Source: a virus
Length of the DNA: 64,000 nucleotides
Reading direction: 5' to 3' (one strand)
IMG/VR virus record: IMGVR_UViG_3300029258_005088
How positions within the stretch are numbered: the stretch's first letter is position 1; every line of letters begins with the position of its first letter. Shown piece by piece: positions 1-64,000 of the stretch. The position numbers and the translations under genes are program-made. The notes under the pieces were generated by a model. That model had not been told where the DNA came from, made no database searches, and saw nothing but the letters and a program-made list of their open reading frames with translations.

Positions 1-2414
1 ACGTAAGGGAGTACGCCGTCCCATTCCGGATCAGTCGTCGTCGCACAATTCTCGTTGCACACCACAAGACCATCGAAATACCCGGCGATCTTGTAATCAC
101 CTGTAAGTCCTGTCGGGCATGACGCCGGCACTGGACCTTGGTCGAATCCGGAGGACTCTTCCTCTGGGATAGCGGAACTGGTCTCCATGGCGGAGCTTCC
201 GCAAGGAACGCATGCTAAATTGATTTCCTGAGAGGATGGTGCGGCGGAAGACGCTACCACGGGTGGTAGAGGTTGCTCGCTGGCTTCTTTGCTCGAGAAT
301 TCCTGACCAAGGCTGGACACTTCCTGAGCCGAAGACACTTCCTGAGCGGAGGATTCTCCGGAGACCTCGGAACTGATATCCGGAGTGACCGATGAAACTT
401 CCTGATCCGAGCTGACCTCTACGGAAGAGCACTTAACAATAGTAAGCTCATCGACAGTATCCGCACAGCCGCTAATACGAGTATATACTCCCTCCGGCGT
501 GTCTCCGCTTTCTTTGATGCCTTCCCATATCACCACATCCCCTATACCGTCGTAACATTGAACTATAACATACCATCTGGATAATACGGTTTGCAGAGAA
601 ATGTAGTTCGCTGTGTCGCCTGAAAATACCTTTCCGTTGATTCTATCATCTAAGGGAGCTGTCCAGTTACACGCAGATTCGTATGTGAAATTACCATTCC
701 AGATTGACCCAGAGGCCGCATTTGTACATTCTGAACATGCTGCTAAAAACCCATCCGTGTAATTTTCAATGCAATAATCCCCGGTCAGACCAGGAGGACA
801 CGTCGTCGGAACAGGTATCAATGACTCGCTCTGCGTAGAGGATATCTCCTGGGTCAGACTGGATACCGCCTGATCCGAGCTTATAGCCTGTGCCGAGGAA
901 ATCTCCTGTGCGGAGGACACCTCTTGCAGAGGACTCGGGTCTCCGGGATCAGACGGGAACTGCGACGGATCTCCCGCGCTAGGAGCTACCGCGCTCGGAG
1001 CCTCGTCACAACTGAGAGTCACCACGGCTTCTCCGGAGCACTCGGATCCGGACTTCGTCCACGTATTTGTGGCGAATACGGCGTTTATCTCCCACTCGCC
1101 GTTGTTCCACAGTATCCAGACGTCGTCCGGGCCGCCTTGCCGATTATCCCACCAGCAAGGGCCTTGGACGGGATTCCAATAGACTGGGTGCTTCTTGTTT
1201 ATTCCTGCATAATTGGTGACTCCAGATATCTCTACGCAGAGCGTATCCGGAATCTTGGGGAAACAACTGTTGCACGCATTGGACGCGTCTCCATGAATCT
1301 CCGAGGGGGCTTCAAAATCGGATACCGTGCTGGACACTTCCTGTTCCGATGAGACGATCTGGGCCTGAGAAGGCTCTTGGTACGGCGAAGGCTCCTGGTA
1401 CGATGATTCCTGTATGGATGAGATCTCCTGTGCGGAGGACGGGTAAATACCGGTACAATCAGCGCAGTTGTCGTAGGTCTGCTGAACGGTTATGGCGCTT
1501 CCGACGTAGTACGACTCCTCGCACACCACCTTGCACACGATCCTGTAACACCTATCGATGAACGTAGGCTTGATGATCTTGCCCTCTGCGAATTCCGTGG
1601 ATAGATCGTTGGTTACCACGAGATCCGTATCCGTGAATACCTCGCACTTGTCCTCGTCGCCGACCGTTACGACTGCGGACTCGCCTCCTCCGGAATACAG
1701 GCCAGTGGGATCGCACGGATCCGTGCCTCCGGTCATCAAGGACCCGAAATTGACGGTCATCTTCCATTCTTCGTCGAACTCGTCCCAGTAACAGTCGACC
1801 TCACTCAGTCCTTTGTTGAAGGCCGATACGTCCCAGTACCTGTAAGAATACTGAGCATTCCATAGTATGTCGTACTCGTCCGGAGAGGCAGATCCTCCGC
1901 CACCACCATCATGGGATACGTGTATCATCTCGGGTATGATCGACGGAGTGTCGCAATCAGGCTGCCAGCTCATTCTCTGTATCTCCTGCTGGCAGGGGCG
2001 TAGTAGATAACAGTTTCTATTATCGATGGAGGATCCTTCTTCACTGGACGCGGACGGATACTGCAATGCGCTGGGCGCCTCGGATGGTGCGGAGGGCAAT
2101 TCCGATGGTGCGGGGGGCAATTCCGATGGTGCGGAAGGTACCTCGGACGCAGCGGATACAACGGACAATGATTCATCCGAGCTGAGCACTACGCTGGATA
2201 TCTCCGAAGATACGGAGCTATCGGAAGATACGGAGCTATCGGATGAAGACTCGGATATGGATGAGGACGAGGTTTCGCAGGCCTCGCAGTCAGGATAGAT
2301 GCCGTCGACGTCTTCGTGGCTCACAGGATCGGAGACATAGCCCGCGAACTCATAGCAGACGCCATCGATCTTGATGACTTCTCCGATCTTTCCTGGTAAT
2401 ATTACTTCCGACAT
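1..2414 (-). CDS. Large Ser/Glu-rich, Cys-rich modular virion/fibre protein, 3'-truncated by the window edge (>804 aa; absent from the ORF track)
   Basis: Hand translation from ATG at 2414 (MSEVILPGKIGEVIKIDGVCYEFAGY...) stays open to position 1. EISS/EVSS tracts alternate with Cys modules; the module CPxGLTGDYxIxxYxDG...C..C.......W[ND]G occurs twice. Confidence 0.9.
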   Translation of the reverse strand, partial: MSEVILPGKIGEVIKIDGVCYEFAGYVSDPVSHEDVDGIYPDCEACETSSSSISESSSDSSVSSDSSVSSEISSVVLSSDESLSVVSAASEVPSAPSELPPAPSELPSAPSEAPSALQYPSASSEEGSSIDNRNCYLLRPCQQEIQRMSWQPDCDTPSIIPEMIHVSHDGGGGGSASPDEYDILWNAQYSYRYWDVSAFNKGLSEVDCYWDEFDEEWKMTVNFGSLMTGGTDPCDPTGLYSGGGESAVVTVGDEDKCEVFTDTDLVVTNDLSTEFAEGKIIKPTFIDRCYRIVCKVVCEESYYVGSAITVQQTYDNCADCTGIYPSSAQEISSIQESSYQEPSPYQEPSQAQIVSSEQEVSSTVSDFEAPSEIHGDASNACNSCFPKIPDTLCVEISGVTNYAGINKKHPVYWNPVQGPCWWDNRQGGPDDVWILWNNGEWEINAVFATNTWTKSGSECSGEAVVTLSCDEAPSAVAPSAGDPSQFPSDPGDPSPLQEVSSAQEISSAQAISSDQAVSSLTQEISSTQSESLIPVPTTCPPGLTGDYCIENYTDGFLAACSECTNAASGSIWNGNFTYESACNWTAPLDDRINGKVFSGDTANYISLQTVLSRWYVIVQCYDGIGDVVIWEGIKESGDTPEGVYTRISGCADTVDELTIVKCSSVEVSSDQEVSSVTPDISSEVSGESSAQEVSSAQEVSSLGQEFSSKEASEQPLPPVVASSAAPSSQEINLACVPCGSSAMETSSAIPEEESSGFDQGPVPASCPTGLTGDYKIAGYFDGLVVCNENCATTTDPEWDGVLPY
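2081..2138 (-). repeat. 21-bp coding tandem repeat, about 2.7 copies (encodes (P/S)APSELP)
   Basis: c[c/g]gatggtgcgg[a/g]gggcaatt repeated in tandem. Confidence 0.85.
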
Positions 2415-2449
2415 CTGCTTATCCTACCATATAATAAAGTCATTTACAA
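2415..2449 (-). promoter_or_regulatory. Sigma70-like promoter with extended -10, possibly giving a leaderless mRNA
   Basis: Minus strand reads TTGTAA (2449-2444), 17 nt ending in TGG, then TAGGAT (2426-2421), in an AT-rich intergenic gap. The ATG A (2414) is 7 nt after the -10. TAGGA could instead be the SD. Confidence 0.55.
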
Positions 2450-2455
2450 CGTATC

Positions 2456-3733
2456 CTATCCGCCTCCCGTTTCCGAGGACCCGGACGAAGAAGGCTGAGG
2501 TCCGCAGGGTTGCGGGCAGTTTTCATATCGATAATCATCAGGCGCTATCAAAGTTATTCCCTTCACCTGAGCATATAGGCTAAGCGACGTATTTATGCTC
2601 GTAGCCGGAGGTATGCAGTCGAAGAGCTTCAGACCTTCTACTTCGTTGCAGCAGTAGTAGTTCGTCTCGCTTCCCGCCGGGGCCCCGTTACAGTCTGACG
2701 CTACATAGAAGGTCAGCTCCACTCTATAGCATTCGCCCGGCTGGCATGTGGGCTCGTACGCGGACGGTCCCTGGGACGTTTCCGAGAACAGACTCTCAGA
2801 TGCCTCGGACACGGACTCCAGTGAAGAGGACACGGCGGATACAGACGATGATACGGACGATTCAGATGATGATACGGACGATTCGGATCCTGAAGACGAG
2901 CTGGTGCCGCATTCCACGTACAGAGCGTGGTTGTCCGGAGGCGTAGGCGGCTGCTGTCCGCTACCCGTTCCGCTTGATACGACCTGAATCTCAATATCGG
3001 ACGAGCTGGCTCCTTGAGGACCTCCTCCGGGCACCGTGCTTGATCTGGAGCCTGTCTGCTGAGATGATTCTTCCTCGGACAAAAACTCGCTGGAGGATCC
3101 CAATGTCAGAGACTCTAGGGAAGACTCACCAAGAGACTCTTCGGACAAGGAAGAAGATACGATAGGTTCCTCCAGAGACACCTCGGAAGACTCTTCGGAC
3201 AAGGAAGACGATGATCCTGAAGGAGGAAGCCCCTCACAACATACAACGCCTCTGACAAGGACCTGGGCCGTTGGAAGACCTGCATTCACTACGCCCAGTA
3301 CCTGGAACGCCACGGGCATGTCCTTACACACAGCTGTCTCGTACGCGGTACAGGCCAGGATGGCCCTTTCATCAAGACATGCCTCGTTCTGCTGTACTCC
3401 TAGTACGAATCTGCCTTCTATGGCGTTGTTGACCGTATCCCTGGGGAAGCCGTCATCTCCGGGAAATCCTCGTTCTTCACTCACCCCTATGAGGTTGGTG
3501 TACTTCCACAGATAATCGGGACAACCGGGAAGGCAGCAAGGACAATCCACGTCCAGGCCGTCCGGTCCTTTCGGTCCCTGCGGTCCGGGAGGACAGTTGG
3601 GAGGACACGGAGCAAGCCTGGCCGGCGCTCTCTTGAGACCTGCAGGAGGCGGTGCAAGAGCGCCACCGGCGGCTCTGGCCTTACCAGGCGCCGGTGCGGG
3701 ATCTCTCTTCTTGTTTACCTTTGGTGCAGGCAT
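2456..3733 (-). CDS. Basic Pro/Cys/collagen-like N-terminus + small beta module + Ser/Glu tracts + Cys-rich C-terminal module; probable virion fibre/accessory protein
   Basis: 425 aa; CPPNCPPGPQGPKGPDGLDVDCPCC; SSEE tracts; TAATG coupling to the upstream poly-Hint gene at 3733. Confidence 0.85.
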   Translation of the reverse strand: MPAPKVNKKRDPAPAPGKARAAGGALAPPPAGLKRAPARLAPCPPNCPPGPQGPKGPDGLDVDCPCCLPGCPDYLWKYTNLIGVSEERGFPGDDGFPRDTVNNAIEGRFVLGVQQNEACLDERAILACTAYETAVCKDMPVAFQVLGVVNAGLPTAQVLVRGVVCCEGLPPSGSSSSLSEESSEVSLEEPIVSSSLSEESLGESSLESLTLGSSSEFLSEEESSQQTGSRSSTVPGGGPQGASSSDIEIQVVSSGTGSGQQPPTPPDNHALYVECGTSSSSGSESSVSSSESSVSSSVSAVSSSLESVSEASESLFSETSQGPSAYEPTCQPGECYRVELTFYVASDCNGAPAGSETNYYCCNEVEGLKLFDCIPPATSINTSLSLYAQVKGITLIAPDDYRYENCPQPCGPQPSSSGSSETGGG

Positions 3734-6700
3734 TACGGCAAATTATCGCACTCCTCTGCGCATAGATTCACGTTACCGTCCAGTCCCGGAGGCCCTACAG
3801 GTCCCGGAGGTCCAGGACAACATGGTCTCGGAGGACACGGCGGCGGAGGCGGCGGTGGGGGAGGCGGAGGCGGCGGTGGGGGAGGCGGATCGCTTGGCGG
3901 AGGCGTCCTGTTGTGAGCCAACAGGCCATTCGCGAAGTACGTATGGCTATGCTCGATTCCCCACAGGTTGTAGACCTGTATCTCGCCTTCGACGTAATCC
4001 CAACCAGTGATCTTCAGCCAATTGCCTTTGTCGGTACGTACGCTGTCGCCTATGGCTATCTGTCCGACGTGCTTGAGGTAAGGATACGCCTTCTTCGTCA
4101 TGTCCGGCTCCAAAGAGCACCACAGCAATCTACCGTAGGACTTCGAAACCCACAGAGGATGTTCGTCGGTCAGCTTCAAGCAGCCGTCTTCGCCGAACCA
4201 CAGGTTGTAGTAACCCTCGCGCACCGGAGTCTGTATCTCCAATACCTTCTGGCCGGCAACGGTGTCTTCACGCTCGTTCCACGAAAGCACCAGATCTCCG
4301 ACTTCGACGTCCTCGATGTTCTTCGTGCTTCCGTCTGGAAGAGTAATCGGAGTGCCTGCCAGGAAGCAGGAGCGGTTATGTGCCAGGATCCTGTTGGCGA
4401 AGTACGTATGTGTATCCTTGACGCTGGAGAGATTGAACGTCTGGATCTCTCCTTCGACGTACTCCCATTTCACGATCGTACCGTTTTCGCCGCTGTCCAT
4501 GAAGATCTGATCCATCGCGGCCAGTTGCCTTACGCCCTTCAGATAGGGGTAGAACTCGGCCGTCATCTCGGGATCGATCGACGCCCAGTAGTCTTCTCCG
4601 TCTTGCTTGTGCACACGCAGGGGATGTTCCGCCGTTACGTTAAGGACCTGCTTCACGTCGTTGTCGTCGATGAAGAACATCCTGTAGTACCCTTCGCGGA
4701 GAGGTGCCTCTATGGCCGTAACCAACGCAGGCTTGATCTCGTCGTCGCTCCAGCTGAGGACCTCTTCCCCGGGCATGACGTCCTCGATAAGCTTGTAGGA
4801 GCCGTCCGGAAGAGTGATCATGGTTCCCGGCAGGAAACAGCATTTGTTGTGCACGAGCATCCCATCGGCATAGAACGTATGGGTACCTTCCACGGTGTCT
4901 ACGTTGTAGGTCTGGATCTCTCCGTGAACGAATCCGATGTGCATGACCTGGCACCACCCATTGTTGGCGGTCCTCACCTGGCAGCCTACCGCCAGCCGTC
5001 GAATGTCCTTGAGATGCGGGTACATCTCTCCCGTTCTCTGGGGATTGGCCGAGAACCATCCTTCGACGCCCTCGTCCCTGGCGTATACCGGATGCTCCGG
5101 GGTAAGCTGCAAGATGGTGTCGTCGAACATCGTGATCTTGTTGTAACCATTGGCCAGAGGAGAGGTGACCGTCAGTGCTCGGGCCTTGACCTGCTCTCCG
5201 GTATCCTCGTCCCAGGACAGAAGCTCGTCACCGATCTCGACGTCTTCGATGTTCTTGGAGGATCCGTCGCCCATCAGAACCTTAGTGCCCGGCAGGAAGC
5301 ACTTATTGTGCACCAGAGTCTCGTTGGCGTAGAAAGTCTTCGATGGTTCCACGCCTATGAGATCGAATACCTGAGTCTCTCCTATGATCCTCTTGATGCT
5401 GCGTATGCGTCCACGGGCACCGCTGACGAGCTGTACCTTGTCTCCAACCCGCATGAGCAGTATGTTGCTCAGTTCCGGGTTGAGATGGTAGCTCATGTCG
5501 GGATCCATCGACGCCCAGTACCAGCGACCTTCCTTGCGAACGCGTACGGGATGATCGGCGGTTAGTTCGATCTCGAATGAGTGTCCCTTGCCTGTGTATA
5601 TCTCGAGGAGGACGTGCTCCGAACGCTGTCTTACCTTGATATCGGTGAGCTTGCTGTTCGTCTGCTTGTCACGCATGCAGTTGTAGGACTTGAGAACGTC
5701 GCCTGGCTGAAGCTTTTCGACCTCTTTCTGCGTTCCGTCTGCCATGCTGATCATGGTACCGGCCAGAAAACACCCGCCTTTGTTGTGAACGAGGATGTCA
5801 TCGGCGAAAAACGTCATGGTTTTCGCTATTCTGGCCAGATTATAGGTCTGAATCTCGCCTTCGACCACCTCTATGTCGTTTACGACGAACCATTTGCTGT
5901 CGAAACGGCTATAGAGCTCGTCTCCAACGGCCAAATCAGGCAACATCGTGCCCAAATAAGGGTGATTTTCGAGTGATTTCGCCGAATCTACGGCAATCCA
6001 GCCTTCCCGGCCCTTTTTTCGGCCATACAGAGGGTGATCCGGGGTGACGTGGAGCGTTCTGTCGTCCATTTCGACCCTTGCATACGCCTCTGCGACGGGA
6101 GATTCGACCTGTTTTACCGTATCGACCTCCACTTTTCGGGTGGCTTCGTTGAAAGACAGGATTTTATCGTTGATTTCGACCGTTTCTATGGGTTTTTCGG
6201 TGCCGTCTGCCATCTGAATGCGCGTTCCGGCAAGGAAACAGGCCCCTTTGTTGTGGACCAGGAAGCCGTTGACGTAATAGGTCATAGTCTTCTTCACAGA
6301 CCACAGGTTGTAGGTCTGAATTTCGCCCTCGACGGCCTCGATTTCGGTGATTTTGGCCCTTCCGCCGCATTTCACCAGCATATTTCCGACCTGAAGGAGC
6401 CTGGGACTGCGAATATAGGGGTGTGCCTGCTGTGCGTCGAACGGTTTTACCGCCGCCCACACGACGTCGTCGTTGTGAAGCACCGCCAGAGGGTGTTCTC
6501 CGGTAACCTCTAGGTCTCCGTTGTCTGTTTTGACCCTGAAATAGGATGCATGCGTCGGCGATTCCACGCCGGTAACCGTTCCCGGCTCGTCTTCCTCGGT
6601 AAGTTCGTTGTAGGTAAGGACCTCGTCACCTACCTTCACCTTTTCGATGGGCTTCTCACTGCCATCGGCCATGGTGACGGAGGCTCCTGCAAGGAAGCAC

Positions 6701-7572
6701 CCGCCTTTGTTGTGCACGAGCACGTCATCGGCCAGGAAGTTGTTGTGAGGAGCCACTCCCTTGAGGTTGTAGACCCTGTGTCCGTGCGGCTTGCTTATCC
6801 AGGTGACGGACGTCACGAGCTTGTCTCCGAATATGGTCCTGACACGCATTCCGTCCGTAAGCGCTTTGTCGTCCAGCTCCAGTCCGGGGTTCTCCTCGGC
6901 GCCCTTTTCCGGACTGACGCACCGCCAGAGACGGGTACCATCGCCTTCAATGGTCATAACCGGGTGATCGGAGGTAAGCTGCAGACCGCTTCCATCCTCG
7001 AGATGGATCAGAACGAGCTCGTCGGCCTCCAGCGTGTACACGGCCCGTACCTCGGAAGGAGCCCACTGCTCCAGCGACTCGTCCAGTGACATAACCATGT
7101 CTCCCGGCTTCACCTCTTCGATACGGACGTAACCGTGATCGTACATCTTGATGAGAGTACCGGCGGGGAAGCACCCGCCTCCGCCGCCGTTGTGTACTAG
7201 AAGGTTCTGGCGGAAGATGTCCGCCGACTCCACGTCGACGAAGGTGCAGTTCACAGGAGTGTCCGTGACGATCTCCTTGACCGATCCCACTGGGAACCAG
7301 CCTTCCTCGAGATCGTACAGCTCGACGCCTTCGGACAAGCCTCTGTGTAGCTGGATCCAGTTTCCGGCCTTTGCCATGAACTTCGTCACTGACGGGAACA
7401 CGTACTTGTCGTCGATGATGACGAAGTGCGATACAGGCTTCAGCTGGGCCGCCGTGATGACGTCCCTTTCCGGCTCCTGGGCCTTGGTATCGAAGCCCCA
7501 GACCTCTTCACCCTTCCTGGGGTGATCGACTCTTCCCGTTATCTCGGTATACTTTACGATTGGCGTATCCAT
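3733..7572 (-). CDS. Poly-Hint (intein-like/BIL-type) polyprotein: 1 N-truncated + 7 intact Hint domains + polyPro/Cys/collagen tail
   Basis: Seven repeats of CF[LP][AP]G...TxxHP...[YF][ND][LV]...L[VA]HN of 150-156 aa, at 7173-6709, 6699-6250, 6240-5782, 5772-5305, 5301-4846, 4839-4375 and 4368-3910. The first domain (7572-7189) lacks Cys1 but ends LVHN. SD GGGGGAG precedes the ATG. Confidence 0.95.
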   Translation of the reverse strand: MDTPIVKYTEITGRVDHPRKGEEVWGFDTKAQEPERDVITAAQLKPVSHFVIIDDKYVFPSVTKFMAKAGNWIQLHRGLSEGVELYDLEEGWFPVGSVKEIVTDTPVNCTFVDVESADIFRQNLLVHNGGGGGCFPAGTLIKMYDHGYVRIEEVKPGDMVMSLDESLEQWAPSEVRAVYTLEADELVLIHLEDGSGLQLTSDHPVMTIEGDGTRLWRCVSPEKGAEENPGLELDDKALTDGMRVRTIFGDKLVTSVTWISKPHGHRVYNLKGVAPHNNFLADDVLVHNKGGCFLAGASVTMADGSEKPIEKVKVGDEVLTYNELTEEDEPGTVTGVESPTHASYFRVKTDNGDLEVTGEHPLAVLHNDDVVWAAVKPFDAQQAHPYIRSPRLLQVGNMLVKCGGRAKITEIEAVEGEIQTYNLWSVKKTMTYYVNGFLVHNKGACFLAGTRIQMADGTEKPIETVEINDKILSFNEATRKVEVDTVKQVESPVAEAYARVEMDDRTLHVTPDHPLYGRKKGREGWIAVDSAKSLENHPYLGTMLPDLAVGDELYSRFDSKWFVVNDIEVVEGEIQTYNLARIAKTMTFFADDILVHNKGGCFLAGTMISMADGTQKEVEKLQPGDVLKSYNCMRDKQTNSKLTDIKVRQRSEHVLLEIYTGKGHSFEIELTADHPVRVRKEGRWYWASMDPDMSYHLNPELSNILLMRVGDKVQLVSGARGRIRSIKRIIGETQVFDLIGVEPSKTFYANETLVHNKCFLPGTKVLMGDGSSKNIEDVEIGDELLSWDEDTGEQVKARALTVTSPLANGYNKITMFDDTILQLTPEHPVYARDEGVEGWFSANPQRTGEMYPHLKDIRRLAVGCQVRTANNGWCQVMHIGFVHGEIQTYNVDTVEGTHTFYADGMLVHNKCCFLPGTMITLPDGSYKLIEDVMPGEEVLSWSDDEIKPALVTAIEAPLREGYYRMFFIDDNDVKQVLNVTAEHPLRVHKQDGEDYWASIDPEMTAEFYPYLKGVRQLAAMDQIFMDSGENGTIVKWEYVEGEIQTFNLSSVKDTHTYFANRILAHNRSCFLAGTPITLPDGSTKNIEDVEVGDLVLSWNEREDTVAGQKVLEIQTPVREGYYNLWFGEDGCLKLTDEHPLWVSKSYGRLLWCSLEPDMTKKAYPYLKHVGQIAIGDSVRTDKGNWLKITGWDYVEGEIQVYNLWGIEHSHTYFANGLLAHNRTPPPSDPPPPPPPPPPPPPPPPPCPPRPCCPGPPGPVGPPGLDGNVNLCAEECDNLP
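3836..3888 (-). repeat. Polyproline tract (17 consecutive Pro) containing a 21-bp duplication
   Basis: ggcggcggtgggggaggcgga occurs twice, inside the C-terminal tail of the poly-Hint ORF. Confidence 0.9.
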
Positions 7573-7584
7573 GTCGATCTCCCC

Positions 7585-10500
7585 CTATCCGATGTTGAAG
7601 CTACCGCTGTTCCGGACACCGTAATCGCCCCAGAGCTCGTAGTACTCGTCAGGCAGCCACGAATCCAGTCGGCCGGTCTCTTGGTTCCAGAACACTCCGG
7701 AGTATTGAACAGGATGGAAATACCAGCCGTACTCCCCGGTGACCGCATCTCTGCGCCAGTCCGCGAAGTACTCCTTGTATCCCTCCCACTCTCCGGTGGC
7801 GGGGTCCGACAGTCTGTCTCCTCGTACGTCTCCGAACTCGTCCAGAATGTCCAGGCCGGAAACTATTCTCAGGTTGGGGTCGTCGACGTACCAACGATCG
7901 CCGTCCTGAGCGCCTTCCACGAGGTGGTTCCAGAGGCTCTCCGCCTCTTCGTCTATCAGCCTGGTGGCGAAGATAGCTACCTCGTCCAGAGTGGCGTCCA
8001 GATAGTAATCCGACTGTCCCACGGGATTCGGAGGAACGGGATAGAACGGAATGCCGCTGCTACTGGATTCCTCCATGATGGGAGGATCTTCCTGAGAGGA
8101 GCTGCCGACGTCGAACGTCCGTCCGATGTTCATCGGGGCCCAGTCTCCGACACGGCCATCGCTCATCAGATACGGCATGTTTCCACGGTATTCGTCCTGT
8201 TGTACGTAAGCGGATACCTCTTCGCCGTCGATGAATATCTGAGGGGCCCCATTGTAATAATGCTTGGACCAGCTGACGGTGATCTGGTGGAAGCCGTCGG
8301 TATCCGTTATGGCGTCTTCCGATATGGCTACGAACTCCTCTATGCCGGCTTCCCTGTTCGATACCGTGGTAAGCGAAGTGACCTCGGCGGACTTGGGATG
8401 AGGATCGGCGACGGGAGTGCTGTCCGGATTGGGTTTCTCCGCACTCGGCAAATACTCGTCGTAGAAATGCAGCGCCGACGGAGGATCAGCGTCGGGATCG
8501 TTCATGACGTACCAACTCTCCGGAACGAAGGGTTGGTTGTCGTCCGTCCACCACATCGCGTTGACCGCATCGGTTCCCTTTCCGAGGAACCATCCGAACC
8601 ATCCGCTGTCCGGATGCGTGTTCTGGTAGATGCAGTATGCTGGATTGGATGCCTTGCGATAGACCGGCCTGCCGTTCACGGTCCACGTCAGAGGATACGG
8701 CGTGAGCACGGGGGTGTCCCCATATCCGTAGTAGTCCTCGAACCACTGACTCGGTGGTATGATGTCGGTCTGTCCGGGATGCCATTCCGCGAAGAAGTAG
8801 TTCTCTTCGTGGTTCGTTCCCTTGCCTATGAACCATGCGGCCCAACCGGGCTCCCACGGAGAATAGTCGCGATAGATGTAATAGTCCGGGTTGGCTCTGT
8901 TCTGCCATATCGTCTTTCCGCTGCCGCCTTGCAACTGCGGGTAGTTGAATATCTTCGACGATGGTCCCGGATCCGCTCCGAGGGACGACACGTAGAAGCT
9001 CAACGGGAACTCGTCGTCGTTGAACACCGCCCAGTACATGTTGGCCGGCTCGATGGTCTCGAAGATTCCGAGAACCCACTGTGCATAGGATTCCGAAGCA
9101 TCTACGTAAAGCTCGAGGTCGGGGTTCTCGGTATTGCGCCATATCGGCTGACCGGCTCCCTGCCACTTCGTGATCTGTATGAGGCCGTTGTCGTAGAACT
9201 CCTCAGACCTGCGGGCTCGTATGGTATCGTCCTGGAATCCGAGATACTGCATGGTCAGCCAGGTGATGGGCGGCTGAGCGTGCTTCATACGGTAACTGTA
9301 GTAAAAGCCGTTGTTGTAGTCGGCGTCAAGACCGAGTATCCAACCATCCCAGCTGTCGCCGGCATGGAACATCGTGTAATCCCTGTCGAGAGCTACCTTT
9401 CTCCATACACCGAACGTGCCCTGATTGGAGGTGACGCTCCAGGTCATGTCCGTGGAGGGGTCCGGGGCTCCCGCTCCAAGGATCGCGTCCTTGGCGGCGG
9501 TCCAGTACTCTTCCGGTACGTAGACGCCGTTGAAGTCGATGTCCAGAGCTCCCGAGCTGGAGCTCTCTTCCGACTGGTCTATGGGGAGGCCGTCCTCGTT
9601 GAACAGCTGAGCGTTCTCGACCTTTATGTTCGGGAACGGCAGCGAGGGATCCTCGTATACGACGCGTGCGGTATCCCAGTCATCCTGCGATACGTAGTAG
9701 CCGTCCACTGCTGGGAATCCCGCTCCCTCTATCTGCACGTAAGGGTATGCGAACTCCGGAGTACCGTCGTTACCGTCTATGGAGACGAAGTCGTACCATC
9801 CATTGAGTTCCGCTATGGCACACTCGGATAGCGACACGGCGCCGTACTCTCCCCAGCTCTGCTCCTCTTCGGAGTTAGACGAGTTCAGAATCTCGTACCC
9901 TTCCTCGCTGACGTACACCCCGTCGAAATCTCGGATGTTGGCTCCGGAAATCTCGGCATAGTCATAAGGATTGCTGATAAGTTCCGTGGTCCTCTCGACG
10001 ACGGTATCGGCTCCTTTGCCCAGACGCACTTCAACCTGGTCGTTCTCGTTGAAACCGACCCAGTACTGCTTTCCATCGGCCTCGCGCCATTTGCTGAGAA
10101 CCGTCTGCCGGGTTCCTGTGGAGCTGCGCTTGACCGCGAACGTCGCCGCGAACTTGTAGCACACCTCTCCTCCGAACACCTGCATGTTCAGGAAATCGTC
10201 CTGTCCGCAGTCCAGGTAATTGGACTCGGCTCGAACGAATTCGGCTGCATAGGTGATCTCCTGGCTACTGTCCGAGGTGGCCTGCTCGTCGCCGGAACTG
10301 CTTCCGGTCTCTTCCACTGGCTGGTAGATGTAGCCCTTCTTCACGACGCCGGGAACACCGAACGTCGGGAGATTCTCGGTCTGTCTACGGAAGGCGTTGA
10401 ATCCGTAATCACCGGATCCTTCGTCGAAATGCCACAGACCCATGGTAAAGGCATCCGGATCCAGACGACGGCCATAGCCGTTGTTGAATGCATAGGCCTG

Positions 10501-11565
10501 CTCCGCGGCGCTTCTGACCCTGTTGCTGATACGCATCTCGGAGAACAGGGCGTCTATGCCTTGATTGGTCTTGTACTTGTCCCAGTAGTTCCCGATCAGG
10601 AGATTGGACTCGATTCCGTCGTTCGGGAAGACGGTTGCATTCGCGTCGAAGCCGTATACCGGATCCTGCTGGAGGTTGACGGACAGCGTCATTCCAGTGT
10701 CTTCGGACCAGGTAGCCACTACGTAATACCACTCGTCCTTGGTCCACTTGTACTGAGATGACTGAGCGAATCCCCAGTCGGAGAAATCGCACTCCTCGGA
10801 GGGCGTGAACCCCGGATTGAAAACATGCGTGTTGAAGCTCAGCGGGCCGCCCGTTATGGAGCAGGAAGGATCCGCCGGCAACATCTGAAGAGTAAGCTCG
10901 TCGCTGATCCAGCGGTACTCGTCGTTGATGACTAGACGGTTGATCTTGCTGAGAAGACATGCGGATGCCGGATAGGTGGCTCCCTGGTTGGATCTGTCTC
11001 CGCCAAAGATATTTATGGACGGCGACCACCAAAATTCTATCGTCAGTTCTTTCTTCCCGTTGAGAGGGTTCTCGGGATACCGGTGAAGGATGCCAGGTAT
11101 GACGGCAGCGACGTTGTCGAGTATGCCCGATCGAGTGCGTATGCAGCTGTCCCCCTCATCAAGGAAAAAGCCTGGCTGCAGGCCGTCTTCCGCGACGAGC
11201 TGGTGCCATGCTCCCGGGGTTACGCGTGCGGTGAATTGAGAACCGCCGTCGTGTCCGTATATGCTGGAGTCCGCGGCCTGAGGATCTCCGGCCTGCTGCT
11301 CGAACTTCCAGAAGCCCCTTATGGTACGCCAGTGCGGCATTCCTTCTAGACTGTAGAACCAGTCTATCTCGGGCGGCGATAGTCTATAGCCTTTGACGCT
11401 CGGCAGCGCGTAACTACGGTCATACATCTCTCTCAGGAATCGGTCCAGATTCTCTCGAGCGAGATTATACTGATCGTATTCTTCCTGCCCGAACGCACCG
11501 AATTCCGGGAGATAGAAGTGATCATTGACCGTCTTCCTCGGATTGTCTGGATTGCGACGTGTCAT
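7585..11565 (-). CDS. Large adhesin/tail-fibre-like protein with two LamG/concanavalin-like domains, the second interrupted by a ~550-aa repeat insert
   Basis: 1326 aa. LamG-type motifs WYYVVATW...IG...FSEMRISNRVRS, GLWHFDEGSG, FHQITVSW...IFIDG and LDEVAIF. SD GAGGAG. Confidence 0.75.
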   Translation of the reverse strand: MTRRNPDNPRKTVNDHFYLPEFGAFGQEEYDQYNLARENLDRFLREMYDRSYALPSVKGYRLSPPEIDWFYSLEGMPHWRTIRGFWKFEQQAGDPQAADSSIYGHDGGSQFTARVTPGAWHQLVAEDGLQPGFFLDEGDSCIRTRSGILDNVAAVIPGILHRYPENPLNGKKELTIEFWWSPSINIFGGDRSNQGATYPASACLLSKINRLVINDEYRWISDELTLQMLPADPSCSITGGPLSFNTHVFNPGFTPSEECDFSDWGFAQSSQYKWTKDEWYYVVATWSEDTGMTLSVNLQQDPVYGFDANATVFPNDGIESNLLIGNYWDKYKTNQGIDALFSEMRISNRVRSAAEQAYAFNNGYGRRLDPDAFTMGLWHFDEGSGDYGFNAFRRQTENLPTFGVPGVVKKGYIYQPVEETGSSSGDEQATSDSSQEITYAAEFVRAESNYLDCGQDDFLNMQVFGGEVCYKFAATFAVKRSSTGTRQTVLSKWREADGKQYWVGFNENDQVEVRLGKGADTVVERTTELISNPYDYAEISGANIRDFDGVYVSEEGYEILNSSNSEEEQSWGEYGAVSLSECAIAELNGWYDFVSIDGNDGTPEFAYPYVQIEGAGFPAVDGYYVSQDDWDTARVVYEDPSLPFPNIKVENAQLFNEDGLPIDQSEESSSSGALDIDFNGVYVPEEYWTAAKDAILGAGAPDPSTDMTWSVTSNQGTFGVWRKVALDRDYTMFHAGDSWDGWILGLDADYNNGFYYSYRMKHAQPPITWLTMQYLGFQDDTIRARRSEEFYDNGLIQITKWQGAGQPIWRNTENPDLELYVDASESYAQWVLGIFETIEPANMYWAVFNDDEFPLSFYVSSLGADPGPSSKIFNYPQLQGGSGKTIWQNRANPDYYIYRDYSPWEPGWAAWFIGKGTNHEENYFFAEWHPGQTDIIPPSQWFEDYYGYGDTPVLTPYPLTWTVNGRPVYRKASNPAYCIYQNTHPDSGWFGWFLGKGTDAVNAMWWTDDNQPFVPESWYVMNDPDADPPSALHFYDEYLPSAEKPNPDSTPVADPHPKSAEVTSLTTVSNREAGIEEFVAISEDAITDTDGFHQITVSWSKHYYNGAPQIFIDGEEVSAYVQQDEYRGNMPYLMSDGRVGDWAPMNIGRTFDVGSSSQEDPPIMEESSSSGIPFYPVPPNPVGQSDYYLDATLDEVAIFATRLIDEEAESLWNHLVEGAQDGDRWYVDDPNLRIVSGLDILDEFGDVRGDRLSDPATGEWEGYKEYFADWRRDAVTGEYGWYFHPVQYSGVFWNQETGRLDSWLPDEYYELWGDYGVRNSGSFNIG

Positions 11566-11586
11566 TTTCTATTTCTCCTCGAATAC

Positions 11587-11606
11587 TGAATACGCGTATT
11601 CACTTT
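11587..11606. promoter_or_regulatory. Perfect 16-bp palindrome TGAATACGCGTATTCA, part of a 20-bp element identical to 47049-47068
   Basis: Intergenic, between the stop at 11606 and the SD of the LamG gene. Read directly from the sequence; function unknown. Confidence 0.75.
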
Positions 11607-12082
11607 TAGCTGAACCAACCAAAGGTCTGCGCACCTATTTCAACGTCTTGATGCCATGGGGTGACGAACCATCCATGCAAGGCATCACACTTGTTTATGT
11701 CAAGCTCGGCCGGTATACGAACCGCCGACACGGCGGGATCGTTCGGGTAAAAGACCGAGTAAAGAGATGACATCGAATCCACCTGATCCTGCTCCGGCAG
11801 TTCGTGGTCTACGAAGGCATCCCAAATAAAGTACAGTCTGTAGTCGGAAACGCCAAGCGATAAATCACCATCGTAATCGGCACAGTCCAGAACGGGTAGG
11901 TTCTGGACCGTCACCGCGGGATCGTTGGGATATACCAAAGCGTAGAAGGACTCGAGGTCGGCTATCTGCTCCTCCTCGGTCTTGCCCTTGTCCACGAAGG
12001 CGTCCCACAGGAAGTAAAGACGATAGTCCTCGACTCCCAGGCCGCCTCCGTCGAAATCCGATGTACAACACAAAAATGCCAT
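11606..12082 (-). CDS. Protein with two tandem dockerin/EF-hand-like repeats
   Basis: SDFDGGGLGVEDYRLYFLWDAFVD...YPNDPAV and ADYDGDLSLGVSDYRLYFIWDAFVD...YPNDPAV (~61-aa duplication with a DxDGD....xD-type loop). Confidence 0.75.
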   Translation of the reverse strand: MAFLCCTSDFDGGGLGVEDYRLYFLWDAFVDKGKTEEEQIADLESFYALVYPNDPAVTVQNLPVLDCADYDGDLSLGVSDYRLYFIWDAFVDHELPEQDQVDSMSSLYSVFYPNDPAVSAVRIPAELDINKCDALHGWFVTPWHQDVEIGAQTFGWFS

Positions 12083-13509
12083 TAACCGGCCCCGCTGCTA
12101 CTTCCGTAGGAACAGTCCTCGACCGTCATCACGATGTCGTCCAGTCGTATTAAGCTGGCCAGTCCCGCATTTGGGTTCTGGAAATACGGCTGACCACCGC
12201 TCAGGGTGTCGGAAAGTCCGGAGTTATAGGTAAGTACGACGGAGGTAGTTCCCGGGTTGGAGAACTCTCCGAACAATTCTATCGTGGACACTCCATCCTC
12301 AAGACACTCGCGCTTGGGCCACTCGCCTCTGAAGTAGACGCCCGTTATGGTGTTCGGCAGGAGATACTCGACGCTGCTTGAGGATCCTTCCAGATAGAAG
12401 TCCGTCAAGGCGGTCTCCTGATCCAGTGGATGCGGATTGCTTCCAGGAACGTAGTCGTACTCCAGGACTCCTTCATTCGTGTTCATGGCAAGCGTCGGAT
12501 ACAGGAACACCTGCACGGCCTCTATGCAGCAATACTCGCCATTGGCGACCCATAGACCGGGGAACACTTCCTGAGTGCCAAGGACCTGGGATGCGCATAG
12601 CTGAGATTCCGTCAGGACACAGTTCGAAGACGCCTGCTCGGCGAAATCGTCTATCGCTTCCTGCTCCGTGGCTCCCGTTCCGTTGGTCGTACCATATACG
12701 CCTCCGGGACATCCCAGGGCAGTGCATATGTCCACGGCACTGGACGAATATAGAGCGGAGCTGTCTTCCTGAGCCGAGGAGAGCTCAGCCGCGGAGGAAA
12801 ACTCCTCTACGGCCGAGCTGATCTCAACAAGAGAAGACTCTGGTTCTTCGGATGAAATTTCCGGGGCCCCCGATGAAATGAACAGAGCTTCCGATGAAAT
12901 CTCGACTACCTCCGATGAAATCTCGACTACCTCCGACGAAATCTCCACGGCGGAAGACACCTCTGCTATTGCCGAGGAAGCCTCTACGAGGGCTGAGGAT
13001 ACCTCCTCCAACGCGCTGGATATCTCTTCGATGCCTGAGCTGGTCTGAACGAATGCACTGGATATCTCTTCGATGCCGGAGCTGTCCGGAGCGGTGTAGC
13101 TGGAGGCTATTACGGAAGGTTCCTCGGCACTTATCTCGGAAGCGGACGAAGCGGCTTCACAGCCGTTGTCGAAGAAGTAATGAGGTCTGTCCGCTATGTC
13201 CTGGCTGTATACAGAGAGAAGGCTTGCAACGGAATTGACGGGCACGTCCGGCTCGATGAATATCCCTCCTCGGACACGCTTTATCACGGGAAAGGTTCTG
13301 GTCGATTCGTTTGACAGTCTATAGGTGATCTCACCGGAATACTGCCAGCCTGTCTTAGGCGGCCTTTCGCCGACTCTCCTGCCGGTCACCTCGTCTACCC
13401 CTATCTCTATGAAGGAGATGTACGAGTCGACGTCGTACCGATCGAAAGTAGGGGGCTGACATCGATACATGTCTACCCAGTATGCCGTTCTTTGCTTGAT
13501 GACGCCCAT
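12082..13509 (-). CDS. Ser/Glu-repeat and Cys-module virion protein
   Basis: 475 aa; ~140-aa EISS-type heptad tract; module GTG.TE.EA...C...C...YCC; coupled to the next gene at 12082. Confidence 0.85.
   Translation of the reverse strand: MGVIKQRTAYWVDMYRCQPPTFDRYDVDSYISFIEIGVDEVTGRRVGERPPKTGWQYSGEITYRLSNESTRTFPVIKRVRGGIFIEPDVPVNSVASLLSVYSQDIADRPHYFFDNGCEAASSASEISAEEPSVIASSYTAPDSSGIEEISSAFVQTSSGIEEISSALEEVSSALVEASSAIAEVSSAVEISSEVVEISSEVVEISSEALFISSGAPEISSEEPESSLVEISSAVEEFSSAAELSSAQEDSSALYSSSAVDICTALGCPGGVYGTTNGTGATEQEAIDDFAEQASSNCVLTESQLCASQVLGTQEVFPGLWVANGEYCCIEAVQVFLYPTLAMNTNEGVLEYDYVPGSNPHPLDQETALTDFYLEGSSSSVEYLLPNTITGVYFRGEWPKRECLEDGVSTIELFGEFSNPGTTSVVLTYNSGLSDTLSGGQPYFQNPNAGLASLIRLDDIVMTVEDCSYGSSSGAG
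12890..12945 (-). repeat. 21-bp coding tandem repeat (EISSEVV), about 2.6 copies
   Basis: tccgatgaaatctcgactacc repeated in tandem. Confidence 0.85.
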
Positions 13510-13512
13510 ATG

Positions 13513-14247
13513 CTACCTGAAATAATAGATCCGATCCTCGTCTTGACCGTAGACTGGATCGGATAATTCGACTACTTGGAAGTTCTCGATCGGTATCCTC
13601 TGAATATATGCGTTTTCCCGGACGTCGTCCAGTACTTCGGCAACAACACTGTTCATATGGCTCATCGATCGGAACAACATGGCTACGGTACTCGCCCTGT
13701 ACAGTTCCCCCTGGGCGGAAGGGATGAGAGGGAGTACGTCAAGATCGGTCAGGGACGCTACGGATACTAGCGTCCTCGCCGGGAAAATCGTGAACAGAGG
13801 CTCTTCTCCGCTGCTCTCCGCAGAGCTGTCCTCCGGGGCGGGCGTTTCACTGGTATCCGACGACGCCGTAGAGCTGCTTTCCTCCTGTCCCTCGACTTCG
13901 GACTCTTCCGATGGGGACCCCACCGAGCTGCTTCCCTGCTCTTCGACCACGGACTCCTCCGCAGACGAACCTTCGGAAGTGGCGGAGCTTGTCGCATCCT
14001 CGGCCGCTGAGCTGGTCGTCTCTTCCATGGAGCTTCCCGCATCCGAAGATTCCTGGGACTCCGAGCTAGACTCTTCTTGAGGCTCCGCGCTGGAATCCTG
14101 CGGAGGGGCAGGAGGTATGGGAGGGTTGGTCGGAAGATCCTTACACACGAATACGTTGGGGTCCTCGGAACCCGTCGGGGTAACCTCGTAAACAGCCAGA
14201 TAGCTGTGAACCACTCTGTTGTAAACCTTGTATATGGTCAGGTCCAT
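13513..14247 (-). CDS. Virion accessory protein; paralog of 16975-17358 carrying a ~100-aa Ser/Glu insert
   Basis: Shares VFVxxxPxxP ... VASxxDLxxxP ... [FY]R ... FxS with the 127-aa ORF. SD GAGG. Confidence 0.75.
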   Translation of the reverse strand: MDLTIYKVYNRVVHSYLAVYEVTPTGSEDPNVFVCKDLPTNPPIPPAPPQDSSAEPQEESSSESQESSDAGSSMEETTSSAAEDATSSATSEGSSAEESVVEEQGSSSVGSPSEESEVEGQEESSSTASSDTSETPAPEDSSAESSGEEPLFTIFPARTLVSVASLTDLDVLPLIPSAQGELYRASTVAMLFRSMSHMNSVVAEVLDDVRENAYIQRIPIENFQVVELSDPVYGQDEDRIYYFR

Positions 14248-14254
14248 TTAGTCC

Positions 14255-16975
14255 TCAACACGTTGTAGAAGTTACGGAAGGCGCAGGGAACAGCCCATCG
14301 AGAGCATCCCAGGAAGCTCCTGACGGCGGAGTGGGAGTGTCCTGGAAAGAGGCCTCGTAATAGAACGGGTAATCTCTGTATCCATAATCTATTATCCATG
14401 CAGGTCCTACGGGATCCCAGTAGATGGCCCATTGGCTGTCGACCTGCTGGACGTACTGCGGGCGTCCGTTCCTCGTACCGTTCTCGCAATAAGTCCCGTC
14501 GCATCCCGTCTCGCCGGCTCCCGATACCGTGTACCCGGCACCTCCACCGCCTCCGCCCTCGGCGGATGAGCTGGTCTCTTCCTGCTGGCTGCTTGTCTCG
14601 ACTGCGGAAGAGGTCTCGACTGCGGAAGAGGTCTCGACTGCGGAAGACACCTCTTCCAATCCATCATCTATCTTGAATTCCGCCTCGAAAGTCCATGTCT
14701 GAGATATGCTTCCGGACACACCGTTCCATCTGTAATATCTATAATAACCAACATTGGCGGAAAGGTCGAATACGAAGGGGTTGGCGCTTCCTCCCTGAGG
14801 ATCGCCTATGTCCGTCCAGTCCGATCCGTTGTTCGATCCCTGCACCTGCCATGTTCCGAAGTCGAAAGCGAACTCCCTTGTCACTCGTATCTCAGATATA
14901 TATCTCGGCTTTCCGAAGTCGAATTGCACGTATCCGGAAACGGAGCCACTGGGCCAGTAGAAGTCGGATGCAGTGCCCCCGTTTAAGAGATTGTTGACGT
15001 CGCCCGAAGCTGGCTGCGTGGTGGTAGCCGTTATCGTAGATTGTCTGTCACCCGTGCCTCCCGGATTCGAGTAGGACGTCGGAGGAGGAACGAATGGCTC
15101 CGACGCGGAGGACTGAGCCTCCTGGGCGGAGCTGATAGCGGCATCCATGGAACTGACTTCCTCGGCGGTCATACTACGCATACTGGAGATCTCTGCGGGA
15201 CTGCTTGTCTCTTCCGGAGGCGGGCTGGGAGATACGTTTCTCGTTGCGGCCAGCGCCAGGTTGTCTCCGAAACTTGCCACCGTCGTGACCACACCCGTAG
15301 ACGGGTTTATCTTGACGAGATCTGCTGTGGCGGATCCCGTGACGAGGTTTCCGTAGAGCTCGTTGTTGTAATTGCACATGTCTCTCATGTTACCGGATGG
15401 CGACGTTGCTACAGGTGTTCCGAGAGTGGCCGTGGCAAGCGTGATGGGATAGATATTGTTGGATACCGAGTAATACGCCGATCCATCATCCATGACCGCC
15501 ATTCCTTGGCCCTGGCCTGCCGTAAGGGATCCTACCAGCGTCTTGGAAGCATCCGAGAGATCCAGGCTGTACAGGACGTTGCCGCTGCTGTGCTGGTTTC
15601 CAGTGGCGATGTAGGCGTTTCCATCGTTGTCTATGACCAGTATAAGTACGTAATCACCAAGGTTTCCTATATAAGTTCCTACGCCTGTGTCTCGATTTAT
15701 TTCCCAAAGGCCGCAGTTGGCGGGATCATTTGACTCAGCCATGTACAGCTTGCCCGTAGTGGGATCCAAAGCCATCGATCTTATGTAAGCGGAGCCGGAG
15801 GCGCCCAACAGAGTCGTGCCCCCTGTTGCTGCATCTACGGTGTAGACGTCTCCTGCCGTATTCCCGGTATACATCACTGGGACGAACGGCTCTGCGCTTG
15901 ACTCCGCACCCTCCTCGGAACTAATCCCCTCTTCCGCGCTGGATATCTCGCCTATTCCGGAGGACGTCTCCTGAAGGCTTGATACTTCCGCTGGCGAAGA
16001 TACTTCCGTGGGTGAGGAAACTTCCGTGGGTGAGGAAACTTCCGTGGGTGAGGATACCTCTGCGGCACTGGATACTTCTACTCCGGAGGACACTTCCTGC
16101 AGACTGGATATCTCTACTGGAGACGATATCTCTGCCGGTGAGGATACCTCGTCCGCACTGGATTCCTCCATGGGAGTGTCTCCGCAGCAGGCGATGGCCT
16201 CGGCGAACAACGCCTGTCCGAAGGGACCGCCGGCATCATACTCGGTGTATATCTGGGTGACGAACTGCTCGAGATAAAGCCCCATGTCCTGGCAGGACGA
16301 GCTGGCCCGCTCCAGTAGATCGGCGAGATCGGTCACCGTAGTCACGACGGATGGTATGGCATCTGGAACGCCGTTGTCTATACAGGTCGTTATCGGAAAC
16401 GTGCTGAGGCACTGCGTGAAGAATACCTGAGTCTCTCCGGGAAGCCATTGAAGATCTCTGAAGTAAGTGCCCGGCAACGGACTGTCTCCGCCTTCCACGA
16501 CGCCGAGCAGTATCCTCGGAGCCGCCTGCAGAGGATACAGCGTCCCTCTCACCAGATCACCGGACACCAGCCCGTCGGATATGCTTCCGATATCCGCCGC
16601 CTTGGTTATCTTCCAGGCAAGTATCGTGTCAGGGCTGCCGGCATCCGGGTAAATCGCTACGTACGGATGATCTATGGTATCGCCTGGCTGAACGTATCCG
16701 GTCATCTCGGATACGGGGACGTTCGCGGCAACCATGAAAGAGGTGTCGTCTCGTATTCCCTGCCATATCGGATATCCGTTGAAGAAGCTCGTCGTCCTCT
16801 CGTAATCCTGAACGCCGTGCTCGTAGTCTGAGTCGTATATCAGATTGACGGACTCAAGTGCGCCGGATGAGCCCTCCCCTTCTCCGTAGGATATCGCCGT
16901 GGTCTGCGTTCGTATCGTCGACAGCTCGGGGGCTTGCTGATCATACCTTCTTATAAACTGCCATAGATGTTCCAT
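14255..16975 (-). CDS. Multidomain fibre/adhesin: beta-propeller-like repeats, F5/8 type C (discoidin/CBM32)-like domain, C-terminal NGRPxY module, Ser/Glu linkers (906 aa)
   Basis: Start corrected to MEHLWQ at 16975 (TAATG coupling). Propeller-like blades (SMALDPTTGKLY, LWEINRDTG, LYSLDLSD, LVKINPSTG); SYSNPGGTGDR...QFDFG...WQVQGSNNGSDWTD...YRYYR. Confidence 0.75.
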   Translation of the reverse strand: MEHLWQFIRRYDQQAPELSTIRTQTTAISYGEGEGSSGALESVNLIYDSDYEHGVQDYERTTSFFNGYPIWQGIRDDTSFMVAANVPVSEMTGYVQPGDTIDHPYVAIYPDAGSPDTILAWKITKAADIGSISDGLVSGDLVRGTLYPLQAAPRILLGVVEGGDSPLPGTYFRDLQWLPGETQVFFTQCLSTFPITTCIDNGVPDAIPSVVTTVTDLADLLERASSSCQDMGLYLEQFVTQIYTEYDAGGPFGQALFAEAIACCGDTPMEESSADEVSSPAEISSPVEISSLQEVSSGVEVSSAAEVSSPTEVSSPTEVSSPTEVSSPAEVSSLQETSSGIGEISSAEEGISSEEGAESSAEPFVPVMYTGNTAGDVYTVDAATGGTTLLGASGSAYIRSMALDPTTGKLYMAESNDPANCGLWEINRDTGVGTYIGNLGDYVLILVIDNDGNAYIATGNQHSSGNVLYSLDLSDASKTLVGSLTAGQGQGMAVMDDGSAYYSVSNNIYPITLATATLGTPVATSPSGNMRDMCNYNNELYGNLVTGSATADLVKINPSTGVVTTVASFGDNLALAATRNVSPSPPPEETSSPAEISSMRSMTAEEVSSMDAAISSAQEAQSSASEPFVPPPTSYSNPGGTGDRQSTITATTTQPASGDVNNLLNGGTASDFYWPSGSVSGYVQFDFGKPRYISEIRVTREFAFDFGTWQVQGSNNGSDWTDIGDPQGGSANPFVFDLSANVGYYRYYRWNGVSGSISQTWTFEAEFKIDDGLEEVSSAVETSSAVETSSAVETSSQQEETSSSAEGGGGGGAGYTVSGAGETGCDGTYCENGTRNGRPQYVQQVDSQWAIYWDPVGPAWIIDYGYRDYPFYYEASFQDTPTPPSGASWDALDGLFPAPSVTSTTC
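14595..14648 (-). repeat. 18-bp coding tandem repeat x3 (SSAVET)
   Basis: gtctcgactgcggaaga[g/c] x3. Confidence 0.9.
16002..16055 (-). repeat. 18-bp coding tandem repeat x3 (EVSSPT)
   Basis: acttccgtgggtgagga[a/t] x3, within a longer degenerate E[IV]SS hexad array. Confidence 0.9.
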
Positions 16976-17358
16976 TATGCTTCCACCACGATTATTTCCA
17001 CCGGAGGCAGTTCGTTTATACGGGCGACGTCCTCGATGGTATGCTGGACCGACCACAGGATCCTTTGCCAGTTCTCCTCAAGAATGGCCTTGCTGTCGAA
17101 AACCAGATCGAAGAAGTACTGTCTGAAGAACGGGGTCTTGTCGTCTGGAGCTTCCGCTGGATATTCCTGAAGATCCGCATAACTGGCTACGTGAACGAAG
17201 ATGTCTTGAAGCTCCGTATCCAGAGGAACGAGGGGGATTCTCTGGTAGACGAAGACCTGGGCCGGTATGTTGTTCGTCGTCTCGGATACCCAGACACGGA
17301 GCCGTTGACGGAAGTCATCCGTCTGGGTTAGCTTCTTCGACAACTTTATACTGGCCAT
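16975..17358 (-). CDS. Small hypothetical virion protein (paralog of 13513-14247)
   Basis: 127 aa; tiles between its neighbours; motif similarity as noted above. Confidence 0.8.
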   Translation of the reverse strand: MASIKLSKKLTQTDDFRQRLRVWVSETTNNIPAQVFVYQRIPLVPLDTELQDIFVHVASYADLQEYPAEAPDDKTPFFRQYFFDLVFDSKAILEENWQRILWSVQHTIEDVARINELPPVEIIVVEA

Positions 17359-17359
17359 T

Positions 17360-17629
17360 TCATGCTCCTGCGAAGGCGATTACCGCCGGCCCTCTCAAAT
17401 CGACTAGCCTCTCGTCGTCGACCTTCTCCAAGTCTCCGCTTCGCAGAAACGCACGAAAGAGATCGGCGGTGAGCTCGTCGTAGCCCAGAGACTCCATCTT
17501 GTCTGCTATCTCCGGGCTGACCGCTCTGACTTTTACTATATCAGGGTGCTTGCCCGTTGCCAACAGGTTATGAGCGATCAGGGCCGGAAGAACCAACCCG
17601 AGCTCTTGTTTCACTTCTATCTTGTCCAT
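17360..17629 (-). CDS. Hypothetical protein (89 aa)
   Basis: SD AAGGA; fills the gap between neighbours exactly. Confidence 0.75.
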   Translation of the reverse strand: MDKIEVKQELGLVLPALIAHNLLATGKHPDIVKVRAVSPEIADKMESLGYDELTADLFRAFLRSGDLEKVDDERLVDLRGPAVIAFAGA

Positions 17630-17637
17630 GGATATCC

Positions 17638-18342
17638 TTATACTTTGTCACAACCGCAGCATACGTAGAAATCCAGGAATGCCGTTCCGGTCAGTATGTC
17701 GCACGTAGATAGTATGTCATAGAAATCACAGTATTGCCCGTTTCCTAGGCAAAACGCCGCCAATTCATCCAAGGTATAGAACCATAGCACCACGTCCCTT
17801 CCCGTGAACGGCGACGGAGGGCAGAACGAAGGATCGAACGGAGTGCCTGTCTTGATCTCCGTTATCCTGACTCCGCAGCATCCCGGACAACCTATCGACG
17901 GGCACTCATTGGATGAGTCGCACGGGAGGGCCGACACGGACGACTCACCGGGCGCGAACGGCGAGCCTTCTTCCTCGCTGATGCGGGACTGTTCTTCGGA
18001 GCTGGAGACGAACTCAGCGGCGGAGAATTCCGAGGGTATTTCCGAGGACGACTCAGATTCCAGGGAGCTGACCGAAGCCGATGGGCTGCTACTACTCGAT
18101 GGCGCAATTGATTCACTTGAACTCCTGAATTTAGGTGTTGGTCCTATTGTTCTCGACAAGCTGGAGGAACTGGCCTGGGGAAATTCCTCCGAGCTGAACT
18201 CCGATTCCTCCGAACTGATCGCAGATGACGAGCTAGGGATCGGACATACCAATATACCCGAACTATCGCAACGAAGCACGCCATAGCCGAGATCGTTCTT
18301 GGCCAGAGTGCATCTCACGCTTTCCAAAGTGTGTATGGCCAC
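17638..18342 (-). CDS. Ser/Glu-tract plus Cys-rich small virion protein
   Basis: 234 aa; central SSEE tract; C-terminus C...C...CPGCC...YVCCGC. SD GGAGG. Confidence 0.8.
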   Translation of the reverse strand: MAIHTLESVRCTLAKNDLGYGVLRCDSSGILVCPIPSSSSAISSEESEFSSEEFPQASSSSLSRTIGPTPKFRSSSESIAPSSSSSPSASVSSLESESSSEIPSEFSAAEFVSSSEEQSRISEEEGSPFAPGESSVSALPCDSSNECPSIGCPGCCGVRITEIKTGTPFDPSFCPPSPFTGRDVVLWFYTLDELAAFCLGNGQYCDFYDILSTCDILTGTAFLDFYVCCGCDKV

Positions 18343-18351
18343 GGTGCCTCC

Positions 18352-19773
18352 CTAGTCGCAACAGAATGCGTATGCCGCTTTGTATGCGTTCTCGTCGGCT
18401 TCCCAGTAGGCATAGCACGGGTAATAATCGGGCTCGCATCCTGCCGGGGTGGCTGCCACGGCGGCCTGGAGCGCGGACATCGCCGCCTCTGCCTCCGTCG
18501 TTCCCGTTCCCGTAGCCTCGTACTTGGTCTCTCCCGCCACGCATAGATAGCTTTCCGAAGGACATACGGGGTTACATGCCTCCTCGGTCTTTCCTATTAT
18601 GGTGGCGGCTTCCTCGCATTTCTGCTCGCACAGCTCGCCTATGGGATCGAAATTGTCGAATATGACGCGTTCCTGGTAGTCCTCGTTGACGGGGAGTTCC
18701 TCCGGAGCTATCGGAGGTAGGTTGGCGGGTCGGAACTGCGAGAGACTATCGCTACGAGGAGGCAGCGTATTCCACTGCAGGCCGGCGAACACGCCGTCGT
18801 GTATTACGTCATTGGCGTAGTACACGTACAGAAGACCGTCGTCATGGCACTGGAGATCGACTACCCTGGGTATGATCGCCAGAGGCTCTTGTTTCTCCGA
18901 TCCGTCTCCGTAGGGATCCCTGGGCTCCCTCGTGATGAGAGAGTAGTCGGCGTCGAAGTTCGAGGTAACGGAATTCGGTCCGGGCCATCGGGGAAAGTGC
19001 AGGTTACGCAGGACCCACTCCGGATTGTCCTCTTCGGAGCAGTCGTCCTTCATGCAACATTCCTTGGGAAAGCCCGCGACTAGCTGGAAGGATTCGTCTG
19101 TATCGTCCGCCCTGTAGATCCTGTCCAGATCGGACTTCCTCTTCTTACGGGACAGCTGTAGCTCTCCGTCGATTATCTCCGCGAATATGTGATCGGGCTC
19201 CGAGCTCGCATTCGGACAGCATTCCCCGGGTATGAACGGACCATCGAGGTTTTTTTCACGAACGCGGATAGTGGACGTCGCTACGTTGGGGAACGCGAAA
19301 TAAGGCAAAGGGCTTATGCTGGGGAATCTGGGCTTGCCTATGGAGATGGTGGGCCTGTCCACTCCTTCTCCCGGACAATAGCAGCGTGCCTCAAGGACGT
19401 CCTCCTGAAGACCGCTCGCGGACTCGAGCATGGTCCATAGATCGGGATACTCCAGTATGGGCTGAGGGGTCGGGCACGTAGGATCGGACGACGGGTACGG
19501 AAACTGGATCTCCTCGAAACGGCTGTCGTAGCCGTAGGTGTCTATGTCCACGTCACCGCCGAAGAAAGTTGGAAGCGCTCCGTAGTTGTTGTCGCTGACC
19601 GGGAAGGAGCTGCACCCTACGCCGGTTATCACGCCGACGGGACCCGTTCCGATACAGACCGCGCATTCCGCCTCGGACTCGGAAGAGGAAGTCTCCTCCG
19701 GGAAGCATCCCGCGAGATCTCTGTATACGGCCCCTTCGCCGGGCTCTACGTAAGATGTGTATATTCGTTTCAT
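18352..19773 (-). CDS. Cys-rich baseplate/fibre-associated protein
   Basis: 473 aa; many Cys pairs; C-terminal GTGTTEAEA...FCCD module shared with 12082-13509. Confidence 0.8.
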   Translation of the reverse strand: MKRIYTSYVEPGEGAVYRDLAGCFPEETSSSESEAECAVCIGTGPVGVITGVGCSSFPVSDNNYGALPTFFGGDVDIDTYGYDSRFEEIQFPYPSSDPTCPTPQPILEYPDLWTMLESASGLQEDVLEARCYCPGEGVDRPTISIGKPRFPSISPLPYFAFPNVATSTIRVREKNLDGPFIPGECCPNASSEPDHIFAEIIDGELQLSRKKRKSDLDRIYRADDTDESFQLVAGFPKECCMKDDCSEEDNPEWVLRNLHFPRWPGPNSVTSNFDADYSLITREPRDPYGDGSEKQEPLAIIPRVVDLQCHDDGLLYVYYANDVIHDGVFAGLQWNTLPPRSDSLSQFRPANLPPIAPEELPVNEDYQERVIFDNFDPIGELCEQKCEEAATIIGKTEEACNPVCPSESYLCVAGETKYEATGTGTTEAEAAMSALQAAVAATPAGCEPDYYPCYAYWEADENAYKAAYAFCCD

Positions 19774-20576
19774 TGGTTTCTTATGAGTATTTCCAGCTTA
19801 CCTTCCGAGCGTTGCAGACCGATGGCGCCGACGACTCTTACAGGTATGTTTCCGCTATCGGGCACTATGCCGTTCACCACCGTTACCACGTCCTCCAGCT
19901 CCACCTCGGCGGCTGAGGATGACTGGCACTCCGGTCCCGTATTGCCGGCATCGGGTATGATTCCCTTTCCCAGACCGGTACCGCCCGTGATCTCCAGGGA
20001 ACTGTCGTAGGCAACCTCCGTATTGTAGCCGTCGACGATGTTCAGCGACATACTGGCGGGATCCAATGACATGACCTCTATGGATGAGCTTGAGTCTTCC
20101 ACTCCGTTGCACCGCCATATATTGAAGAAGCTTATCGAATCTACCTGCTCCGTATAGAACTGAGATCGTCCCGGCTCCACCCATAGACATATGTCGGCGG
20201 TGGCCTGCATGATGAAATCGGAGTTGTATACTAGAACGGCTCTGCAGTCCGATCCATCGTCGTTGGTTACCTGGCCCAGCTCTCCTCCGGTGTTCGGCAC
20301 GGAAAAGGTAATATCCCAGAATCGGATATCGTAGTTTGCCCGGAAGGTGTACTTGGTGACGGATCCCATCTGTTCGTAACGGATCAAGGCTATTTTCTGA
20401 TACAGCTCGATCTGCTCCTCTTCCGATGAAGACGACGAACCTCCTTCCCATACGGAAGTGGGATCCCCCTGTATGACGAAGTAAACGTCCAGAACGCCCT
20501 TTGCCACGTCTCGGAGACTCTCCGGTACAGGGTGGAAGGGATAATCGTTCTGTGCTGATACGTGCCTGGTCGTCAT
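19770..20576 (-). CDS. Baseplate-peripheral paralog family member ('N..YP[FL]...V.[TS][IV]NG' family), 268 aa
   Basis: Start corrected to MTTRHVSAQNDYPF (ATGA overlap at 20573-20576); VVTVVNGIVPDSGNI. Confidence 0.75.
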   Translation of the reverse strand: MTTRHVSAQNDYPFHPVPESLRDVAKGVLDVYFVIQGDPTSVWEGGSSSSSEEEQIELYQKIALIRYEQMGSVTKYTFRANYDIRFWDITFSVPNTGGELGQVTNDDGSDCRAVLVYNSDFIMQATADICLWVEPGRSQFYTEQVDSISFFNIWRCNGVEDSSSSIEVMSLDPASMSLNIVDGYNTEVAYDSSLEITGGTGLGKGIIPDAGNTGPECQSSSAAEVELEDVVTVVNGIVPDSGNIPVRVVGAIGLQRSEGKLEILIRNQ

Positions 20577-21277
20577 GTCAGATCCTTTGCCTGGGCGAAC
20601 GTCAATTGACCGTTCTCGTTCGATATTCTGAGATTTGCTCGAGGATGGTTGGCAAGCCATATCGACGTATTCCTGACGCCGTTTATGCTGACCACGGGCT
20701 GTCTGCTGTCGAGCGCCTCGTTACCGGCCACTATGTCCAGACGAAGGCTGCCGTCGCCTTCCTGCACGAACCGGCAACCACGCCTTGCCACTATCTTGAC
20801 GTCGCCGCTTACGAGAGAATCGGCTCCGACCGCTCTCAGGTGCGTGGCACGGCTCACGTGACAACAGTCAAGAAGGAACTGGGCTACGTCCGATAACAGA
20901 GGAACGACCTTTCCCGACACCCTTCCTATGAATCTCTTGAGACCGTCTGGATCGAAGACTATAGCTCCTACCGGAAGACCTCTGTGAAAGACCTGAACGG
21001 CTTCGGACTCGGTGTCCGCAATGCATTCTCCGACGTTGTTGCCGTCGGAATCGTAGATGATGAACTTAACCTGATCCAGAGCCTCCGCCGTTCCGTCGAC
21101 GACTCCTACGTACAGGGGAAGCTCGGCATCCACCTTTACGTAGAACACCGCGTCCACGAACAGATCGGTTCCGATGAACAACTCCTCGGTCTCCAGCTCG
21201 GACTGCTCGTCGAACGGATACGCGTACTTGAGGACCTCGTCTCTGAACTTCTCGTTTCTTACCACGTACGATGGCAT
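20573..21277 (-). CDS. Baseplate-peripheral paralog family member
   Basis: RNEKFRDEVLKYAYPF ... VVSINGV. Confidence 0.8.
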   Translation of the reverse strand: MPSYVVRNEKFRDEVLKYAYPFDEQSELETEELFIGTDLFVDAVFYVKVDAELPLYVGVVDGTAEALDQVKFIIYDSDGNNVGECIADTESEAVQVFHRGLPVGAIVFDPDGLKRFIGRVSGKVVPLLSDVAQFLLDCCHVSRATHLRAVGADSLVSGDVKIVARRGCRFVQEGDGSLRLDIVAGNEALDSRQPVVSINGVRNTSIWLANHPRANLRISNENGQLTFAQAKDLT

Positions 21278-21278
21278 A

Positions 21279-22181
21279 TCATGACTCCAGTATGGTGTAA
21301 AGCGTTCCTATGGCACCGCCTGTTTCCGGATCTACTATATCCACGCCGCGTATGTTCGTACAGCCGTCGTACGGATCATCGTCTTCGGGATCCTCGGCCT
21401 CCGATCCGGATGGTCCGCACGGATCGTCGGGATCATAGGTCCTGGGAGTGAAATTGTCCAGAGGCAGTTCTTCGGTAACCCCTTCTCCGATATCCCCTCT
21501 TGGGATATCCAGACTGCGAGTGTCTCCGCAGCCCTCTGCACAGCCCAGTACGACTACGTCTATGTTTCCGTTCTCGTCCGGTGACGTATTCTCCAAGGTA
21601 TACAGAACCTGCCTGGTGGTGTCGGAGTTTATGTCCTTCTCCACTCCCAGGCTTATGAGGTCGTCGGTGCTCAGCTCGTCGTCGTTCCTGTCTACGTATA
21701 TGACGCCGTCCTCGACGGAAACGGTAAGGAAGATGGATGCGGACGCTATCTCGAGTATGTTGCGGACTTCTCGAGGGAATCCGTTTATGGCCAGAGACAG
21801 GGGGGACGCGGTCCTTACCAGAGGGAGTATGGTCTCCGGATCGAGGGCCACCACTTCATCGGAATAGAACGGGTTACCTGTCACAGAGTCCGGACCGAAC
21901 ACGACCCAGCCATAACCGTCGACGTCCATGGTCAGGGGATATACCCTTGCCGAGACGGGGTTCGTGATGATGGCGGAAGCTATTGGAGCCCGCGTCGTTT
22001 CGTCCTCTATGGATATGAACGCGAACGAAGGGCCCACCCTGAACGCGCCGACGACGGGCTGTAACGCATCCTCCACCGTGATAGACAGATCGAGAAGGGC
22101 CCCATTCGGTATGGAAGCCTCGTGAAAGTCACTAAGCGGGTATTTTATGTCTGCGTTGTTGGCGTATAGCAATGGTATCAT
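21279..22181 (-). CDS. Baseplate-peripheral paralog family member
   Basis: YANNADIKYPL ... LYTLENTSPDENGNIDV ... acidic, Cys-containing tail. Confidence 0.8.
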   Translation of the reverse strand: MIPLLYANNADIKYPLSDFHEASIPNGALLDLSITVEDALQPVVGAFRVGPSFAFISIEDETTRAPIASAIITNPVSARVYPLTMDVDGYGWVVFGPDSVTGNPFYSDEVVALDPETILPLVRTASPLSLAINGFPREVRNILEIASASIFLTVSVEDGVIYVDRNDDELSTDDLISLGVEKDINSDTTRQVLYTLENTSPDENGNIDVVVLGCAEGCGDTRSLDIPRGDIGEGVTEELPLDNFTPRTYDPDDPCGPSGSEAEDPEDDDPYDGCTNIRGVDIVDPETGGAIGTLYTILES

Positions 22182-23365
22182 GACGACGGCTCCGGATCTG
22201 GTGGTCTGAAGTATACCAGAGTACTTCTCCGAACCGGGTTGTCGCTTCCCGACGGACCCAGATGAGTATGGGATACGTCAAGATCCACCTGCACTTGAAA
22301 GCTGTATGCCGGATCGTTGCTCTCGAGAGTTCCGAGCAGAACCAACGCCACGTCGGAGAAGAACTCCTTGCTGGGTCCTAGAAGCTCTCCGGTAACCGTC
22401 TGGACCACGACCTGATTGGTTCCGACGAAAGTCACGCCGCTGGGCCCCAAAGCGGAGGAGCATCTGTTCTCGCGATCGAGTATCTCGACGTCCGTTATCG
22501 ACGCGGATATTCCGTCCCATGCCGTTACGTTTCCGAGAGAGTCCACCTTCTGGAAGGTGAACGTGAAAGTCATCTCTATGCCGTTGGGGAGGAGTCCTAT
22601 GTCTCTGTCGGATATGTTCCTGTAATAGCCTGCCGCCACGATGCTCTGACCGAAGCTCTGGGCATTGAGCTTGACCATACTCCTGCTTAGGATGTTGTCC
22701 CAGTACCTTCTCGACGACATGACCTGCTGATGCACCCCTACGAACGTATCCCGAACGCCTCCGTCCGGATGCTCCGGAGGAGACTGCGTGTCGTTGGCGT
22801 AGGTAAGCGCGAAGACGTAGTCGTAGAACAGCTTTATCCGCTCGAGGTAGTCCTGCAGGCGGAAGAACGTCAGGCAGTCCAAGCAGGGTATGCACATGTT
22901 GAATAGGGACAGTCTTCCTCCCTCGTCCTCGGGATAGCCTTCGTTCACGGTGGACTCGAACTGCCCCAGGCTGTGGCATGCGTCACCCAGAACGAATATC
23001 GCACCGGATACGTCCTCGGCACCGACGCCGTTTATCTTGGTGAAGTAAAGGGTCTCGTCCGTGAACAACCAGGCGGGACGGGCCTCGTCCAGAGACTCGC
23101 CGGAGCTGGACTCGCCCGGACGCATTCCGGCGAGAGCGTTGTACTTCTCTCTGTAGTAGGGATCCTCGTTACCCGCCAGAGGATCGACCTCGAGAACTAT
23201 CTCGTCGGCATCCTCCGGTATGGAGAAGTCGAGATTGGCCCCGCCGACGAAGGCTACGCCGCCTTCCGGAATATCCTCTTCCGTGCCGTCGGCATGCTCC
23301 ACGACGAAGCTCACGAGCTTACGACATTCGACGTCTAGCTCCGCTGATGATGAACTGGCTGACAT
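22178..23365 (-). CDS. Baseplate-peripheral protein with a Cys cluster (CIPCLDC)
   Basis: 395 aa; FTKINGV; coupled to genes on both sides. Confidence 0.8.
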   Translation of the reverse strand: MSASSSSAELDVECRKLVSFVVEHADGTEEDIPEGGVAFVGGANLDFSIPEDADEIVLEVDPLAGNEDPYYREKYNALAGMRPGESSSGESLDEARPAWLFTDETLYFTKINGVGAEDVSGAIFVLGDACHSLGQFESTVNEGYPEDEGGRLSLFNMCIPCLDCLTFFRLQDYLERIKLFYDYVFALTYANDTQSPPEHPDGGVRDTFVGVHQQVMSSRRYWDNILSRSMVKLNAQSFGQSIVAAGYYRNISDRDIGLLPNGIEMTFTFTFQKVDSLGNVTAWDGISASITDVEILDRENRCSSALGPSGVTFVGTNQVVVQTVTGELLGPSKEFFSDVALVLLGTLESNDPAYSFQVQVDLDVSHTHLGPSGSDNPVRRSTLVYFRPPDPEPSS

Positions 23366-24342
23366 CAGACCTCCGAGCCCAGGACAAGCAGCTTGTTCTG
23401 CAACGAGTCGAGGGTGCCCGAAGTCGCGTCATAAAAGCTCTTGAGCTGTGAGTACCTTAGATTCAAATTGGCGATCGAGGTAAGTATGTTCTCTATGTTG
23501 GTGTCCTCGTCGCAGCACGGCACCGAACATGGATTGGACACTACGACGGAATGATCTCCTCCCTGGCCTATCGTGGTACAGTCCTGCGGCAGGAAGGTAA
23601 AGTTCCTGTCGGTATCCGGATCAAGGCCGTTTACCGTCTTTATGGGCCTTCCGTACTGAGCTATGAGAGCGTCGAGCACGTCGGAGTCGTTGGCCAGCTG
23701 CAGGATGTTGCCGGCATTCAGCGTGGCCGAGAACGTTATCACCGTCTCCTCCACTCCGTCGACCTCTCTGGTGTCCACGTCCATCACCAGGTTGCTTCCC
23801 TCTCTCAGACGGACGTTGCCCGTGAACAACCTGCCGTTGATCGAGATGTACTGAACGTTCAACAATCCCAGGGATACCCTGGTGCTTACGATCTTGGTGG
23901 AGTGTTCGGCGTCCGCCTGACTGAAGGACCAGCTCCCGAGGTACTGAATGGACTGGGCGGGATCGCCTATGATTATCTGGCCCGTCATATGATACAGCGG
24001 AGCATACTGGTCGTTGCTCTGAAACTCCGAAGGGATGAAGTCGTAGGTGCTCTGCAGAGGGGCTTCCGTGTTTATGTTCTTGAACGTCCCCAGAGGACGG
24101 GTGACGGCGGCGTCGTCGTACGATATCTCCACGTCTATGAAGTATCGGCGGATGAGCACGTTCGATATGTAGAACTGCGTCTTGTCCACCCATGGCAGGT
24201 TGGGTGCGCATAGGTAGATATCCGTTATCAACGACGACGGAAGGATGAACGAATTGGTGTTGTCACGCGCTCCGCTCTCGTCCGTCAGTGGGTATATCTT
24301 GTCCAGATTTTGATCCAGGAACTCTCTTAGAACTGTCGACAT
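23365..24342 (-). CDS. Baseplate-peripheral paralog family member with a C-terminal coiled coil
   Basis: EFLDQNLDKIYPL ... IKTVNGLDPDTDRNF ... NPCSVPCC + heptads. Confidence 0.8.
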   Translation of the reverse strand: MSTVLREFLDQNLDKIYPLTDESGARDNTNSFILPSSLITDIYLCAPNLPWVDKTQFYISNVLIRRYFIDVEISYDDAAVTRPLGTFKNINTEAPLQSTYDFIPSEFQSNDQYAPLYHMTGQIIIGDPAQSIQYLGSWSFSQADAEHSTKIVSTRVSLGLLNVQYISINGRLFTGNVRLREGSNLVMDVDTREVDGVEETVITFSATLNAGNILQLANDSDVLDALIAQYGRPIKTVNGLDPDTDRNFTFLPQDCTTIGQGGDHSVVVSNPCSVPCCDEDTNIENILTSIANLNLRYSQLKSFYDATSGTLDSLQNKLLVLGSEV

Positions 24343-24366
24343 GGTCTATCTGATCCTCGCGCTGGC

Positions 24367-25992
24367 CTAGGACAGATACAGCCTGATTCCTGTATTGATC
24401 ATTCTCAATGCGGGACTCGGGTTGTCTGCCTCCAAGGTGTATGATACGACTCCTCTGCTGTATGCCTCTAGATCCAGCTCCACGACGCTCTCCACGTAAT
24501 AGAAGTCCCCTGCATTGATCGTTGCCGGGAACGCCGGGAAAGTGGACGCCCCTATGGATACCGGGGTAACGCCTGCGGCGGCCGGCTCCGGGCTCTGAAC
24601 GACGTTCGATATGTCTGGAGCGGCCTGTGCCGATCCCGGGCTGAGGAACTGGGCGAATATCTTGGCTTTGTAGGCTACGTCCCCTAGATCTGGAAGGGTG
24701 ATCCTACAAGATACCGAAGACGTTCTGCCGTTCGGGAACAGAGTTATGACGTGCGGATCCTCCACGGAGGTAGCCGCATTGTTGAGATTCTGTATGGCGG
24801 CCTCGATGAGCATGTTATGGAAGGTCTGAAGCTCCACCGTCAAGTTTCCTATCAGAGATCCATCGTCGAGAGATCCCTGCGGAGAACTACCTACAAGACC
24901 TCGTCCTAGACGGAACGAGCTTACCACGGGACCCTTCTGCAGGTTCCAGTTGCTTATGCCCTTGACCACCTCGTGGGAATAGTCGACGTCGTCGTCCGTT
25001 CCGAACTCCTTGACGGATATGGTAACCACTCCGTTGAACGAAGTGATCTCGAGAGACTCCGGACTGCCGTTGGCGATCGCCGTTACCAGAGACAGACCTT
25101 TGACGTCCGCACTGACCACGTCCATGGCGATGTCGCATTCGGGCTGGGCGTTGTCGAACCACCATATGCCGTTCTCGTCCTTCTGGACGAAACGCTCGTC
25201 CACGTGTAGTCCTCCGAGGTCGCAGGGCTGCTGAGATGAACTCGTGTCGTCGTCGGCGTACAACCAACGGAAGGATGCCTCTCCCACCGTCGGCAGGAGA
25301 GCCTCCGATACGTTCTGGGCCTGTGCGTCGGGGGACGACAAGTCGTATCCGAACACGGCTCCCGAGGGAGCCTCGGAAAAGCTCGCGGCAACGAGCCAGT
25401 CTGTATGGTCCAGTCGATAATCTCTGTGGGTATGCGTTATCGGCTCGTGCTGGGGAGGATATACCTGTATGACGCCTCCGTCCAGGTACTGGAGAACTCT
25501 CACGCGCATGGCGGGCGGATCGCTCGTCACGGTACCGTCCGACAGCATGGACAGATAGTATATCCCCGGATCCGGATTGGAGGTTCCGAACAGGTTGGTC
25601 AAAGCCGTGGCGTCCAGACCCGCGAAACCGTTCACCAGAATGTCTCCGACGTAGGTCGAGGTCTTGGAAGTCACTATTCCAGAGTAGATGGCCTCCGGAG
25701 CCGGAGTGGCTTCCGTCTGACCGTCCTGCAGAGACTGCCATTTCGCCAATGCCTTGCCGTGCGTCAGGGTAGATGCGTCGAAGTATACGACCTGGCCTAC
25801 GGAGACGCCCTCGGACAGAGGAGCGTCCCTCAGCTGCAGTTGCTGGCCCGCCTCGATGGCATCGACTATGGCCTTCAACGAATCCGTTCTATCCGCAATG
25901 ACCCTGGCAGGTCTGTTGGCTACGGACTCTCTTACTGCCTCGCCGTCCTGTATGTACGGTACCGCGGCACTCCAAATTGATTCATCAGCCAT
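24367..25992 (-). CDS. Probable tail-fibre attachment / short fibre protein
   Basis: N-terminus W...V..IQDGE.V....ANRP...ADRT..LK resembles phage fibre/baseplate N-termini; sits next to the wedge genes. Confidence 0.6.
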   Translation of the reverse strand: MADESIWSAAVPYIQDGEAVRESVANRPARVIADRTDSLKAIVDAIEAGQQLQLRDAPLSEGVSVGQVVYFDASTLTHGKALAKWQSLQDGQTEATPAPEAIYSGIVTSKTSTYVGDILVNGFAGLDATALTNLFGTSNPDPGIYYLSMLSDGTVTSDPPAMRVRVLQYLDGGVIQVYPPQHEPITHTHRDYRLDHTDWLVAASFSEAPSGAVFGYDLSSPDAQAQNVSEALLPTVGEASFRWLYADDDTSSSQQPCDLGGLHVDERFVQKDENGIWWFDNAQPECDIAMDVVSADVKGLSLVTAIANGSPESLEITSFNGVVTISVKEFGTDDDVDYSHEVVKGISNWNLQKGPVVSSFRLGRGLVGSSPQGSLDDGSLIGNLTVELQTFHNMLIEAAIQNLNNAATSVEDPHVITLFPNGRTSSVSCRITLPDLGDVAYKAKIFAQFLSPGSAQAAPDISNVVQSPEPAAAGVTPVSIGASTFPAFPATINAGDFYYVESVVELDLEAYSRGVVSYTLEADNPSPALRMINTGIRLYLS

Positions 25993-26000
25993 ATGTTACC

Positions 26001-26579
26001 TCACGGTGTCTCGAAGAAGAGTCCCCAGCGAATACCTAACTGGGCTCCTGCGATCTTTTCGAAGTGGGATGGGCCGGCAAGATCGTTGAAGCTCACCGCC
26101 GCGTACAGGATGTCTTCGTTGTAATCGTCCGAGTCCAGGAAACCTATACCGGCTCCGTAGAACTGAGAAGTGCCGTCCGTAAGGATGTTTCCGGCTCCGG
26201 AAAGAACACCGGCCCCGGAGGTTATCCCGACGAAAATCGCTTTGTTGTTGTTATAAGCCGGATCCGTCACGTCGTACGACGGCCGGGAAAGGGTCGGAAC
26301 TCGGACGAAGTTGCGGGTGCCTCCTCCGTCGCTGTGATAGAACGACGCCGTTCTCTCGACGGGAGGGGTGACGTCGGTATAGGGCGTGCCGCTGTTGTCG
26401 TATGCGAAGTACATTCCGTTTATCCGCAGCTCGTTGGACAACGCCTTGGCCAGTATGTCCATACCGGAGTTCAGCACTGTGTTTCGCTTGCGGCCGATCA
26501 CCTGCTCCCTACCGCACGGGAAGCGGAGAAATACCTCGATCTCCCCTCTAGCTCCAAAAAAACGCTCATTGAATTGCAT
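26001..26579 (-). CDS. Probable baseplate wedge / fibre-collar protein
   Basis: 192 aa; NTVLNSGMDILAKAL-type N-terminus; synteny after the J/I-like genes. Confidence 0.55.
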   Translation of the reverse strand: MQFNERFFGARGEIEVFLRFPCGREQVIGRKRNTVLNSGMDILAKALSNELRINGMYFAYDNSGTPYTDVTPPVERTASFYHSDGGGTRNFVRVPTLSRPSYDVTDPAYNNNKAIFVGITSGAGVLSGAGNILTDGTSQFYGAGIGFLDSDDYNEDILYAAVSFNDLAGPSHFEKIAGAQLGIRWGLFFETP

Positions 26580-26586
26580 ATCTACC

Positions 26587-27108
26587 TCACATTACGGGTG
26601 CTACGAGAACCGTCTCTCCGACATCCACGGCACCGTCCACAGGCTCGTCGTCAGGTGCGTAGAACACCTCGACCTCTTCGCCGGAAGACGACAGAATGAA
26701 TCCGTCCTCGATCTCTCTCTTCTCAATAATCACGAAAAAGTCCGAACCAGCGGGTATCGTTCTCCTGAGAACGGAAAACAACTGGGACGCCATTCTGCTG
26801 CTCAACAGATCGTAACGGACCTTTATGAAAAACGCAGTATTCTTGAAATACTCGTCCTTTATCTCTTCGAAGGGGTTTATGCTCTCCGGCACCCTTCCGT
26901 ACTTCTCGGCCAGCATCTCGAAGAACGTAGGAGACTTGCCGAGAGCTCCATTCAGCTGGAGCATGAATCGTTCGACGTCCTCGGAGCGACCGCCGACGAA
27001 AAATACGTAGATGTCGTCGGGGATCTGCGACAGAAGAGCAAGAGCCTCTTCCTCGGTCTCGACGTAACCTATTATCTTTCCGTCATTGTCTAGAACTCGA
27101 AAACCCAT
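26587..27108 (-). CDS. Baseplate wedge protein, gpI/gp7-like C-terminal part
   Basis: 173 aa; strong SD AAGGAG; INP...LRRTIPAG motif. Confidence 0.55.
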   Translation of the reverse strand: MGFRVLDNDGKIIGYVETEEEALALLSQIPDDIYVFFVGGRSEDVERFMLQLNGALGKSPTFFEMLAEKYGRVPESINPFEEIKDEYFKNTAFFIKVRYDLLSSRMASQLFSVLRRTIPAGSDFFVIIEKREIEDGFILSSSGEEVEVFYAPDDEPVDGAVDVGETVLVAPVM

Positions 27109-27154
27109 TGACTCTCCTTTGTTGCTCTACTGTAGCCAATACACGCGTCGTTTT

Positions 27155-28177
27155 CTACTCCGATTCGACAGTAAAGCCGCCTGGGTGCTTCTCCTTGGTG
27201 ATGCTTACCCGTTGGTTGGGGAACAGTATCGAGGCGCCCAGAACAGGCATGTATCCCGCTCCGAGAGACAGTCCCTCGAAGTCGTCCACGGCTATGTCTT
27301 CGGTGCTTAGATTGATACCATAGGTATCGAAAATTATCTGATCGGGAATTAGAGAATCCCCTTTGGAAACGATCGGAACGGCCTCCGCCGGAGCCGTGTA
27401 GACGGCGTTGTCGGCGGCGATGCACATGCGATCGCCTTCGGTATATACGGCCTTTACCGTGCCTGCCTCGTAGACGTAGTCGGTCTTGGTCATGACCGCG
27501 AGCATGCGCTGAACGTTGCGAACCGTAGCACCCGACACGCGGAGATCCCACGCTACGTTGACGGCTTCCTTCGTCCAGATGTCCGCAGGGCCGCAGACGC
27601 CCACCATTATTCCGTAGAAATCACATACGGCGTTCACGTCCTCGAGAACCTGAAACCCCCACAGCACGTACTGGAAGTAGGTCTGCTGGTCATCTCCGAC
27701 TATGGCCTTCTTCTGGATGGAAGGGATCTTGTCCGGATCCTTAAGAAAAACGATCCAGCCATCGTCCAGTACATAATCGACTCCCAGTTCCAGTATGTCG
27801 CCGGGATCCTTGATGGAAGTGGCTAGATACCTGGGCTCGTATCCCTCGTCTATGGGAAACCGTCTTGGATCACCCGCCACTATTTCCTGCCCGTAAAGCG
27901 CGGCTCCGTCGTATACCAGGCCGTCGTCCCCGTATCTATGGGCCAGGCGGTCTTCCTTCGATTCATCGAAAACGAACAGGCGTATGGACTTGGGCTCCTT
28001 GACCGGGATGGTGTAGCGCGACATGTAAGCGGGAAGCGACTGGATGTCGGCGTTGAGCTCGTCTATCGGAACCGCTATGGTAGTCGCCCAGGCATTGACG
28101 AAATCCGAATCAAGAAACATCTTGTTCCAGAAATAGTCCAGTATCTCTATTACCTGCTGCTTTACTGCCGGTTGCAT
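27155..28177 (-). CDS. Baseplate wedge protein, gpI/gp7-like N-terminal part
   Basis: 340 aa; L.LGVDY....G.I.F and YG..VG motifs; directly follows the J-like gene with a coupled stop/start. Confidence 0.6.
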   Translation of the reverse strand: MQPAVKQQVIEILDYFWNKMFLDSDFVNAWATTIAVPIDELNADIQSLPAYMSRYTIPVKEPKSIRLFVFDESKEDRLAHRYGDDGLVYDGAALYGQEIVAGDPRRFPIDEGYEPRYLATSIKDPGDILELGVDYVLDDGWIVFLKDPDKIPSIQKKAIVGDDQQTYFQYVLWGFQVLEDVNAVCDFYGIMVGVCGPADIWTKEAVNVAWDLRVSGATVRNVQRMLAVMTKTDYVYEAGTVKAVYTEGDRMCIAADNAVYTAPAEAVPIVSKGDSLIPDQIIFDTYGINLSTEDIAVDDFEGLSLGAGYMPVLGASILFPNQRVSITKEKHPGGFTVESE

Positions 28178-29736
28178 CAGAGGACCTCTCTAAGGACTAG
28201 GTTTATCTGATCCGGGAAGCATGCGAACACACAGTTGCGATAGCTTATTCCGGTATCCGTGGGAGCCTTCAAATGGTTCTGGCTACTGGTGTAACGGACG
28301 GTGCCGTCCGGCATGAACACGCGGCCCCTGAGATTTATCGGCATCTTCACGATACCGTCGGGGAAGGCATATCTACAGGCATATACGACGTCGGAGGTGT
28401 ACAACGCCTCCACGCCTATGAGCTTGAGATTGATGACGTCGGATATCGTCTGCTTCAGAACTGACGGTGCAGGAGCGGTGACGCCTCTCGGATACTCTAT
28501 CTCGACGTCCACTTCCGTGACGATGGGGATAGCCGATTTGACGACGTGATCGAAGGCATGGCTCCTGATGGCGGGGTCGTTGAGATAGTCCTGCAGGGAA
28601 CCGACACCGGGCATGTGAACGACGCTGACGATGAAACTCGCCTCGTCGATAGAAGCCTCTACGGCACTCGTCTCGAACTGTATGGACATGGTCTGATACT
28701 GGCTGTACCGAGCGTGGATGGCGGATTCTATCAACGGCCAAGGTCCCTGCGGGTCGTAGTCCAGTACGTAACTTATGCCCGTGCTCTGGAAGGATCCTTC
28801 GTATTCGAAGCCAAGTACCCCAAGGGCGCCTGGATAGCTGTCCGCCGGTATGACGATCGTCCATACGCCATCTTCCTTGGTACCCTCGAGAGTGGCTCTG
28901 GACACTATTGGTATGGGAGCCGTCTTCACGTATACGTCCAGTCTTCCTCCGGAGCTTATGCCGGCATTGTTGGTGGCATCCCTCAGCTGAAGGTCGTCGC
29001 CCATGCCGAACACCTGCGCGTCCAGTACGTTGTAGTTCTCCTGCCTACGGAGAAGTTCCCGTATGTTGTCCCTTCCGGTAACGACGTTGGAGTTGACCCC
29101 GGACTGCGCCCTTTCAAGGAGCTGATCCGTGGTCTCCTCCACCGCGCCTCCGGTAAACGTCGAAGCGGTCTCGACGTCGGATATCCTCGTATTGCCCAGA
29201 TCAGAGGTACAAGCCAGCCCTGCGGACAGAACCGTTTCCAGGGCTTCGGCGGTCTGGGCCGTGATGGCGAAAACCTTCCGGCCATCGCCTACGTCACGCA
29301 TCTGGATATAGGAGATCTCATCCGTATCCTCTTCCACGATTTCCCCGGAAACCCCGACGTAGGATTTGATGGGGAAGAGCTGGACGCCGTTGCATAGGAA
29401 AATGCTGCCGACGGGAACGAATATGTTTTGGTCGGAGTTCGTGTAGACGTTGAGAGTGCCCGTTGCCGAGCGTCCCTGTCTGCGAACTACGTTGTAATTG
29501 GAAAGCAGCGCATCCACCAGGTCCGGATCCGGACTGTCCTGCGCCAATACCAGAGACAGCGCCATATTCTCTCTGACGTTCTCCGCGAAGGCGTACTGAT
29601 CCGCGAACGTCGCCGATGCCGGCTTTATAAGCAGATCGTACAAAACGGTACCCACGTTCCAGTCCAGGGACGGATACTGTTCCGTCAGGAACTGCTGCAA
29701 GGTCCGTGCGATTGATTCTTGTGTTTCAGTTGCCAT
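28177..29736 (-). CDS. Baseplate J-like (gp6-like) wedge protein
   Basis: GTVLYDLLIKP, LLSNYNVVRRQGRSATG, F.GGA.EET..QL.ER and GGR.DVYV motifs. Confidence 0.85.
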   Translation of the reverse strand: MATETQESIARTLQQFLTEQYPSLDWNVGTVLYDLLIKPASATFADQYAFAENVRENMALSLVLAQDSPDPDLVDALLSNYNVVRRQGRSATGTLNVYTNSDQNIFVPVGSIFLCNGVQLFPIKSYVGVSGEIVEEDTDEISYIQMRDVGDGRKVFAITAQTAEALETVLSAGLACTSDLGNTRISDVETASTFTGGAVEETTDQLLERAQSGVNSNVVTGRDNIRELLRRQENYNVLDAQVFGMGDDLQLRDATNNAGISSGGRLDVYVKTAPIPIVSRATLEGTKEDGVWTIVIPADSYPGALGVLGFEYEGSFQSTGISYVLDYDPQGPWPLIESAIHARYSQYQTMSIQFETSAVEASIDEASFIVSVVHMPGVGSLQDYLNDPAIRSHAFDHVVKSAIPIVTEVDVEIEYPRGVTAPAPSVLKQTISDVINLKLIGVEALYTSDVVYACRYAFPDGIVKMPINLRGRVFMPDGTVRYTSSQNHLKAPTDTGISYRNCVFACFPDQINLVLREVL

Positions 29737-30163
29737 TTTCTTCCTGCTCCGGGATCGTGTTCACCGGCAAGCCTACGGAAAGTTCGTCTCCTGCCTTTGT
29801 GGTGACTGTGATGATAATCTCTACTGTGCCTCTCTCGTCCGTCTCCTGCACCCGCAATCGAGCATCCTTGAGCTGTTCGGAGGGATCCGCCGATACGGGA
29901 GTCTCTCTCAGGAGTGTCTCGCTTACCGCCGCAAGGGCGAGGTTGTATCTGTTTCGAACGATCTCGACGTCCGTCAAGTTGATGACCTCTTCTTCGGTGA
30001 GCTCGGTACCCGCTCCTTGGTTGGTCGTCAACGCGCTGTCCGTGAACATCAGCACGACCATCCTCTGCACCAGCTTCTGCGGACCCGAGATGGCGGTATT
30101 GTTCACGCGCATGGCGGCCTTGGTCACGCGAGGATCCCCCAGTACGTTCAGATCATACGTCAT
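29726..30163 (-). CDS. Baseplate gp25/gpW-like wedge protein (145 aa)
   Basis: Start corrected to MTYDLNVLG (ATGA overlap at 30160-30163); ISG.QKL.QR.....FTD......G.G motif; precedes the J-like gene. Confidence 0.7.
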   Translation of the reverse strand: MTYDLNVLGDPRVTKAAMRVNNTAISGPQKLVQRMVVLMFTDSALTTNQGAGTELTEEEVINLTDVEIVRNRYNLALAAVSETLLRETPVSADPSEQLKDARLRVQETDERGTVEIIITVTTKAGDELSVGLPVNTIPEQEENGN

Positions 30164-30564
30164 ACGACACCTCCGAGCGGAATGACGTCGGCCAGCCACT
30201 CGTCTTCCACCTTGACTCCGATGTGCCTGAGCTGTGCCTTGAGAGGACCTCCATCGTCCAGTACCGCTTTTTGTCTCTGATAGTTTCCGGCCCATCTCTG
30301 AGCACGCGTCCTGCGACTGCCCTCGTACATCTTCTGGAACGACGCCAGGAACGCATTGATCTCGAGCTCTCCGACGAGCTCGGCCTGGCTGGCCTCCTTT
30401 CTGCTCATTATCTCGAACACGGCCTTCACGTTGTCGGCAAGCCATGCATCGGTAAGAGCCACCGGAAAGTCGGAGTCCTCGATGCCTGTCTCTCCCTTGA
30501 GAACGTCATCGTACCTGGTCTGGTATGCGGCCAGCAGCTTGTCGCAGAGTTCCTGTATAGTCAT
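30160..30564 (-). CDS. Hypothetical protein (134 aa)
   Basis: Start corrected to MTIQELCDK (TGATG coupling with the sigma gene). Confidence 0.7.
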   Translation of the reverse strand: MTIQELCDKLLAAYQTRYDDVLKGETGIEDSDFPVALTDAWLADNVKAVFEIMSRKEASQAELVGELEINAFLASFQKMYEGSRRTRAQRWAGNYQRQKAVLDDGGPLKAQLRHIGVKVEDEWLADVIPLGGVV

Positions 30565-31271
30565 CACATACCTTCCTGAATCTTGTTGGCTATGCGGCCC
30601 ACGCGCTGACTTACGGCTGCAGGAGATATCTTGAGACGACGGGCTATCTCGGACTTGGGTATGCGCTTCTGCCCGTTTTTCCCGGTAACCCATTCGTAGA
30701 TCTTCTTGTCGATATCGCTGAGATCATGGTAGACGTAGTCCGCCCATATACTCTGGTAGTCTCTGTCCTGGCCGGGGATGTCTCCCTTCTCTCCGGTCAT
30801 CTGGCTACCGCTGACTTCTCCTATGCCCCTGGCTCTCTGGAGCCTTTTCTGAGACATCTGCAGGGCGTCCGCTATCTCGGCATCGCTGGGATCGCGTCCG
30901 TGATCCGTCACGTACTGTTCCTCGAACCTCTTTATATGGCCTGCATCGAGTCTGGTATTCTCCGGTATATGTATTGCCGAGCTTCTCTCGGCTCTGTATC
31001 TCTGCAGCCGCTGGAGCCTGTGATATAGATGGGTGTTGAGAGCGGCTCCCTTGCTGGGGTCGTAGTCTTTGAAGGCTTCCTTGGCTATGATCTTGGCCCT
31101 TATGCCAAGGCCGGGATCGTCTCCTCCGAAACTGCGAAGAGCGGATTTTATGGTGGGCTCCTGTTTCTTCATCAGTATGCCGAGATTCTCCTCGGAAGGA
31201 TTCTTCTTCCACTCCTCCCACTCCGGGACGGCCTTGTTCTTGTCTTTGGTGTATTGACCTATCTTAGGCAT
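30564..31271 (-). CDS. Phage-encoded RNA polymerase sigma70-family factor (FliA/WhiG-like layout)
   Basis: Region 2-like (EAFKDYDPSKGAALNTHLYHRL), region 3-like (GRDPSDAEIADALQMS), region 4 HTH (LSDIDKKI...KSEIARRLKISPAAVSQR). Confidence 0.85.
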   Translation of the reverse strand: MPKIGQYTKDKNKAVPEWEEWKKNPSEENLGILMKKQEPTIKSALRSFGGDDPGLGIRAKIIAKEAFKDYDPSKGAALNTHLYHRLQRLQRYRAERSSAIHIPENTRLDAGHIKRFEEQYVTDHGRDPSDAEIADALQMSQKRLQRARGIGEVSGSQMTGEKGDIPGQDRDYQSIWADYVYHDLSDIDKKIYEWVTGKNGQKRIPKSEIARRLKISPAAVSQRVGRIANKIQEGM

Positions 31272-32884
31272 CAGTCAACCTCTCCGTCTTCTGAGTTGAA
31301 GGTTTCGGTGGGCTTTCTCTTCGGAGTTTCCGGAGCGGCGCTCAGAAGACTCCCGTCAAGATTCATGCCAACCCACCTGTCGTCGAATATCGGATGACCG
31401 TCGTACGTCAGGTTGTCCTTCTCGTTGTCAGTCTCGTTCCTTACGCTGACGGCCTGGACGATGACCGACAGGTCGGGCGAATCCGACATGACGCTGCAAC
31501 GAAACTGGGTACTCGTTACCATACCATGCAAAGAGCTTCCGATAAAGCTTATATCACTGGCTTCGTCGTTGATTAGCTTGAATCTCGTGCCCGGCATCAG
31601 ATCCGTACGCCATGGGAAGTTTATCGTGATGGCGGTCTGGTCGTTCAGCAGCTGGCCGTAGATCGCACGGGCGACCCGTATGCCTACGGTATTGTAGAAC
31701 TCCTTGAGGGATTCCGTAGAATCCGGATCGGGCTTCTCCGACAGGGGCTTTCCCTTGGCGGGCTTGTTCACCGTCCACGCCCGTTCCTTGTACAACCATG
31801 ACGGGAACTGCCGGAAATGGTAGTAGCCATCGATGATGTTTCCGTTGTTCGGACGCGGGAATACGTAGGCTTCCCTCCAGTAGTTGGAGGTGTCCGCGGA
31901 TATGTTTCCGTATGGTATGCCGGCAGGCGGTCGCATGGCCACTCCGTTCACGGGCTCGGACAGGCGCTCGTTCCTGGACTTGGCAAGGCGCAGATACTCG
32001 CCAGACTTTATCTCTACGTCGAAGTTCCTGTCCAGGCTGTAGGGGTTGGCGACGTAGAAGCCGTTGTTGAACGGGAGAATATGCATCATGAAATACTTCG
32101 AGGATGACAGCAGAGACTGCCATGCGTTCTGTTGCCTCCATATATTGGCGAACTTCTCGCCTATGTTCCGAAGAAACATGGTGGGAACGAGATTCAACGC
32201 CTTCAGCTGACAGCCTGGGTAGGCGTTTATCACCTCGTCGGCGATCACCGACAGATCGTTTCCGGTACCCGTATCCACACCCTGGCTCTCGGCATATAGA
32301 CTGGTCGTTATCGATCTCAGAACCTCCGCAGGCCAGTTGTTTGCCTGTGGGTAGTCCTTGAGGAACCTGCTGACGAAGGTCTCTATGGCCAGTATGGAGC
32401 TTGCGGCGGATCCGGAGTCCTGGCTACTGAATACGTTGACGTTCAACTTCTTCATCGCGAGCATTGGAAGAGACTCGTTGCCGTCGGAATATACGAAGGA
32501 TGCGGATGGGGCCCCGGCGAGCTTGACGGCCTTCCCCTGTATGGATATGGACGCTCCCATGCGACGGGACCTCGGGGATGACTCGTCTGTGGTGGCTATG
32601 GAAGATACGTAGCCATCTATAAGAAGCACCTCTTCACCGGCCAGTTCTATGTACAGCTGGGCCGCTTCGTTCTTTCCGATATCGGCCAGAGAATCCCATT
32701 CGTTGATCTCCTCCAGAACGGGGGTTCCCGTAGCGGGAACGACCTGGGCAACGGGTATGGAGTCCATAGCGTAATTGACCACGAAGCTGGATACCGGAAG
32801 CCGCTTGGTGCCTCCGTTGACGGAGGATACGTCAAGGAATCCTCCTTCCACTCTTCGCTGTTCTATGGTCGCTATGTCAGGCAC
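31271..32884 (-). CDS. Baseplate hub protein (gp27/gpD-like)
   Basis: 537 aa; N-terminal F.VNYAMDSIP.A.V; C-terminal P.RTDL.PG..F...G.V; located after the TMP. Confidence 0.6.
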   Translation of the reverse strand: MPDIATIEQRRVEGGFLDVSSVNGGTKRLPVSSFVVNYAMDSIPVAQVVPATGTPVLEEINEWDSLADIGKNEAAQLYIELAGEEVLLIDGYVSSIATTDESSPRSRRMGASISIQGKAVKLAGAPSASFVYSDGNESLPMLAMKKLNVNVFSSQDSGSAASSILAIETFVSRFLKDYPQANNWPAEVLRSITTSLYAESQGVDTGTGNDLSVIADEVINAYPGCQLKALNLVPTMFLRNIGEKFANIWRQQNAWQSLLSSSKYFMMHILPFNNGFYVANPYSLDRNFDVEIKSGEYLRLAKSRNERLSEPVNGVAMRPPAGIPYGNISADTSNYWREAYVFPRPNNGNIIDGYYHFRQFPSWLYKERAWTVNKPAKGKPLSEKPDPDSTESLKEFYNTVGIRVARAIYGQLLNDQTAITINFPWRTDLMPGTRFKLINDEASDISFIGSSLHGMVTSTQFRCSVMSDSPDLSVIVQAVSVRNETDNEKDNLTYDGHPIFDDRWVGMNLDGSLLSAAPETPKRKPTETFNSEDGEVD

Positions 32885-33587
32885 GGTTGAACAACTCCAC
32901 TGCGGACATTACGTATGCCGCCAGGCGTTGATCCCATCTGGGATCCTCTTCCCAGATCCTGGCAAGGGACGGATCCGTCCATACGGGCCTCGTCTTGGAA
33001 ACGCGATCTCTCAGGAAATTCCAGTCCAAAGCCGCCGGCAACGTAGCTCGTATGGTGAATATGTAGAACAGGGATGCGAAATCGCTCCGCATGCGAATGG
33101 ACAGGCCGGGGACTATTCCTATCTTGGAAGACATCCCGTTGGTGACCGTGTAGTTGAACACGGTGTCTCTATAGGTCAGCGTTCCCGCGGACGAATCGAC
33201 GACGCACAGCAGATCCACGCGACCCTGACCTCTTTCCCTAAGAACGTCGTAGTCCACGACGATATCGACACTGAACGGGTCCGGTACGGTGGTCGGTATG
33301 ATATATTCTCCCGGGGCCCCGAACAACGGAAAGGCGGTCTCGTAGCTGTTGTCCGGATCGAAGGTTCTGGCTCTGTCCCCTTGCTCCGAGTTCCACAGGA
33401 ACTGGGTAAGATACTCCGCGTACACCGCTCTTAGATATTCGTCGCTGTAAGGTGTGAGAGCCTCGATCATGTCGCGGCCTTCGTCATTCTCGTATGCATA
33501 CGCGTTCTCCTGGACGAATCTGGAGAACTCGGAGTTTCCGTACGGAAGTCCCTTTGAAAGTATGGAATATATTCTGTTAGTTTTCAT
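32877..33587 (-). CDS. Hypothetical baseplate-region protein
   Basis: 236 aa; overlaps both neighbours by a few nt. Confidence 0.7.
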   Translation of the reverse strand: MKTNRIYSILSKGLPYGNSEFSRFVQENAYAYENDEGRDMIEALTPYSDEYLRAVYAEYLTQFLWNSEQGDRARTFDPDNSYETAFPLFGAPGEYIIPTTVPDPFSVDIVVDYDVLRERGQGRVDLLCVVDSSAGTLTYRDTVFNYTVTNGMSSKIGIVPGLSIRMRSDFASLFYIFTIRATLPAALDWNFLRDRVSKTRPVWTDPSLARIWEEDPRWDQRLAAYVMSAVELFNRA

Positions 33588-34195
33588 GCTAGTCCCTCTA
33601 TGGCGGAAAGACCCGAGCTCCTTACCGGATCAGCTCCCGTGGAATCTCCTTCCAGAGACGCGTATAAAAGCTCGGAAGGAAGGGGCTGAGGGGTTCCCTC
33701 TTCGCTGGCCGGGACGTTCGATCCCGGTATGTTCTTGGTATTGCCCGCTCCTACGAGATTCTGCAGGAGGGCCAGGTACTTCAGATAGAACTTGAACCCT
33801 TCGACGCCGTTCTGGTTATAGTCCTCTATCCGCATGTCCACCAGAAAGCCCTTCATCACGATTCCTGCGAAAGACATCTTCACGATGAGGCCCGTCTTGA
33901 TGTTGTACTCTCTGTAGAACTTCAGAAAGGGAGGATCCCCCTCTACGTCGTTGCCGTTGCAATCCGACAGGATATGGAGTCCCTGAAGATCCCACATGGA
34001 CAGGCGCTCGCTGAACGTATTGAGAAATATGTCGTCTCCCAGGCTGTACATGAGCTGGTAGTTGGGCTTGGATCCTCCGCTGATATTGGTGACGAACAGC
34101 CTGGGATCGTCAAACTCCTCTATGGTCAGTCTCGCCGGCTTGGTATCGGTTATTTCACCCAGCTTGGTCTTCTCGAATAAAATACTCTCTGGCAT
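33584..34195 (-). CDS. Tube-initiator / baseplate hub-like protein (203 aa)
   Basis: Start corrected to MPESILFEK (TGATG with the TMP stop); tube-like motif YSLGDDIFLNTF.ER....L.G. Confidence 0.6.
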   Translation of the reverse strand: MPESILFEKTKLGEITDTKPARLTIEEFDDPRLFVTNISGGSKPNYQLMYSLGDDIFLNTFSERLSMWDLQGLHILSDCNGNDVEGDPPFLKFYREYNIKTGLIVKMSFAGIVMKGFLVDMRIEDYNQNGVEGFKFYLKYLALLQNLVGAGNTKNIPGSNVPASEEGTPQPLPSELLYASLEGDSTGADPVRSSGLSAIEGLA

Positions 34196-36831
34196 CAGTC
34201 GTCTCCTGTGGCGTCTTTGGTGGGCTTGGACACGCCTCCGCCGTTTTCGAACCATGCGGCGATCCGCTTAAGCAGCTCTATTATAACGCCCAAGCCGGTG
34301 GCCGTCGAACCAGGAGCCCCAATGCTCTCGTTGGCCGACGATTCCTCTTCCAAGGCTTTCTCGAAGCTCTTTCTGTCCATGGTGTCGGAGGCCTTCCATC
34401 CGCTCCACTCTCGCTTGAACTGCTCGAACGACTTCGGAGCTCCCGATCCTGACCGAAGGGATTCCTCGTATTCTTCTCCAAGCCTCTGCGCGGTGTTCTT
34501 GAACATCTCCTGGGCAGCCTTGTCCTTTCGAAGACCGCCGGACATGAACTTGACGTCATCTGCCGTTATCTGCTCCATGACGGTAAGGGACTCCGCGGCG
34601 CGTTGTATGTCTTCGTCCTCCATCTTCTTTCCGGATCGCTCCAAGGCCTTGTCTATGTCGAACACGTTCTTGGCCATGTCCCACTGGAAACCGCCTCCGG
34701 TAGCCTCTTCCGCATAGTCTATGAGATCCTGGGTCGTGGTCTCCGTGTCTTCGCCGCTCCGGAAATTCATTATTAGATCTCGGGCCGCCGCTATCTGCTC
34801 TTTCGTCGCCGCCTTCCCTCTGTAGGTCCTCTGGAACAAGGTCTTCATGGCCTCGTTGGCACCCATCTCCGCCATCTGTCTGTTGGCGCGTTCCCGGGCA
34901 GTGGCTTCCTTTCCCAGAGGATTGTCCACGAAGTACGATCTGAGATTCTCGGAGCCGCGTTCGAAGCCCTCGAACATCTCCAGAACCTCGGTACCATCCA
35001 CGTTCCTTCCCGGTCCGCCCAGAACGGATTGAACGAAGCCCTTGACGGTTGCGGGATCACTGCTTCCGGCCATCGTCTTTATGTATTCGTTCAGTCCGAC
35101 GATTCCCCCGGATACGTTGCGTCCCCCGAGAGTTTCCATGAAGCGCCTCCCGGTCTCCGTATCCTCCATTATCCTTCTGGTGGTCTCCGTTTCGTAAGTG
35201 GTCGCCAGGAATTGGTCCACTCCTCTGGCCCCTCCGGTGAATCCGGCTGCCTTCGCCTGCAGAGCGAATCTCCGCATTAGACTGCCCCGTAGGGCGTTGG
35301 CCTCGGCATTGGTTCCGAAAGCCTCCCGCATGGCGTCTTCCGTTACAGGACCACTGCGTAGCTGGTTCATGATGCCTTCCCGTCCCTCGACGTTGTTCAT
35401 CTCCAGTGCATTCTCTATCATGGCCAGTCTGTTGGCCTGCAGGGAAGCCATGTTGTGACGAGCCGCTACCCGCGTGCCGACTCCCATGGCTCTGGCTTTC
35501 TCCGCCTCTGCCGTGAAAGACGCATCCCTCACGTCGAATCCGCTTATCCCTTTGATTCCCGTGCTTCTGGCGATCTCGGAGGCATCCATGTTCATCAAGG
35601 CGTCCGGCTCCATATCGCGAAGATTACGCAACCACTCGTCGGCTGACTCCTTTCCGGCGGACTGTTCGATCAAGGCGTATGCACCGGATATGTCGCGTGA
35701 CATCCCGCTCTGCTGGGCTCCCGTGGTCTTCCTCACGACGTCGTTTCGGAACGCTACCTGGTTCACCAACGGCGACGATATGCCGGCCTGTCTCTGCGTT
35801 CCGAGGATCTGTGCGGAATAGGTGGCCGCGGCAGCCGCTCCCCACGGATCCAGACCTGCCTGCAGGGACACCTGTCGGCTCATGCCTCCCAGTGCGGCCA
35901 TCTGCTGAGGAGCGAATCCCGCCACGGCTCCCGCGGCGGACATGTTCTGAAGGAGGGACCTTCCCTGATCGTCGAAGGTAGACATGACGTCCACTCCCAT
36001 AAGAGCGTTGACCTGATCGAGTACGTCGGTTACAGAGCCCTTGAATATCTGCCTGAAAGCCTGTATGGATCTGGACGCTTCCTTGGTTGCCGCAAGCACG
36101 TCCCTCTGCATGATCTCGGTTTCCGACAGCTCGCTCCCGGGCGCTTCCTCCGCGGCATTCCTTTGTATCGCACCCAGCTGACCGGTCCTTCCCATCTCCG
36201 CGTACAATCTACCGACGTCGGCTCCGCGAAGTCCGTAGAAGTCCTGCGGCTTGGACAGGAAAGCCTCGGTCAGGCTGTCGGCCATGGTTCCCGCCCTCTC
36301 CTGTCTCGCGAGAGTCCTGTCGTCGAAGCCCATGGCGGCCGCTCCGAGATATCGGGAGCCTTCTTCCAGACCCGCCTGCAGACCACCCGGCTGAAGCTGG
36401 TTGAACATGAAGTTGGAAGCCATTCCGGTGAACGTGAACCTACCGGCCATGGCCCTGGCCTGTTCCTCGTTCTCGGCGCCGCCGAACGTCATAAGGTATT
36501 TCTCCGCCTGCTCTCTGCGAAGACGGGAAACGGTCTGGGCGGAGGACGCCATAGCCGTCTGGATGCCGAGATCCTGCTGCTGTGCCATCATCTCCGCGCC
36601 GGCATCCCGGGGACCGAACAACGCAGAGGATCCGTAAGGCATCGAGGCGCCGCCGAACATGTTGATGTTCGAGGACATGGTCTGACCGAAGGCTCTCTGG
36701 AAAGCGTCACCGAGGAAGTTGCCGAGACGCGGATCGCCGATGACCTCCAGGATCACCTGGCGTATCTTCGCTACGTCCGTGTCCTGAAGGCCCGAATTGG
36801 TGATAAAGCGGGTATCATTCGGTGGTTGCAT
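34195..36831 (-). CDS. Tail tape measure protein
   Basis: 878 aa, Ala/Gly/Met-rich and helical; follows tube, spike and chaperones; precedes the hub genes. Confidence 0.8.
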   Translation of the reverse strand: MQPPNDTRFITNSGLQDTDVAKIRQVILEVIGDPRLGNFLGDAFQRAFGQTMSSNINMFGGASMPYGSSALFGPRDAGAEMMAQQQDLGIQTAMASSAQTVSRLRREQAEKYLMTFGGAENEEQARAMAGRFTFTGMASNFMFNQLQPGGLQAGLEEGSRYLGAAAMGFDDRTLARQERAGTMADSLTEAFLSKPQDFYGLRGADVGRLYAEMGRTGQLGAIQRNAAEEAPGSELSETEIMQRDVLAATKEASRSIQAFRQIFKGSVTDVLDQVNALMGVDVMSTFDDQGRSLLQNMSAAGAVAGFAPQQMAALGGMSRQVSLQAGLDPWGAAAAATYSAQILGTQRQAGISSPLVNQVAFRNDVVRKTTGAQQSGMSRDISGAYALIEQSAGKESADEWLRNLRDMEPDALMNMDASEIARSTGIKGISGFDVRDASFTAEAEKARAMGVGTRVAARHNMASLQANRLAMIENALEMNNVEGREGIMNQLRSGPVTEDAMREAFGTNAEANALRGSLMRRFALQAKAAGFTGGARGVDQFLATTYETETTRRIMEDTETGRRFMETLGGRNVSGGIVGLNEYIKTMAGSSDPATVKGFVQSVLGGPGRNVDGTEVLEMFEGFERGSENLRSYFVDNPLGKEATARERANRQMAEMGANEAMKTLFQRTYRGKAATKEQIAAARDLIMNFRSGEDTETTTQDLIDYAEEATGGGFQWDMAKNVFDIDKALERSGKKMEDEDIQRAAESLTVMEQITADDVKFMSGGLRKDKAAQEMFKNTAQRLGEEYEESLRSGSGAPKSFEQFKREWSGWKASDTMDRKSFEKALEEESSANESIGAPGSTATGLGVIIELLKRIAAWFENGGGVSKPTKDATGDD

Positions 36832-37216
36832 TCTCTTGTTCCTTCCTCATGGCTTTCATCTTTCTATGAGCCTCTATCGTTCTATAGTAGAAATCCTCGA
36901 GATTCTTGTCATCGTCCATCATCTTCTGCTCTTCGGACCTCTTGTCCCGCCTCCACGGTATAATGGACGCGTACGCCTGGTCCAGAGCGTCCATGGACAT
37001 CTTCATTTTCTGCTCAGGCCTTATAGGGCCTCCGGCGATTACCTGGGCCCGTACCTTCGCCAACTCGGCTTCACGGCGCCTCTCAGCCTCCATGAGGATG
37101 AGGCCCTCGTTAACCAGGCTGACCGTGTCGTCTCTGCTGATCTCGGACGGATCCAGTGCTTTGTCGTAAATGGCGCTGAGGGTCAGCTGAGCCCAACGCC
37201 CTTGTAAAAAGTCTCG
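36815..37216 (-). CDS. Tail assembly chaperone 'T' part, probably expressed by -1 frameshift from 37183-37812
   Basis: The -1 frame is open from 37216 (after a TGA at 37217-37219) to 36815; it overlaps the upstream ORF by 11 codons containing T TTT TAC (37210-37204). The ORF track shows only the part from ATG 37093. Confidence 0.65.
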   Translation of the reverse strand, partial: RDFLQGRWAQLTLSAIYDKALDPSEISRDDTVSLVNEGLILMEAERRREAELAKVRAQVIAGGPIRPEQKMKMSMDALDQAYASIIPWRRDKRSEEQKMMDDDKNLEDFYYRTIEAHRKMKAMRKEQENATTE

Positions 37217-37812
37217 TCAAGCCCCGCCATGGGCAGCATCTCGGTGAGACGAATGAACTCGAGCATCACCTTGATCATCAGAACCGGGACGTCTTCTCCC
37301 ATGCTTCCGTAACGCTCTTTCCATAACGCGGCAAGCTCTTCCTTGTCCGCTGTCTCCGGCGCGGTGAACTCTTCGTCTCCCCATCGACGGAGATAGAACA
37401 GGACCTTGATCCTGACCGCCTTCGAGGCATGCGTGATGAAATCGTCTTCGTCCACCGTCTTGAGCGCCTCTGACAATATCTCGGACTCGTCTCCCGTAAG
37501 CAACGAGTACTGAGCCGTCAACTCGCCGCCGAACAACGAATACGCCTTCTTGAACGTGCGTTTTCCGGTGAGGCATCTGAAGTACTCCCTGATCTCGGAC
37601 TCCTCCGGTTTGAGAGACTCTCTATCCTTCAGCTTGTGTCCGCATCTCGGGCACTCGACCAGTTCGAGCTTCTCTTCCTTGGCCTTCTCCGGCATTTCCT
37701 CCGGAATATCTTGTACTTCCTGCTCGAATTCCTCTACCTGAGAGATGGCTTTGAGAGCCGCTTCTCTTACTTCCTGCTGTTCCGGTGTCTCGTTCACGGA
37801 CTGGGTTTCCAT
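37183..37812 (-). CDS. Tail assembly chaperone 'G'-like protein with an acidic N-terminus and a CPRCG motif
   Basis: 209 aa; SD GGAGG; position just before the TMP. Confidence 0.65.
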   Translation of the reverse strand: METQSVNETPEQQEVREAALKAISQVEEFEQEVQDIPEEMPEKAKEEKLELVECPRCGHKLKDRESLKPEESEIREYFRCLTGKRTFKKAYSLFGGELTAQYSLLTGDESEILSEALKTVDEDDFITHASKAVRIKVLFYLRRWGDEEFTAPETADKEELAALWKERYGSMGEDVPVLMIKVMLEFIRLTEMLPMAGLDETFYKGVGLS

Positions 37813-37827
37813 GGTTCCTCCAAGCGT

Positions 37828-40392
37828 TTATGACTTCGGTATGTTGGTTTTGTATTGGTTGAGGGCCTTCCTCTCAACCGTCGTACCGTCGGTGACCACG
37901 AGGGGTTTCCCCTCCGTGTGGGCCGTCTTGCCGGGGTACGGGTACGTACTACCTAATATAGCGTGGGCTACTTCTCTTTCTATCCACGTTCTGGATTGGT
38001 CCGGCAACATCTGTTGCCATCTCGGGGCCACGAGCTCGTAGTTCTTCGCTCGATACGCCTCGGTGTCCGAATCCGGGAACGCGAGTTCGGTGATCTTCTG
38101 GCCGCGCTGGGTGGCGGCTCCTTCGGCAACCATCCTGTCCAGCAGGGACTTTCCTACACCTGCCGCCGCACGGGCCAAGTCTCTGTAGCTGGATGACGGG
38201 ATCTGGTCGGTTACCAGGTCCACCCGCACGCGCTCCGCGTCATTGGTCAAGGGCTGTGCGTTGCAGGCGTCGTTCGCCACAACGCCTTTCTCCGTCTGAA
38301 GGGGACCCTTGGACAGGACCCCGGACTTGGACTGGATGAATCCCTCGACTTCGAACGTCGGATCCGCCGCCGGCAGAGTGTCCTTCCTGCTGACGTCCAC
38401 CCGTCTGGCGGTCAGCATCGGACGGAAAACGTTGCCCGTGGACTTGCTCACCACCATTCCCTCTGTCACCGCGGCCACTCTGCTTCTTGCAAGCAGCATC
38501 ATGCTGTCGGACTGAAGGTAAAGGCCCGTTGCCTGCTCCATCATGGTGAGGGCCACGGAGTTCCTGAATGACATGGAGGCGTTGTTTCCGCGCAGCCCCA
38601 GCGTTCCCGATCCGGCGTTCAAAAGTATGTCGCATCCGGAGGCGTTCTCGTCCATGCCTGCCGTACTCTGCTTGCCCTTGGCGTATGCCGATCCGTGCAG
38701 ATAGGAGCCCTGTATGGACGTTCCCGCGTATAAATTCTTGATGATGACTCCCGACCCGAACGGAAGCCCGTTCTTGAGAGCTTCCTCGTCTATCTCCGCA
38801 AGTCCCACGGGCTGAGATCTGTTCTCCAGAACGAGCGCTCCTCCCTCTGTGCCGCCGCTGGTCAGATGCATGTTGGTGGCGGCCTTCTGAACTATGGCTC
38901 CTTCGGTGCTGGATACCTCCACTCTCTTTCCGACTCGGGAAAGACGGTTGCCGGGGACCTGTTCAATCAGGTCTCGCCCAGGAATGACCTGAAGATCCCC
39001 GGCAGCCGCGATGGTGACTGTTCCTCTGTTCATGCGCAGTTCCGCTCCGTAGCCATCTCCCAATATGAGACCTCCGTCGTCGGCCATCAGGAATACGGAA
39101 CTGTTCTTGAACAACCTCACCTTTCTACCGGGATACACCTCGATGTCCTTGCTCACGACGTCTGCAAGTGTGTATTCCCGTTCCTGCTCCTCGAGCGTTC
39201 TCAACGCCGGAGGATTCTCGTCGAATACCTTCTTCTTCACGTCTTCCACGGACGGGAAATACCAGACGTCCCCGTCCCTGCGAAGTCCCTGGAAGAAGGT
39301 CTTCTCTTCTTCCACGGTATCGAAGGCATCGTGCAACAAGGGCCGTAGTGCCGACACCTCGTCGTCGCTCTGCAACTTGAGCTCTTCCTTCTTCAGCTCC
39401 ATATCCACTCTGCTATCCGGTATGAGTGGATCCGAAGGAGGCGCTCCTCTGAGTTCTCGTTTAAGCCATGGAGACACTATGCCGTAGGTCTTCTCGAACT
39501 TGATCTCCTTGGCCGATCGCACGCGCATTATCCCGTCCATGCGCTGCGTCCGGGAAAGCATCCCCGGATAAATATGATCTCCGAATTCGTACGTCGTCCT
39601 GGCGTCGGAGTCCGTACGGAACACGTCCCATAGACCTTCGACCCCTCCCTGGAACAGGGATCGTCTGAACAGGCCGGTCTGCGACTCGGATGCAGGAACT
39701 ACACTGGCGTCTTCTTCCGTGAACGGAGGCTTGCCACCAAGACCTTCGTCCAGCGTGAGCGCGAAGTTGCACACGTCGACCGGGGTAAGTCCTCTGTGTA
39801 TGAGCTCGCGGAACTGGCTGCCGTGATCTTCCGAGAAGTTGTGGCTGATGATCTCCGCCATCTTGTCCAGACCGTTGAAGGAGATGCCGCAATCCTGTGC
39901 GGCTCCTACCTTGGCCATGAACTCGGACAACAAAAAGCACCCGCCGAGTACCGTGGACTTGAACCAATCTCCCGGAAGAACGTCGAGGGGCCGGTTGGCC
40001 CCCCTGTTCTCGTTCATGAAGTTGGTCTCTTCCTGATTCTCGAGGATGCGTCTGTAGGCTTCGTTATTGAGCGCGTTGGCTTTGCTGTCCGGGACTATCT
40101 CCGTTTCCTTGAACTCGGTGCCTTCGTAAACCGGATAAGGGTTGAAGGCTCCTAAGAGTATGTTGGGAAAGGAGAGCCTGGAAGCCGTCTCGTCCGTTCG
40201 AACGATCTGGGCTACCAGGACCTGTGATCCCGGGACGTAACCACCGCCGCCTATGTGACCGCCTCTGCGTCCCGAACCGGTCTCCAGCGAGGTCGCGACA
40301 ATGGTTCCATTGTCGGTACTCACCGTGTACTGATTCTCAAACGGGGCTGCGACGATGATCACACCCGTGTGGAGTGTGACCTGGGCGTTCAT
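37828..40392 (-). CDS. Baseplate central spike (gp5/VgrG-like), no lysozyme domain recognised
   Basis: 854 aa; OB-fold-like N-terminus (Y.PGSQVLV); beta-helix-like repeats (IL.DGYG.EL.M..G.V.I.AAGDL). Confidence 0.7.
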   Translation of the reverse strand: MNAQVTLHTGVIIVAAPFENQYTVSTDNGTIVATSLETGSGRRGGHIGGGGYVPGSQVLVAQIVRTDETASRLSFPNILLGAFNPYPVYEGTEFKETEIVPDSKANALNNEAYRRILENQEETNFMNENRGANRPLDVLPGDWFKSTVLGGCFLLSEFMAKVGAAQDCGISFNGLDKMAEIISHNFSEDHGSQFRELIHRGLTPVDVCNFALTLDEGLGGKPPFTEEDASVVPASESQTGLFRRSLFQGGVEGLWDVFRTDSDARTTYEFGDHIYPGMLSRTQRMDGIMRVRSAKEIKFEKTYGIVSPWLKRELRGAPPSDPLIPDSRVDMELKKEELKLQSDDEVSALRPLLHDAFDTVEEEKTFFQGLRRDGDVWYFPSVEDVKKKVFDENPPALRTLEEQEREYTLADVVSKDIEVYPGRKVRLFKNSSVFLMADDGGLILGDGYGAELRMNRGTVTIAAAGDLQVIPGRDLIEQVPGNRLSRVGKRVEVSSTEGAIVQKAATNMHLTSGGTEGGALVLENRSQPVGLAEIDEEALKNGLPFGSGVIIKNLYAGTSIQGSYLHGSAYAKGKQSTAGMDENASGCDILLNAGSGTLGLRGNNASMSFRNSVALTMMEQATGLYLQSDSMMLLARSRVAAVTEGMVVSKSTGNVFRPMLTARRVDVSRKDTLPAADPTFEVEGFIQSKSGVLSKGPLQTEKGVVANDACNAQPLTNDAERVRVDLVTDQIPSSSYRDLARAAAGVGKSLLDRMVAEGAATQRGQKITELAFPDSDTEAYRAKNYELVAPRWQQMLPDQSRTWIEREVAHAILGSTYPYPGKTAHTEGKPLVVTDGTTVERKALNQYKTNIPKS

Positions 40393-40402
40393 CTTACCTC
40401 GC

Positions 40403-40927
40403 TTAGACTAATCCGCTCTGAGGAATCTCGGAGTTCGGTCCCACCTTCAGACTGATGAACTGCATGTCGATGCCTGCGTTGACCACAGTCAGCGCACCAC
40501 CAGTCTGTCTGACGGAAATGCGCAGCGCATTGATGATGCAGCCCGAGCAGATGAAATAGATCTGCGCGAATCTGTTGGTGCATTCCGAATCACCTTTGCT
40601 ATAACGCATACCCGATGGGGATACCCTCAGGGTGTTGTTCTTGATCTCGCATGCTTTGGAATACCGCTCGAGGAAATCCTTGATGGCGGCATGCGGTCCA
40701 ATGATCAAACCAAGGGACAGCTGACCGTCGGCTTCACCGATAGCCAGGTATTTCTTGTTCTGATTCAAGGGAGAGAACTTCTGGCTCTGGCGCCGGTATG
40801 TGATATCGACGGACGTCACTACCAACTCGTCGCCGTCCTCGATCTCGATAACTGCACCATCCAGGGTCCAAGCCCCTCCGATACGAGCATCGATACCAAA
40901 TACGTCTGGTACATCGCTTGATGGCAT
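40403..40927 (-). CDS. Tail tube protein
   Basis: 174 aa directly after the sheath; beta-rich tube pattern (V.I.Y.RQ......L....Y...G..DG.L). Confidence 0.8.
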   Translation of the reverse strand: MPSSDVPDVFGIDARIGGAWTLDGAVIEIEDGDELVVTSVDITYRRQSQKFSPLNQNKKYLAIGEADGQLSLGLIIGPHAAIKDFLERYSKACEIKNNTLRVSPSGMRYSKGDSECTNRFAQIYFICSGCIINALRISVRQTGGALTVVNAGIDMQFISLKVGPNSEIPQSGLV

Positions 40928-40940
40928 GTTGTTACTCCTT

Positions 40941-43688
40941 TTAGCTTATCGTGAAGATGATAGGCAGGTTGTTCAGGGGATCCGGCATGGACGGGTCAAC
41001 TTCTACGATGACGCGATCACGCTGTACGGGGTCTCGCTCGATACGAATGATCGTGGCATTGATCATCTGAGGACCTATCTTCTTGGAGTAGTTCCTGTTG
41101 ACGATGCTCTCGATGGTGTTCGTAACGCGGGTTCCGATCAGAGACATCATGTCGTCGCTGATGTTTCCTTGGCCGAACAAGTCGGCGGTGGCCGTCAGGA
41201 AGTCCCTGCTGATGTGGTCGATGTTCGAGGTCTTCGAAGCTTCGCGCTTGCTGAACTCGGCGTCATCCGTGACGGACGTCAACTGGTGACGGGTATAGAC
41301 CCTGCCGGTGTAGTCCTTGTTGACCACCCAGTTGCCACCGCCTGCGACGACGTTGAGCTGATCTCTGCTGAACTCCACCTGCGGATCTCCACCGATGCTC
41401 GAGAGATCGAGCTGGGACATCGGGGCATGAGGAGGAATTCCACCACGCTGGCCGGCAAGGGCCGCCGCGACGTACATCAGAGGGAGAGTCTCTCCGGTTC
41501 CGAGGTCGACGGGGTTGTCCTGCCATACCGATACGACGCGCCTGGTGTTGAAGCGTGCGGGATACTCGCTGAGGAGCTGCGCATACTCGTCCTTGGTCAT
41601 GTCGCGCCAGATCTCGACCTTTACCGCCACTGGAGTGGGGCTGCCGAGGTCTTCCACGGTGATGAGCTGGGTCTGGGTGTTGACGCGATCGACGGTGTAC
41701 TCGTCGTAGGTGACGTTACCGTCGGAGTCCGTAACGAAGTTGATACGGAGCTTGTCGCCCGGACGGACGTCGTTGGACTCGAGAAGAGTTCCGGCGCCGA
41801 AGTCGATCTGACGGTAGGTACCCACCGGGAACAGGCTTACGGTGGCTTCGAGATCGTCGCCGCCCTGAGTCTGATACACCGGAGTGACCCGTGATTCGTT
41901 GTTGGTTACCCAAGCGGTACGCCACTGGTTGTTGATCGGATTCGATCTCTCCCGGACGTGCGTCGAGAAGTTCTGCTTGATCTGCTCGTCTTCGGACAAC
42001 GGAACGAAGCCCCATACGAGATCGTTTTCAGTCAGCAGGTCGAGGGCATCGGTGTAATCCGATTCCGCTTCTCCGGCCGTGGCCAGGTAGAACGTTCCGA
42101 CGCCGCCGTCCACGCTTTCGGCCAGCGAGTGATACGCCGCTTTGCCGAGAGGGTTGAGAACGGAGTTCGGTCCGAGTTCCGACTGGCGCTCGGTATCGTT
42201 GGCGACGTAACCGATTCCCTGGGCGGCCTTGGCCGTGTCCAGTTCGCGGTAGTCCGCATACAGCGTGCCTCCGAATACCGACATCAGCTCCGGAGTGCCC
42301 AGGAGATCGGAGGTAACCGCGGCATTGCCGAGAACCTCGATGTAGTCCTGGTCCAGAGTGAGATAGTCTTCGGGGAACTCGACGGTGACCTTGACGAACA
42401 TGTCGAGGTCCATGTCGGTGAGCGCGGTATACGGGATGGAGTCGCGGAGGGTCAGCGTGTGAATCGCGCCTTCCGTCGGAGCTTCCACCGAGAACGTCCA
42501 GCTGCCGCCGGTATTGAACTGAGTTCCCTTGAAGAACGTCAGCTTCATATCCTTGCTGCCGATGGAGTAGTCGTTGGAGGTCGCAACCGTGAAGTCGGCC
42601 GACGGTATCGTGAGATAACCGGCGGTATCCGCTCCGTTGTTGGTACGGTAATAGATCCGTACGTCGCCCGCAGTGGCGCTCGCCGGGTCGAGGGTACCGC
42701 CCTGAACGACCGTGATGATGTACTTGGTGTTGACGCTGCCGGTATAGTTCGGATCGCCTGCGGCGGCCCATTCACCGGTATTGGTGACGTCGACTTCGGT
42801 GTAGTCCTGCTGGAGCTTGACGTCCCACTGGTCGAGAGCGTTGACGATCCCTGCGCCGGCATCGACGAGGTTGAGGATCGCACCGCGGTCGCCCAACGGA
42901 ATCGGATACTTGGCTCCGTCCCAGGCGACGTCCGTGCCCAGCGTGACCGTGGACGGCGTGTCGTTTCCTTGGGAAGTGATCCTGAGAACGGTACCGTCCA
43001 GAAGACCCGTGCCGGAGCTACCGACGGTGAGAACCTGAATGGTGTAGGTGTCCTGCGGATAGCCGTCGATCAGCCCGTTGTAGGCGGTGACGTCATATGC
43101 AGTGGTGTAACGGGTCGGAGGAGTGGTTACCTCGGAGGATCCCGCGACCAGAGAGGTCTGGGCAAAGCCCACTTCGCGGAAGGGATCTTCCACGGGAGCG
43201 GCCGAGCCTGCGACGACGTCCGCCACGAAACCGGTTACCTGAGTGAAATACTCTTCGGTCGTCGGTCCGCTGACCCATGCCAGGCGTACCCAGTCACCGA
43301 TCTGTACGTCGCGATCGCCGAATGCCGAAGCCGTCCTGTCGGCGGCTGCATTGGACTTGAACACGAGGGAGCTGACGATGGTATTTCCATTGTCTTCGGT
43401 CAGCTGTGCATTCGAGCTGCCTTCCAGATACCGCTGAAGGGTATCCTCGAGCATGATCTTGGCTGAAGCGAGGTCCACTTCACCGCCGGGAATGTGGTCG
43501 GGCCACACGAACTGCTCCGAAGAGGAGTCATAGTTGTAGTCGCCTACTGCGGCTTTTTCGTCTTCCTCGGTGTAGCGGTGCAGGGCATAGCAGGGGCCGA
43601 CCATGCATGGGAACAATGGGGCTGCTCCTTCAGCTTGAGCTGCTGCGAACTCCTGGAAGATCTGTCGACTGGGTTCTGTGTACGGCAT
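40941..43688 (-). CDS. Contractile tail sheath protein (915 aa, with inserted domains)
   Basis: C-terminal sheath motifs: Y..ALD.L......WGFVPL, R.V.VW.D, AA.LAG.RGG.PPH.P.S, L..VA.GG.WVV, RHQLT. SD AAGGAG. Confidence 0.9.
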   Translation of the reverse strand: MPYTEPSRQIFQEFAAAQAEGAAPLFPCMVGPCYALHRYTEEDEKAAVGDYNYDSSSEQFVWPDHIPGGEVDLASAKIMLEDTLQRYLEGSSNAQLTEDNGNTIVSSLVFKSNAAADRTASAFGDRDVQIGDWVRLAWVSGPTTEEYFTQVTGFVADVVAGSAAPVEDPFREVGFAQTSLVAGSSEVTTPPTRYTTAYDVTAYNGLIDGYPQDTYTIQVLTVGSSGTGLLDGTVLRITSQGNDTPSTVTLGTDVAWDGAKYPIPLGDRGAILNLVDAGAGIVNALDQWDVKLQQDYTEVDVTNTGEWAAAGDPNYTGSVNTKYIITVVQGGTLDPASATAGDVRIYYRTNNGADTAGYLTIPSADFTVATSNDYSIGSKDMKLTFFKGTQFNTGGSWTFSVEAPTEGAIHTLTLRDSIPYTALTDMDLDMFVKVTVEFPEDYLTLDQDYIEVLGNAAVTSDLLGTPELMSVFGGTLYADYRELDTAKAAQGIGYVANDTERQSELGPNSVLNPLGKAAYHSLAESVDGGVGTFYLATAGEAESDYTDALDLLTENDLVWGFVPLSEDEQIKQNFSTHVRERSNPINNQWRTAWVTNNESRVTPVYQTQGGDDLEATVSLFPVGTYRQIDFGAGTLLESNDVRPGDKLRINFVTDSDGNVTYDEYTVDRVNTQTQLITVEDLGSPTPVAVKVEIWRDMTKDEYAQLLSEYPARFNTRRVVSVWQDNPVDLGTGETLPLMYVAAALAGQRGGIPPHAPMSQLDLSSIGGDPQVEFSRDQLNVVAGGGNWVVNKDYTGRVYTRHQLTSVTDDAEFSKREASKTSNIDHISRDFLTATADLFGQGNISDDMMSLIGTRVTNTIESIVNRNYSKKIGPQMINATIIRIERDPVQRDRVIVEVDPSMPDPLNNLPIIFTIS

Positions 43689-43703
43689 CGATCGTCTCCT
43701 TGT

Positions 43704-44489
43704 TTAATTTTCTTCGTATTCAAAGCCGATACGTTTTAGTATGGGTGCTTCCGGGATCACGCGCCAGCGGTATACGTACGCCCAGTCCAACCTCACTACC
43801 GTGTAGAAGGTCGTCGTGGCCTCGTCCGTCCTTTGCCTGATCTCGTCCACCGACTTCGCCTGGAAATGTCCCAGTTGAAAGTCCCTCTTTATGATCTGCT
43901 GGTAATGCAGAAACCTGAAATAGATCTCCTGGGCAAGAAGATCCGCCTCTCCGCCGCTTTTTCCACGGCAAATTATCGTATGGGCTCCCATGATATTGAC
44001 TTGCATCATGGTGCCTTCGTAAACGCCTTGTTTGTTCCTTCCTACCAAGGACCTGTCCAGCATCGATATCCTGTCGCTCTGGAACGGCTCGCGCTTCACC
44101 AGTAGCGAAGGGGTCTGTTGAACGGCCTCCTGAGACTGGCTCCAGCTCGGCTTTATCAGCATTCGAGATCCTTGTACATACTGAGAGGTGCCTTCCTCTC
44201 CGACTATCGTGCATCTGCTTTGATAGCCCTCTTCGCTGCTCTCCTCCGAACTCGAACCTTCCTCGTCCGATCCTCCGGAAGGAAGACATCCTTTGTCGCT
44301 CGGCGTCCATATGTAGTCCTTCAGCAACGGTTCCTCTATGTTGCGGGGATCCGAGAAATGATACTGCAACAGACGGAGGAACACACCGCTCAAGGAAAAA
44401 GGGCTCGGCCCCACGTACCAGAAGGAGCTGCATGGCTCCAGGGCTTCCTGTGGAATACACCATTCCGGTTCTGGAAACGTGTTCGTCAT
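43704..44489 (-). CDS. Tail completion / terminator-like protein with an SSEE insert
   Basis: 261 aa immediately before the sheath; insert GGSDEEGSSSEESSEEG. Confidence 0.6.
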   Translation of the reverse strand: MTNTFPEPEWCIPQEALEPCSSFWYVGPSPFSLSGVFLRLLQYHFSDPRNIEEPLLKDYIWTPSDKGCLPSGGSDEEGSSSEESSEEGYQSRCTIVGEEGTSQYVQGSRMLIKPSWSQSQEAVQQTPSLLVKREPFQSDRISMLDRSLVGRNKQGVYEGTMMQVNIMGAHTIICRGKSGGEADLLAQEIYFRFLHYQQIIKRDFQLGHFQAKSVDEIRQRTDEATTTFYTVVRLDWAYVYRWRVIPEAPILKRIGFEYEEN

Positions 44490-44493
44490 TCAT

Positions 44494-45558
44494 TTATGCC
44501 TTGTTGGCCGCGTAGATACCGGCCGCACCTCCGATTCCCGCCCCGGCGAGCGTAGACAGTATGTCTCGCTTGAGGCTTTCATTTCCGGTTGCACTACCAT
44601 ACACGTTCGATGCCGTTCCGCCTGCGGCGGCTCCGATAAGACCGCCGGCCGCGCCATAGGACTTGAGCTTTCTGTCCTTCTCCTGCTCCTGCAGGTGGGC
44701 TCTTTCCACGGCCTGCATCTCTCTTTGCTGATCCAATGAATTCCTCATCCAGTCTCTATGCTGCAGGCTGGATTGTATGCCGCTGGCCGCCGTGCCACCG
44801 AGGATGGCGAGAAGAGTGGCGACACCCAATGCGGTAGTCATCGCAATCCCTTCCTTTTCCATTTCCATGGCGGCGGATTTGAGCATCGGTATGGAAGCGC
44901 CTGCGGCACCGCCGACCAAGGCGAATATGACGTCGCGCTGCAGATTCGGCTTGCCCTTGAGCTTGCCGTAGAGAAGGGATCCCAATCCGCTGAGAGCGGC
45001 GCCGCCTGCGGCGTACATGCCCACTTCTCCGGGATCGACAGATCCTCCGGATGCTCCCGCACCGCTGTAATCGATGGTGTTCTCGTCATCGTCTCCCGGC
45101 ATGGCAAGCCAGGAAAGACCGGATCCGAGAGCAATAGTTCCGGCGCCTCCGCCTAGGACGTATCTGTTGAGAACGCGGTCCTTTACGGTCTTCGGTGGCT
45201 TGGTCGCGCCCTTTGCGTTTTGCTTCGTCTGGGTACTAGGCTTCGTGCCCGGAGGAGTGTAGTTGATCGTCTTCGTGCCTTTGGAAGAGGTACTGGCCTT
45301 GGAGGACTTTCTTCCCCCGGTGGATCTTCTGGAGCCCCTGGACGAGCTCGTACTTGCCTTGGACCTGGACCTAGCGCCGGAGGATCTGGCTCCACGACTG
45401 GCCTTGGCTCCACGACTCGCCGTCGCACCACGGCTGGCTTTCGGCGCTCTGGCGGATGCGTTGGTACGTCCTATCTTCGGAGCGCCCTTGGCCGTGAAGT
45501 AGGGACTGGTGTTTCCGGGACCTGCCTCTTTTTCCAAAATCTCTTGCCATTGTTCCAT
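44494..45558 (-). CDS. Basic Arg/Lys/Ser-rich N-half plus glycine-zipper hydrophobic hairpins; candidate internal/ejection protein
   Basis: 354 aa; ASRGA repeats; two related GxxxG hairpins each ending L[QK]RD[VI]...; KxA motifs (EKEAG, LKSAA). Confidence 0.75.
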   Translation of the reverse strand: MEQWQEILEKEAGPGNTSPYFTAKGAPKIGRTNASARAPKASRGATASRGAKASRGARSSGARSRSKASTSSSRGSRRSTGGRKSSKASTSSKGTKTINYTPPGTKPSTQTKQNAKGATKPPKTVKDRVLNRYVLGGGAGTIALGSGLSWLAMPGDDDENTIDYSGAGASGGSVDPGEVGMYAAGGAALSGLGSLLYGKLKGKPNLQRDVIFALVGGAAGASIPMLKSAAMEMEKEGIAMTTALGVATLLAILGGTAASGIQSSLQHRDWMRNSLDQQREMQAVERAHLQEQEKDRKLKSYGAAGGLIGAAAGGTASNVYGSATGNESLKRDILSTLAGAGIGGAAGIYAANKA

Positions 45559-45583
45559 ATCGTAAATTCCTTCTGCTCTACAT

Positions 45584-45612
45584 AATGTACCAAGTCAAAC
45601 CGGTTTTACCAA
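45584..45612 (-). promoter_or_regulatory. Sigma70-like promoter with extended -10 and a palindrome in the spacer
   Basis: Minus strand reads TTGGTA (45612-45607), 17 nt containing AAACCGGTTT and ending TGG, then TACATT (45589-45584); SD AAGGA downstream. Confidence 0.5.
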
Positions 45613-46508
45613 ATCTCTTCCGAAGCAATTCCTCTTCTCCAGCCCTGATCGGACACGAAATTGGCGTCTTCCGGATCCGTAGGATCCAGTGGCTGCTCCA
45701 TCGGAATCGTGTATGCTATGTCGGAAGCGGGCAAAAGCCGCAGCTCCACCGGGAAGTATATCAGAGGGACGCTCCGCATCTCGGCCCCGGTAATCGCGCT
45801 CCTTATAACATAGCGCCTATTTGCCGATCCGTGAACCCATATATCATAAGAACCTAGCCATGGGTAAGCCACTGCCCTGGCATTTCTTATGCGGGTATCC
45901 TCGTATCCGAAGGGTGATTTGACGTCTCCGCCCTTGCGAACGCCGCTGAGATCCATGTAAAAGCCTATTGCATTGTAATACCCTTTCACGAAGCCCGTTC
46001 CGTAGCACACGCTACAGGTGGAAGCGGCTATGGGCTCCTCTAGATCCCAGTCGAAACACTGGTCGCACTTCTCTCCGTGCCTGCGCAACTTCAGGAGATA
46101 TCCGAAAGTTCCGGCATATTTCCGCATACGGAGGTATTCCTTGCGAAGAATCTCACGCGAAAGCCTGTAGTCTCTGGCCGACATCTCTCCATAGGTATGC
46201 GCCGGAGCCGATGCATATTCCTTTCCGGAGGTGTCCACGGCCACGACTCTGTACCAGACGTCGTTCTCCATGCCGCAGCGATACGGTTCCTCGTCCAGAT
46301 ACAGACATACGTTCCTCATCGGCGCGTCGGGATTCAGCCTGGTCCACTCTCCCTTCGTACGGGCCCAGTCGATATAGAAACCGTCCAGTGGAGCATCGAA
46401 CTCGAAGCGGGGATCCATCCACCATTGGATGATCTTGCCGTTCTCCGGGGTGATGTACACCTCTACCCTCTGGAAGGTGAATATCCTGGCTGGTTTGATA
46501 TCGTGCAT
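45606..46508 (-). CDS. Neck / head-closure protein with a Zn-finger-like insert
   Basis: C.QC...C.VC.GTGF.KGY motif; position between the adaptor and the tail terminator. Confidence 0.65.
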   Translation of the reverse strand: MHDIKPARIFTFQRVEVYITPENGKIIQWWMDPRFEFDAPLDGFYIDWARTKGEWTRLNPDAPMRNVCLYLDEEPYRCGMENDVWYRVVAVDTSGKEYASAPAHTYGEMSARDYRLSREILRKEYLRMRKYAGTFGYLLKLRRHGEKCDQCFDWDLEEPIAASTCSVCYGTGFVKGYYNAIGFYMDLSGVRKGGDVKSPFGYEDTRIRNARAVAYPWLGSYDIWVHGSANRRYVIRSAITGAEMRSVPLIYFPVELRLLPASDIAYTIPMEQPLDPTDPEDANFVSDQGWRRGIASEEIW

Positions 46509-47459
46509 CTACCTGCCTCCGTATCCGCCGTAATTGTCGAAGCTTCTCAAGGAAGTCCTTCCGAAGGCATTGGACACGTTGATCGAGCGCTTCTTCTGAC
46601 GAACCCATTCCCTGTAGGATTCCAGATATCTGACGGATGCCTTGGAATAGAATGCGGCCTGATCCTTGTCGTCGATGTTCAGGCCGGCCGCGGAATACCG
46701 TAGGCGGTTCCTCTCGGTATGTGTAGCGGCCATGGACAGGAGTTCTCCCACCACGCCGTCGAACCAGTTGTATACGAACGGAAAGTTGCTCGTCGTCATA
46801 ACCGTACTCAACGGAGGCAGGGCTTCGTTCCAATAGTCGATCGGACGGCGAAGTGCCCAGGCTATCTCGGTATCGGTGAACTCCACTCGGTCGAGAAGGA
46901 AGTTGTCTTCCTTGCACTTGTCCCGTATGCCTAGACGCACCTCGGCGATCGTCAGAGTATGATACCTGCGATCGGTGTGCCAGAGATCTTCCTGGATCTC
47001 GACATAGCACCGGAGCTTGGCGATTATGGTGCAGGCATCGGTAGAAAGTGAATACGCGTATTCACTTTCTTCTCCGGACGAGGATTCGTCCTCGGCGGCG
47101 GATTCGTCGGAACTCTCCTCGGAGCTTTCCTCGGAGCTTTCCTCTTCGGGTAGGTCCTCTATGATGAACTCTCCGACGAACAAGCCCGGCTCTCGACTGT
47201 CGTTCTCGTCGAGGAGAACCTTCACGATGCCTTGCTGTGCATCGAGGATCTCCGCTACCTTGGCTATTTTGACGAGCTGAGCGTCGACGCCTTCCTTGGC
47301 TATGAGGCAGACGCGCCTGTCCGTCAGGTCGTAGTGCTGCCCGTGATCGTCTCGTAGCTGCACCTCCTGAGCGCTGCATGCGTTCTGGGCATACTTCAGA
47401 GTCGGCCACTCGTTCGGGCACGTCTCCCTGTCTTCTACGCAAATATCTGGAAAGGGCAT
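46509..47459 (-). CDS. Head-tail adaptor (neck) protein with a BppU-like N-domain and SSEE linker
   Basis: N-part QLRD..G..YDLT......AK...G.VKV.L...D...PG.F.GEF; C-part LTIAEVRL.IRD.....NFLLD..EF.D.EI. Confidence 0.65.
   Translation of the reverse strand: MPFPDICVEDRETCPNEWPTLKYAQNACSAQEVQLRDDHGQHYDLTDRRVCLIAKEGVDAQLVKIAKVAEILDAQQGIVKVLLDENDSREPGLFVGEFIIEDLPEEESSEESSEESSDESAAEDESSSGEESEYAYSLSTDACTIIAKLRCYVEIQEDLWHTDRRYHTLTIAEVRLGIRDKCKEDNFLLDRVEFTDTEIAWALRRPIDYWNEALPPLSTVMTTSNFPFVYNWFDGVVGELLSMAATHTERNRLRYSAAGLNIDDKDQAAFYSKASVRYLESYREWVRQKKRSINVSNAFGRTSLRSFDNYGGYGGR
47043..47070. repeat. Perfect 28-bp palindrome AGAAAGTGAATACGCGTATTCACTTTCT
   Basis: All 14 base pairs checked by hand; 47049-47068 is identical to 11587-11606. 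Confidence 0.95.
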
Positions 47460-47460
47460 A

Positions 47461-48243
47461 TCATGCCTCCGTTTTCTGTAGGGATTTCTCCTGGATCATG
47501 TCTACGAGGGCCTTTGTCTCCGGGCGTTGTTCGAGCCTATCCCTCACGGATTCCCAGCGATCGCCGAGCTCCGTCTTGAGAACTTCCACGGACAACACGA
47601 TCTCTTCCAGAGCGACGTTGTTCATCTCGAGATCGCCCTTGGTCTGCAGGTGTCTACGTTCCATCCTCGTGTGCTTGTACAAGGAATATCCGGCGAACAC
47701 TATAATGGCCGCTCCACCGCATATACATACCGTGATGAACTGCTCGACGTACCACGCACCGAACATCCCTATGCATAGGATGACGCCCCCATATATCAGG
47801 AACTCGTCCCAGATCGAGGGTATGGCCGGGAACTTGAACTTGAGAGCGAACAACAGCAGCCCTATGAACATGCCCGCTCCTCCCACCAGGATCATTATCC
47901 GAAAGGCGTTGAACAGGTTGTTGAGTACCTTCTGCCTCCTCTGGTCCGCTGCTTCGTACTGCTCGAGATTGACTGTCTTGACCTTGACCTCCTTGTACGT
48001 CTCCCCTTCCCTGTCGTACAACACACGGGATACGACGAAGGCCGGTTCCACTCTGTCCTCGATGGGAACGGCGACTACAACCGGTTTGTACTGCGCGGTC
48101 TTCGTTATGCAGAGCGTGTACCAGTCTCTGCTGTAGGTCTGTTCGTAGTAGGTCTCCGAGGTGTAGTCGTTCTTCTTCCCACGCTTGCAGCCAACCATGC
48201 AGAGACAGATCAGCGAAATCGAAATCAACGTATATGGGCGCAT
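47461..48243 (-). CDS. Predicted lipoprotein with three C-terminal TM helices and a coiled coil; candidate lysis protein (spanin/holin-like)
   Basis: Start corrected to MRPYTLISISLICLCMVG-C (lipobox-like); SD AAGGGG; hydrophobic segments IMILVGGAGMFIGLLLFAL, FLIYGGVILCIGMFGAWY and FITVCICGGAAIIVFAGYSLY. Confidence 0.65.
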   Translation of the reverse strand: MRPYTLISISLICLCMVGCKRGKKNDYTSETYYEQTYSRDWYTLCITKTAQYKPVVVAVPIEDRVEPAFVVSRVLYDREGETYKEVKVKTVNLEQYEAADQRRQKVLNNLFNAFRIMILVGGAGMFIGLLLFALKFKFPAIPSIWDEFLIYGGVILCIGMFGAWYVEQFITVCICGGAAIIVFAGYSLYKHTRMERRHLQTKGDLEMNNVALEEIVLSVEVLKTELGDRWESVRDRLEQRPETKALVDMIQEKSLQKTEA

Positions 48244-48244
48244 A

Positions 48245-48625
48245 CTAATTCCCCTTGTTCTCGAACGGCTTCCGACCAAACCACCGTACCATGTGATATC
48301 TCCTGAGGCCGGATATCAGGGCTGCGTATCTAAGAGGGCGCCACCAGGCAACCGCCTTCTTTATTGCCATGTTCTGGTCCCGTAGCATGGCCTTGTCCGC
48401 GAACTTCCTGTCTTTCTCGGTGGTTCCGTATTCATACCTCATGTCATGGGCGTAATAGCACAGATTGCAGTCTATGCCCCAGATATCTCTGGGTATGAAC
48501 CGAGCTATCCAGTGCCCCTTCGGGCCGCAGTAATCTATCTCAGGATCGTACTTCTCCCAGTTGTCGGGGACCTCTTCGTAGGGCCATATGTAAGAATCTT
48601 TCATACTTAAATCTACCCTTGTCAC
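48245..48625 (-). CDS. Phospholipase A2-like (HD-dyad) protein
   Basis: YCGPKG loop, C..AHDMRY and DR..AD motifs. Start may be ATG 48604. Confidence 0.7.
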   Translation of the reverse strand: MTRVDLSMKDSYIWPYEEVPDNWEKYDPEIDYCGPKGHWIARFIPRDIWGIDCNLCYYAHDMRYEYGTTEKDRKFADKAMLRDQNMAIKKAVAWWRPLRYAALISGLRRYHMVRWFGRKPFENKGN

Positions 48626-48638
48626 GGGGTTATTTCAA

Positions 48639-49250
48639 TTACTCGGAAGAAGGGACGACCCGATCGTCCACGATGGCGTCGATCTGCTCCTTCGTCGTGC
48701 AGCCGTTTACCTGTGCTTTTAGAGCTCGTCCTTCCTCCAGCATCACGGCCACCTGGCCGAAGCCTTTGTAATACATGTCCAGAAGGTGGGGACCGTCCTG
48801 TATGTAATAGGCTTCGTTGTGGACCGTCATTATCTTCATCGGAAAATCTATGGGGACACCGAACAGCTGACTATCCACCAGGTTGTTTCTTCTTGCATGC
48901 CAGGAGGATTGATCGTTGACGTCTAGATTGAATCTGTAATAAGGGCCTGGATCCGGCGGGACCGGATATAAGACACCTGCCGCTATGATGGCCCGCGTCT
49001 TCATGTCTATTTCGTAATTCTTCTCGTCCTTCAGTTTACGCAGGTCCCATATCGTTTCGTACGCAGATCCGTTCCATCTGTTCCACATAAGCGAATCACT
49101 GGCCCTGCACTGGATATTGTCCGGTGCGTCGTCCCTGCGAGTATCCACGGGAAGTCCGTACTCGTCGACGATATATTGAACGGTGAACTCCTGACTGCTG
49201 GCGGACCAGACATCACCGGTCGCCGATTCTATGTATGCGTATCTGCTCAT
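48639..49250 (-). CDS. DUF4376-like fibre assembly chaperone (203 aa)
   Basis: Start corrected to MSRYAY (TGATG); LKDEK..EID..T..II..G..Y ... F..D..DQ..W ... C-terminal CTTKEQIDAIVD. Confidence 0.65.
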   Translation of the reverse strand: MSRYAYIESATGDVWSASSQEFTVQYIVDEYGLPVDTRRDDAPDNIQCRASDSLMWNRWNGSAYETIWDLRKLKDEKNYEIDMKTRAIIAAGVLYPVPPDPGPYYRFNLDVNDQSSWHARRNNLVDSQLFGVPIDFPMKIMTVHNEAYYIQDGPHLLDMYYKGFGQVAVMLEEGRALKAQVNGCTTKEQIDAIVDDRVVPSSE

Positions 49251-51424
49251 CAATTCCTCCAGAAGGTGCCGGCAAGGGACCATCCTACGATATAAACGTC
49301 GTTGTTATAGGTATCGTCGGCATTTCCGGACGTAGCGTCCCTGATAATGGACCATATGAAAGAATCTCCTGGAATGACGTTCGGAAGGTCGAATTCGTGA
49401 GAAGACTCGTATACCTTGTCCGACGTGCCTGCCACCGACACTATGTCGCTCTTAGGTCCGAGCTCTGTAACGGATCCGTTGAGTATGGTTTCCGCGCTTA
49501 CCTCCGCCATGTACATCTCTATCTCTACGTCTCCCGATGCCGTTGAGATGGGTGCGAACAATAACTGGAACGTTATTGGAAGCGCCGTGTTAAGTCCTTC
49601 CGGTATCCTGAACGTGCCTCCGCTACCGTCCTTTCTTGGATAGTCTCGCGCATTGTTCCTGACATCAAGATGGGTGTTGGTGTTCGCATTCACAGAGTAG
49701 TCTTTTGAAAGGAAACCCGTAATGTCCTCCAGGTTGGACAACGGAATACTGCGAACGGGCTGAGCATCTCCGTGATACTCGATATACCCTTTGCGCTCTA
49801 TCACGCAGGTATCGTCGAAATGCTCTATACGGCCTACGACAGGAGACGTCGTTATGGCTGCCGTTATCCTGTATCGTGCCCAGTACGCATTCTGTCCGTT
49901 CAAGGTTTTCTTAGCCCATCCGGGAGTGTCTCCGAAGTATATGTTCTGATCTCCCGTAAGGGTCAAAGCCTGTTGTCCGTACTGTAGCTTGCCTTGAGTC
50001 GTCATGATATTGAACGCAGACCAGGCAGAGCCATCCCAGTACTCTGATATGACGCCTCCCGTACCTGGGTTTAGAATGGTCGTGACTTCCTGCAGCAACA
50101 AGGAGGTAAATATATGGTCCGTCACTCCTGTGTACACGCAGTTTCCCGCTCCCGTTCCTGCAAACAGAGTTATGCTGGTATCCGGATCGTTGTTGTCGGA
50201 AGTCAGGTCGTTCCAAGTACCGGCCTCGCCGTTTGTGTTCGTGAAAACGAACTGCTCGTATACGGATGAATGCCCGGATCCGACCGACACCCTCGACCCT
50301 ATATAATGGCTTCCGAACGACGTATCTCCTATGAATCTATGGCCTTCTTCCCCCTTCTCGAAAGCGACTATCCCTATGAAAAACCCCGTGGCTCCTCCTA
50401 GTTCTATCTTCTCGAAATTGGCGGATCCTTTGTAGTAACCGGTGACTCCTGAATCCAGTACGGATATATCGTTCGTACAGCTCCTGATACCACAGGCGTT
50501 GCCCTGGAAGCTGGTCGTGGATCCATCTATCTGAAGGGCTAGTGTATTGGCGGTTCCGCTGTACGCCGAGGCAATACACAGGTCACAGCTCTCGATGTCC
50601 AAGCCGGTAGTACAGTAGGCCACGGGAACGGACGACAGCGTTATGTTACCGCCACCTACTACGTGTATTCCTCTGGTTATCGTACTTACGGGAGTTCCGC
50701 TGATGGTAACTGCCTGCAAGGTGGCGTCGACCCCGGTATCCATCTTTATTCCGGTGGACATCGTCGTTCCCGGCGAACGGCTTATGATGACGTCCTGAAG
50801 AATGATGTTCGAACTGGATCCTGCAAGGTGAAGGCCGGTCTCGCAGTCGGCGACTATGCATGACCGTATCAAGGACTGGAAGCCCGAGGACTTTATGCCT
50901 ATTCCTCCGGAACCCGAGCACCCCCTTACCTGGAACCCGTACAACTCTGAATAGGATCCGCACGTCACCAGAGTGTCCGTCGAAGTATTCGGATTTACCT
51001 GTACGGACCCCAGACCTCCCACGGCTACGAGATTGCAGAAATCAGGGACTGTGAATGCGTCCTCGTCGTAAGTGCCTGGATACACGAGTACGGTGGCGGG
51101 GTTAGTGGAGGAAGGTGCGGGACTTAGAGCGGCTGCCTGAGCGCAACCGGTCTTTATGCTGGTAGTGTCTCCTCCGGATACCGCAACTATTATACACCGT
51201 CCCGGAGAGAAGCCTCCTGACCCGGAGGCTATCTTCGTCCAGTCCGTAGTAGTCGCCCCGGTCTTCTTCCACTGATCACCGTTGGATTGGAATACGTAGG
51301 ATCCTACCGGGGCGTCGAAGCCCGTCGAAGAGGGATCATAGGTAGTAGCCCATAGACCTAGGAGATTATCACCCAGGGCTATTCCAAAGCGATACGAACT
51401 TGCCTGGTCTATGGGAGACGCCAT
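49250..51424 (-). CDS. Fibre/spike protein with a right-handed beta-helix (pectin-lyase-like) domain
   Basis: G.D.TSIK.G..QA...V.VYPGTYDE; repeated C.TG[IL].[LIV] rungs; N-terminal DP...G..APVGSY....G..W.K module. Confidence 0.7.
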   Translation of the reverse strand: MASPIDQASSYRFGIALGDNLLGLWATTYDPSSTGFDAPVGSYVFQSNGDQWKKTGATTTDWTKIASGSGGFSPGRCIIVAVSGGDTTSIKTGCAQAAALSPAPSSTNPATVLVYPGTYDEDAFTVPDFCNLVAVGGLGSVQVNPNTSTDTLVTCGSYSELYGFQVRGCSGSGGIGIKSSGFQSLIRSCIVADCETGLHLAGSSSNIILQDVIISRSPGTTMSTGIKMDTGVDATLQAVTISGTPVSTITRGIHVVGGGNITLSSVPVAYCTTGLDIESCDLCIASAYSGTANTLALQIDGSTTSFQGNACGIRSCTNDISVLDSGVTGYYKGSANFEKIELGGATGFFIGIVAFEKGEEGHRFIGDTSFGSHYIGSRVSVGSGHSSVYEQFVFTNTNGEAGTWNDLTSDNNDPDTSITLFAGTGAGNCVYTGVTDHIFTSLLLQEVTTILNPGTGGVISEYWDGSAWSAFNIMTTQGKLQYGQQALTLTGDQNIYFGDTPGWAKKTLNGQNAYWARYRITAAITTSPVVGRIEHFDDTCVIERKGYIEYHGDAQPVRSIPLSNLEDITGFLSKDYSVNANTNTHLDVRNNARDYPRKDGSGGTFRIPEGLNTALPITFQLLFAPISTASGDVEIEMYMAEVSAETILNGSVTELGPKSDIVSVAGTSDKVYESSHEFDLPNVIPGDSFIWSIIRDATSGNADDTYNNDVYIVGWSLAGTFWRN

Positions 51425-51433
51425 CGTTTACCT

Positions 51434-52945
51434 CTATAGGGCGATCCAGCGTACCGATTTGACGTCAGCGCCACCTGCAGTATCGGAGTTCACCAGTAGA
51501 CGCATGTTTCCTGCGTTGATGTCGACGCTGATGTCGAGATCCAGAGGAGGGGTCGATCTCAGGAACGGCGACTCGTCGACGTCTATGACGGCCGTGCCGT
51601 CATGCATTGCCCGCACGGTAGCGGAGTAACGCTGGGTACTGTCCGTGACCCCTTCTCCGTAGACTACCCAGTGGACGACGTCTGCCTGTGTCAGCGGAAC
51701 GCTATCAAGGACTACGTCCGTCGCACCGACTCCGGTATCCGTCTTCTTGACGCCGCCTATCTCCACCGCAGTCTCCAGATCCTGTAGAGCCTGCTTGATC
51801 GTGCGGTTGTCCTGAATGATCTCACCGGTGAACGTACCGAGATCCTGAGCACCGAGGGACACTCCCGTGAGGGTGACCAGGTCGAGTACGTCTTTGTGGA
51901 GCTTGGAGATGGCTGTTTCGACGGTGTCCGAAGCAGCTGGATAAGCCGCCGCAACCGCCGCGGCATAGCCGCTGCTGAGATTGATGCCGGTGGCCAGCTG
52001 CCAGTCGACGTCGGCGATCTTGATCAGATCGGTACCGTCGTACCAGACGATGGCGGAGTTTTCCCCACCGCTGGGATCAGGTAGGTAGTACGTGGTGATG
52101 AAGGTATCGCCAGTGGCCAGAGGATCTACACCGGCCTGGCGTACCTTGAGCGTTCCGCCATCGTCGTAGACCTCGAAGATCTTGTCCGCACCGCTGGTGT
52201 TCTTGGACAGGAGATAGTCCCCATCCGAGAAGGCACCGATAGGGAGCTTGCCGTCGTCGTCATCCGAGAACGGAAGCAGCGTGGTCAGAGCCGTTCCGTC
52301 CGCCGCCGCGTTCAAGTCGGTATCCTCGGTAGTACCGATCGTCAGCGGGCGCCAGTTCTGGGACATCGCGATGGCATCGGCATTTGTCTTGACCTGCGCA
52401 TCGAGGGCGGAGAGATTGGCGTAAATCGAATTGGCCAGAGCGATGTAGTTCGTCGAAGTCATCTCCGAATCCGCTCCTATGGCGTCGTCGATTGCCGCCA
52501 GCATCGTCATAATGCTGTCCGTGGCCGGCGTGAGCTGGCCCTTCGTACGGGTTTCCGCCGTGAACGTGGCTCCGAGCTTCTGATCGATCTTGCCGATAGC
52601 GAGCTCGAGGTTGTCGTTATTCCCGATCCAGTTGACGGTGCCGCCTGTGGCGGCGTTGTAGTCCGGGGTCTCCGGCCCTGCTCCGCTCTTTCCTATGAAG
52701 GCTCTTATATAGCCTTCCTCGAGAGCGCTGCCACCTCCCGTGGAGAAATCCGTCCATGCCGTGGCCCCGTTAGTATTGATGTACAACGCGCCATTGGTCG
52801 TATCCGATACCAAGGAACCCCTGGCGGCCGTGACAACTCCGTTGGGATTCCCGTCATACAGGAAAATGTCGATTGTCGTGTCGGTTCCGTTCTTGTCCCA
52901 GATTTGGAACCCTTTCACTACTCTTGTCAGATCAGCTACGGCCAT
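51434..52945 (-). CDS. Head/neck fibre-like structural protein
   Basis: N-terminal GNPNG...A.RGSL..DT.NG.LY; short coiled-coil repeats (L..AI.K[IL]D); beta-rich C-domain. Confidence 0.65.
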   Translation of the reverse strand: MAVADLTRVVKGFQIWDKNGTDTTIDIFLYDGNPNGVVTAARGSLVSDTTNGALYINTNGATAWTDFSTGGGSALEEGYIRAFIGKSGAGPETPDYNAATGGTVNWIGNNDNLELAIGKIDQKLGATFTAETRTKGQLTPATDSIMTMLAAIDDAIGADSEMTSTNYIALANSIYANLSALDAQVKTNADAIAMSQNWRPLTIGTTEDTDLNAAADGTALTTLLPFSDDDDGKLPIGAFSDGDYLLSKNTSGADKIFEVYDDGGTLKVRQAGVDPLATGDTFITTYYLPDPSGGENSAIVWYDGTDLIKIADVDWQLATGINLSSGYAAAVAAAYPAASDTVETAISKLHKDVLDLVTLTGVSLGAQDLGTFTGEIIQDNRTIKQALQDLETAVEIGGVKKTDTGVGATDVVLDSVPLTQADVVHWVVYGEGVTDSTQRYSATVRAMHDGTAVIDVDESPFLRSTPPLDLDISVDINAGNMRLLVNSDTAGGADVKSVRWIAL

Positions 52946-52955
52946 GTCAAACCTC

Positions 52956-53516
52956 CTACAAGTCTATGGCTTTACCTATTACAGTTACCGGAAACGGCTG
53001 GTTATTCGTGAACTGGAGAAGTAGGTCCGTACCTACTATGCTCGTGTCCGACGATACACGCATTCTGTCACCGACCTCCGCTGGCACACAGTGAGTGAAC
53101 GAGCCGGGCGAGCCCGATGTGTGCGTAGCCTGTATTTGCATGACCATTGCGTTATCTGTTAGGGCCTCGGATACGTGAAACATATACCAGGCTCCCAGTT
53201 TTGTTAAATCCAAAATGTCGACTATCTCGGTGTCACCGGAGGCGATGACCACCGGACCCACTATCCGTAGGCCCGGTGACGTACCGCCTGCTTCTATAAG
53301 ATACCAATCGGTACCGTTCCATACAACAAAATCTCCGGCATAGAGCGTACGGCCAGTGACAGGGTCAGTGACCGTTGCCTGAATGGCATAAAACCAGCCG
53401 TTCTGGGCCTCGCCGGGAGCGGGGAAGTCTCCGGGTGTGGAGACATCCCCCTTGTTGATCATGACGTTGAAAAGACCCAGGAGAGCTTCAGATAACTGAG
53501 GTCCTCCATGAGGCAT
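52956..53516 (-). CDS. Small structural protein; C-domain resembles that of 51434-52945
   Basis: 186 aa; GDF.VWNGTDW motif. Confidence 0.65.
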   Translation of the reverse strand: MPHGGPQLSEALLGLFNVMINKGDVSTPGDFPAPGEAQNGWFYAIQATVTDPVTGRTLYAGDFVVWNGTDWYLIEAGGTSPGLRIVGPVVIASGDTEIVDILDLTKLGAWYMFHVSEALTDNAMVMQIQATHTSGSPGSFTHCVPAEVGDRMRVSSDTSIVGTDLLLQFTNNQPFPVTVIGKAIDL

Positions 53517-53519
53517 ATG

Positions 53520-53834
53520 TCATCGTCCTTCGTGCCAGTACGGTGTATTGTAAGTGGCTTCTTCGGTAACGGCCCTGATGTTACCCCAGTACATGTTCTC
53601 GTACTCGATCTCATGCCAGCCGCCCGGATAGACGACGATTCCCGTTCCAAGTACCGCCGGCTCCGTTGGATGGAGTCTGAGGAACAGGGGATCCGTGGCA
53701 TCCTGGGGCCACATGATGATCAAGTACCTACGGTTCTTGTACTCGGGAACCAGTATGATGGACCCATCAGTGGTGACCACCTGGCCCGGCGCATTCGTCG
53801 GACCTCCGTTATGTAATGAGGGATGAATAGGCAT
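53520..53834 (-). CDS. Small beta-rich virion protein (104 aa)
   Basis: Tiles between neighbours; N..RRYLII...G..V.PGG motif. Confidence 0.65.
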   Translation of the reverse strand: MPIHPSLHNGGPTNAPGQVVTTDGSIILVPEYKNRRYLIIMWPQDATDPLFLRLHPTEPAVLGTGIVVYPGGWHEIEYENMYWGNIRAVTEEATYNTPYWHEGR

Positions 53835-53852
53835 GGGCCTTACTCCTCGGGG

Positions 53853-54632
53853 TTACTTCTTTGCGGTTTTCCTCGGAGCCTTCCGTGAAGTGGTCTTCCG
53901 CTTGGCCGGAGCCTTCTTCGGAGCCTCTTCCTTCTTCTCCTCGGGCGGTTCGTCTGCAGAGGGGTCTGCCGGTGCTTCGGGCTCTGCCGGATCGGTTCCG
54001 TTCTCGTTGGCAGGAGCTTCGTCGGAAGCCTCGGGCTCTGCCGGTGCTTCGGGCTCTGCCGCGGCTTTCTGGGCCGCTTCGTCTTCGGCTTTCTTTCCTT
54101 CGCCCAGATCAGTCCCCTCCGGGAAGATCTCCAGGGTCTTCGGCTCTCCGTTCTCGTCGGTGGCTCCGGCCTTTTCCATGGCCTCGGCATCCGCCAAGGT
54201 CTCTTCATGTCCGGGAAGGGTCTTCATCGCGGGCTTGCTGCCTTCGATGGTTCCCTGCTGCCAACGCTCGTCCGGCTTTCCTGCAGCCCCTTCGACTGGC
54301 TTCTGATCGGTCAACTCGACCTTACCCTCGTCCATTCCCTCGGGAACGGGAGCGGGAGCGGGCTGGGTCTTTACGGGCTCCGAGGACTTCTCTGCCTTGG
54401 TCGGCTTTCTGCATGGTATGTTGGTTACCAGCTCGAGTTCGACCCTGTCGTTGAGGAAGTCGTACTCGCAACTGGATACGAAACGACGGTTCTGAACGGC
54501 GGTCGGGTACGCACCTTCCACGATGACTTCTTCGTCAGCCTGCAGGTACTGGCCTCTCGGCGCGATCCAGCGGAACAACATTCCTTGACCGCTGGTGTTC
54601 TTGATACGGGTTTTGAGCATTACTTGTTCCAT
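53853..54632 (-). CDS. Hypothetical protein with a long acidic Pro/Ala/Glu tail and basic C-terminus (259 aa)
   Basis: Start moved to MEQVML (SD AAGGAG, downstream of the terminator). Confidence 0.75.
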   Translation of the reverse strand: MEQVMLKTRIKNTSGQGMLFRWIAPRGQYLQADEEVIVEGAYPTAVQNRRFVSSCEYDFLNDRVELELVTNIPCRKPTKAEKSSEPVKTQPAPAPVPEGMDEGKVELTDQKPVEGAAGKPDERWQQGTIEGSKPAMKTLPGHEETLADAEAMEKAGATDENGEPKTLEIFPEGTDLGEGKKAEDEAAQKAAAEPEAPAEPEASDEAPANENGTDPAEPEAPADPSADEPPEEKKEEAPKKAPAKRKTTSRKAPRKTAKK

Positions 54633-54673
54633 GATGGACGGGCTCTCCTTGCTTCCAAGCTTTTGTTTCAATG

Positions 54674-54709
54674 AAAAAAGGGGACCGGGGCGGGTGCCCT
54701 GGCCCCCTT
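54674..54709 (-). terminator. Rho-independent terminator after the major capsid gene
   Basis: Minus strand AAGGGGGCCAGGGC-ACCC-GCCCCGGTCCCCTT followed by TTTT. Confidence 0.85.
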
Positions 54710-54735
54710 GTGTACAGGGTATGTGACCCTACTCC

Positions 54736-55716
54736 TTACGGAGCGATGTCACTCCACTCAGTCACGGGGTTGATGAACTCCGCACGAGCTACGCCGCCCG
54801 AGTTTTTCAGCGTGGCGCCGATCATCTCGTAGCAGAACATCTCGAACAGGAAGTTCTCGTGTTTGGTGGAGCAGGTAACGTCTTCGAACGTGTAGAAGTC
54901 ACCCAACTGATCCGGAGCGGTGAAGTAGTAAATCACGTTTTCGGGAACCAGGTCCGTCTTGATCGTGATGAACCACCGCAGACCCATGATCTGGCGTTCG
55001 GCGAATCCGTTCTTGAACATTTCCTCGGCGAGATCACCACCAATTTCGATCCGGTCCAGAGCGACGATGTCCCAGATCGTGATGTTGTTGATCAAGCCAA
55101 CCGCGGCGTTCAGGTGCCGGTTGGTCGAAGGCAGGGCCTTCATACCGTGACTCAGGCTGTCGCGGGACATCGGTCCTACGGTACAGTTGCCCTGAGCGGC
55201 GACTTCGGCGACACGGGGGTTCGCAGCGGCCGAAGCCGTGTTCTGCGGACCTACCACGGTGTTGACGACGGCCATGTACTTCCGGTCTTCTTCGGCCAGG
55301 ATGTCTTTCAACATCAGGTCGTTGAAGATCTGACGGATGTCCATGTCATAGGTCAACAGGTTGGCAACATCGGCGATGAAGCGGTGGGACATGATGCGGT
55401 CAAACATCACGCGGTACCGCGGAGCGTCGATGTAGTGGTTCATCGGAACGTTCCCGAAGGGGACGCTGTAGGCCGGAGGCGTGTCCGGCTCAACGTCCTT
55501 GACGATCACGGGCTTGACCGTGTCGACCTGACGGTCGAGGTCTGCCGGGGTGACCGGGATCGGGGGTTGGATGCGACGGGTGAAACCATCTTCACGCGCC
55601 CTTAGACGCAGATAGTCGTTTACGCCGCTGGCGGCCTTTTGCATGACGTACGGATCGTGGGATTTGAGTCCGTTGATCACGTTCTCATTGCGGGAGCGAA
55701 CTTCGTGGTTCAACAT
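54736..55716 (-). CDS. Major capsid protein (HK97 fold)
   Basis: 326 aa; strong SD AAGGAG; followed by a terminator; order protease-scaffold-decoration-MCP; REDGF.RRI.PP..V N-arm/E-loop pattern. Confidence 0.85.
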   Translation of the reverse strand: MLNHEVRSRNENVINGLKSHDPYVMQKAASGVNDYLRLRAREDGFTRRIQPPIPVTPADLDRQVDTVKPVIVKDVEPDTPPAYSVPFGNVPMNHYIDAPRYRVMFDRIMSHRFIADVANLLTYDMDIRQIFNDLMLKDILAEEDRKYMAVVNTVVGPQNTASAAANPRVAEVAAQGNCTVGPMSRDSLSHGMKALPSTNRHLNAAVGLINNITIWDIVALDRIEIGGDLAEEMFKNGFAERQIMGLRWFITIKTDLVPENVIYYFTAPDQLGDFYTFEDVTCSTKHENFLFEMFCYEMIGATLKNSGGVARAEFINPVTEWSDIAP

Positions 55717-55763
55717 TTTTATTTTCTCCTTGTGAAGTTCAGTTCTGGGTTACTCCGGCTACC

Positions 55764-56408
55764 TTACGGCGTTGCGGCACGAGCTGGCAGATAGACAGGC
55801 CAGAAGCGGATCACACGTTGGTCGTAGACCTCGGTGCTGATGCCCTGGGAGTCATCCACGTCCACCTTGGAAACGATACCGACGACCTGCTCTTCGAGAG
55901 CAAGTTCGCCACCGGCCTGGATGGTGCCGACGTCTACCCAACCAGCGGGGTAGGATCCTGCGGCTTCGCCACCAGTTACGGTGTAGGCGACCAGGGGATC
56001 GTTTTCGTTGTAGGTGGATGCCTGGTTGAACTCGGTGGTGACGAGTTCGAAACCGCCGGTGGCGACGTAGCAGCCGACGTGACGACGTTTCACGGTCGTG
56101 TTGTCGGGAGCCAGAGTCTGGCCAGCGATGTTGCCGGCGTCACGACGGTACAGAGGTCCGTCGCCTGCCTGCCAGTCTTCGCCGCCAGCGACGTCGAAGT
56201 CGTAGGAAGCGTTGATGGCCCACATCGGCATGGCGTGCAAGGATGCCATACCTGCTTGGAGCAGGCCGTCAGTCCCGAGGGACATCAGGGAACCGCGATG
56301 GTTGTTCTCACTCGAGTTGAGATACTCGGTGAACTGCAGGTCGTGCATGCCGTCGTAACCGCTGACAGGGTCCAACAGATGGTCATAGTTTTGTCCGGGT
56401 GTCAACAT
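55764..56408 (-). CDS. Capsid decoration / cement-like protein
   Basis: 214 aa immediately upstream of the MCP; G.[FY]EL.TTEF...Y...D.L; lacks KxA motifs. Confidence 0.65.
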   Translation of the reverse strand: MLTPGQNYDHLLDPVSGYDGMHDLQFTEYLNSSENNHRGSLMSLGTDGLLQAGMASLHAMPMWAINASYDFDVAGGEDWQAGDGPLYRRDAGNIAGQTLAPDNTTVKRRHVGCYVATGGFELVTTEFNQASTYNENDPLVAYTVTGGEAAGSYPAGWVDVGTIQAGGELALEEQVVGIVSKVDVDDSQGISTEVYDQRVIRFWPVYLPARAATP

Positions 56409-56449
56409 TGTTAGTTGTCTCCGTGTTGATGGTTATTGACTTCCTCTCT

Positions 56450-56890
56450 CTACGCCTGAGCGTTGAGATTGTCGAACGTCGCCTCGAACGATTTGTCCGA
56501 TGCCCGCTTCTCCGCAGTGGCGGTTGGCGCAGCACTTGTGGGCCTGTCGACTGGTTTTCCTAGACTTGGAACCGATTGAGGCGGAGCGATCCGCTGCGCT
56601 GCCAACTTATCGACGAAGTCCAGCAGAGCTGTGGCGGGATTCTCTTTCACCGAAGTGATAGCCTGTTCACGGCTCGATTCCTTGAGGAAGCCGGCCTGGA
56701 CGAGATGATCCACCACTTCCGTGATCCGATTATCTTCCACGACCCCTTCCGAAGCCTGTTTCTGGCTGCTTGCGGCAGCCTCTTTCAACTGAGCGTTCTC
56801 AGTGCGAAGTTCCGTAATGAGCTCATCGGTTTCCTTGATGTAGGAAGCCATTTTCTGAGACAGTTCCGGAGGTACTTGTTGATTCGACAT
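56450..56890 (-). CDS. Small coiled-coil head assembly / scaffold-type protein
   Basis: 146 aa; five KxA[AS] motifs. Confidence 0.7.
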   Translation of the reverse strand: MSNQQVPPELSQKMASYIKETDELITELRTENAQLKEAAASSQKQASEGVVEDNRITEVVDHLVQAGFLKESSREQAITSVKENPATALLDFVDKLAAQRIAPPQSVPSLGKPVDRPTSAAPTATAEKRASDKSFEATFDNLNAQA

Positions 56891-56912
56891 TGTATGTCTC
56901 CTTCTTGGTCCG

Positions 56913-58154
56913 TTACCGGCTCAGGATCTCGCGAACCTTGCTGGTCCAGTCATCCGAAGCTTCCTTCTCGGCAGCTTCTTCAGCACCCTCTTCGGCCGCT
57001 TCTTCGACTTCGGGAGCTTCCGCTTCCATAGCCTCTTCAGCACCCATTTCAGCGCCCATCTCGCCACCTTCGCCGGTGATTTCGGTCAGGGCCTGTGCGA
57101 GCTCTTCCGGGGGTACGCCGGCTTCCTGCAACGCCTGGACGTCTTCCATGGCCTGCTGCAGTTCTTCCGGGGTGACGCCCGCTTCGTCAAGAGCGGCGGC
57201 CACTGCATCCAGAGGATCGCCCTCGGGCATTTCGCCCATGGCTTCTTCCGGTGCCGGACCTCCGTCCATCGGGACTTCGGGCATTCCTTCTTCCATCGGC
57301 ATTCCGCCTTCGGCCATTACTTCGTCGGGGACGACGGCCTCGGGGAATTCCATGGCGACTTTGTCCAGAAGACCTTCGACGCCACCGACCTTCTCCAAGA
57401 TATTGGGGTCGATATCGGCGTGACTGACTTCGAACTCGTCCTGAGCTCTCTTGATGAGGCCTGCACGATAGCCTTCGAAATATTCTTGAGCTGCGTATGC
57501 GGCAGTCTTGTCGATCTGCATCATGACCTGCTCTTCTACGGAAGCAGTCTTCTCGCCGCCTTCGGGAGAACCGTCGAGATCATTTGGAATACCTGCGGGA
57601 GGATTCACCATCTTGTCCTGACTGTTCTCGCCACCGGGCTGGGGCTTGACTGCGGAACCACCGGCTTCCCCTGCGGGAGCGGCGCCGTTACCGTTGTCGG
57701 AAGCTTCTTTCGAGACACCTGCCAAAATGGAAAGAATGGCGTTGGCCTTCTTGTCGATGCTTGCGACCTTCTGTTCCTGAGTGATCTCCTGGGAGACCTC
57801 TTTGGGGAACTGGGTAGTGGGCTCGTCGACCATCAGGGTTTCGGTCCCTTGGTCGTCGGTGGGTTTCTTTTCGTCCGCTTCCGAGTTCGGCTTGGCCGTT
57901 ACTGCGGGTTGCGGCAGACCTTCAGCCGCCAGCGTGGACTGCTCCTTGCCCAGATTGGTCTGAGCCGTGGAAGCTGCTTGGGGTTTGGCCTGCTCTTCGG
58001 GATTGGCAGCCTTGGTGTCCTTGAAGGACGTCGAGCTGTCGTCAGCGGCTGTCTTCATCGAGGCTTCCTTCTCCGCTTGGCTACGGATGGGGTCTAGGAA
58101 GGTGCTGATGAGCTGCATGCTGTCCTTGATGCTTGCCTGCTTTTCGTGAGACAT
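56913..58154 (-). CDS. Acidic low-complexity scaffold / core protein
   Basis: 413 aa; very acidic; about 10 KxA[AS]-type motifs. Confidence 0.7.
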   Translation of the reverse strand: MSHEKQASIKDSMQLISTFLDPIRSQAEKEASMKTAADDSSTSFKDTKAANPEEQAKPQAASTAQTNLGKEQSTLAAEGLPQPAVTAKPNSEADEKKPTDDQGTETLMVDEPTTQFPKEVSQEITQEQKVASIDKKANAILSILAGVSKEASDNGNGAAPAGEAGGSAVKPQPGGENSQDKMVNPPAGIPNDLDGSPEGGEKTASVEEQVMMQIDKTAAYAAQEYFEGYRAGLIKRAQDEFEVSHADIDPNILEKVGGVEGLLDKVAMEFPEAVVPDEVMAEGGMPMEEGMPEVPMDGGPAPEEAMGEMPEGDPLDAVAAALDEAGVTPEELQQAMEDVQALQEAGVPPEELAQALTEITGEGGEMGAEMGAEEAMEAEAPEVEEAAEEGAEEAAEKEASDDWTSKVREILSR

Positions 58155-58174
58155 AGCGTTCTCCTGGTTAATTC

Positions 58175-59626
58175 TCAGGTTGTGACCTGGTTGTGAACGA
58201 TTACGCGATGTGCATACTTGTCCACCCCGAGGCCAGCCATGAACGCTACCTGATATTTGGCGTATTCTTTCGCCAGGTACCGAGACTCAGCTCTCTGTGT
58301 CGGTGCTACAAGCAGACTCGCCCTCTTGCTTAGACCAGGGCCGCCGTTGATCGAGATCTTGATGATCCTTTTCTTTACCGGCCCATCTGCGGTTGAAAAG
58401 CCGTCGACCAATTTGCCGACCGTCTCTTCCAACCCCGTCCAGTGTCGGGGAGATAGTGGAACGTACGAAGAATCTGAGAAAACGTCGTTGTCTCCACTGC
58501 CTGCTAACTCTGAAAATACTCTTTTTACGCAGCAAGGCAAGTCTTTTGCATTATTTATATCCGATTTAGGCATCTTCAATATCACGCTGCAGAAAGCCTT
58601 CGGAGGCAGAAGAACCTCCTGTTTCTGTAACGCGGCGAGGACGTCTCCGACCGGGTATTGCTTCAATTCTTCAAGGGTTTCGTCGTCGAGATGGTTGTCC
58701 TGGAATGCGTCAGCCAGATCTGATTCTCCCGGGCCCATGCCCTTTGCATGGATCTCCTTCTCGATCTCCGCCGCCTTGGCGAACGCCGCGGCATGTTTCT
58801 GCTCCAGCTTGTCTCCGATCTCTCCGATCATGGAGAGAGGAAGCCAGATGGCATTGGGATCCTCCGGTGCCGGCAGGACTCCATCGGAGGCTACCTTGGA
58901 CAGGGTATATGCCGCACGGAATGCAGGGACACGAACTTCGGAGATGTCGTGGAGGTGCGGCTGGTCGTTTATGGCGGCGGCCTGGTGGCCTTCCTTGGAC
59001 AGCGACATCTTCTGATACTTGAGGTGATCGCAGTAACCCTTCTTGGTCTTCGCCTGGTTTCCGCAGATCGTGCAGATATCGTACGGAACTCCGCAACCCA
59101 TGGACCAGGTAACGTGGTCTCCGTTGGCGAGCTTCTGCAGGGAAGGTCCCCAGAGATCGTTCGGGAGCTTGACCACGAGCTCGCCTCGATGCATCACGGG
59201 ATTGTACCATTCCGCATGGATGCTTCCAAGCTCCGGGCCGCCCTTCTTCGAGTTGTTGTGCTCGCGATAAACGGCGCCATACTTCATGAAGGTTCTGTGG
59301 AACTTCTCCAGACCTCCGTCCAGCTCTATGCGACAGGGCTTGCCCGTCATGTGGTGTTCCGGAACCTCGTACGAAGCGGTCTTCTCGTTGAACCAGTCGG
59401 CGTTGTTGTTGGCGCCGTAGTATTCGCCTGCCCCCATCGTGATGAGATGGACGAAGCTATGACCCGGCTCCGGTGTGACGTCGATGTGCATTACCTGGTC
59501 GGATCCCGCTACCTTCTGAAGGAACTGAGCCTGTCCGAAGTCGATTCCCTTGCTATGCACCTTGAGCAAATGCGCAGTGGGTATATCCCGGAACCAGGAC
59601 GATGGAATGAATCGCTTGTGTATCAT
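58175..59626 (-). CDS. Probable prohead maturation protease with a Cys/His cluster
   Basis: VYREHNN (candidate catalytic His), VTWSMGC (candidate Ser), then YDIC.ICGN......YCDHL; lies upstream of scaffold and MCP. Confidence 0.65.
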   Translation of the reverse strand: MIHKRFIPSSWFRDIPTAHLLKVHSKGIDFGQAQFLQKVAGSDQVMHIDVTPEPGHSFVHLITMGAGEYYGANNNADWFNEKTASYEVPEHHMTGKPCRIELDGGLEKFHRTFMKYGAVYREHNNSKKGGPELGSIHAEWYNPVMHRGELVVKLPNDLWGPSLQKLANGDHVTWSMGCGVPYDICTICGNQAKTKKGYCDHLKYQKMSLSKEGHQAAAINDQPHLHDISEVRVPAFRAAYTLSKVASDGVLPAPEDPNAIWLPLSMIGEIGDKLEQKHAAAFAKAAEIEKEIHAKGMGPGESDLADAFQDNHLDDETLEELKQYPVGDVLAALQKQEVLLPPKAFCSVILKMPKSDINNAKDLPCCVKRVFSELAGSGDNDVFSDSSYVPLSPRHWTGLEETVGKLVDGFSTADGPVKKRIIKISINGGPGLSKRASLLVAPTQRAESRYLAKEYAKYQVAFMAGLGVDKYAHRVIVHNQVTT

Positions 59627-59635
59627 AACGGTCTC

Positions 59636-61225
59636 CTATAGATAACCGAGTGTCTGGAGCACGCCTTGCTGGGCGTTGTCGGCGTTGCCTACGTGATGTG
59701 CGGTAAGAGCATCTCGCACGGCATTCACCGGAACGGCGTTCTGACGGATGGCGTTCTGGAGGGTCTTCATGTCTCTGTCCACTCGCTTGTCCACCCTGTC
59801 CTCCTGCCTTTCCGCTCTGTCCCGTCGACGATCTCTGCGCTCGAGAGCCCTCTCGGCCTCGTTCGTGACGTTCGTGATTCCCTGTGTGAGAGCATCCGAC
59901 GCGGAGCCGACGTTCACGGCGAATGGCGCGACTTTCTGAGGCTTGTCCTTTTCCTTCTGAGCTTCGAGACGGAGCTTCTCCTCGAGGACTTTCTTCTCGG
60001 TGGCTTCATTGCCCTTGCGTAGCTTCTCGGATATCTCCAGCTCCTGCTTGATCTCGAATGGGTCCTTGATCCCGGAGCTCTGGAGGTTGCGGATCATGAG
60101 GTTCTTGAGAATGGAAGGCTTGTCGTATGCCTCCGGGACGCTCTGGACGGAATCGTTGTAAGCCTTCATCAGAGACTTCTGGTCGTAGTCCTTGAGGTCT
60201 GGATCGTAGAGAGCCAACAACATGAAGGTGCGCTTGGCATCGTAGGATTTCATGCGGTTGTAGAAGGCCGGATCCAGCTGCTCCTCTACCCGCTTAGACT
60301 TTTTTTTTGAGCCCATCATATCCTGCATCGCATCGGGACTCATGCCCATACCTGCCAGCATGTTGGCGATGGTATTGGCGGCCACCGATCCGACGAAGGG
60401 CTCCGCGGCTTTCTTCTCGAACATGTTGAGCTCCACCTCGGCGGACGCCATCTTCTCGGCGGCTTCGTAGAGGCTGGCGATGGATAGGTAAGGCTCCTTG
60501 GCACGGAAGACGATGTGGTTGGCCATCTTCTGGAGATTGTCCGGGACGTCCTTGCGGCTCTTGTGGGATAAAAGCGCGACCAGTCCGGGACCGGTCGTGG
60601 GATAGCCCGTGACGATGCGGCGTGCCATCTTTTCGAACTGGCGATCGGACATCCTCTGGGAGATGCCTACCACGGTGTTCAGGGACTGCTCGAAGGCGTA
60701 TTTATGCTCCTGGATCTTCATCCGTAGCTGCTCGCGCATGCCGTCACAGAATTGCTGATGCTCGATCTTGGCCTGTTTGGAAAGACGGTCTATGGTCTTT
60801 AGCTCGTCCTCGGTAGGCTCTCTCTTCGGATGGTAGTTCTCCATGGCGTCGGATTCCTCCGTTGCCGCCTTCTGCATGACCTTGTCCGAGAAATCGAAGT
60901 CTATGGCTTCGAAGCTGCCCTCTGGAAGAGCGAACTCGCTGGCCGTCTTCTGCGTGGGCTGGAAAATGTTCTGGATGACTACGGAAGGATCGACTATGTC
61001 GAAGGGCTGTGCCCTGTCTTCCTGCCCCGCGGTCTTGAAGACGTGTACCGACTTCGACTTGTTGAATGCTTCCGCCGCCCTCTTTATCATTTCCGGAGGC
61101 ATCTTGCGATCCGATGCTACCTTGGTCAAGGCTTCGTTGGGAGACATGCCGTCGTGCGTAAGCTGGATCGTATGCTCCACGTCCTTGATCAAGTCCTGTT
61201 GTTCGGGTATACTGAGCTGATCCAT
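59636..61225 (-). CDS. KxA-motif-rich helical internal head protein
   Basis: 529 aa; TKVAS, IKRAA, FKTAG, QKTAS, QKAAT, EKMAS, EKKAA. Confidence 0.7.
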   Translation of the reverse strand: MDQLSIPEQQDLIKDVEHTIQLTHDGMSPNEALTKVASDRKMPPEMIKRAAEAFNKSKSVHVFKTAGQEDRAQPFDIVDPSVVIQNIFQPTQKTASEFALPEGSFEAIDFDFSDKVMQKAATEESDAMENYHPKREPTEDELKTIDRLSKQAKIEHQQFCDGMREQLRMKIQEHKYAFEQSLNTVVGISQRMSDRQFEKMARRIVTGYPTTGPGLVALLSHKSRKDVPDNLQKMANHIVFRAKEPYLSIASLYEAAEKMASAEVELNMFEKKAAEPFVGSVAANTIANMLAGMGMSPDAMQDMMGSKKKSKRVEEQLDPAFYNRMKSYDAKRTFMLLALYDPDLKDYDQKSLMKAYNDSVQSVPEAYDKPSILKNLMIRNLQSSGIKDPFEIKQELEISEKLRKGNEATEKKVLEEKLRLEAQKEKDKPQKVAPFAVNVGSASDALTQGITNVTNEAERALERRDRRRDRAERQEDRVDKRVDRDMKTLQNAIRQNAVPVNAVRDALTAHHVGNADNAQQGVLQTLGYL

Positions 61226-61242
61226 CTCACGTTCTCCACGTA

Positions 61243-62172
61243 TTAGTTATCAATGGCCTTGTTCATCATTTTCTCTTCCAGTGCGGTATCGGGCTGGAAC
61301 TTCGGATTGAGCGTAGGCTCCGAAATACCGCTTCTGCTGGCTATCTTCTTCTCGAGGTCCGGGTCCAGGAACGCTTCTTCAAGCGTGGTGAGGATCTGCT
61401 GTGCAGTTCCCACGGCCGATCCGGATCCATCGCCATCTCCCAGACTCTTCCTTGCCTGCTCCATGTTCCACAGCCTGTCGGCCTGATCGAAAAGGGCCAT
61501 GGCCGGTTGGCTGAAACTGGCTCGAAGACTCGCAGTCTGGTGATATTCATTATAATAGCGTCTTTTAGTGCTAATTTCTCGCATAAATTTGACATAATCA
61601 TCGCTTAAGTCGGCGCCGCCCCTGAATTTTATCAGATCGTTTATGGCGTCGAAACCTCTGACGTAGGCGAAAGCCTTCCACGTAAAGTCGCAATCCGTGA
61701 CGGTATGCGTCGTATGAAGAGCGGTCGCCAGAATGGTGCAGAATATGGCGGCGGCGTTGTCTTTGTAATGCTCTATGTCGAAGTAGACCTTGCGAAACAT
61801 CTCGATGGTTGCGGCACCGTACAACGGATTGAAGGTATTGGCTATGTCCTTGTCGGAGGCGTCCGTCATGAGCATGGCCTCTATGAGCCACTTGTATCCG
61901 CCGGTGGGCCTGGAGTCGTGGAACAGCATGAAGGCTTCGTGCATTACCGGGTACTTTATCTGAAGTCTGCCGTTGTAGTGAACCAGGTCTTCCCGGCTCT
62001 CGTAGAAACGACATGCCTCTAGAAGCCACTCGTCCTTGGCGGCCATGCTTCTTCGAATGACCTCCTCCGGCAAGATGCCTTCCACGAGGCAGCGAAGCGC
62101 GATGTTCCATCTCCAGCAGGGTGCTCGGAGATAGTTCGGCTTCGCCGTCTCTGACTTCAGGATGTTGCTCAT
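61243..62172 (-). CDS. Hypothetical protein (RAPxWRW N-terminal motif)
   Basis: 309 aa; ATGA overlap with the upstream gene. Confidence 0.8.
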   Translation of the reverse strand: MSNILKSETAKPNYLRAPCWRWNIALRCLVEGILPEEVIRRSMAAKDEWLLEACRFYESREDLVHYNGRLQIKYPVMHEAFMLFHDSRPTGGYKWLIEAMLMTDASDKDIANTFNPLYGAATIEMFRKVYFDIEHYKDNAAAIFCTILATALHTTHTVTDCDFTWKAFAYVRGFDAINDLIKFRGGADLSDDYVKFMREISTKRRYYNEYHQTASLRASFSQPAMALFDQADRLWNMEQARKSLGDGDGSGSAVGTAQQILTTLEEAFLDPDLEKKIASRSGISEPTLNPKFQPDTALEEKMMNKAIDN

Positions 62173-64000
62173 ACGCCGATATCTTCCGACAACTGCCCGA
62201 ACAATGCCTCGGAGGCATCCGGACTGTACGCCGTCTTCTCCTTCAGGAACAGTACCAGGTCGCCCGTGCTCTTGAAGACGTCGCGGAGAGTGTCCTCGAG
62301 CTTGGCCATGTCTTCCTTTCCGTAGCGATCTTCGAACTCGTCGTTGTGCCAGTAGAACAGGAACATCATGCGTCCGATCTTGTCCATGCCGCGGATCATG
62401 TCCACGATGTAGTCCTTTCGGAGATCGGAGACGTCGGCTTTGTCGATCAGGCCCTGCAGGACACTGACGTCGAAGACTTCCTTGACGCCGGCTTCGGCCG
62501 CCTGCATCGCACGCTCGATGGCTTGGTTCGGCATCATGGATCCGTCGGAGCGGCGTGCGCCGTCCAGGGGACGTCCGCTCTTGGCCTCGAACTCCGTTCT
62601 TACCGCGGTATCTTCCTTGGCGGAAGGACCGCCCATGAACGGAACCGGGCTGTCGCCGTATGCCGCCGTATCATAGGGAGCGGCGTGCTTGATCAGGAAT
62701 CCCTTTCTGTGGCCCATGGCGTCCTCTGCCTCTTTCATCAGGCGCTGTGCCGTGGCCGCCTGGATGCCGTGACCCAGTACGAGATGCTGCAGAGCCGCCG
62801 TCTTCTCGACGAGGCCGGTGTTGTTTTCCTTGTAGAATACCTGTGCGGTACCACCATCGGCATAGATCTCGATATGGTCGACGCCCGCTGTCTTGTAGAT
62901 CTGCTGAGCCACGGTCTCGGAATTGCCCAGTAGGATGTCCGGACGGTCGTCGTCCGTGAAGATGCGGGTGCCTTCGGGGATAAATAGATAACCGTCGGTC
63001 GCTTTCAGCCGTGCGTCGGAATCCACGAACTCGACGGCTACCTTTGTCGGGTCAAGACCATCGCCCGACCTGCTCCGGGCATTGTCGCCGGCCGTATTCG
63101 CGATACGAACGTAGACAGCGCCGTCGGGGGACTTGCCTTTCGGCAGGATCTCGGTCTCGAGAACACGCGAGGGGCTTTGAACGAGCATCACGTTGGTTCC
63201 CGGTTCGAGTCCCATAAGGGCCTGCTTCGTGGCTTTGCGTCCGCCTTGGATCGCAGTGATGGCCTTCTCCGGGATGCTTGTAGCCGGCTTGGAGAAAATC
63301 GACGTGGAGTTCATCCGGAGATAGTTTCTTGGCTTGCCGATATCGATCATGGCGACGGTCCGGCCGTTGTTCTGTTGGAACCTACGGTCTTCCATACCGG
63401 GCTGGCTGAGGGACACCGGACACAGAATGATGTAGGGCTTGAAAGTGCCGTCCAACATGAGTACGTCGTAGATGCCCGGACAGGTGGGGTTCTGGATGGC
63501 GGAGGAGTTGACCTCTTCCTGGAAGACCTTCGAGAAGCTGTGACGGTCGTCCTTGACGTAGATGCCCTTGTTCATGAGAAGCTCTTTCTCGCGGTTGGTG
63601 AGATCACGGGCTTCCTTGGACATCGGATCGGTATAGAACTTGACCTTCTGGTCCAGCTCCGGCTTCTGATCCATGGTCATCTGGGCGGCTTGCTTGGCGA
63701 GACCCTCGACCTGATCCAGATCGTAGAAGCGGAACAGACACTGGGCGAAATCGGGATTGTTCAGGAAAGTGTTGAGGAACACTTGAGCGGCTTCCTTGCC
63801 GAGAAGCTTGATGTCCTCGGTGAGATCCACGGCACGATACCCATCCGGGGTCGCACGCTTGGCCATCTTCTGCCAGTCCTCCGTATCGACCAGGGAATTG
63901 GCGTCGAACGCGGCCTTGCCCATACTGGAGTAGGGCTGGTAGACTCTGGTGTTGCCGGGGGTGGCGAAGATGTCGTTCTTGTGACCTTCCTCTCCCTGCT
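62169..64000 (-). CDS. Large KxA-motif-containing head-region protein, 5'-truncated by the window edge
   Basis: The frame is open from 63998 through the track's ATG at 63923 (QGEEGHKNDIFATPGNTRVYQPYSSM...); GKEAA, AKQAA, EKTAA, IKHAA. Confidence 0.85.
   Translation of the reverse strand, partial: QGEEGHKNDIFATPGNTRVYQPYSSMGKAAFDANSLVDTEDWQKMAKRATPDGYRAVDLTEDIKLLGKEAAQVFLNTFLNNPDFAQCLFRFYDLDQVEGLAKQAAQMTMDQKPELDQKVKFYTDPMSKEARDLTNREKELLMNKGIYVKDDRHSFSKVFQEEVNSSAIQNPTCPGIYDVLMLDGTFKPYIILCPVSLSQPGMEDRRFQQNNGRTVAMIDIGKPRNYLRMNSTSIFSKPATSIPEKAITAIQGGRKATKQALMGLEPGTNVMLVQSPSRVLETEILPKGKSPDGAVYVRIANTAGDNARSRSGDGLDPTKVAVEFVDSDARLKATDGYLFIPEGTRIFTDDDRPDILLGNSETVAQQIYKTAGVDHIEIYADGGTAQVFYKENNTGLVEKTAALQHLVLGHGIQAATAQRLMKEAEDAMGHRKGFLIKHAAPYDTAAYGDSPVPFMGGPSAKEDTAVRTEFEAKSGRPLDGARRSDGSMMPNQAIERAMQAAEAGVKEVFDVSVLQGLIDKADVSDLRKDYIVDMIRGMDKIGRMMFLFYWHNDEFEDRYGKEDMAKLEDTLRDVFKSTGDLVLFLKEKTAYSPDASEALFGQLSEDIGV

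Follow-up and report, generated by a model that had tools for sequence, protein, structure and literature searches.

The window analysed here is a 64,000-nucleotide stretch of DNA from an uncultured phage (IMG/VR record IMGVR_UViG_3300029258_005088). Its minus strand carries, at positions 3733–7572 (stop codon counted in), the poly-Hint gene P0001, one uninterrupted open reading frame of 1279 aa whose full-length chain is ∼140 kDa. A Shine-Dalgarno-like GGGGAG (7579–7584, minus strand) lies 6 nt upstream of the ATG. The upstream gene (7585–11565, minus strand) encodes a 1326-aa protein with a Laminin_G_3 domain and is syntenic in two other loci, L001 and L002. Its TAG (7585–7587) is in frame with the P0001 ATG and 4 codons before it, and no earlier start can therefore provide a Cys1 (see below); the start is sound. 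We rejected a read-through fusion with the LamG protein: despite the in-frame TAG of this window, the corresponding genes at the orthologous locus L001 do not share a reading frame. Downstream, P0031 (2456–3733, minus strand) encodes a Ser-rich, fibre-like protein of 425 aa, and its ATG overlaps the poly-Hint stop codon as TAATG. The setting is a baseplate/fibre module in the distal tail-fibre region, in line with the fibre operon proposed by a first-pass annotation of this DNA. The DNA sequencing runs that match the window come from metagenomes of sediment and seawater, possibly its samples of origin; no RNA sequencing run with the window sequence was among the matches listed.

P0001 matched the Pfam families Hint (2e-46), Hom_end_hint (1e-37), and PT-HINT (PF07591, 1.7e-30), and further Vint, Hint_2, and Intein_splicing, all far past the cut-offs. 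Pfam and motif alignment confirmed the seven intact units of 150–156 aa described in the first-pass annotation, with Cys1, block-B TxxH, and terminal His-Asn in all seven. On the minus strand these are unit 1 (6709–7173, residues 134–288, then KGG), unit 2 (6250–6699, residues 292–441, then KGA), unit 3 (5782–6240, residues 445–597, then KGG), unit 4 (5305–5772, residues 601–756, then K), unit 5 (4846–5301, residues 758–909, then KC), unit 6 (4375–4839, residues 912–1066, then RS), and unit 7 (3910–4368, residues 1069–1221). A GGGGG linker (7174–7188, minus strand, residues 129–133) separates unit 1 from an N-terminal segment, N0. In order, the linkers read GGGGG, KGG, KGA, KGG, K, KC, and RS (1–5 residues), and those joining the seven complete units are 1–3 residues long. 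Every unit (∼17 kDa each) has the motifs of Hint blocks A (Cys1), B (TxxH), F, and G, and the positions C1, F2, G5, T67, H70, P71, W83, H152, and N153 are invariant over the seven. The copies are visibly diverged, as had been claimed, with pairwise identities of 27–52%. They are also endonuclease-free because their lengths leave no room for an endonuclease, and the compact predicted fold of unit 7 agrees with this. The residues after His-Asn in N0 and the seven units are G, K, K, K, K, K, R, and R, exactly as first listed. The seven sure units make up 84% of P0001; the earlier figure of ∼94% Hint holds if N0 is counted.

AF2 predicted a compact Hint fold for unit 7 with a pLDDT of 95. When this model was compared with the PDB by Foldseek, BIL2 of Tetrahymena BUBL1 came first (TM 0.84, 25–26% identity), the C. 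thermocellum BIL (2LWY) second, and inteins and Hedgehog followed, with 1AT0 only 12th. BIL2 of BUBL1 was also the best PDB match by sequence. Judged by sequence and model, the units belong to the Hint (Hedgehog/intein) superfamily. Their terminal His-Asn without a +1 Cys, Ser, or Thr classes them, as far as sequence can tell, as BIL-type (A-type-like), the assignment made at first pass. Consistent with A-type BILs, the endonuclease-free units are flanked by other Hints or by a Pro-rich tail, and no conserved essential host protein surrounds them.

N0 (7189–7572, minus strand, residues 1–128) had been counted as an eighth Hint. It has Met in place of Cys1, lacks TxxH, and ends in LLVHN. N0 had no Pfam match, its AF2 model from a two-sequence input reached a pLDDT of 41, and hhalign aligned its C-terminal half to Hint with an E of 0.0025 and a probability of 12%. 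Within the set of 177 related proteins described below, an N0 profile was colinear over entire Hint units in three other proteins (E ∼1e-3), and the first unit of one homologue, P0035, is a clear PT-HINT (5e-20) in which Met replaces Cys1. N0 is thus probably, but not securely, a degenerate Hint, and the count of eight stands for seven units and stays tentative for this one. What N0 has lost, Cys1 and TxxH, is precisely what serves no purpose when nothing lies upstream, and His-Asn is retained.

The C-terminal tail (3736–3909, minus strand, residues 1222–1279, 58 aa) matched no Pfam family. It consists, in order, of RT, a run of 17 Pro, CPPRPCC, four Gly-X-Y triplets, and C.EEC..LP; the mini-collagen segment (3769–3813, minus strand) reads GPPGPVGPPGLDGNV. 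The Gly-X-Y run has four triplets only, and its Gly spacing is invariant in four homologues. Residues 43–73 of P0031 (3515–3607, minus strand; CPPNCPPGPQGPKGPDGLDVDCPCCLPGCP) form a Cys-flanked Gly-X-Y segment that matches the poly-Hint tail, and the N-terminus of P0031 is rich in Lys. The P0001-type tail is conserved in P0002, P0032, and P0035, and a matching Cys-flanked Gly-X-Y segment is found in the downstream gene at all four tail-bearing loci. At one locus, L003, the downstream protein starts with a 33-residue Hint C-terminal piece that ends VHN|K directly before poly-Pro/collagen, an arrangement that, as read from sequence, ties Hint ends and the collagen segment together evolutionarily. 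A predicted complex of the tail with two P0031 N-terminal segments scored 0.27 against a mark of 0.32, which bears neither way on pairing.

We wondered how common such arrays are. A profile search over 1.84 billion proteins gave 31,743 hits, with 6,867 at E below 1e-10, and we examined 177 proteins, mostly top hits. In 159 of these 177 proteins, 2–7 units stood in tandem, and 135 of 218 junction linkers were of 4 residues or fewer. The first-pass annotation had held that such domains are usually single; for this subfamily the claim is false. Lys followed His-Asn at 61% and Arg at 8% of 371 unit ends, even in proteins ending ...HNK, and linkers often finished with Gly-Gly right before Cys1. Archaeal pilin-like, Tim44-linked, and giant surface proteins use the same junction grammar of His-Asn, Lys/Arg, 0–3 small residues, and Cys. 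By these sequence features, tandem Hints with micro-linkers are a recurrent, widespread class with P0001 as its largest member. Our literature search found no description of tandem or cargo-less Hint arrays, nor of Hint combined with collagen in phage. The earlier statement that no such system is described is thus matched, but the layout itself is not unique.

Of the 152 alignment columns compared over 268 units (147 other proteins), none was conserved more strongly than the catalytic ones: Cys1 (99%), the block-B His (99%), the terminal Asn (97%), the block-B Thr (93%), and the penultimate His (90%). The W..S..P....YP.L stretch, described at first pass as an insert, is present, but its Trp occurs in 79% of the 268 outside units, making it a feature of the whole subfamily rather than a special insert. 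The orthologue P0002, on a phage contig with a GpA terminase, is 67% identical to P0001 and keeps all seven units. Catalytic residues are invariant across all 14 units of the pair, and the linkers are 100% conserved. The dN/dS between them was 0.08–0.26 for six of the eight units and the tail (it was not computable for units 6 and 7), figures that are rough because dS is saturated. Column conservation and these ratios, where computable, uphold the earlier proposal of selection on the chemistry itself.

Related phages fill the same tail-module slot with a poly-Hint gene of 3–7 units, and the units are orthologous by position in four phage proteins (bootstrap 97–100). We define a phage poly-Hint/mini-collagen-tail family by at least three tandem HN-K/R Hints, poly-Pro, a Cys-flanked Gly-X-Y run, a C.EEC..[LF]P end, and an adjacent fibre-like gene carrying the matching segment. 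P0001 has all of these features, and the family comprises P0001, P0002, P0032, and P0035. Two proteins from the same slot depart from the pattern. In P0074 (syntenic locus L021), the block-B His is replaced by Gln in two units, one unit lacks Cys1, and there is a decayed third unit. At least one lineage can thus do without catalysis. Decay of catalytic residues in homologues had been named beforehand as a finding that would speak against the first-pass reading; P0074 shows it in part. P0034 has four intact units without a collagen tail or a downstream fibre partner, showing that tail docking cannot be a general rule. A search of IMG/VR with the whole P0001 protein returned no relatives. A degenerate DNA pattern for GEIQTYNL hit 16 loci there, none of them with a Hint by HMM, and these are chance matches. 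In the GenBank phage collection, the sole similarity was to helicase inteins of Vibrio phages, at ∼30% identity.

We then compared P0001 with known Hint systems. A-type BILs share blocks A, B, F, and G, the terminal His-Asn, the absence of a +1 Cys/Ser/Thr and of an endonuclease, and a place outside conserved enzymes, in variable proteins of the surface or secreted type. They were reportedly described by Amitai et al. in 2003 and Dassa et al. in 2004 as single domains between real flanking domains. P0001 differs in its tandem layout, micro-linkers, strong +1 Lys/Arg preference, and near absence of flanks. Canonical mini-inteins (gp41-1, DnaB, RecA) have the same fold and catalytic blocks, but P0001 is not a canonical class 1 intein: it has no +1 nucleophile, no conserved host protein, and no exteins to restore. 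A Hedgehog/Hog domain was discarded on the terminal His-Asn, the lack of cargo, and the low rank of 1AT0. The Pretoxin HINT model of Pfam matches P0001 and describes a self-cleaving Hint ahead of a C-terminal module; a pretoxin-HINT toxin was nevertheless rejected because P0001 lacks a toxin domain and ends in 58 aa of Pro, collagen, and Cys, and because the neighbour is Ser-rich and fibre-like. Auto-cleaving intramolecular chaperone domains (Peptidase_S74 type) of phage tail spikes and fibres, as well as procollagen propeptides, resemble P0001, by analogy only, as self-removing modules on a trimeric or collagen-like segment; they have an unrelated fold and chemistry, lie C-terminal to the fibre, and occur in single copy. 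BIL2 of BUBL1 (PDB 6TMM/6Y75) is like the P0001 units in its Cys1, block-B His, terminal Asn, and lack of a canonical +1 nucleophile, and it too is part of a precursor with several domains arranged head to tail. BUBL, by contrast, is a cytoplasmic protein of a eukaryote and P0001 belongs to a phage fibre module, and BUBL BILs alternate with ubiquitin-like cargo whereas P0001 has seven units in a row with only 1–5 residues between units. No ubiquitin family matched P0001 in Pfam, and we rejected a BUBL-type BIL/ubiquitin-like polyprotein because there are no ubiquitin-like domains between units. The providers of the BIL2 structure describe it (PMC8616854, section 2.4) as forming a Lys-epsilon isopeptide, conjugating its upstream domain to other proteins without ATP.

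Taken together, domain identity, residue conservation, positional orthology, synteny, and the match between tail and fibre incline us, slightly on balance, to view P0001 as a cargo-less BIL-type autoprocessing polyprotein whose tail docks onto the downstream fibre-like protein. Its units may constitute a distinct "His-Asn-Lys" subfamily of BIL Hints. Each of the seven full units would convert the bond before Cys1 to a thioester, using Cys1 and the block-B Thr..His, and its His-Asn would drive succinimide formation at the terminal Asn, cleaving the bond that follows. Canonical splicing is excluded because no unit has a +1 Cys, Ser, or Thr. PMC7664689 reports mainly N- and C-cleavage products for BIL domains. 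The Met-initiated N0 would have nothing upstream to release, which may be why Cys1 and TxxH were lost and His-Asn was retained. The products would be N0, seven ∼17-kDa Hint monomers, and the tail, and some thioester flux may reach lysine amines, as in BUBL1 BIL2. P0031 would be the translationally coupled partner of the poly-Hint gene; the tail would most likely pair with the matching P0031 N-terminal segment, docking the array or the freed tail onto the fibre. We infer from this that P0001 may act as an assembly aid, a virion appendage, or a cross-linker. One Hint would be enough for tail release, and the 3–7 diverged units would then be left without an explanation, which would count against autoprocessing.

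The Hint fold might instead be a compact structural repeat of a fibre or appendage, the chain remaining uncut in the virion and the catalytic residues being relics or serving folding and stability only. As Hint termini meet at one point and the linkers are 1–3 residues, each domain would dangle from a short continuous thread. Those very short linkers, the persistence of positionally orthologous arrays in one slot across several phages, and P0074, which retains domains and loses catalytic residues, all fit such an arrangement. We still consider it unlikely, though worth serious weight, because catalytic columns top the conservation of the 268 outside units and do not vary in P0001 and P0002, and because the losses in N0 follow the pattern expected of selection on catalysis rather than on the fold. 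Alternatively, an epsilon-amine of lysine could resolve the thioesters, supplied by the near-universal Lys after His-Asn or by lysines in the N-terminus of the fibre protein, giving isopeptide-branched cross-links to the array, the fibre, or a host amine. The closest solved structure is BIL2, an isopeptide former according to PMC8616854, and the +1 Lys/Arg bias (including at ...HNK ends), the frequent Gly-Gly before Cys1, and the Lys-rich start of P0031 point the same way. However, Arg at two P0001 junctions cannot be a nucleophile and is better explained by a charge role, and His-Asn in every unit would sever that unit from the linker bearing its activated end; we hold this route to be distinctly doubtful. 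By analogy with BIL2, P0001 could then be a multi-shot, ATP-independent ligation device covalently cross-linking or attaching the phage particle or fibre, possibly to host-surface amines, an idea we regard with the same doubt.

Two further explanations seem to us much weaker. If the Hints excised serially and the micro-linkers were joined by aminolysis after Asn cyclisation, the real product would be the poly-Pro/collagen tail, lengthened by a short Gly/Lys-rich stretch. Work by Dassa in 2004 and Aranko in 2013 is said to show that A-type BILs can ligate their flanks without a +1 nucleophile, which counts for serial splicing, as do the complete conservation of linkers in P0001 and P0002, which are 67% identical overall, and the KGG/KGA linkers, which once joined would read as Gly-X-Y triplets. 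One mutation is enough to turn BILs into efficient splicers (PMC7664689). Yet seven low-yield ligations in series would leave negligible product, and linkers of other members (K, KC, R) yield no meaningful peptide. According to PMC7664689, BILs mainly cleave rather than splice. Serial splicing is accordingly very improbable in our estimate. Selfish or neutral multiplication of units in a dispensable gene, with no benefit to the phage, is the least credible explanation, and we give it almost no weight. The number of units does vary from 3 to 7 among relatives, but a homing endonuclease is absent, the units are old positional orthologues rather than recent copies, purifying selection acts on six of the eight units and the tail (where dN/dS was computable), and the gene slot is fixed across divergent phages.

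BIL domains have been known for twenty years, and we know of no settled biological role for them. P0001 poses this question in a very pure form because it is nearly all BIL and has no cargo to release. It is a good test system, with seven diverged copies carrying the full catalytic set and relatives with 3, 4, and 7 units, one of them catalytically decayed. Were the thioesters resolved on lysines, P0001 would represent an enzyme-free protein cross-linking system in phage particles and would supply protein engineers with short, orthogonal self-processing modules. If ligation does occur, a +1 Lys/Arg combined with Gly-Gly ahead of Cys1 would mark a new "isopeptide-splicing" branch of Hints, spanning thousands of profile hits, many of them tandem arrays. 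What the array does in the small, expressible P0001 would probably carry over to the large uncharacterised class with the same junction grammar.

We mapped the poly-Hint protein P0001 to a single open reading frame of 1279 codons on the minus strand (window 3733-7572). GGGGAG precedes its ATG with a spacing of 6 nt. The upstream gene ends in an in-frame TAG four codons before this ATG, so no longer N-terminus exists. At the 3' end, the TAA of the P0001 gene and the start codon of the following gene overlap in TAATG. The upstream gene encodes a 1326-aa LamG protein in the same reading frame, with only the TAG and four codons in between (window 7570-7590). In the orthologous locus L001 their frames differ, which makes a conserved read-through fusion unlikely.

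Six Hint-clan Pfam models matched P0001 far over their thresholds: Hint (2e-46), Hom_end_hint, Vint, Hint_2, and the PT-HINT and Intein_splicing models that the first-pass annotation had named for a scan together with Hint. PHROGs returned only the unnamed family phrog_21587 (2e-37) and intein-bearing enzymes. Motif mapping and alignment confirmed intact tandem units with Cys1, block B and a terminal His-Asn, seven in number and 150-156 residues long (residues 134-288, 292-441, 445-597, 601-756, 758-909, 912-1066 and 1069-1221, minus strand). Their pairwise identity is 27-52%, and all seven share Cys1, Phe2, Gly5, the Thr and His of block B, and the terminal His-Asn. The linkers are GGGGG, KGG, KGA, KGG, K, KC and RS, and nothing else; the residues that follow each His-Asn are G, K, K, K, K, K, R and R, never C, S or T, exactly as first read. 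An AF2 model of unit 7, built on an alignment of the seven units, showed a confident Hint fold (pLDDT 95). Its best match among solved structures was BIL2 of the Tetrahymena BUBL1 locus (TM 0.84), followed by a Clostridium thermocellum bacterial intein-like (BIL) domain and then by mini-inteins and the Hedgehog autoprocessing domain; ranking by sequence gave the same order. The domain type is thus one already known.

The first-pass annotation had counted eight units covering about 94% of the protein. The seven complete units cover 84%, and the higher figure holds if residues 1-128 (N0) are counted. N0 ends in LLVHN, followed by GGGGG-Cys. It had no Pfam match, its AF2 model from two sequences reached a pLDDT of 41, and in hhalign its C-terminal half alone aligned with Hint (E 0.0025, probability 12%). 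Its language-model neighbours include Hint families (0.90-0.91), and in a set of 177 proteins positions 14-128 of its profile aligned colinearly over entire Hint units in three unrelated proteins (E about 1e-3). In the related protein P0035, the first unit is a clear PT-HINT (5e-20) with Met at the Cys1 position. Given this Met-started unit and the weak evidence from N0 itself, N0 is probably a degenerate Hint.

We wondered how widespread such arrays are. The seven-unit profile, searched against 1.84 billion representative proteins, gave 31,743 matches at E < 1e-3 and 453 at < 1e-30. Units were counted in 177 proteins, mostly top profile matches: 18 had one, 95 two, 32 three, 20 four, 8 five and 3 seven, the last being P0001, its 67%-identical orthologue P0002, and P0004. 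The layout is not a one-off: 159 of the 177 proteins have two or more units, and linkers are of at most 4 residues at 135 of 218 junctions (commonest K, KC, KG, KGG and KGGG). Because tandem units and short linkers recur in this set, P0001 is the cargo-less extreme of a large class. Of 371 unit ends, 94% read His-Asn; the next residue is Lys in 61% and Arg in 8%, and Lys is preferred even in proteins terminating in HNK. Among the carriers of related Hints are archaeal pilin-like surface proteins, Tim44-linked membrane proteins, giant proteins and phage proteins, and many phage proteins in BFVD are labelled "Hint domain containing", one of these under the name collagen triple helix repeat.

Several carriers differ in layout. 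P0022 (1951 aa, phage-structural-like, PF16075) has a single Hint of the P0001 subfamily at residues 1222-1366, after GGGGGGS and before Arg, as an intein-like insert without a +1 nucleophile. The eukaryotic P0023 (1062 aa) has, within residues 560-803, a ubiquitin domain whose LRLRGG end abuts Cys1 of such a Hint, a BUBL-like arrangement whose source label lies outside the ciliates. P0007-P0012 (about 1100 aa) have an archaeal-pilin-like signal and exactly two tandem Hints (junction HN-KC-C); an N-terminal domain precedes the pair, and a long C-terminal region rich in Cys follows it.

The window represents a structural module of a phage, which supports the first placing of the gene among fibre genes: a baseplate J/gp6-like protein lies at window 28177-29736, the large neighbours include LamG and F5/8-type-C proteins, and head-protein PHROG matches occur further along. 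P0002 is encoded on phage contigs that share these neighbours and have a GpA-type terminase, and it retains the seven units, every catalytic residue and identical linkers. The proposed dN/dS check, made by the Nei-Gojobori method on P0001 and P0002, gave 0.08-0.26 for N0, units 1-5 and the tail; dS was saturated in units 6 and 7, for which the ratio is not computable. The same slot or family also takes in P0032 (a fragment in which the tail follows units 1-4), P0035 (the Met-started unit, three further units and the tail) and P0034 (four intact units, then a short end rich in Pro, the collagen segment being absent). A 48-aa ORF just upstream of P0035 (L003:45-191) is an Ala/Val/Glu low-complexity string and probably not a real gene. 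In the P0034 phages, two Peptidase_M10 (matrixin-like) proteins follow the array in place of a collagen-type fibre gene (L022:12520-14987 and L023:8579-11046). An upstream run of tail-module genes (about 540, 325, 400, 300 and 235 aa) is common to the window, L021 and L022.

In a maximum-likelihood tree built from all units, grouping was by position and not by protein, units 1, 2, 3 and 4 forming clades across phages (support 97-100). Thus, the array is old, and there is no ongoing homogenisation of its units. P0074, from the L021 phage, has an N0-like start, a unit with Cys1 in which the block-B His is Gln, a second with this Gln and no Cys1, and a decayed third. Catalytic decay in homologues, which the first-pass annotation took to speak against its reading, is therefore found in P0074 but not in P0002.

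After the last His-Asn, P0001 ends in a tail (minus strand) of RT, a Pro run, CPPRPCC, four Gly-X-Y triplets and C.EEC..LP. P0001, P0002, P0032 and P0035 share this conserved tail, and its Gly spacing does not vary among them. Immediately downstream of each of the four array genes lies a gene for a Ser-rich protein with an N-terminal Cys-flanked Gly-X-Y run, similar in length to that of the tail, and then VDCPCCLPGCP.Y. In the window this is P0031 (2456-3733, minus strand), largely Ser/Glu/Gly low complexity between Cys-rich segments and of no family in Pfam or PHROG; L001 and L004 conserve its first 10 residues (MPAPK.NKKR-like). From the matching Gly-X-Y segments we infer that the two proteins co-assemble. 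The protein downstream of P0035 (L003:2100-3863) opens with a 33-residue Hint C-terminal piece (blocks F-G) ending in VHN|K, followed by poly-Pro, a Cys-flanked Gly-X-Y run and Ser-rich repeats. This piece resembles a split-intein C-fragment or a scar left by recombination, and its place directly before the poly-Pro and collagen suggests that a single chain formerly carried Hint arrays ahead of the collagen segment. Two genes past the Ser-rich protein of L001, a 728-aa protein with Glyco_transf_9 and Glycos_transf_2 domains (L001:12165-14351) may glycosylate the Ser-rich repeats.

In Hint domains, Cys1 and block B form a thioester at the N-junction, His-Asn cleaves the C-junction via succinimide formation, and a +1 Cys, Ser or Thr allows transesterification. 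Every complete P0001 unit has Cys1/block B and His-Asn, and none has the +1 nucleophile, so canonical splicing is excluded. Among 268 units from 147 other proteins, Cys1 is kept in 99%, the block-B His in 99%, Asn in 97%, Thr in 93% and the penultimate His in 90%, and the five most informative catalytic columns are all within the ten most conserved of 152. N0 has lost just those residues that need an upstream flank to be of use, and it has kept His-Asn. This pattern argues that the chemistry itself is under selection, as first proposed, and the column conservation agrees.

N- and C-cleavage is the main outcome for BIL domains (PMC7664689). We lean, by a modest measure, towards a polyprotein whose seven Hints would process it and whose tail would dock on the downstream fibre protein. 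That the Hints are uncut structural beads, a reading which the decayed P0074 favours, seems rather improbable. Ligation to lysine is slightly less probable again. In its favour, BIL2, the closest solved relative, is reported to resolve its thioester on lysine, conjugating the upstream domain to other proteins by an isopeptide bond (PMC8616854, section 2.4), and Lys is strongly preferred at +1; however, Arg at two P0001 junctions better fits a charge role. Serial splicing of the linkers is very unlikely, and neutral expansion of the units is the least credible reading. None of the five accounts for the retention of several diverged units.

In the literature searched, which took in few subscription journals, we found nothing on a tandem, micro-linker, cargo-less Hint architecture, on a fixed place of a poly-Hint gene in a phage fibre module, or on paired mini-collagen segments of array and fibre protein. 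P0001 offers a clean and expressible system in which to study the function of BIL arrays.

Follow-up and report, generated by a model that had tools for sequence, protein, structure and literature searches.

A phage tail-fibre module gene encoding seven tandem Hint units and a collagen-like tail

What does a protein produce when thioester-forming and Asn-cyclising sites follow one another in series with nothing between them? The question is raised by one gene in the window, a 64,000-nucleotide stretch of viral DNA (IMG/VR record IMGVR_UViG_3300029258_005088). Protein splicing, the lipidation of Hedgehog and the biotechnology of inteins all rely on Hint-domain chemistry. A protein composed almost wholly of seven active-looking Hint units would put this chemistry to a new use, because its conserved junction grammar, a Lys or Arg followed by zero to five small residues, is found again in 78 or more other metagenomic proteins. 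If ligation occurs, the units would be multi-site ligation modules that operate without a nucleophile; if cleavage occurs alone, they would define a new type of phage-fibre cap that removes itself. In the searchable literature, we found no relevant paper on tandem or poly-Hint arrays.

Composition and setting of the poly-Hint gene

Translation and motif mapping of the gene give a 1279-residue protein, P0001, that begins with a Cys-less unit 0, continues through seven complete Hint units and ends with a 58-residue tail (Table 1). The gene lies within an uncultured phage's tail-fibre module. Its surroundings are encoded on one strand throughout and include a baseplate wedge gene (phrog_6) and LamG and F5/8C neighbours, the gene order is syntenic in two related loci (L001 and L002), and its stop codon overlaps the ATG of the next gene by one base. 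The exteins of P0001 are one to five residues long and have no host-protein homology. Pfam searches found no ubiquitin family match in P0001, and neither Pfam nor NCBIfam gave a toxin domain after the last Hint or a family match for the tail.

Table 1. Features of the poly-Hint gene and of the next gene's N-terminus, in window coordinates
Feature	Residues	Coordinates	Strand	Evidence or remarks
Poly-Hint gene, P0001		3733..7572	-	Pfam Hint 2e-46, other Hint-clan families; TIGR01445/TIGR01443
Unit 0, truncated, putatively Hint-like	1-128	7189..7572	-	MAFFT alignment; ends LLVHN
Linker GGGGG	129-133	7174..7188	-	Same in P0003 with 2 synonymous codon changes
Hint 1	134-288	6709..7173	-	Motif mapping, unit alignment
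Linker KGG	289-291	6700..6708	-	Same in P0003; KGA in P0034
Hint 2	292-441	6250..6699	-	Motif mapping, unit alignment
Linker KGA	442-444	6241..6249	-	KGA in P0003 and P0034
Hint 3	445-597	5782..6240	-	Motif mapping, unit alignment
Linker KGG	598-600	5773..5781	-	KGG in P0003 and P0034
Hint 4	601-756	5305..5772	-	Motif mapping, unit alignment
Linker K	757	5302..5304	-	Same in P0003
Hint 5	758-909	4846..5301	-	Motif mapping, unit alignment
Linker KC	910-911	4840..4845	-	Same in P0003
Hint 6	912-1066	4375..4839	-	Motif mapping, unit alignment
Linker RS	1067-1068	4369..4374	-	Arg kept in P0003 via CGC/AGA
Hint 7	1069-1221	3910..4368	-	AF2 pLDDT 93.4; Foldseek best match BIL2
Tail, 58 residues		3736..3909	-	Arg, Pro-rich with P17, CPPRPCC, four Gly-X-Y triplets, NVNLCAEECDNLP
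P0002 N-terminal Cys/collagen-like/CPCC segment	about 42-73	3515..3610	-	Conserved downstream in L001, L005 and L004

The seven complete units are each between 150 and 156 residues long, start with CF[LP][AP]G and end with [VA]HN, and their pairwise identity is just 27-33%. None of the seven departs from Cys1, T-x-x-H-P or the terminal H-N (C1, T67 and H70 in the alignment), nor do their orthologues in P0003, P0034 and L004. The C-terminal His-Asn is present in 8/8 units when unit 0 is counted, and the residues that follow it (+1) are, in order, G, K, K, K, K, K, R and R, with Cys, Ser or Thr at none of the eight junctions. Against the PDB, the unit profile matches BIL2 (6Y75/6TMM) at 7e-15 and 2LWY at 9e-13. 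Foldseek searches with the AF2 model of Hint 7 agree: 6Y75/6TMM is best (TM 0.82-0.88, rmsd 2.2 A), the Clostridium thermocellum BIL (CthBIL, 2LWY) is next, and inteins and Hedgehog (1AT0) rank below both. P0001 also has a Pfam PT-HINT match at 1.7e-30.

Type-A BIL domains end in His-Asn, have no +1 nucleophile, predominantly cleave, and splice via attack by the freed amine (PMC4031507; PMC7664689). In every defining feature of sequence, the complete P0001 units agree with this class. They share with type-A BILs such as C. thermocellum BIL4 (2LWY) the Hint fold, Cys1, the block-B TxxH, His-Asn, the lack of a +1 Cys, Ser or Thr, the lack of a homing endonuclease and an occurrence in variable, non-housekeeping proteins. 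Unlike type-A BILs, the P0001 units abut across one- to five-residue linkers with almost no flanking protein, their clade strongly prefers HN-[KR], and they are set in a phage tail-fibre operon. BIL2, from the polyubiquitin-like BUBL1 locus, is their best full-length sequence match as well as their best fold match, and that locus, too, intersperses its Hint units with short or defined cargos in a single polypeptide. The BUBL units, however, sit between ubiquitin-like domains of ~76 residues ending in G or A and have S or A after HN, as in the relative P0086, whereas P0001 has no ubiquitin-like domain.

Canonical class-1 mini-inteins share the fold and the block A, B, F and G residues with P0001, but their +1 nucleophile is missing from it and its exteins are not a conserved host protein. 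We exclude canonical class-1 splicing: none of the units precedes a Cys, Ser or Thr. The complete cis-splicing proposed in the initial annotation is therefore impossible in its standard form, with 0/8 junctions carrying such a residue. A recent tandem duplication was likewise rejected, since the units resemble their orthologues unit by unit (46-78% identity) far more than they resemble each other (27-33%).

Unit 0 lacks both Cys1 and TxxH in the alignment. Its MAFFT alignment and terminal LLVHN suggest that it is Hint-like; its match to the Hint unit profile is weak (hhalign probability 5%), and its AF2 model is all-beta at low confidence (pLDDT 41). It is 64% identical to its counterpart in P0003, the sole relative found when the N-terminal 133 residues of P0001 were the query. 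Complete units number seven in P0001 and in P0003, and at least four each in P0034 and P0037/L004. Searches of INPHARED phages returned single helicase inteins as the only unit-like matches, IMG/VR scans with whole P0001 and with the tail returned no relatives, and searching metagenomes for the tail by itself gave no confirmed relative.

Constraint on the micro-linkers

The linkers GGGGG, KGG, KGA, KGG, K, KC and RS are exactly those read in the initial annotation, which placed them in a span (4369-7188) whose ends coincide precisely with the first Gly of GGGGG and the Ser of RS; together they total 19 residues and, with the 58-residue tail, add up to the 77 that it had counted. That annotation had named unconstrained linkers in homologues, beforehand, as one of the outcomes that would speak against it. 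Constraint is what we found, both in one orthologue and across 113 short junctions. In P0003, an orthologue with 67.6% overall identity, 19/19 linker residues are the same and 10/19 codons are synonymously changed; the probability of complete identity by chance is 0.676^19=6e-4. On this sequence comparison, the P0001 linkers are under purifying selection.

The composition of the junctions is strongly biased. Lys or Arg follows HN at 7/8 junctions in P0001, compared to a K+R background of 9.6% (P=6e-7), and 85% of the 113 short junctions in the 78 other proteins begin with K or R, followed mostly by G, C or S. A single K is the most frequent micro-linker in the family (16 cases) and KC the second (14 cases). 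Across 270 family units, the +1 residue is K in 161 and R in 29, or K/R in 70%, and it is Cys, Ser or Thr in 29. In 22/28 units that stand at the very end of a protein, Lys comes next and the chain stops within two more residues. Three features make the leading K/R look like part of the clade's HN-[KR] C-terminal motif and not an extein nucleophile: K/R occupies +1 in 70% of the 270 units, either residue can stand in for the other, and Lys recurs after 22/28 units at protein ends. The micro-linkers do not look designed as an extein; they look like minimal junctions shaped by the needs of the domains. The counterpart of GGGGG in L004 is a polyGly stretch of ~54 residues.

The tail and the fibre-like protein of the next gene

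The tail starts at Arg1222 and reads RTPPPSD-P17-CPPRPCCPGPPGPVGPPGLDGNVNLCAEECDNLP. It is 84% identical to the P0003 tail and has the same layout in P0034 and P0037; the tails of P0003, P0034 and P0037/L004 have in common a Pro-rich stretch, Cys residues, four to six GXY triplets and C-x-E-E-C-x-x-[LF]-P. The Gly-X-Y triplets number four in the P0001 tail and five to six in P0034 and P0037; the stability of a triple helix would depend on the Cys knots.

The next gene (2456-3733) encodes a fibre-like protein, P0002, with which the tail would pair in our preferred reading. The genes downstream of the poly-Hint relatives in L001, L005 and L004 also have N-termini with collagen and CPCC motifs. 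The initial annotation had matched the tail-containing product to the N-terminus of this next gene. The match holds for the layout of Pro, Cys and collagen, which recurs in four phage loci, but does not extend to sequence: BLASTP of the tail against P0002 found no significant similarity.

Cnidarian minicollagens combine polyproline, a short Gly-X-Y run and flanking Cys clusters. The P0001 tail resembles them in this layout only; it has four triplets and no detectable homology to them, and it is made as the C-terminus of a Hint array. In Pretoxin-HINT (PF07591) and Hedgehog Hog proteins, a Hint domain is similarly positioned to release or activate an adjacent segment by autoprocessing, but P0001 has neither a toxin domain nor a sterol-recognition region, and its cargo is a 58-residue Pro/Cys/collagen-like peptide.

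Candidate products of serial Hint activity

Our preferred reading, to which sequence and structural models lend about an even chance, is that P0001 is a self-dismantling poly-BIL precursor that would free a mini-collagen tail. Each complete unit, going by its conserved residues, would undergo an N-S acyl shift to form an N-terminal thioester, and cyclisation of its Asn would cut the C-terminal bond; unit 0 could perform a C-terminal cut at most. By analogy with characterised type-A BILs, the main outcome would be cleavage, yielding separate Hint domains of ~16-17 kDa and the tail from Arg1222. The tail would be the conserved cargo, constant while unit number differs among relatives, and would probably form a short, Cys-stapled collagen-like triple helix, either alone or with the fibre protein's N-terminus, its putative partner being the matching segment from the translationally coupled next gene. 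The junctions would obtain their basic +1 residue from the HN-[KR] motif and, with their small -1 residues, would be set by the domains' requirements. Some thioester aminolysis, by peptide or isopeptide ligation, may run as a side or auxiliary reaction. One Hint would be enough to release the tail, and consequently the cleavage model leaves unexplained why selection has kept seven complete active sites.

Among the parts left unexplained is the N-terminal thioester machinery that every complete unit retains, and the cleavage model gives the released Hints no role.

Ligation would use these sites in one of several ways. The seven thioesters could be caught by the epsilon-amines of the +1 Lys, of another chain or of another virion protein, creating isopeptide cross-links without E1/E2 that staple the fibre base or polymerise the product. 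This conjugation would account for the Cys1 and TxxH kept in every unit, and the nearest solved relative in both sequence and fold, BIL2 of Tetrahymena thermophila, is reported to form K(epsilon-NH2)-C-terminus isopeptide bonds and, without ATP, to attach its N-extein to other proteins (PMC8616854). Lys is also strongly enriched at +1, far above Arg (161 vs 29). However, Arg replaces Lys at two P0001 junctions and in 29/270 family units, which suggests a charge or structural role, and Lys also comes after 22/28 units at the very ends of proteins. P0001, moreover, has no ubiquitin-like domain, and in the BUBL-like relative P0086 the +1 residue is S or A. Before Cys1, the -1 residue in 394 junctions is G in 103 and S and C in 66 each, or about two-thirds of the Gly frequency apiece, and GG is found at 13% only. 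The E1/E2-free thioester-Lys chemistry put forward in the initial annotation has a reported precedent in BIL2; the likeness to diGly is weak at this GG frequency. We consider such conjugation unlikely. Equally doubtful is a broader proposal, that P0001 is an enzyme-free peptide-ligation device in which seven thioesters captured by junction amines would either stitch a Lys/Gly-rich leader onto the mini-collagen or lock the fibre base with Lys-epsilon staples; if true, a virus would have its own version of E1/E2-free, BIL2-type ubiquitination.

Iterative BIL-type splicing would instead excise every unit and join the micro-exteins by aminolysis into a 77-residue product, GGGGGKGGKGAKGGKKCRS-RTPPPSD-P17-Cys-collagen, mimicking the basic/Pro/Cys/collagen N-terminus of the fibre protein. 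Type-A BILs can splice without a +1 nucleophile when a freed alpha-amine attacks the thioester (PMC4031507; compare the title of Aranko 2013), the linker residues are strictly conserved, and the product's layout is that of P0002 residues 1-73. Yet this product, which the initial annotation had envisaged, needs seven successive aminolysis ligations, and since cleavage dominates in the type-A BILs characterised so far (PMC4031507), the yield would be very low. Relatives carry anywhere from 4 to 7 units and a polyGly of 5 to ~54 residues, which means that the supposed product is not conserved; the +1 K/R is present even where nothing comes after the Hint; and 1,200 residues would be spent on a 19-residue leader. 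We regard full splicing as quite unlikely. The opposite extreme, a non-cleaving array in which the Hints are strung like beads along a fibre or scaffold and the junction motifs are relics, agrees with the location of the gene among fibre and adhesin-type genes. It is nevertheless very unlikely, as Cys1, T-x-x-H-P and H-N are invariant despite 27-33% unit identity, which is unexpected for relic sites, and the same catalytic residues are invariant in P0003, P0034 and L004.

Lys and Arg N-termini are secondary N-degrons in bacteria with Leu/Phe-tRNA-protein transferase. Asn cyclisation would bare K or R at 85% of the micro-junctions, and P0001 could thus be a self-destructing assembly factor whose spent pieces are cleared by ClpS/ClpAP. 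The conserved tail would likewise be destabilised, though, and HN-K is also present in archaeal and candidate-phyla proteins that appear to be secreted, and even where no sequence comes after it; we find this fate highly improbable. Covalent adhesion to the host was also considered and rejected: the thioester moves the N-extein away from the tail-anchored part, so that no virion-host tether would result.

Architecture and junctions of the poly-Hint protein

The minus-strand open reading frame at 3733–7572 translates into P0001, a protein of 1279 residues. Motif mapping and alignment resolve it into seven complete Hint (Hedgehog/intein self-processing) units preceded by a truncated one. The span from the first to the last linker agrees precisely with the interval 4369–7188 of the initial annotation, and the 77 residues it counted for a fully cis-spliced product are reproduced as 19 linker and 58 tail residues. 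P0001 matches Hint-clan families in Pfam (Hint 2e-46), together with the NCBIfam intein N-terminal and C-terminal models. Pairwise identity among the seven units is only 27–33%, yet their alignment holds Cys1, Phe2, Gly5, T-x-x-H-P and the terminal L-x-H-N invariant; the array is therefore old, and every active site has been maintained. The window's units are also strongly matched by the Pfam AXH family, the ataxin-1/HBP1 module (PF08517, 5.7e-35), and ataxin-1 chains (PDB 4J2J/2M41) are among their profile-versus-PDB matches (E 4e-5), an unexpected likeness that concerns the N-terminal half of these Hints.

Features of P0001, in protein residues
Feature	Residues	Description
Unit 0, putative truncated Hint	1-128	without Cys1 or T-x-x-H; ends in LLVHN
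Hint 1	134-288	complete unit
Hint 2	292-441	complete unit
Hint 3	445-597	complete unit
Hint 4	601-756	complete unit
Hint 5	758-909	complete unit
Hint 6	912-1066	complete unit
Hint 7	1069-1221	complete unit
Linkers, in order		GGGGG, KGG, KGA, KGG, K, KC, RS
Tail	C-terminal 58	RTPPPSD-P17-CPPRPCCPGPPGPVGPPGLDGNVNLCAEECDNLP

A domain similar to unit 0 lies upstream of the Hints in P0076, an unrelated 598-aa protein (residues 15–98, phmmer E 6e-10). This counterpart has no terminal HN, and unit 0 may therefore belong to an N-terminal domain family of its own instead of being a Hint that has decayed.

The initial annotation had named unconstrained linkers in homologues as a sign against ligation; the linkers are instead constrained. 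P0003, a Logan-assembly orthologue of 1285 aa in a syntenic phage locus (L001/L002), is 67.6% identical to P0001 overall and keeps 19/19 linker residues, an outcome with a chance of 0.676^19 = 6e-4 at the overall rate, even though 10 of the 19 codons carry synonymous changes, among them CGC/AGA for Arg. P0034, a shorter relative in locus L005, has units orthologous to Hint 1–4 (33, 59, 72 and 46% identity), the linkers KGA, KGA and KGG, and its tail directly after Hint 4. The polyglycine that follows unit 0 has five residues in the window and P0003 and about 54 in locus L004, where it is an expanded version of GGGGG. There (L004:1–195), an upstream unit ending in ...VLIHN is followed by GGR, about 50 G, VG and then CFLAGT, and the poly-Hint frame runs open to the contig end. 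The called start of its product, P0037, is therefore probably wrong.

A profile built from the seven units matched 31,743 of 1.84 billion representative proteins at E<=1e-3, the best-scoring ones mostly multi-Hint. Across 270 complete units in 175 of these proteins, the first residue is Cys in 268 and the last two are HN in 248; the +1 residue is Lys in 161 and Arg in 29, with Ser, Thr or Cys together in only 29. Leaving out the window and P0003, we collected 113 junctions of at most six residues from 78 proteins: 85% begin with K or R, the other positions are mostly G, C or S, and the linkers met most often are K, KC, KG, R, KGG, KGGGG and KD. The family shares the pattern of the window's linkers, which therefore obey a family-wide grammar. 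K or R also occupies +1 before 52% of long C-terminal regions, Lys follows 22 of 28 units at protein ends (with at most two further residues), and K and R replace each other at +1, as they do at two junctions in the window itself. Consequently, HN-[KR] appears to belong to the domain's own C-terminal motif and not to be an extein nucleophile; the basic residue could serve charge or packing. The diGly resemblance to ubiquitin seen in the initial annotation is not specific, as the -1 residue at 394 family junctions is G in 103, S in 66 and C in 66, and GG precedes Cys1 at only 13%.

The tail and its fibre-gene neighbour

Every large open reading frame in the window is on the minus strand, and no tRNA genes were found in it. 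Among these frames is a baseplate-wedge match (phrog_6), and the genes directly adjoining the poly-Hint gene encode adhesin-type domains (laminin-G and F5/8-type-C). The poly-Hint gene is thus part of an uncultured phage's tail-fibre module, and its stop codon overlaps the beginning of the gene that follows (2456–3733, encoding P0002).

Four loci (the window, L001/L002, L005 and L004) share a common design: a Hint array leads into K/R and a region rich in Pro or Gly, after which come Cys, four to six Gly-X-Y triplets and a terminal C-x-E-E-C-x-x-[LF]-P. In each, the next gene encodes a fibre-like protein whose N-terminus comprises Cys, a short collagen-like run and CPCC; the likeness between the tail and P0002 is one of layout only, BLASTP between them giving no significant match. 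In L004 (2100–2200), the fibre-like protein begins with a 33-residue remnant of a Hint C-terminus (...FFVDGILVHN|KGYPPPP...), nearly a copy of how the last Hint of the gene before it ends. This speaks for a shared origin of both Hint-to-collagen junctions. In size and position the remnant corresponds to a split-intein C-fragment, but an N-fragment to partner it was not seen. The tail is retained across relatives whose arrays differ in unit number (7, at least 4 and at least 4), marking it as the array's putative conserved cargo.

The downstream fibre-like proteins (window 3–2414 and 2456–3733; L001:9192–12165) consist of small Cys-containing modules spaced by long Ser/Glu-rich low-complexity linkers and gave no family matches. 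In L001, a glycosyltransferase with two fused domains (PF01075 + PF00535) comes after the fibre-like genes.

Chemistry of the units and competing readings

Every unit of P0001 lacks Cys, Ser or Thr at +1, and therefore the class-1 transesterification step cannot occur. Bacterial intein-like (BIL) domains also lack a +1 nucleophile, and their proposed route runs from thioester through Asn cyclisation to attack on the thioester by the freed amino group (PMC4031507); cleavage predominates in BILs (PMC4031507, PMC7664689). All sequence criteria of type-A BILs hold for the complete units of P0001, which on this evidence are members of that kind. The best solved relatives by sequence are the BIL2 structures 6Y75/6TMM (E 7e-15, whole unit) and the C. 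thermocellum BIL 2LWY. An AlphaFold model of Hint 7 (pLDDT 93.4) again best matches BIL2 of the Tetrahymena BUBL1 locus (TM 0.82–0.88, rmsd 2.2 A), the C. thermocellum BIL is also among the best matches, and inteins and Hedgehog rank behind.

The catalytic residues, the BIL-type fold, the missing +1 nucleophile, the conserved junctions and tail, and the matching fibre N-terminus form the basis for reading P0001 as a self-dismantling poly-BIL precursor, to which we give about even chances. Each unit would form its N-terminal thioester and cyclise its own Asn, with cleavage as the dominant outcome. The Hint domains would be set free and the tail released with its N-terminus at Arg1222, to become a mini-collagen stapled by Cys, either by itself or together with the fibre protein. 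The invariant active sites speak against a purely structural array that does not cleave, which seems very unlikely, and the speculative idea that the exposed K/R acts as an N-degron is highly improbable.

However, a self-dismantling precursor leaves the retention of seven N-terminal thioester sites unexplained, which keeps alive two readings that would use them. One, capture of the thioesters by Lys epsilon-amines as in ubiquitin ligation, has a genuine precedent in experiments on the nearest characterised relative. According to its depositors, BIL2 links a Lys epsilon-amine to a C-terminus by an isopeptide bond, joining its upstream ubiquitin-like domain to ubl5 and to Ras with no ATP (PMC8616854). 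The phage protein, unlike the BUBL1/BIL2 system, has no ubiquitin-like domain, and we consider such conjugation unlikely here. P0086, a BUBL-like polyubiquitin (810 aa) in the representative library, has three ubiquitin-like domains, each followed by a Hint of the same clade. Its junctions read ...RGA|C, ...KKG|C and ...RQG|C before the Hints and HN|S or HN|A after them, so that +1 is S or A and not K. The other reading, iterative splicing of the units to the 77-residue product, would likewise employ the kept thioester sites, and we regard it as distinctly unlikely.

Same-clade Hints in other phage proteins

Full-text literature searches turned up no account of tandem Hint arrays. What is new is the architecture, in which eight units abut with almost no extein between them, the conserved [KR]-small-residue grammar of the junctions, and the setting among phage fibre genes with a mini-collagen as cargo. 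Members of the same Hint clade occur in many virion proteins of marine phages. Some 50 metagenome loci, most of them marine (L009–L063, e.g. L022:6618–8888, L040 and L047), encode virion-type proteins of 750–900 aa, in which an N-terminal part of about 460 aa precedes two or three Hints connected through KF or RF; many end in ...HN-K and then stop. Giant DUF4815/phrog_358 phage proteins carry inserted Hints (L010:2868–9683, L023:2778–9026), and the one in L023 leads into K, basic residues and then a polyPro run about 17 residues long, resembling the window's tail. In L074 (1536–5093), L080 and L078, Hint units lead directly into K-SDARLKRNIE..., a region that matches phrog_6121 (virion structural protein) and that resembles the start of tail-spike intramolecular-chaperone (S74) domains; if this likeness holds, two different self-cleaving devices would stand in series.

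Follow-up and report, generated by a model that had tools for sequence, protein, structure and literature searches.

By profile and model comparisons, the first 128 residues of a 1279-residue phage protein form a Hint domain that is disabled at its N terminus yet retains a terminal His-Asn pair. This headless domain, which we call U0, is joined by exactly five glycines (Gly5) to the first of seven intact Hint units. The best overall explanation, which we favor with modest confidence, is that U0 is a headless leading unit that likely cleaves after Asn128, with Gly5 serving as a spacer and as the N-terminal flank of the unit that follows. The array itself would consist of tandem type-A BIL-like Hint domains of an uncultured large phage.

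Results

A degenerate Hint domain leads a tandem array

The array gene is an ORF at positions 3733 to 7572 on the minus strand of the window, by which we mean the whole 64,000-nucleotide stretch of viral DNA analyzed here. Its start codon is the ATG at 7572, and positions 7174 to 7572, also on the minus strand, encode residues 1 to 133 of the 1279-residue product; this interval and the features recorded for it in an initial annotation of the sequence were borne out. U0 opens with the residues MDTPIV, with no cysteine at the start, and closes with LLVHN. Directly after Gly5, residue 134 is the cysteine of a CFPAGT motif and serves as Cys1 of U1. The features of the region are as follows.

7585 to 11,565, minus strand: upstream gene (1326 residues), with a weak Laminin_G_3 match; its product ends in GSFNIG and is followed by a TAG stop codon (7585 to 7587)
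7573 to 7584, minus strand: intergenic spacer of 12 nt, in which the ribosome-binding site, GGGGGAG, precedes the ATG by 6 nt
7189 to 7572, minus strand: U0, residues 1 to 128, leading degenerate Hint domain without Cys1 and without the block B TxxH
7189 to 7194, minus strand: His127-Asn128, the sole catalytic motif left in U0, with Asn128 as the candidate site of Asn cyclization
7174 to 7188, minus strand: Gly129 to Gly133, the Gly5 linker between U0 and U1, exactly five glycines in all three orthologs
6709 to 7173, minus strand: U1, the first intact Hint unit, with Cys134, TSDHP, and the His-Asn pair HN288
3910 to 6708, minus strand: U2 to U7, with linkers KGG, KGA, KGG, K, KC, and RS
3736 to 3909, minus strand: C-terminal tail, residues 1222 to 1279, with a poly-Pro stretch, a Cys cluster, five G-X-Y triplets, and a C-x-E-E-C end
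2456 to 3733, minus strand: next gene (425 residues), whose start overlaps the stop of the array gene

The seven intact units, U1 to U7, are each 150 to 156 residues long, all carry Cys1, TxxHP, and HN, and the +1 residue after HN is Lys or Arg in every case. The +1 residue of U0 is Gly129; no Cys, Ser, or Thr is found there, and no host protein lies on either side. The first thioester of the protein would form at the Gly133-Cys134 bond, by the action of U1. U0 is a one-sided variant of the type-A BIL domain heading a tandem array.

Cys1 of U0 cannot be recovered from upstream sequence

The initial annotation had placed an in-frame TAG five codons upstream of the ATG and concluded that an earlier start could not restore Cys1. 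The codon is indeed there, as the stop of the 1326-residue gene, and a comparison of three loci (the window and the related loci L001 and L003) upholds the conclusion. The intergenic gap measures 12 nt in the window and in L003 but 10 nt in L001, and because of the 10-nt gap the frame between the upstream gene and U0 is not kept; the upstream stop is TAG in the window and L001 and TAA in L003, and the residue that would stand at position 1 is Ser, Ser, and Asp in the window, L001, and L003, respectively. U0 might still be imagined as an internal segment, joined to the upstream protein by stop read-through or by recoding of TAG, given that the window and L003 have both ORFs in one frame. In L001, however, the frames differ, the stop is TAA in L003, TAG ends 10 of the 47 genes in the window, where each of the three stop codons is regularly used, and the array gene has its own ribosome-binding site at each locus (GGAG or GAGGA in L001 and L003). 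We give this reading practically no chance, and the three-locus comparison rules it out.

Gene fission would leave the two proteins connected in another way: the C-terminal xFNIG of the upstream protein would be the missing first strand of U0, and docking would tie the two into a split Hint domain. MAFFT aligned SFNIG on the CFLAG of intact units, FNIG is invariant at the extreme C terminus of the upstream protein at three of three loci, and U0 begins exactly where that strand would go on. The resemblance to CFLAG, as it appears in the alignment, is nonetheless weak, only two of the five residues agreeing. No nucleophile is conserved at position 1 (Ser, Ser, and Asp), and at a further locus, L009, the upstream protein ends in YNIP, yet the first Hint unit there is complete. 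We therefore consider fission very improbable. The specific proposal that SFNIG supplies a Ser1 is ruled out by the Asp at that position in L003. Assignment of U0 as the C-fragment of a split intein was likewise rejected, as the upstream protein ends in S/S/D-FNIG without a conserved nucleophile and the +1 residue is Gly.

U0 is predicted to adopt the Hint fold

No Pfam model matched U0 at an E-value of 0.1, and a profile search of PDB sequences gave no match at an E-value of 10. The profile of U0 aligned with that of the seven intact units over residues 13 to 128 with an hhalign probability of 73% (E = 3e-5). The AlphaFold (AF2) model of U0, built from the three U0 sequences alone, displays a Hint fold with a pLDDT of 69 and with low confidence in the first 15 and last 10 residues. 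Searched with Foldseek, this model returned the C. thermocellum BIL domain and Tetrahymena BIL2 as its top matches (probability 1.00, E-values of 6e-5 to 1e-4, TM scores of 0.65 to 0.71). VIA-align superposed it on BIL2 (PDB 6y75) with a Z score of 11.2 and an rmsd of 2.1 Å over 110 residues, and on Hedgehog and mini-inteins with Z scores of about 10. Taken together, the model and the profile comparison indicate that U0 is a true Hint fold. Residue 14 of the model pairs with residue 17 of BIL2, so that U0 begins about three residues past the position of Cys1, in agreement with the initial description of a start just after the Cys1 region. The two-domain model of U0-Gly5-U1 reached a pLDDT of 43, too low for conclusions about geometry.

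Set beside canonical class 1 inteins, U0 has the terminal His-Asn, which these share with type-A BIL domains, and lacks a Cys, Ser, or Thr at position 1, the block B T-x-x-H, and a +1 nucleophile. The combination of HN with no +1 nucleophile (Gly instead) is a trait of type-A BIL domains; the N-terminal Cys/Ser nucleophile of that type is missing in U0 and present in U1 to U7. U0 is accordingly a truncated variant of the type rather than a full member. Class 3 inteins (Trp-Cys-Thr at B:12/F:4/G:5) were also considered, as Cys109 falls at F:4 in a gapless alignment and is invariant in the orthologs; the assignment was rejected on the grounds that G:5 is Val126, that block B is not alignable, and that there is no N-extein.

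U0 is conserved and under strong purifying selection

An exhaustive phmmer search of 1.84 billion representative proteins identified only two relatives of U0, namely P0002 (1285 residues; Logan runs SRR26786785 and SRR26786787, loci L001 and L002) and P0003, encoded on a 1.8-kb JGI contig (locus L003). A word-indexed search for U0 orthologs found one relative, a scan of JGI metagenomes yielded only L003 and nothing further, and a search of IMG/VR returned neither a U0 relative nor a match to the pattern HN-Gly5-Cys-Phe. Conservation counts are therefore small, based as they are on three close orthologs and one distant relative, all metagenomic: in three of three orthologs the start is the same, Cys1 and TxxH are absent, and LVHN, exactly five glycines, and CFPAGT are present, with His127-Asn128 invariant and with Gly5 codons that differ synonymously between loci. 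Close homologous arrays thus also start with a Cys-less unit followed by Gly5, as the initial annotation anticipated.

Between the window and P0002, U0 is 64% identical, and the intact units are 48 to 78% identical. With dS saturated, the dN/dS of U0 is about 0.11, among the lowest in the array; the values for intact units U1 to U5 are 0.10 to 0.27, and dS was not computable for U6 and U7. U0 is under purifying selection as strong as that on the intact units, and this, with its conservation, marks it as a selected, working part rather than a decaying copy. Across the linkers, 19 of 19 residues are identical between the window and P0002 with nine codons differing synonymously, and the conservation of Gly5 is no greater than that of the other linkers.

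Headless leading units recur in other Hint arrays

A search with the array as query recovered over 200 long proteins, along with many short ones, in which Hint units lie 1 to 5 residues apart, from phages, Thermoplasmatales, Aenigmarchaeota, and candidate-phylum bacteria. Among 117 proteins with an intact unit, 78 have an HN no more than 10 residues ahead of the first intact Cys1, a count that includes some split-gene artifacts. P0008, P0129, and P0132 were examined as arrays with a truncated first unit and discarded as gene-calling or contig-end artifacts.

Two groups are clear. In the ATP-grasp-like family, 44 of 49 members place a headless, HN-keeping unit before the first intact one. These units match Hint block A (hhalign 94%) and carry Gly in place of Cys1 in 41 of 44 cases, and HN is among the few columns that are at least 90% conserved at a mean pairwise identity of 41%. 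Of 43 arrays on viral contigs in IMG/VR, 39 have a headless, HN-keeping leading unit; its position 1 is occupied by Thr, Gly, Ala, or Ser, and TxxH is missing from 38 of these 39 units. A first unit that seems, by its sequence, to have lost the N-terminal reaction while keeping His-Asn is thus a recurring design.

The leading units of the ATP-grasp-ligase/Hint proteins resemble U0 in having no Cys1, no TxxH, and an HN directly before the first intact unit. They differ in that they sit after a large enzyme domain, whereas U0 has no domain before it, and in their joints, since headless-first families other than that of U0 have SP, AP, NP, or IPPK after HN instead of Gly. No sequence relation of these leading units to U0 was detected beyond the fold.

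Discussion

Probable cleavage after Asn128 and the alternative of an inert module

U0 is a full Hint fold missing only about the first three residues, which include the Cys nucleophile, and the block B Thr and His. With neither Cys1 nor these block B residues, it cannot form a thioester or cut on its N-terminal side, and since nothing lies N-terminal to U0, loss of the N-terminal reaction fits its position. The His-Asn pair is the only catalytic element kept, and hence the one Hint reaction still open is cyclization of Asn128, which would cut the Asn128-Gly129 bond. We consider it probable that U0 acts in this way, as an asparagine lyase. The initial annotation had called U0 a cleave-only domain, and this reading is reasonable in that the Hint domain is incapable of the N-terminal reaction and its HN is invariant; the C-terminal cut itself is what we infer.

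Several features speak against cleavage. The block B His and the block F His (replaced by Ala117), both of which help Asn cyclization in some inteins, are lost in U0, although the block F His is also missing in U2 to U4. No other sequence deamidates as readily as Asn-Gly, a side reaction that would compete with cleavage, and HN could be retained for structure, as part of the last strand. The main rival to cleavage by U0 is an inert U0 that serves as a cap or docking module. In this view, U0 and Gly5 together are simply the N-terminal flank, or cargo, of U1, to be released in one piece, as in Hedgehog, upon hydrolysis of the Gly133-Cys134 thioester or its transfer to a nucleophile. U0 has lost Cys1, block B, and the block F His, and its strong conservation as a domain would suit a binding role. 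A cargo-less four-unit array at L009 carries a 14-residue leader ending in GGG before Cys1, which shows that some N-terminal flank is all the first unit needs, and the 54-residue Gly tether at another locus, L006, would suit a freely moving module. An idle motif is nevertheless hard to square with an HN that is invariant here and at least 90% conserved in unrelated leading units averaging 41% identity. The recurrence of Cys-less, HN-keeping leading units is the strongest reason to think that U0 makes use of its HN, and we regard the inert module as unlikely, if a serious contender, and cleavage after Asn128 as the preferred reading.

The role of the five glycines

Gly5 is most simply a flexible spacer. 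It would also provide small residues N-terminal to Cys134 and so form the N-flank of the first thioester. Runs of at least four glycines occur in 4 of the 47 window proteins, including another Gly5 and a Gly6 in neighboring fiber-like proteins. Oligo-Gly also immediately precedes the first Cys1 of Hint proteins without any earlier Hint domain, L009 being one example, where the GGG-ending leader is a true N terminus. In L006, a distant relative with the same Cys-rich, collagen-like tail, an HN leads into a linker of 54 residues, of which 52 are Gly, and then into an intact unit; the contig ends there, and the unit preceding the linker lies outside it.

The initial annotation had gone further, casting Gly5 as a designed nucleophile: U0 would cut after Asn128 and expose H2N-Gly5, which would attack the thioesters of downstream units. 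The exact retention of five glycines at three loci, for which a pure spacer role gives no explanation, would fit such an initiator, and an HN-then-Gly junction is seen again in L006. Attack on a Hint thioester by the amine that Asn cyclization frees is already accepted as the mechanism of type-A BIL domains (PMC4031507), and this part of the proposal is therefore not new. Hint termini are close together in solved structures, and this geometry could in principle bring the Gly5 amine to the U2 junction. An initiator role for Gly5 is unsupported all the same, as glycine runs are ordinary linkers here and the headless-first families elsewhere have SP, AP, NP, or IPPK at the equivalent joint. Oligo-Gly precedes first Hint units that have no HN upstream, the run has 52 glycines in L006, and the analogy to sortase depends on recognition by an enzyme, not on intrinsic reactivity. 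Furthermore, each intact unit frees its own amine (at the +1 Lys or Arg) beside its own thioester, and an initiator is therefore not needed. We judge a dedicated initiator to be improbable; a Gly amine set free by cleavage would probably be a by-product, or at most the usual type-A BIL amine.

Comparison with known Hint systems

The C. thermocellum type-A BIL domain (PDB 2lwy) shares with U0 the Hint fold (VIA-align Z score of 10.4), the terminal His-Asn, and the lack of a +1 Cys, Ser, or Thr, and the chemistry expected of this type is Asn cyclization that frees an amine (PMC4031507). Having no N-terminal nucleophile or block B residues, U0 could perform at most half of the BIL reaction, and in contrast to the C. 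thermocellum domain it stands at the very N terminus of its protein, at the head of seven more units. The best structural match to U0 is BIL2 of the Tetrahymena thermophila BUBL1 polyubiquitin-like locus (PDB 6y75 and 6tmm), which, like U0, is part of a repeated polyprotein and whose thioester is resolved by, and passed to, a Lys amine (PMC8616854). In BUBL, BIL domains and ubiquitin-like cargo alternate, whereas here the pieces between domains are only 1 to 5 residues long and U0 is without Cys1.

The Hedgehog C-terminal autoprocessing domain (PDB 1at0) also has the Hint fold in common with U0 (Z score of 10.4) but lacks a terminal His-Asn and carries out the N-terminal reaction only, the opposite half from that left to U0. 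In Hedgehog a small Gly directly precedes the Cys-Phe cleavage site (Gly-Cys-Phe), and Gly5 before Cys134 of U1 resembles it. Engineered C-terminal-cleavage inteins, in which position 1 is mutated and the Asn kept, serve as self-removing N-terminal tags that expose a chosen residue. Their logic, a dead N-terminal junction and release only of what follows, is that of U0; they are laboratory constructs, whereas U0 would be a natural, conserved case at the head of an array.

Implications for tandem Hint arrays

Cargo-less tandem Hint arrays amount to hundreds of metagenomic proteins from phages, archaea, and candidate-phylum bacteria. No description of them was found in the literature searched for tandem Hint or intein arrays, and they seem undescribed there. 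Their first unit is regularly disabled at the N terminus yet keeps His-Asn, a rule that holds here, at the very start of a protein, as well as in unrelated ligase-fused families, and that makes a concrete, testable statement about how such arrays are built and about their possible firing order. U0 would be a natural Hint domain restricted to C-terminal cleavage, a form known mainly from engineered purification tags, and it may find use as a small N-terminal tag that removes itself and leaves glycine as the first residue.

A bolder and improbable extension is that tandem Hint arrays generally require a headless, HN-keeping first unit and that its Asn cyclization starts a directional type-A BIL chain, in which the linkers (Gly5, KGG, KGA, KGG, K, KC, and RS) are stitched onto the collagen-like tail or cyclized and released. 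If this were so, an amine would be freed a few residues before the first thioester, and the array would be a ribosome-encoded, enzyme-free peptide-assembly device on a phage fiber.

Genomic context

The genes of the window run along the minus strand and have few matches in databases, among them a weak head-protease match, virion-protein matches, and an F5/8 type C domain; a terminase gene lies near the L001 locus. The array gene sits among fiber-like genes, not head genes. The N-terminal part of the next gene's product has a Cys cluster and G-X-Y motif (about positions 3509 to 3607) similar to those of the array tail, followed by Ser-rich linkers. The Cys cluster with four or five G-X-Y triplets is common to the array tail and the next gene and is kept in L001 and L006, a similarity in sequence which suggests that the two proteins may assemble via a short collagen-like stalk among Ser-rich, fiber-like proteins. 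The next gene in L006 starts with a 33-residue Hint C-terminal piece ending in HN-Lys, giving a second protein with a Cys-less Hint fragment at its start.

Junction residues of the Hint array

In the seven intact units of the array, the residue that follows the terminal His-Asn, the +1 residue (window 3910-6708, minus strand), is Lys in five and Arg in two. Tandem Hint proteins unrelated to this array likewise have HN-Lys or HN-Arg as their most frequent junction, and many of them terminate in HN-Lys-stop. In the Tetrahymena intein-like domain BIL2, a Lys side-chain amine takes part, and that of the +1 Lys in the array units may do so too. Three other tandem-Hint proteins retrieved by searching with the array (P0004, P0005, and P0006), from archaeal (Thermoplasmatales) and other metagenomic sources, contain 8 to 12 units with only one residue (Thr, Ser, or Cys) between neighbours, and each junction therefore has a proper +1 nucleophile. 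These arrays are of a different flavour from the Lys/Arg-type array of the window.

The leading Hint domain, which lacks Cys1, has an invariant Cys at position 4 of block F:

window 7246-7248, minus strand: Cys109 of the leading domain

Block F position 4 is also the location of the nucleophile in class 3 inteins; unlike those inteins, however, the leading domain has neither the remaining two residues of the triplet nor an N-extein.

In the orthologous array from JGI, an in-frame stop (L003:1578-1580) interrupts the first intact unit, and Hint sequence resumes in frame beyond it; possible explanations for this stop include an error in sequencing and a pseudogene, among others.

Sequences flanking the array

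Directly before the array start, the 1326-residue upstream protein ends in FNIG, a terminus invariant in the window and at the loci of two close orthologues:

window 7588-7602, minus strand; L001:5307-5321; L003:810-824: C-terminal end of the upstream protein

The preceding residue is Ser in the window and in L001 and Asp in L003. Alignment of this terminus with CFLAG, the start of a Hint unit, is loose, and at the distant locus L009, where the first Hint unit is complete, the upstream protein ends in YNIP.

Downstream, the array tail and the next gene have a motif in common, consisting of a Cys cluster, four to five G-X-Y triplets, and a second Cys cluster, that is conserved across three loci, including that of a distant relative (L006):

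window 3736-3909, minus strand: motif in the C-terminal tail of the array
window about 3509-3607, minus strand: motif in the N-terminal region of the next gene
L001:9192-10595 and L006:2100-3863: counterparts of the tail/next-gene motif

Through this motif, the array and the next-gene protein may be linked by a short collagen-like hetero-oligomer stalk. In L006, the gene 3′ of the array opens with a 33-residue piece ending in HN-Lys (L006:2100-2200), followed by the collagen/Cys motif. This piece resembles blocks F and G of a Hint domain; the protein begins with a stub similar to an intein C-fragment. In the distant relative of the array at this locus (L006:2-200; ENA ERZ27256810 k141_727615), HN is followed by a 54-residue linker, 52 residues of which are Gly, and then by an intact unit starting Cys-Phe. 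Just upstream of the HN and linker the contig stops, placing the preceding unit outside it.

Further Gly runs occur near the array in Ser-rich, Cys-rich, fibre-like proteins:

window 1893-1907, minus strand: Gly5 after ..SHD
within window 14255-17056, minus strand: Gly6
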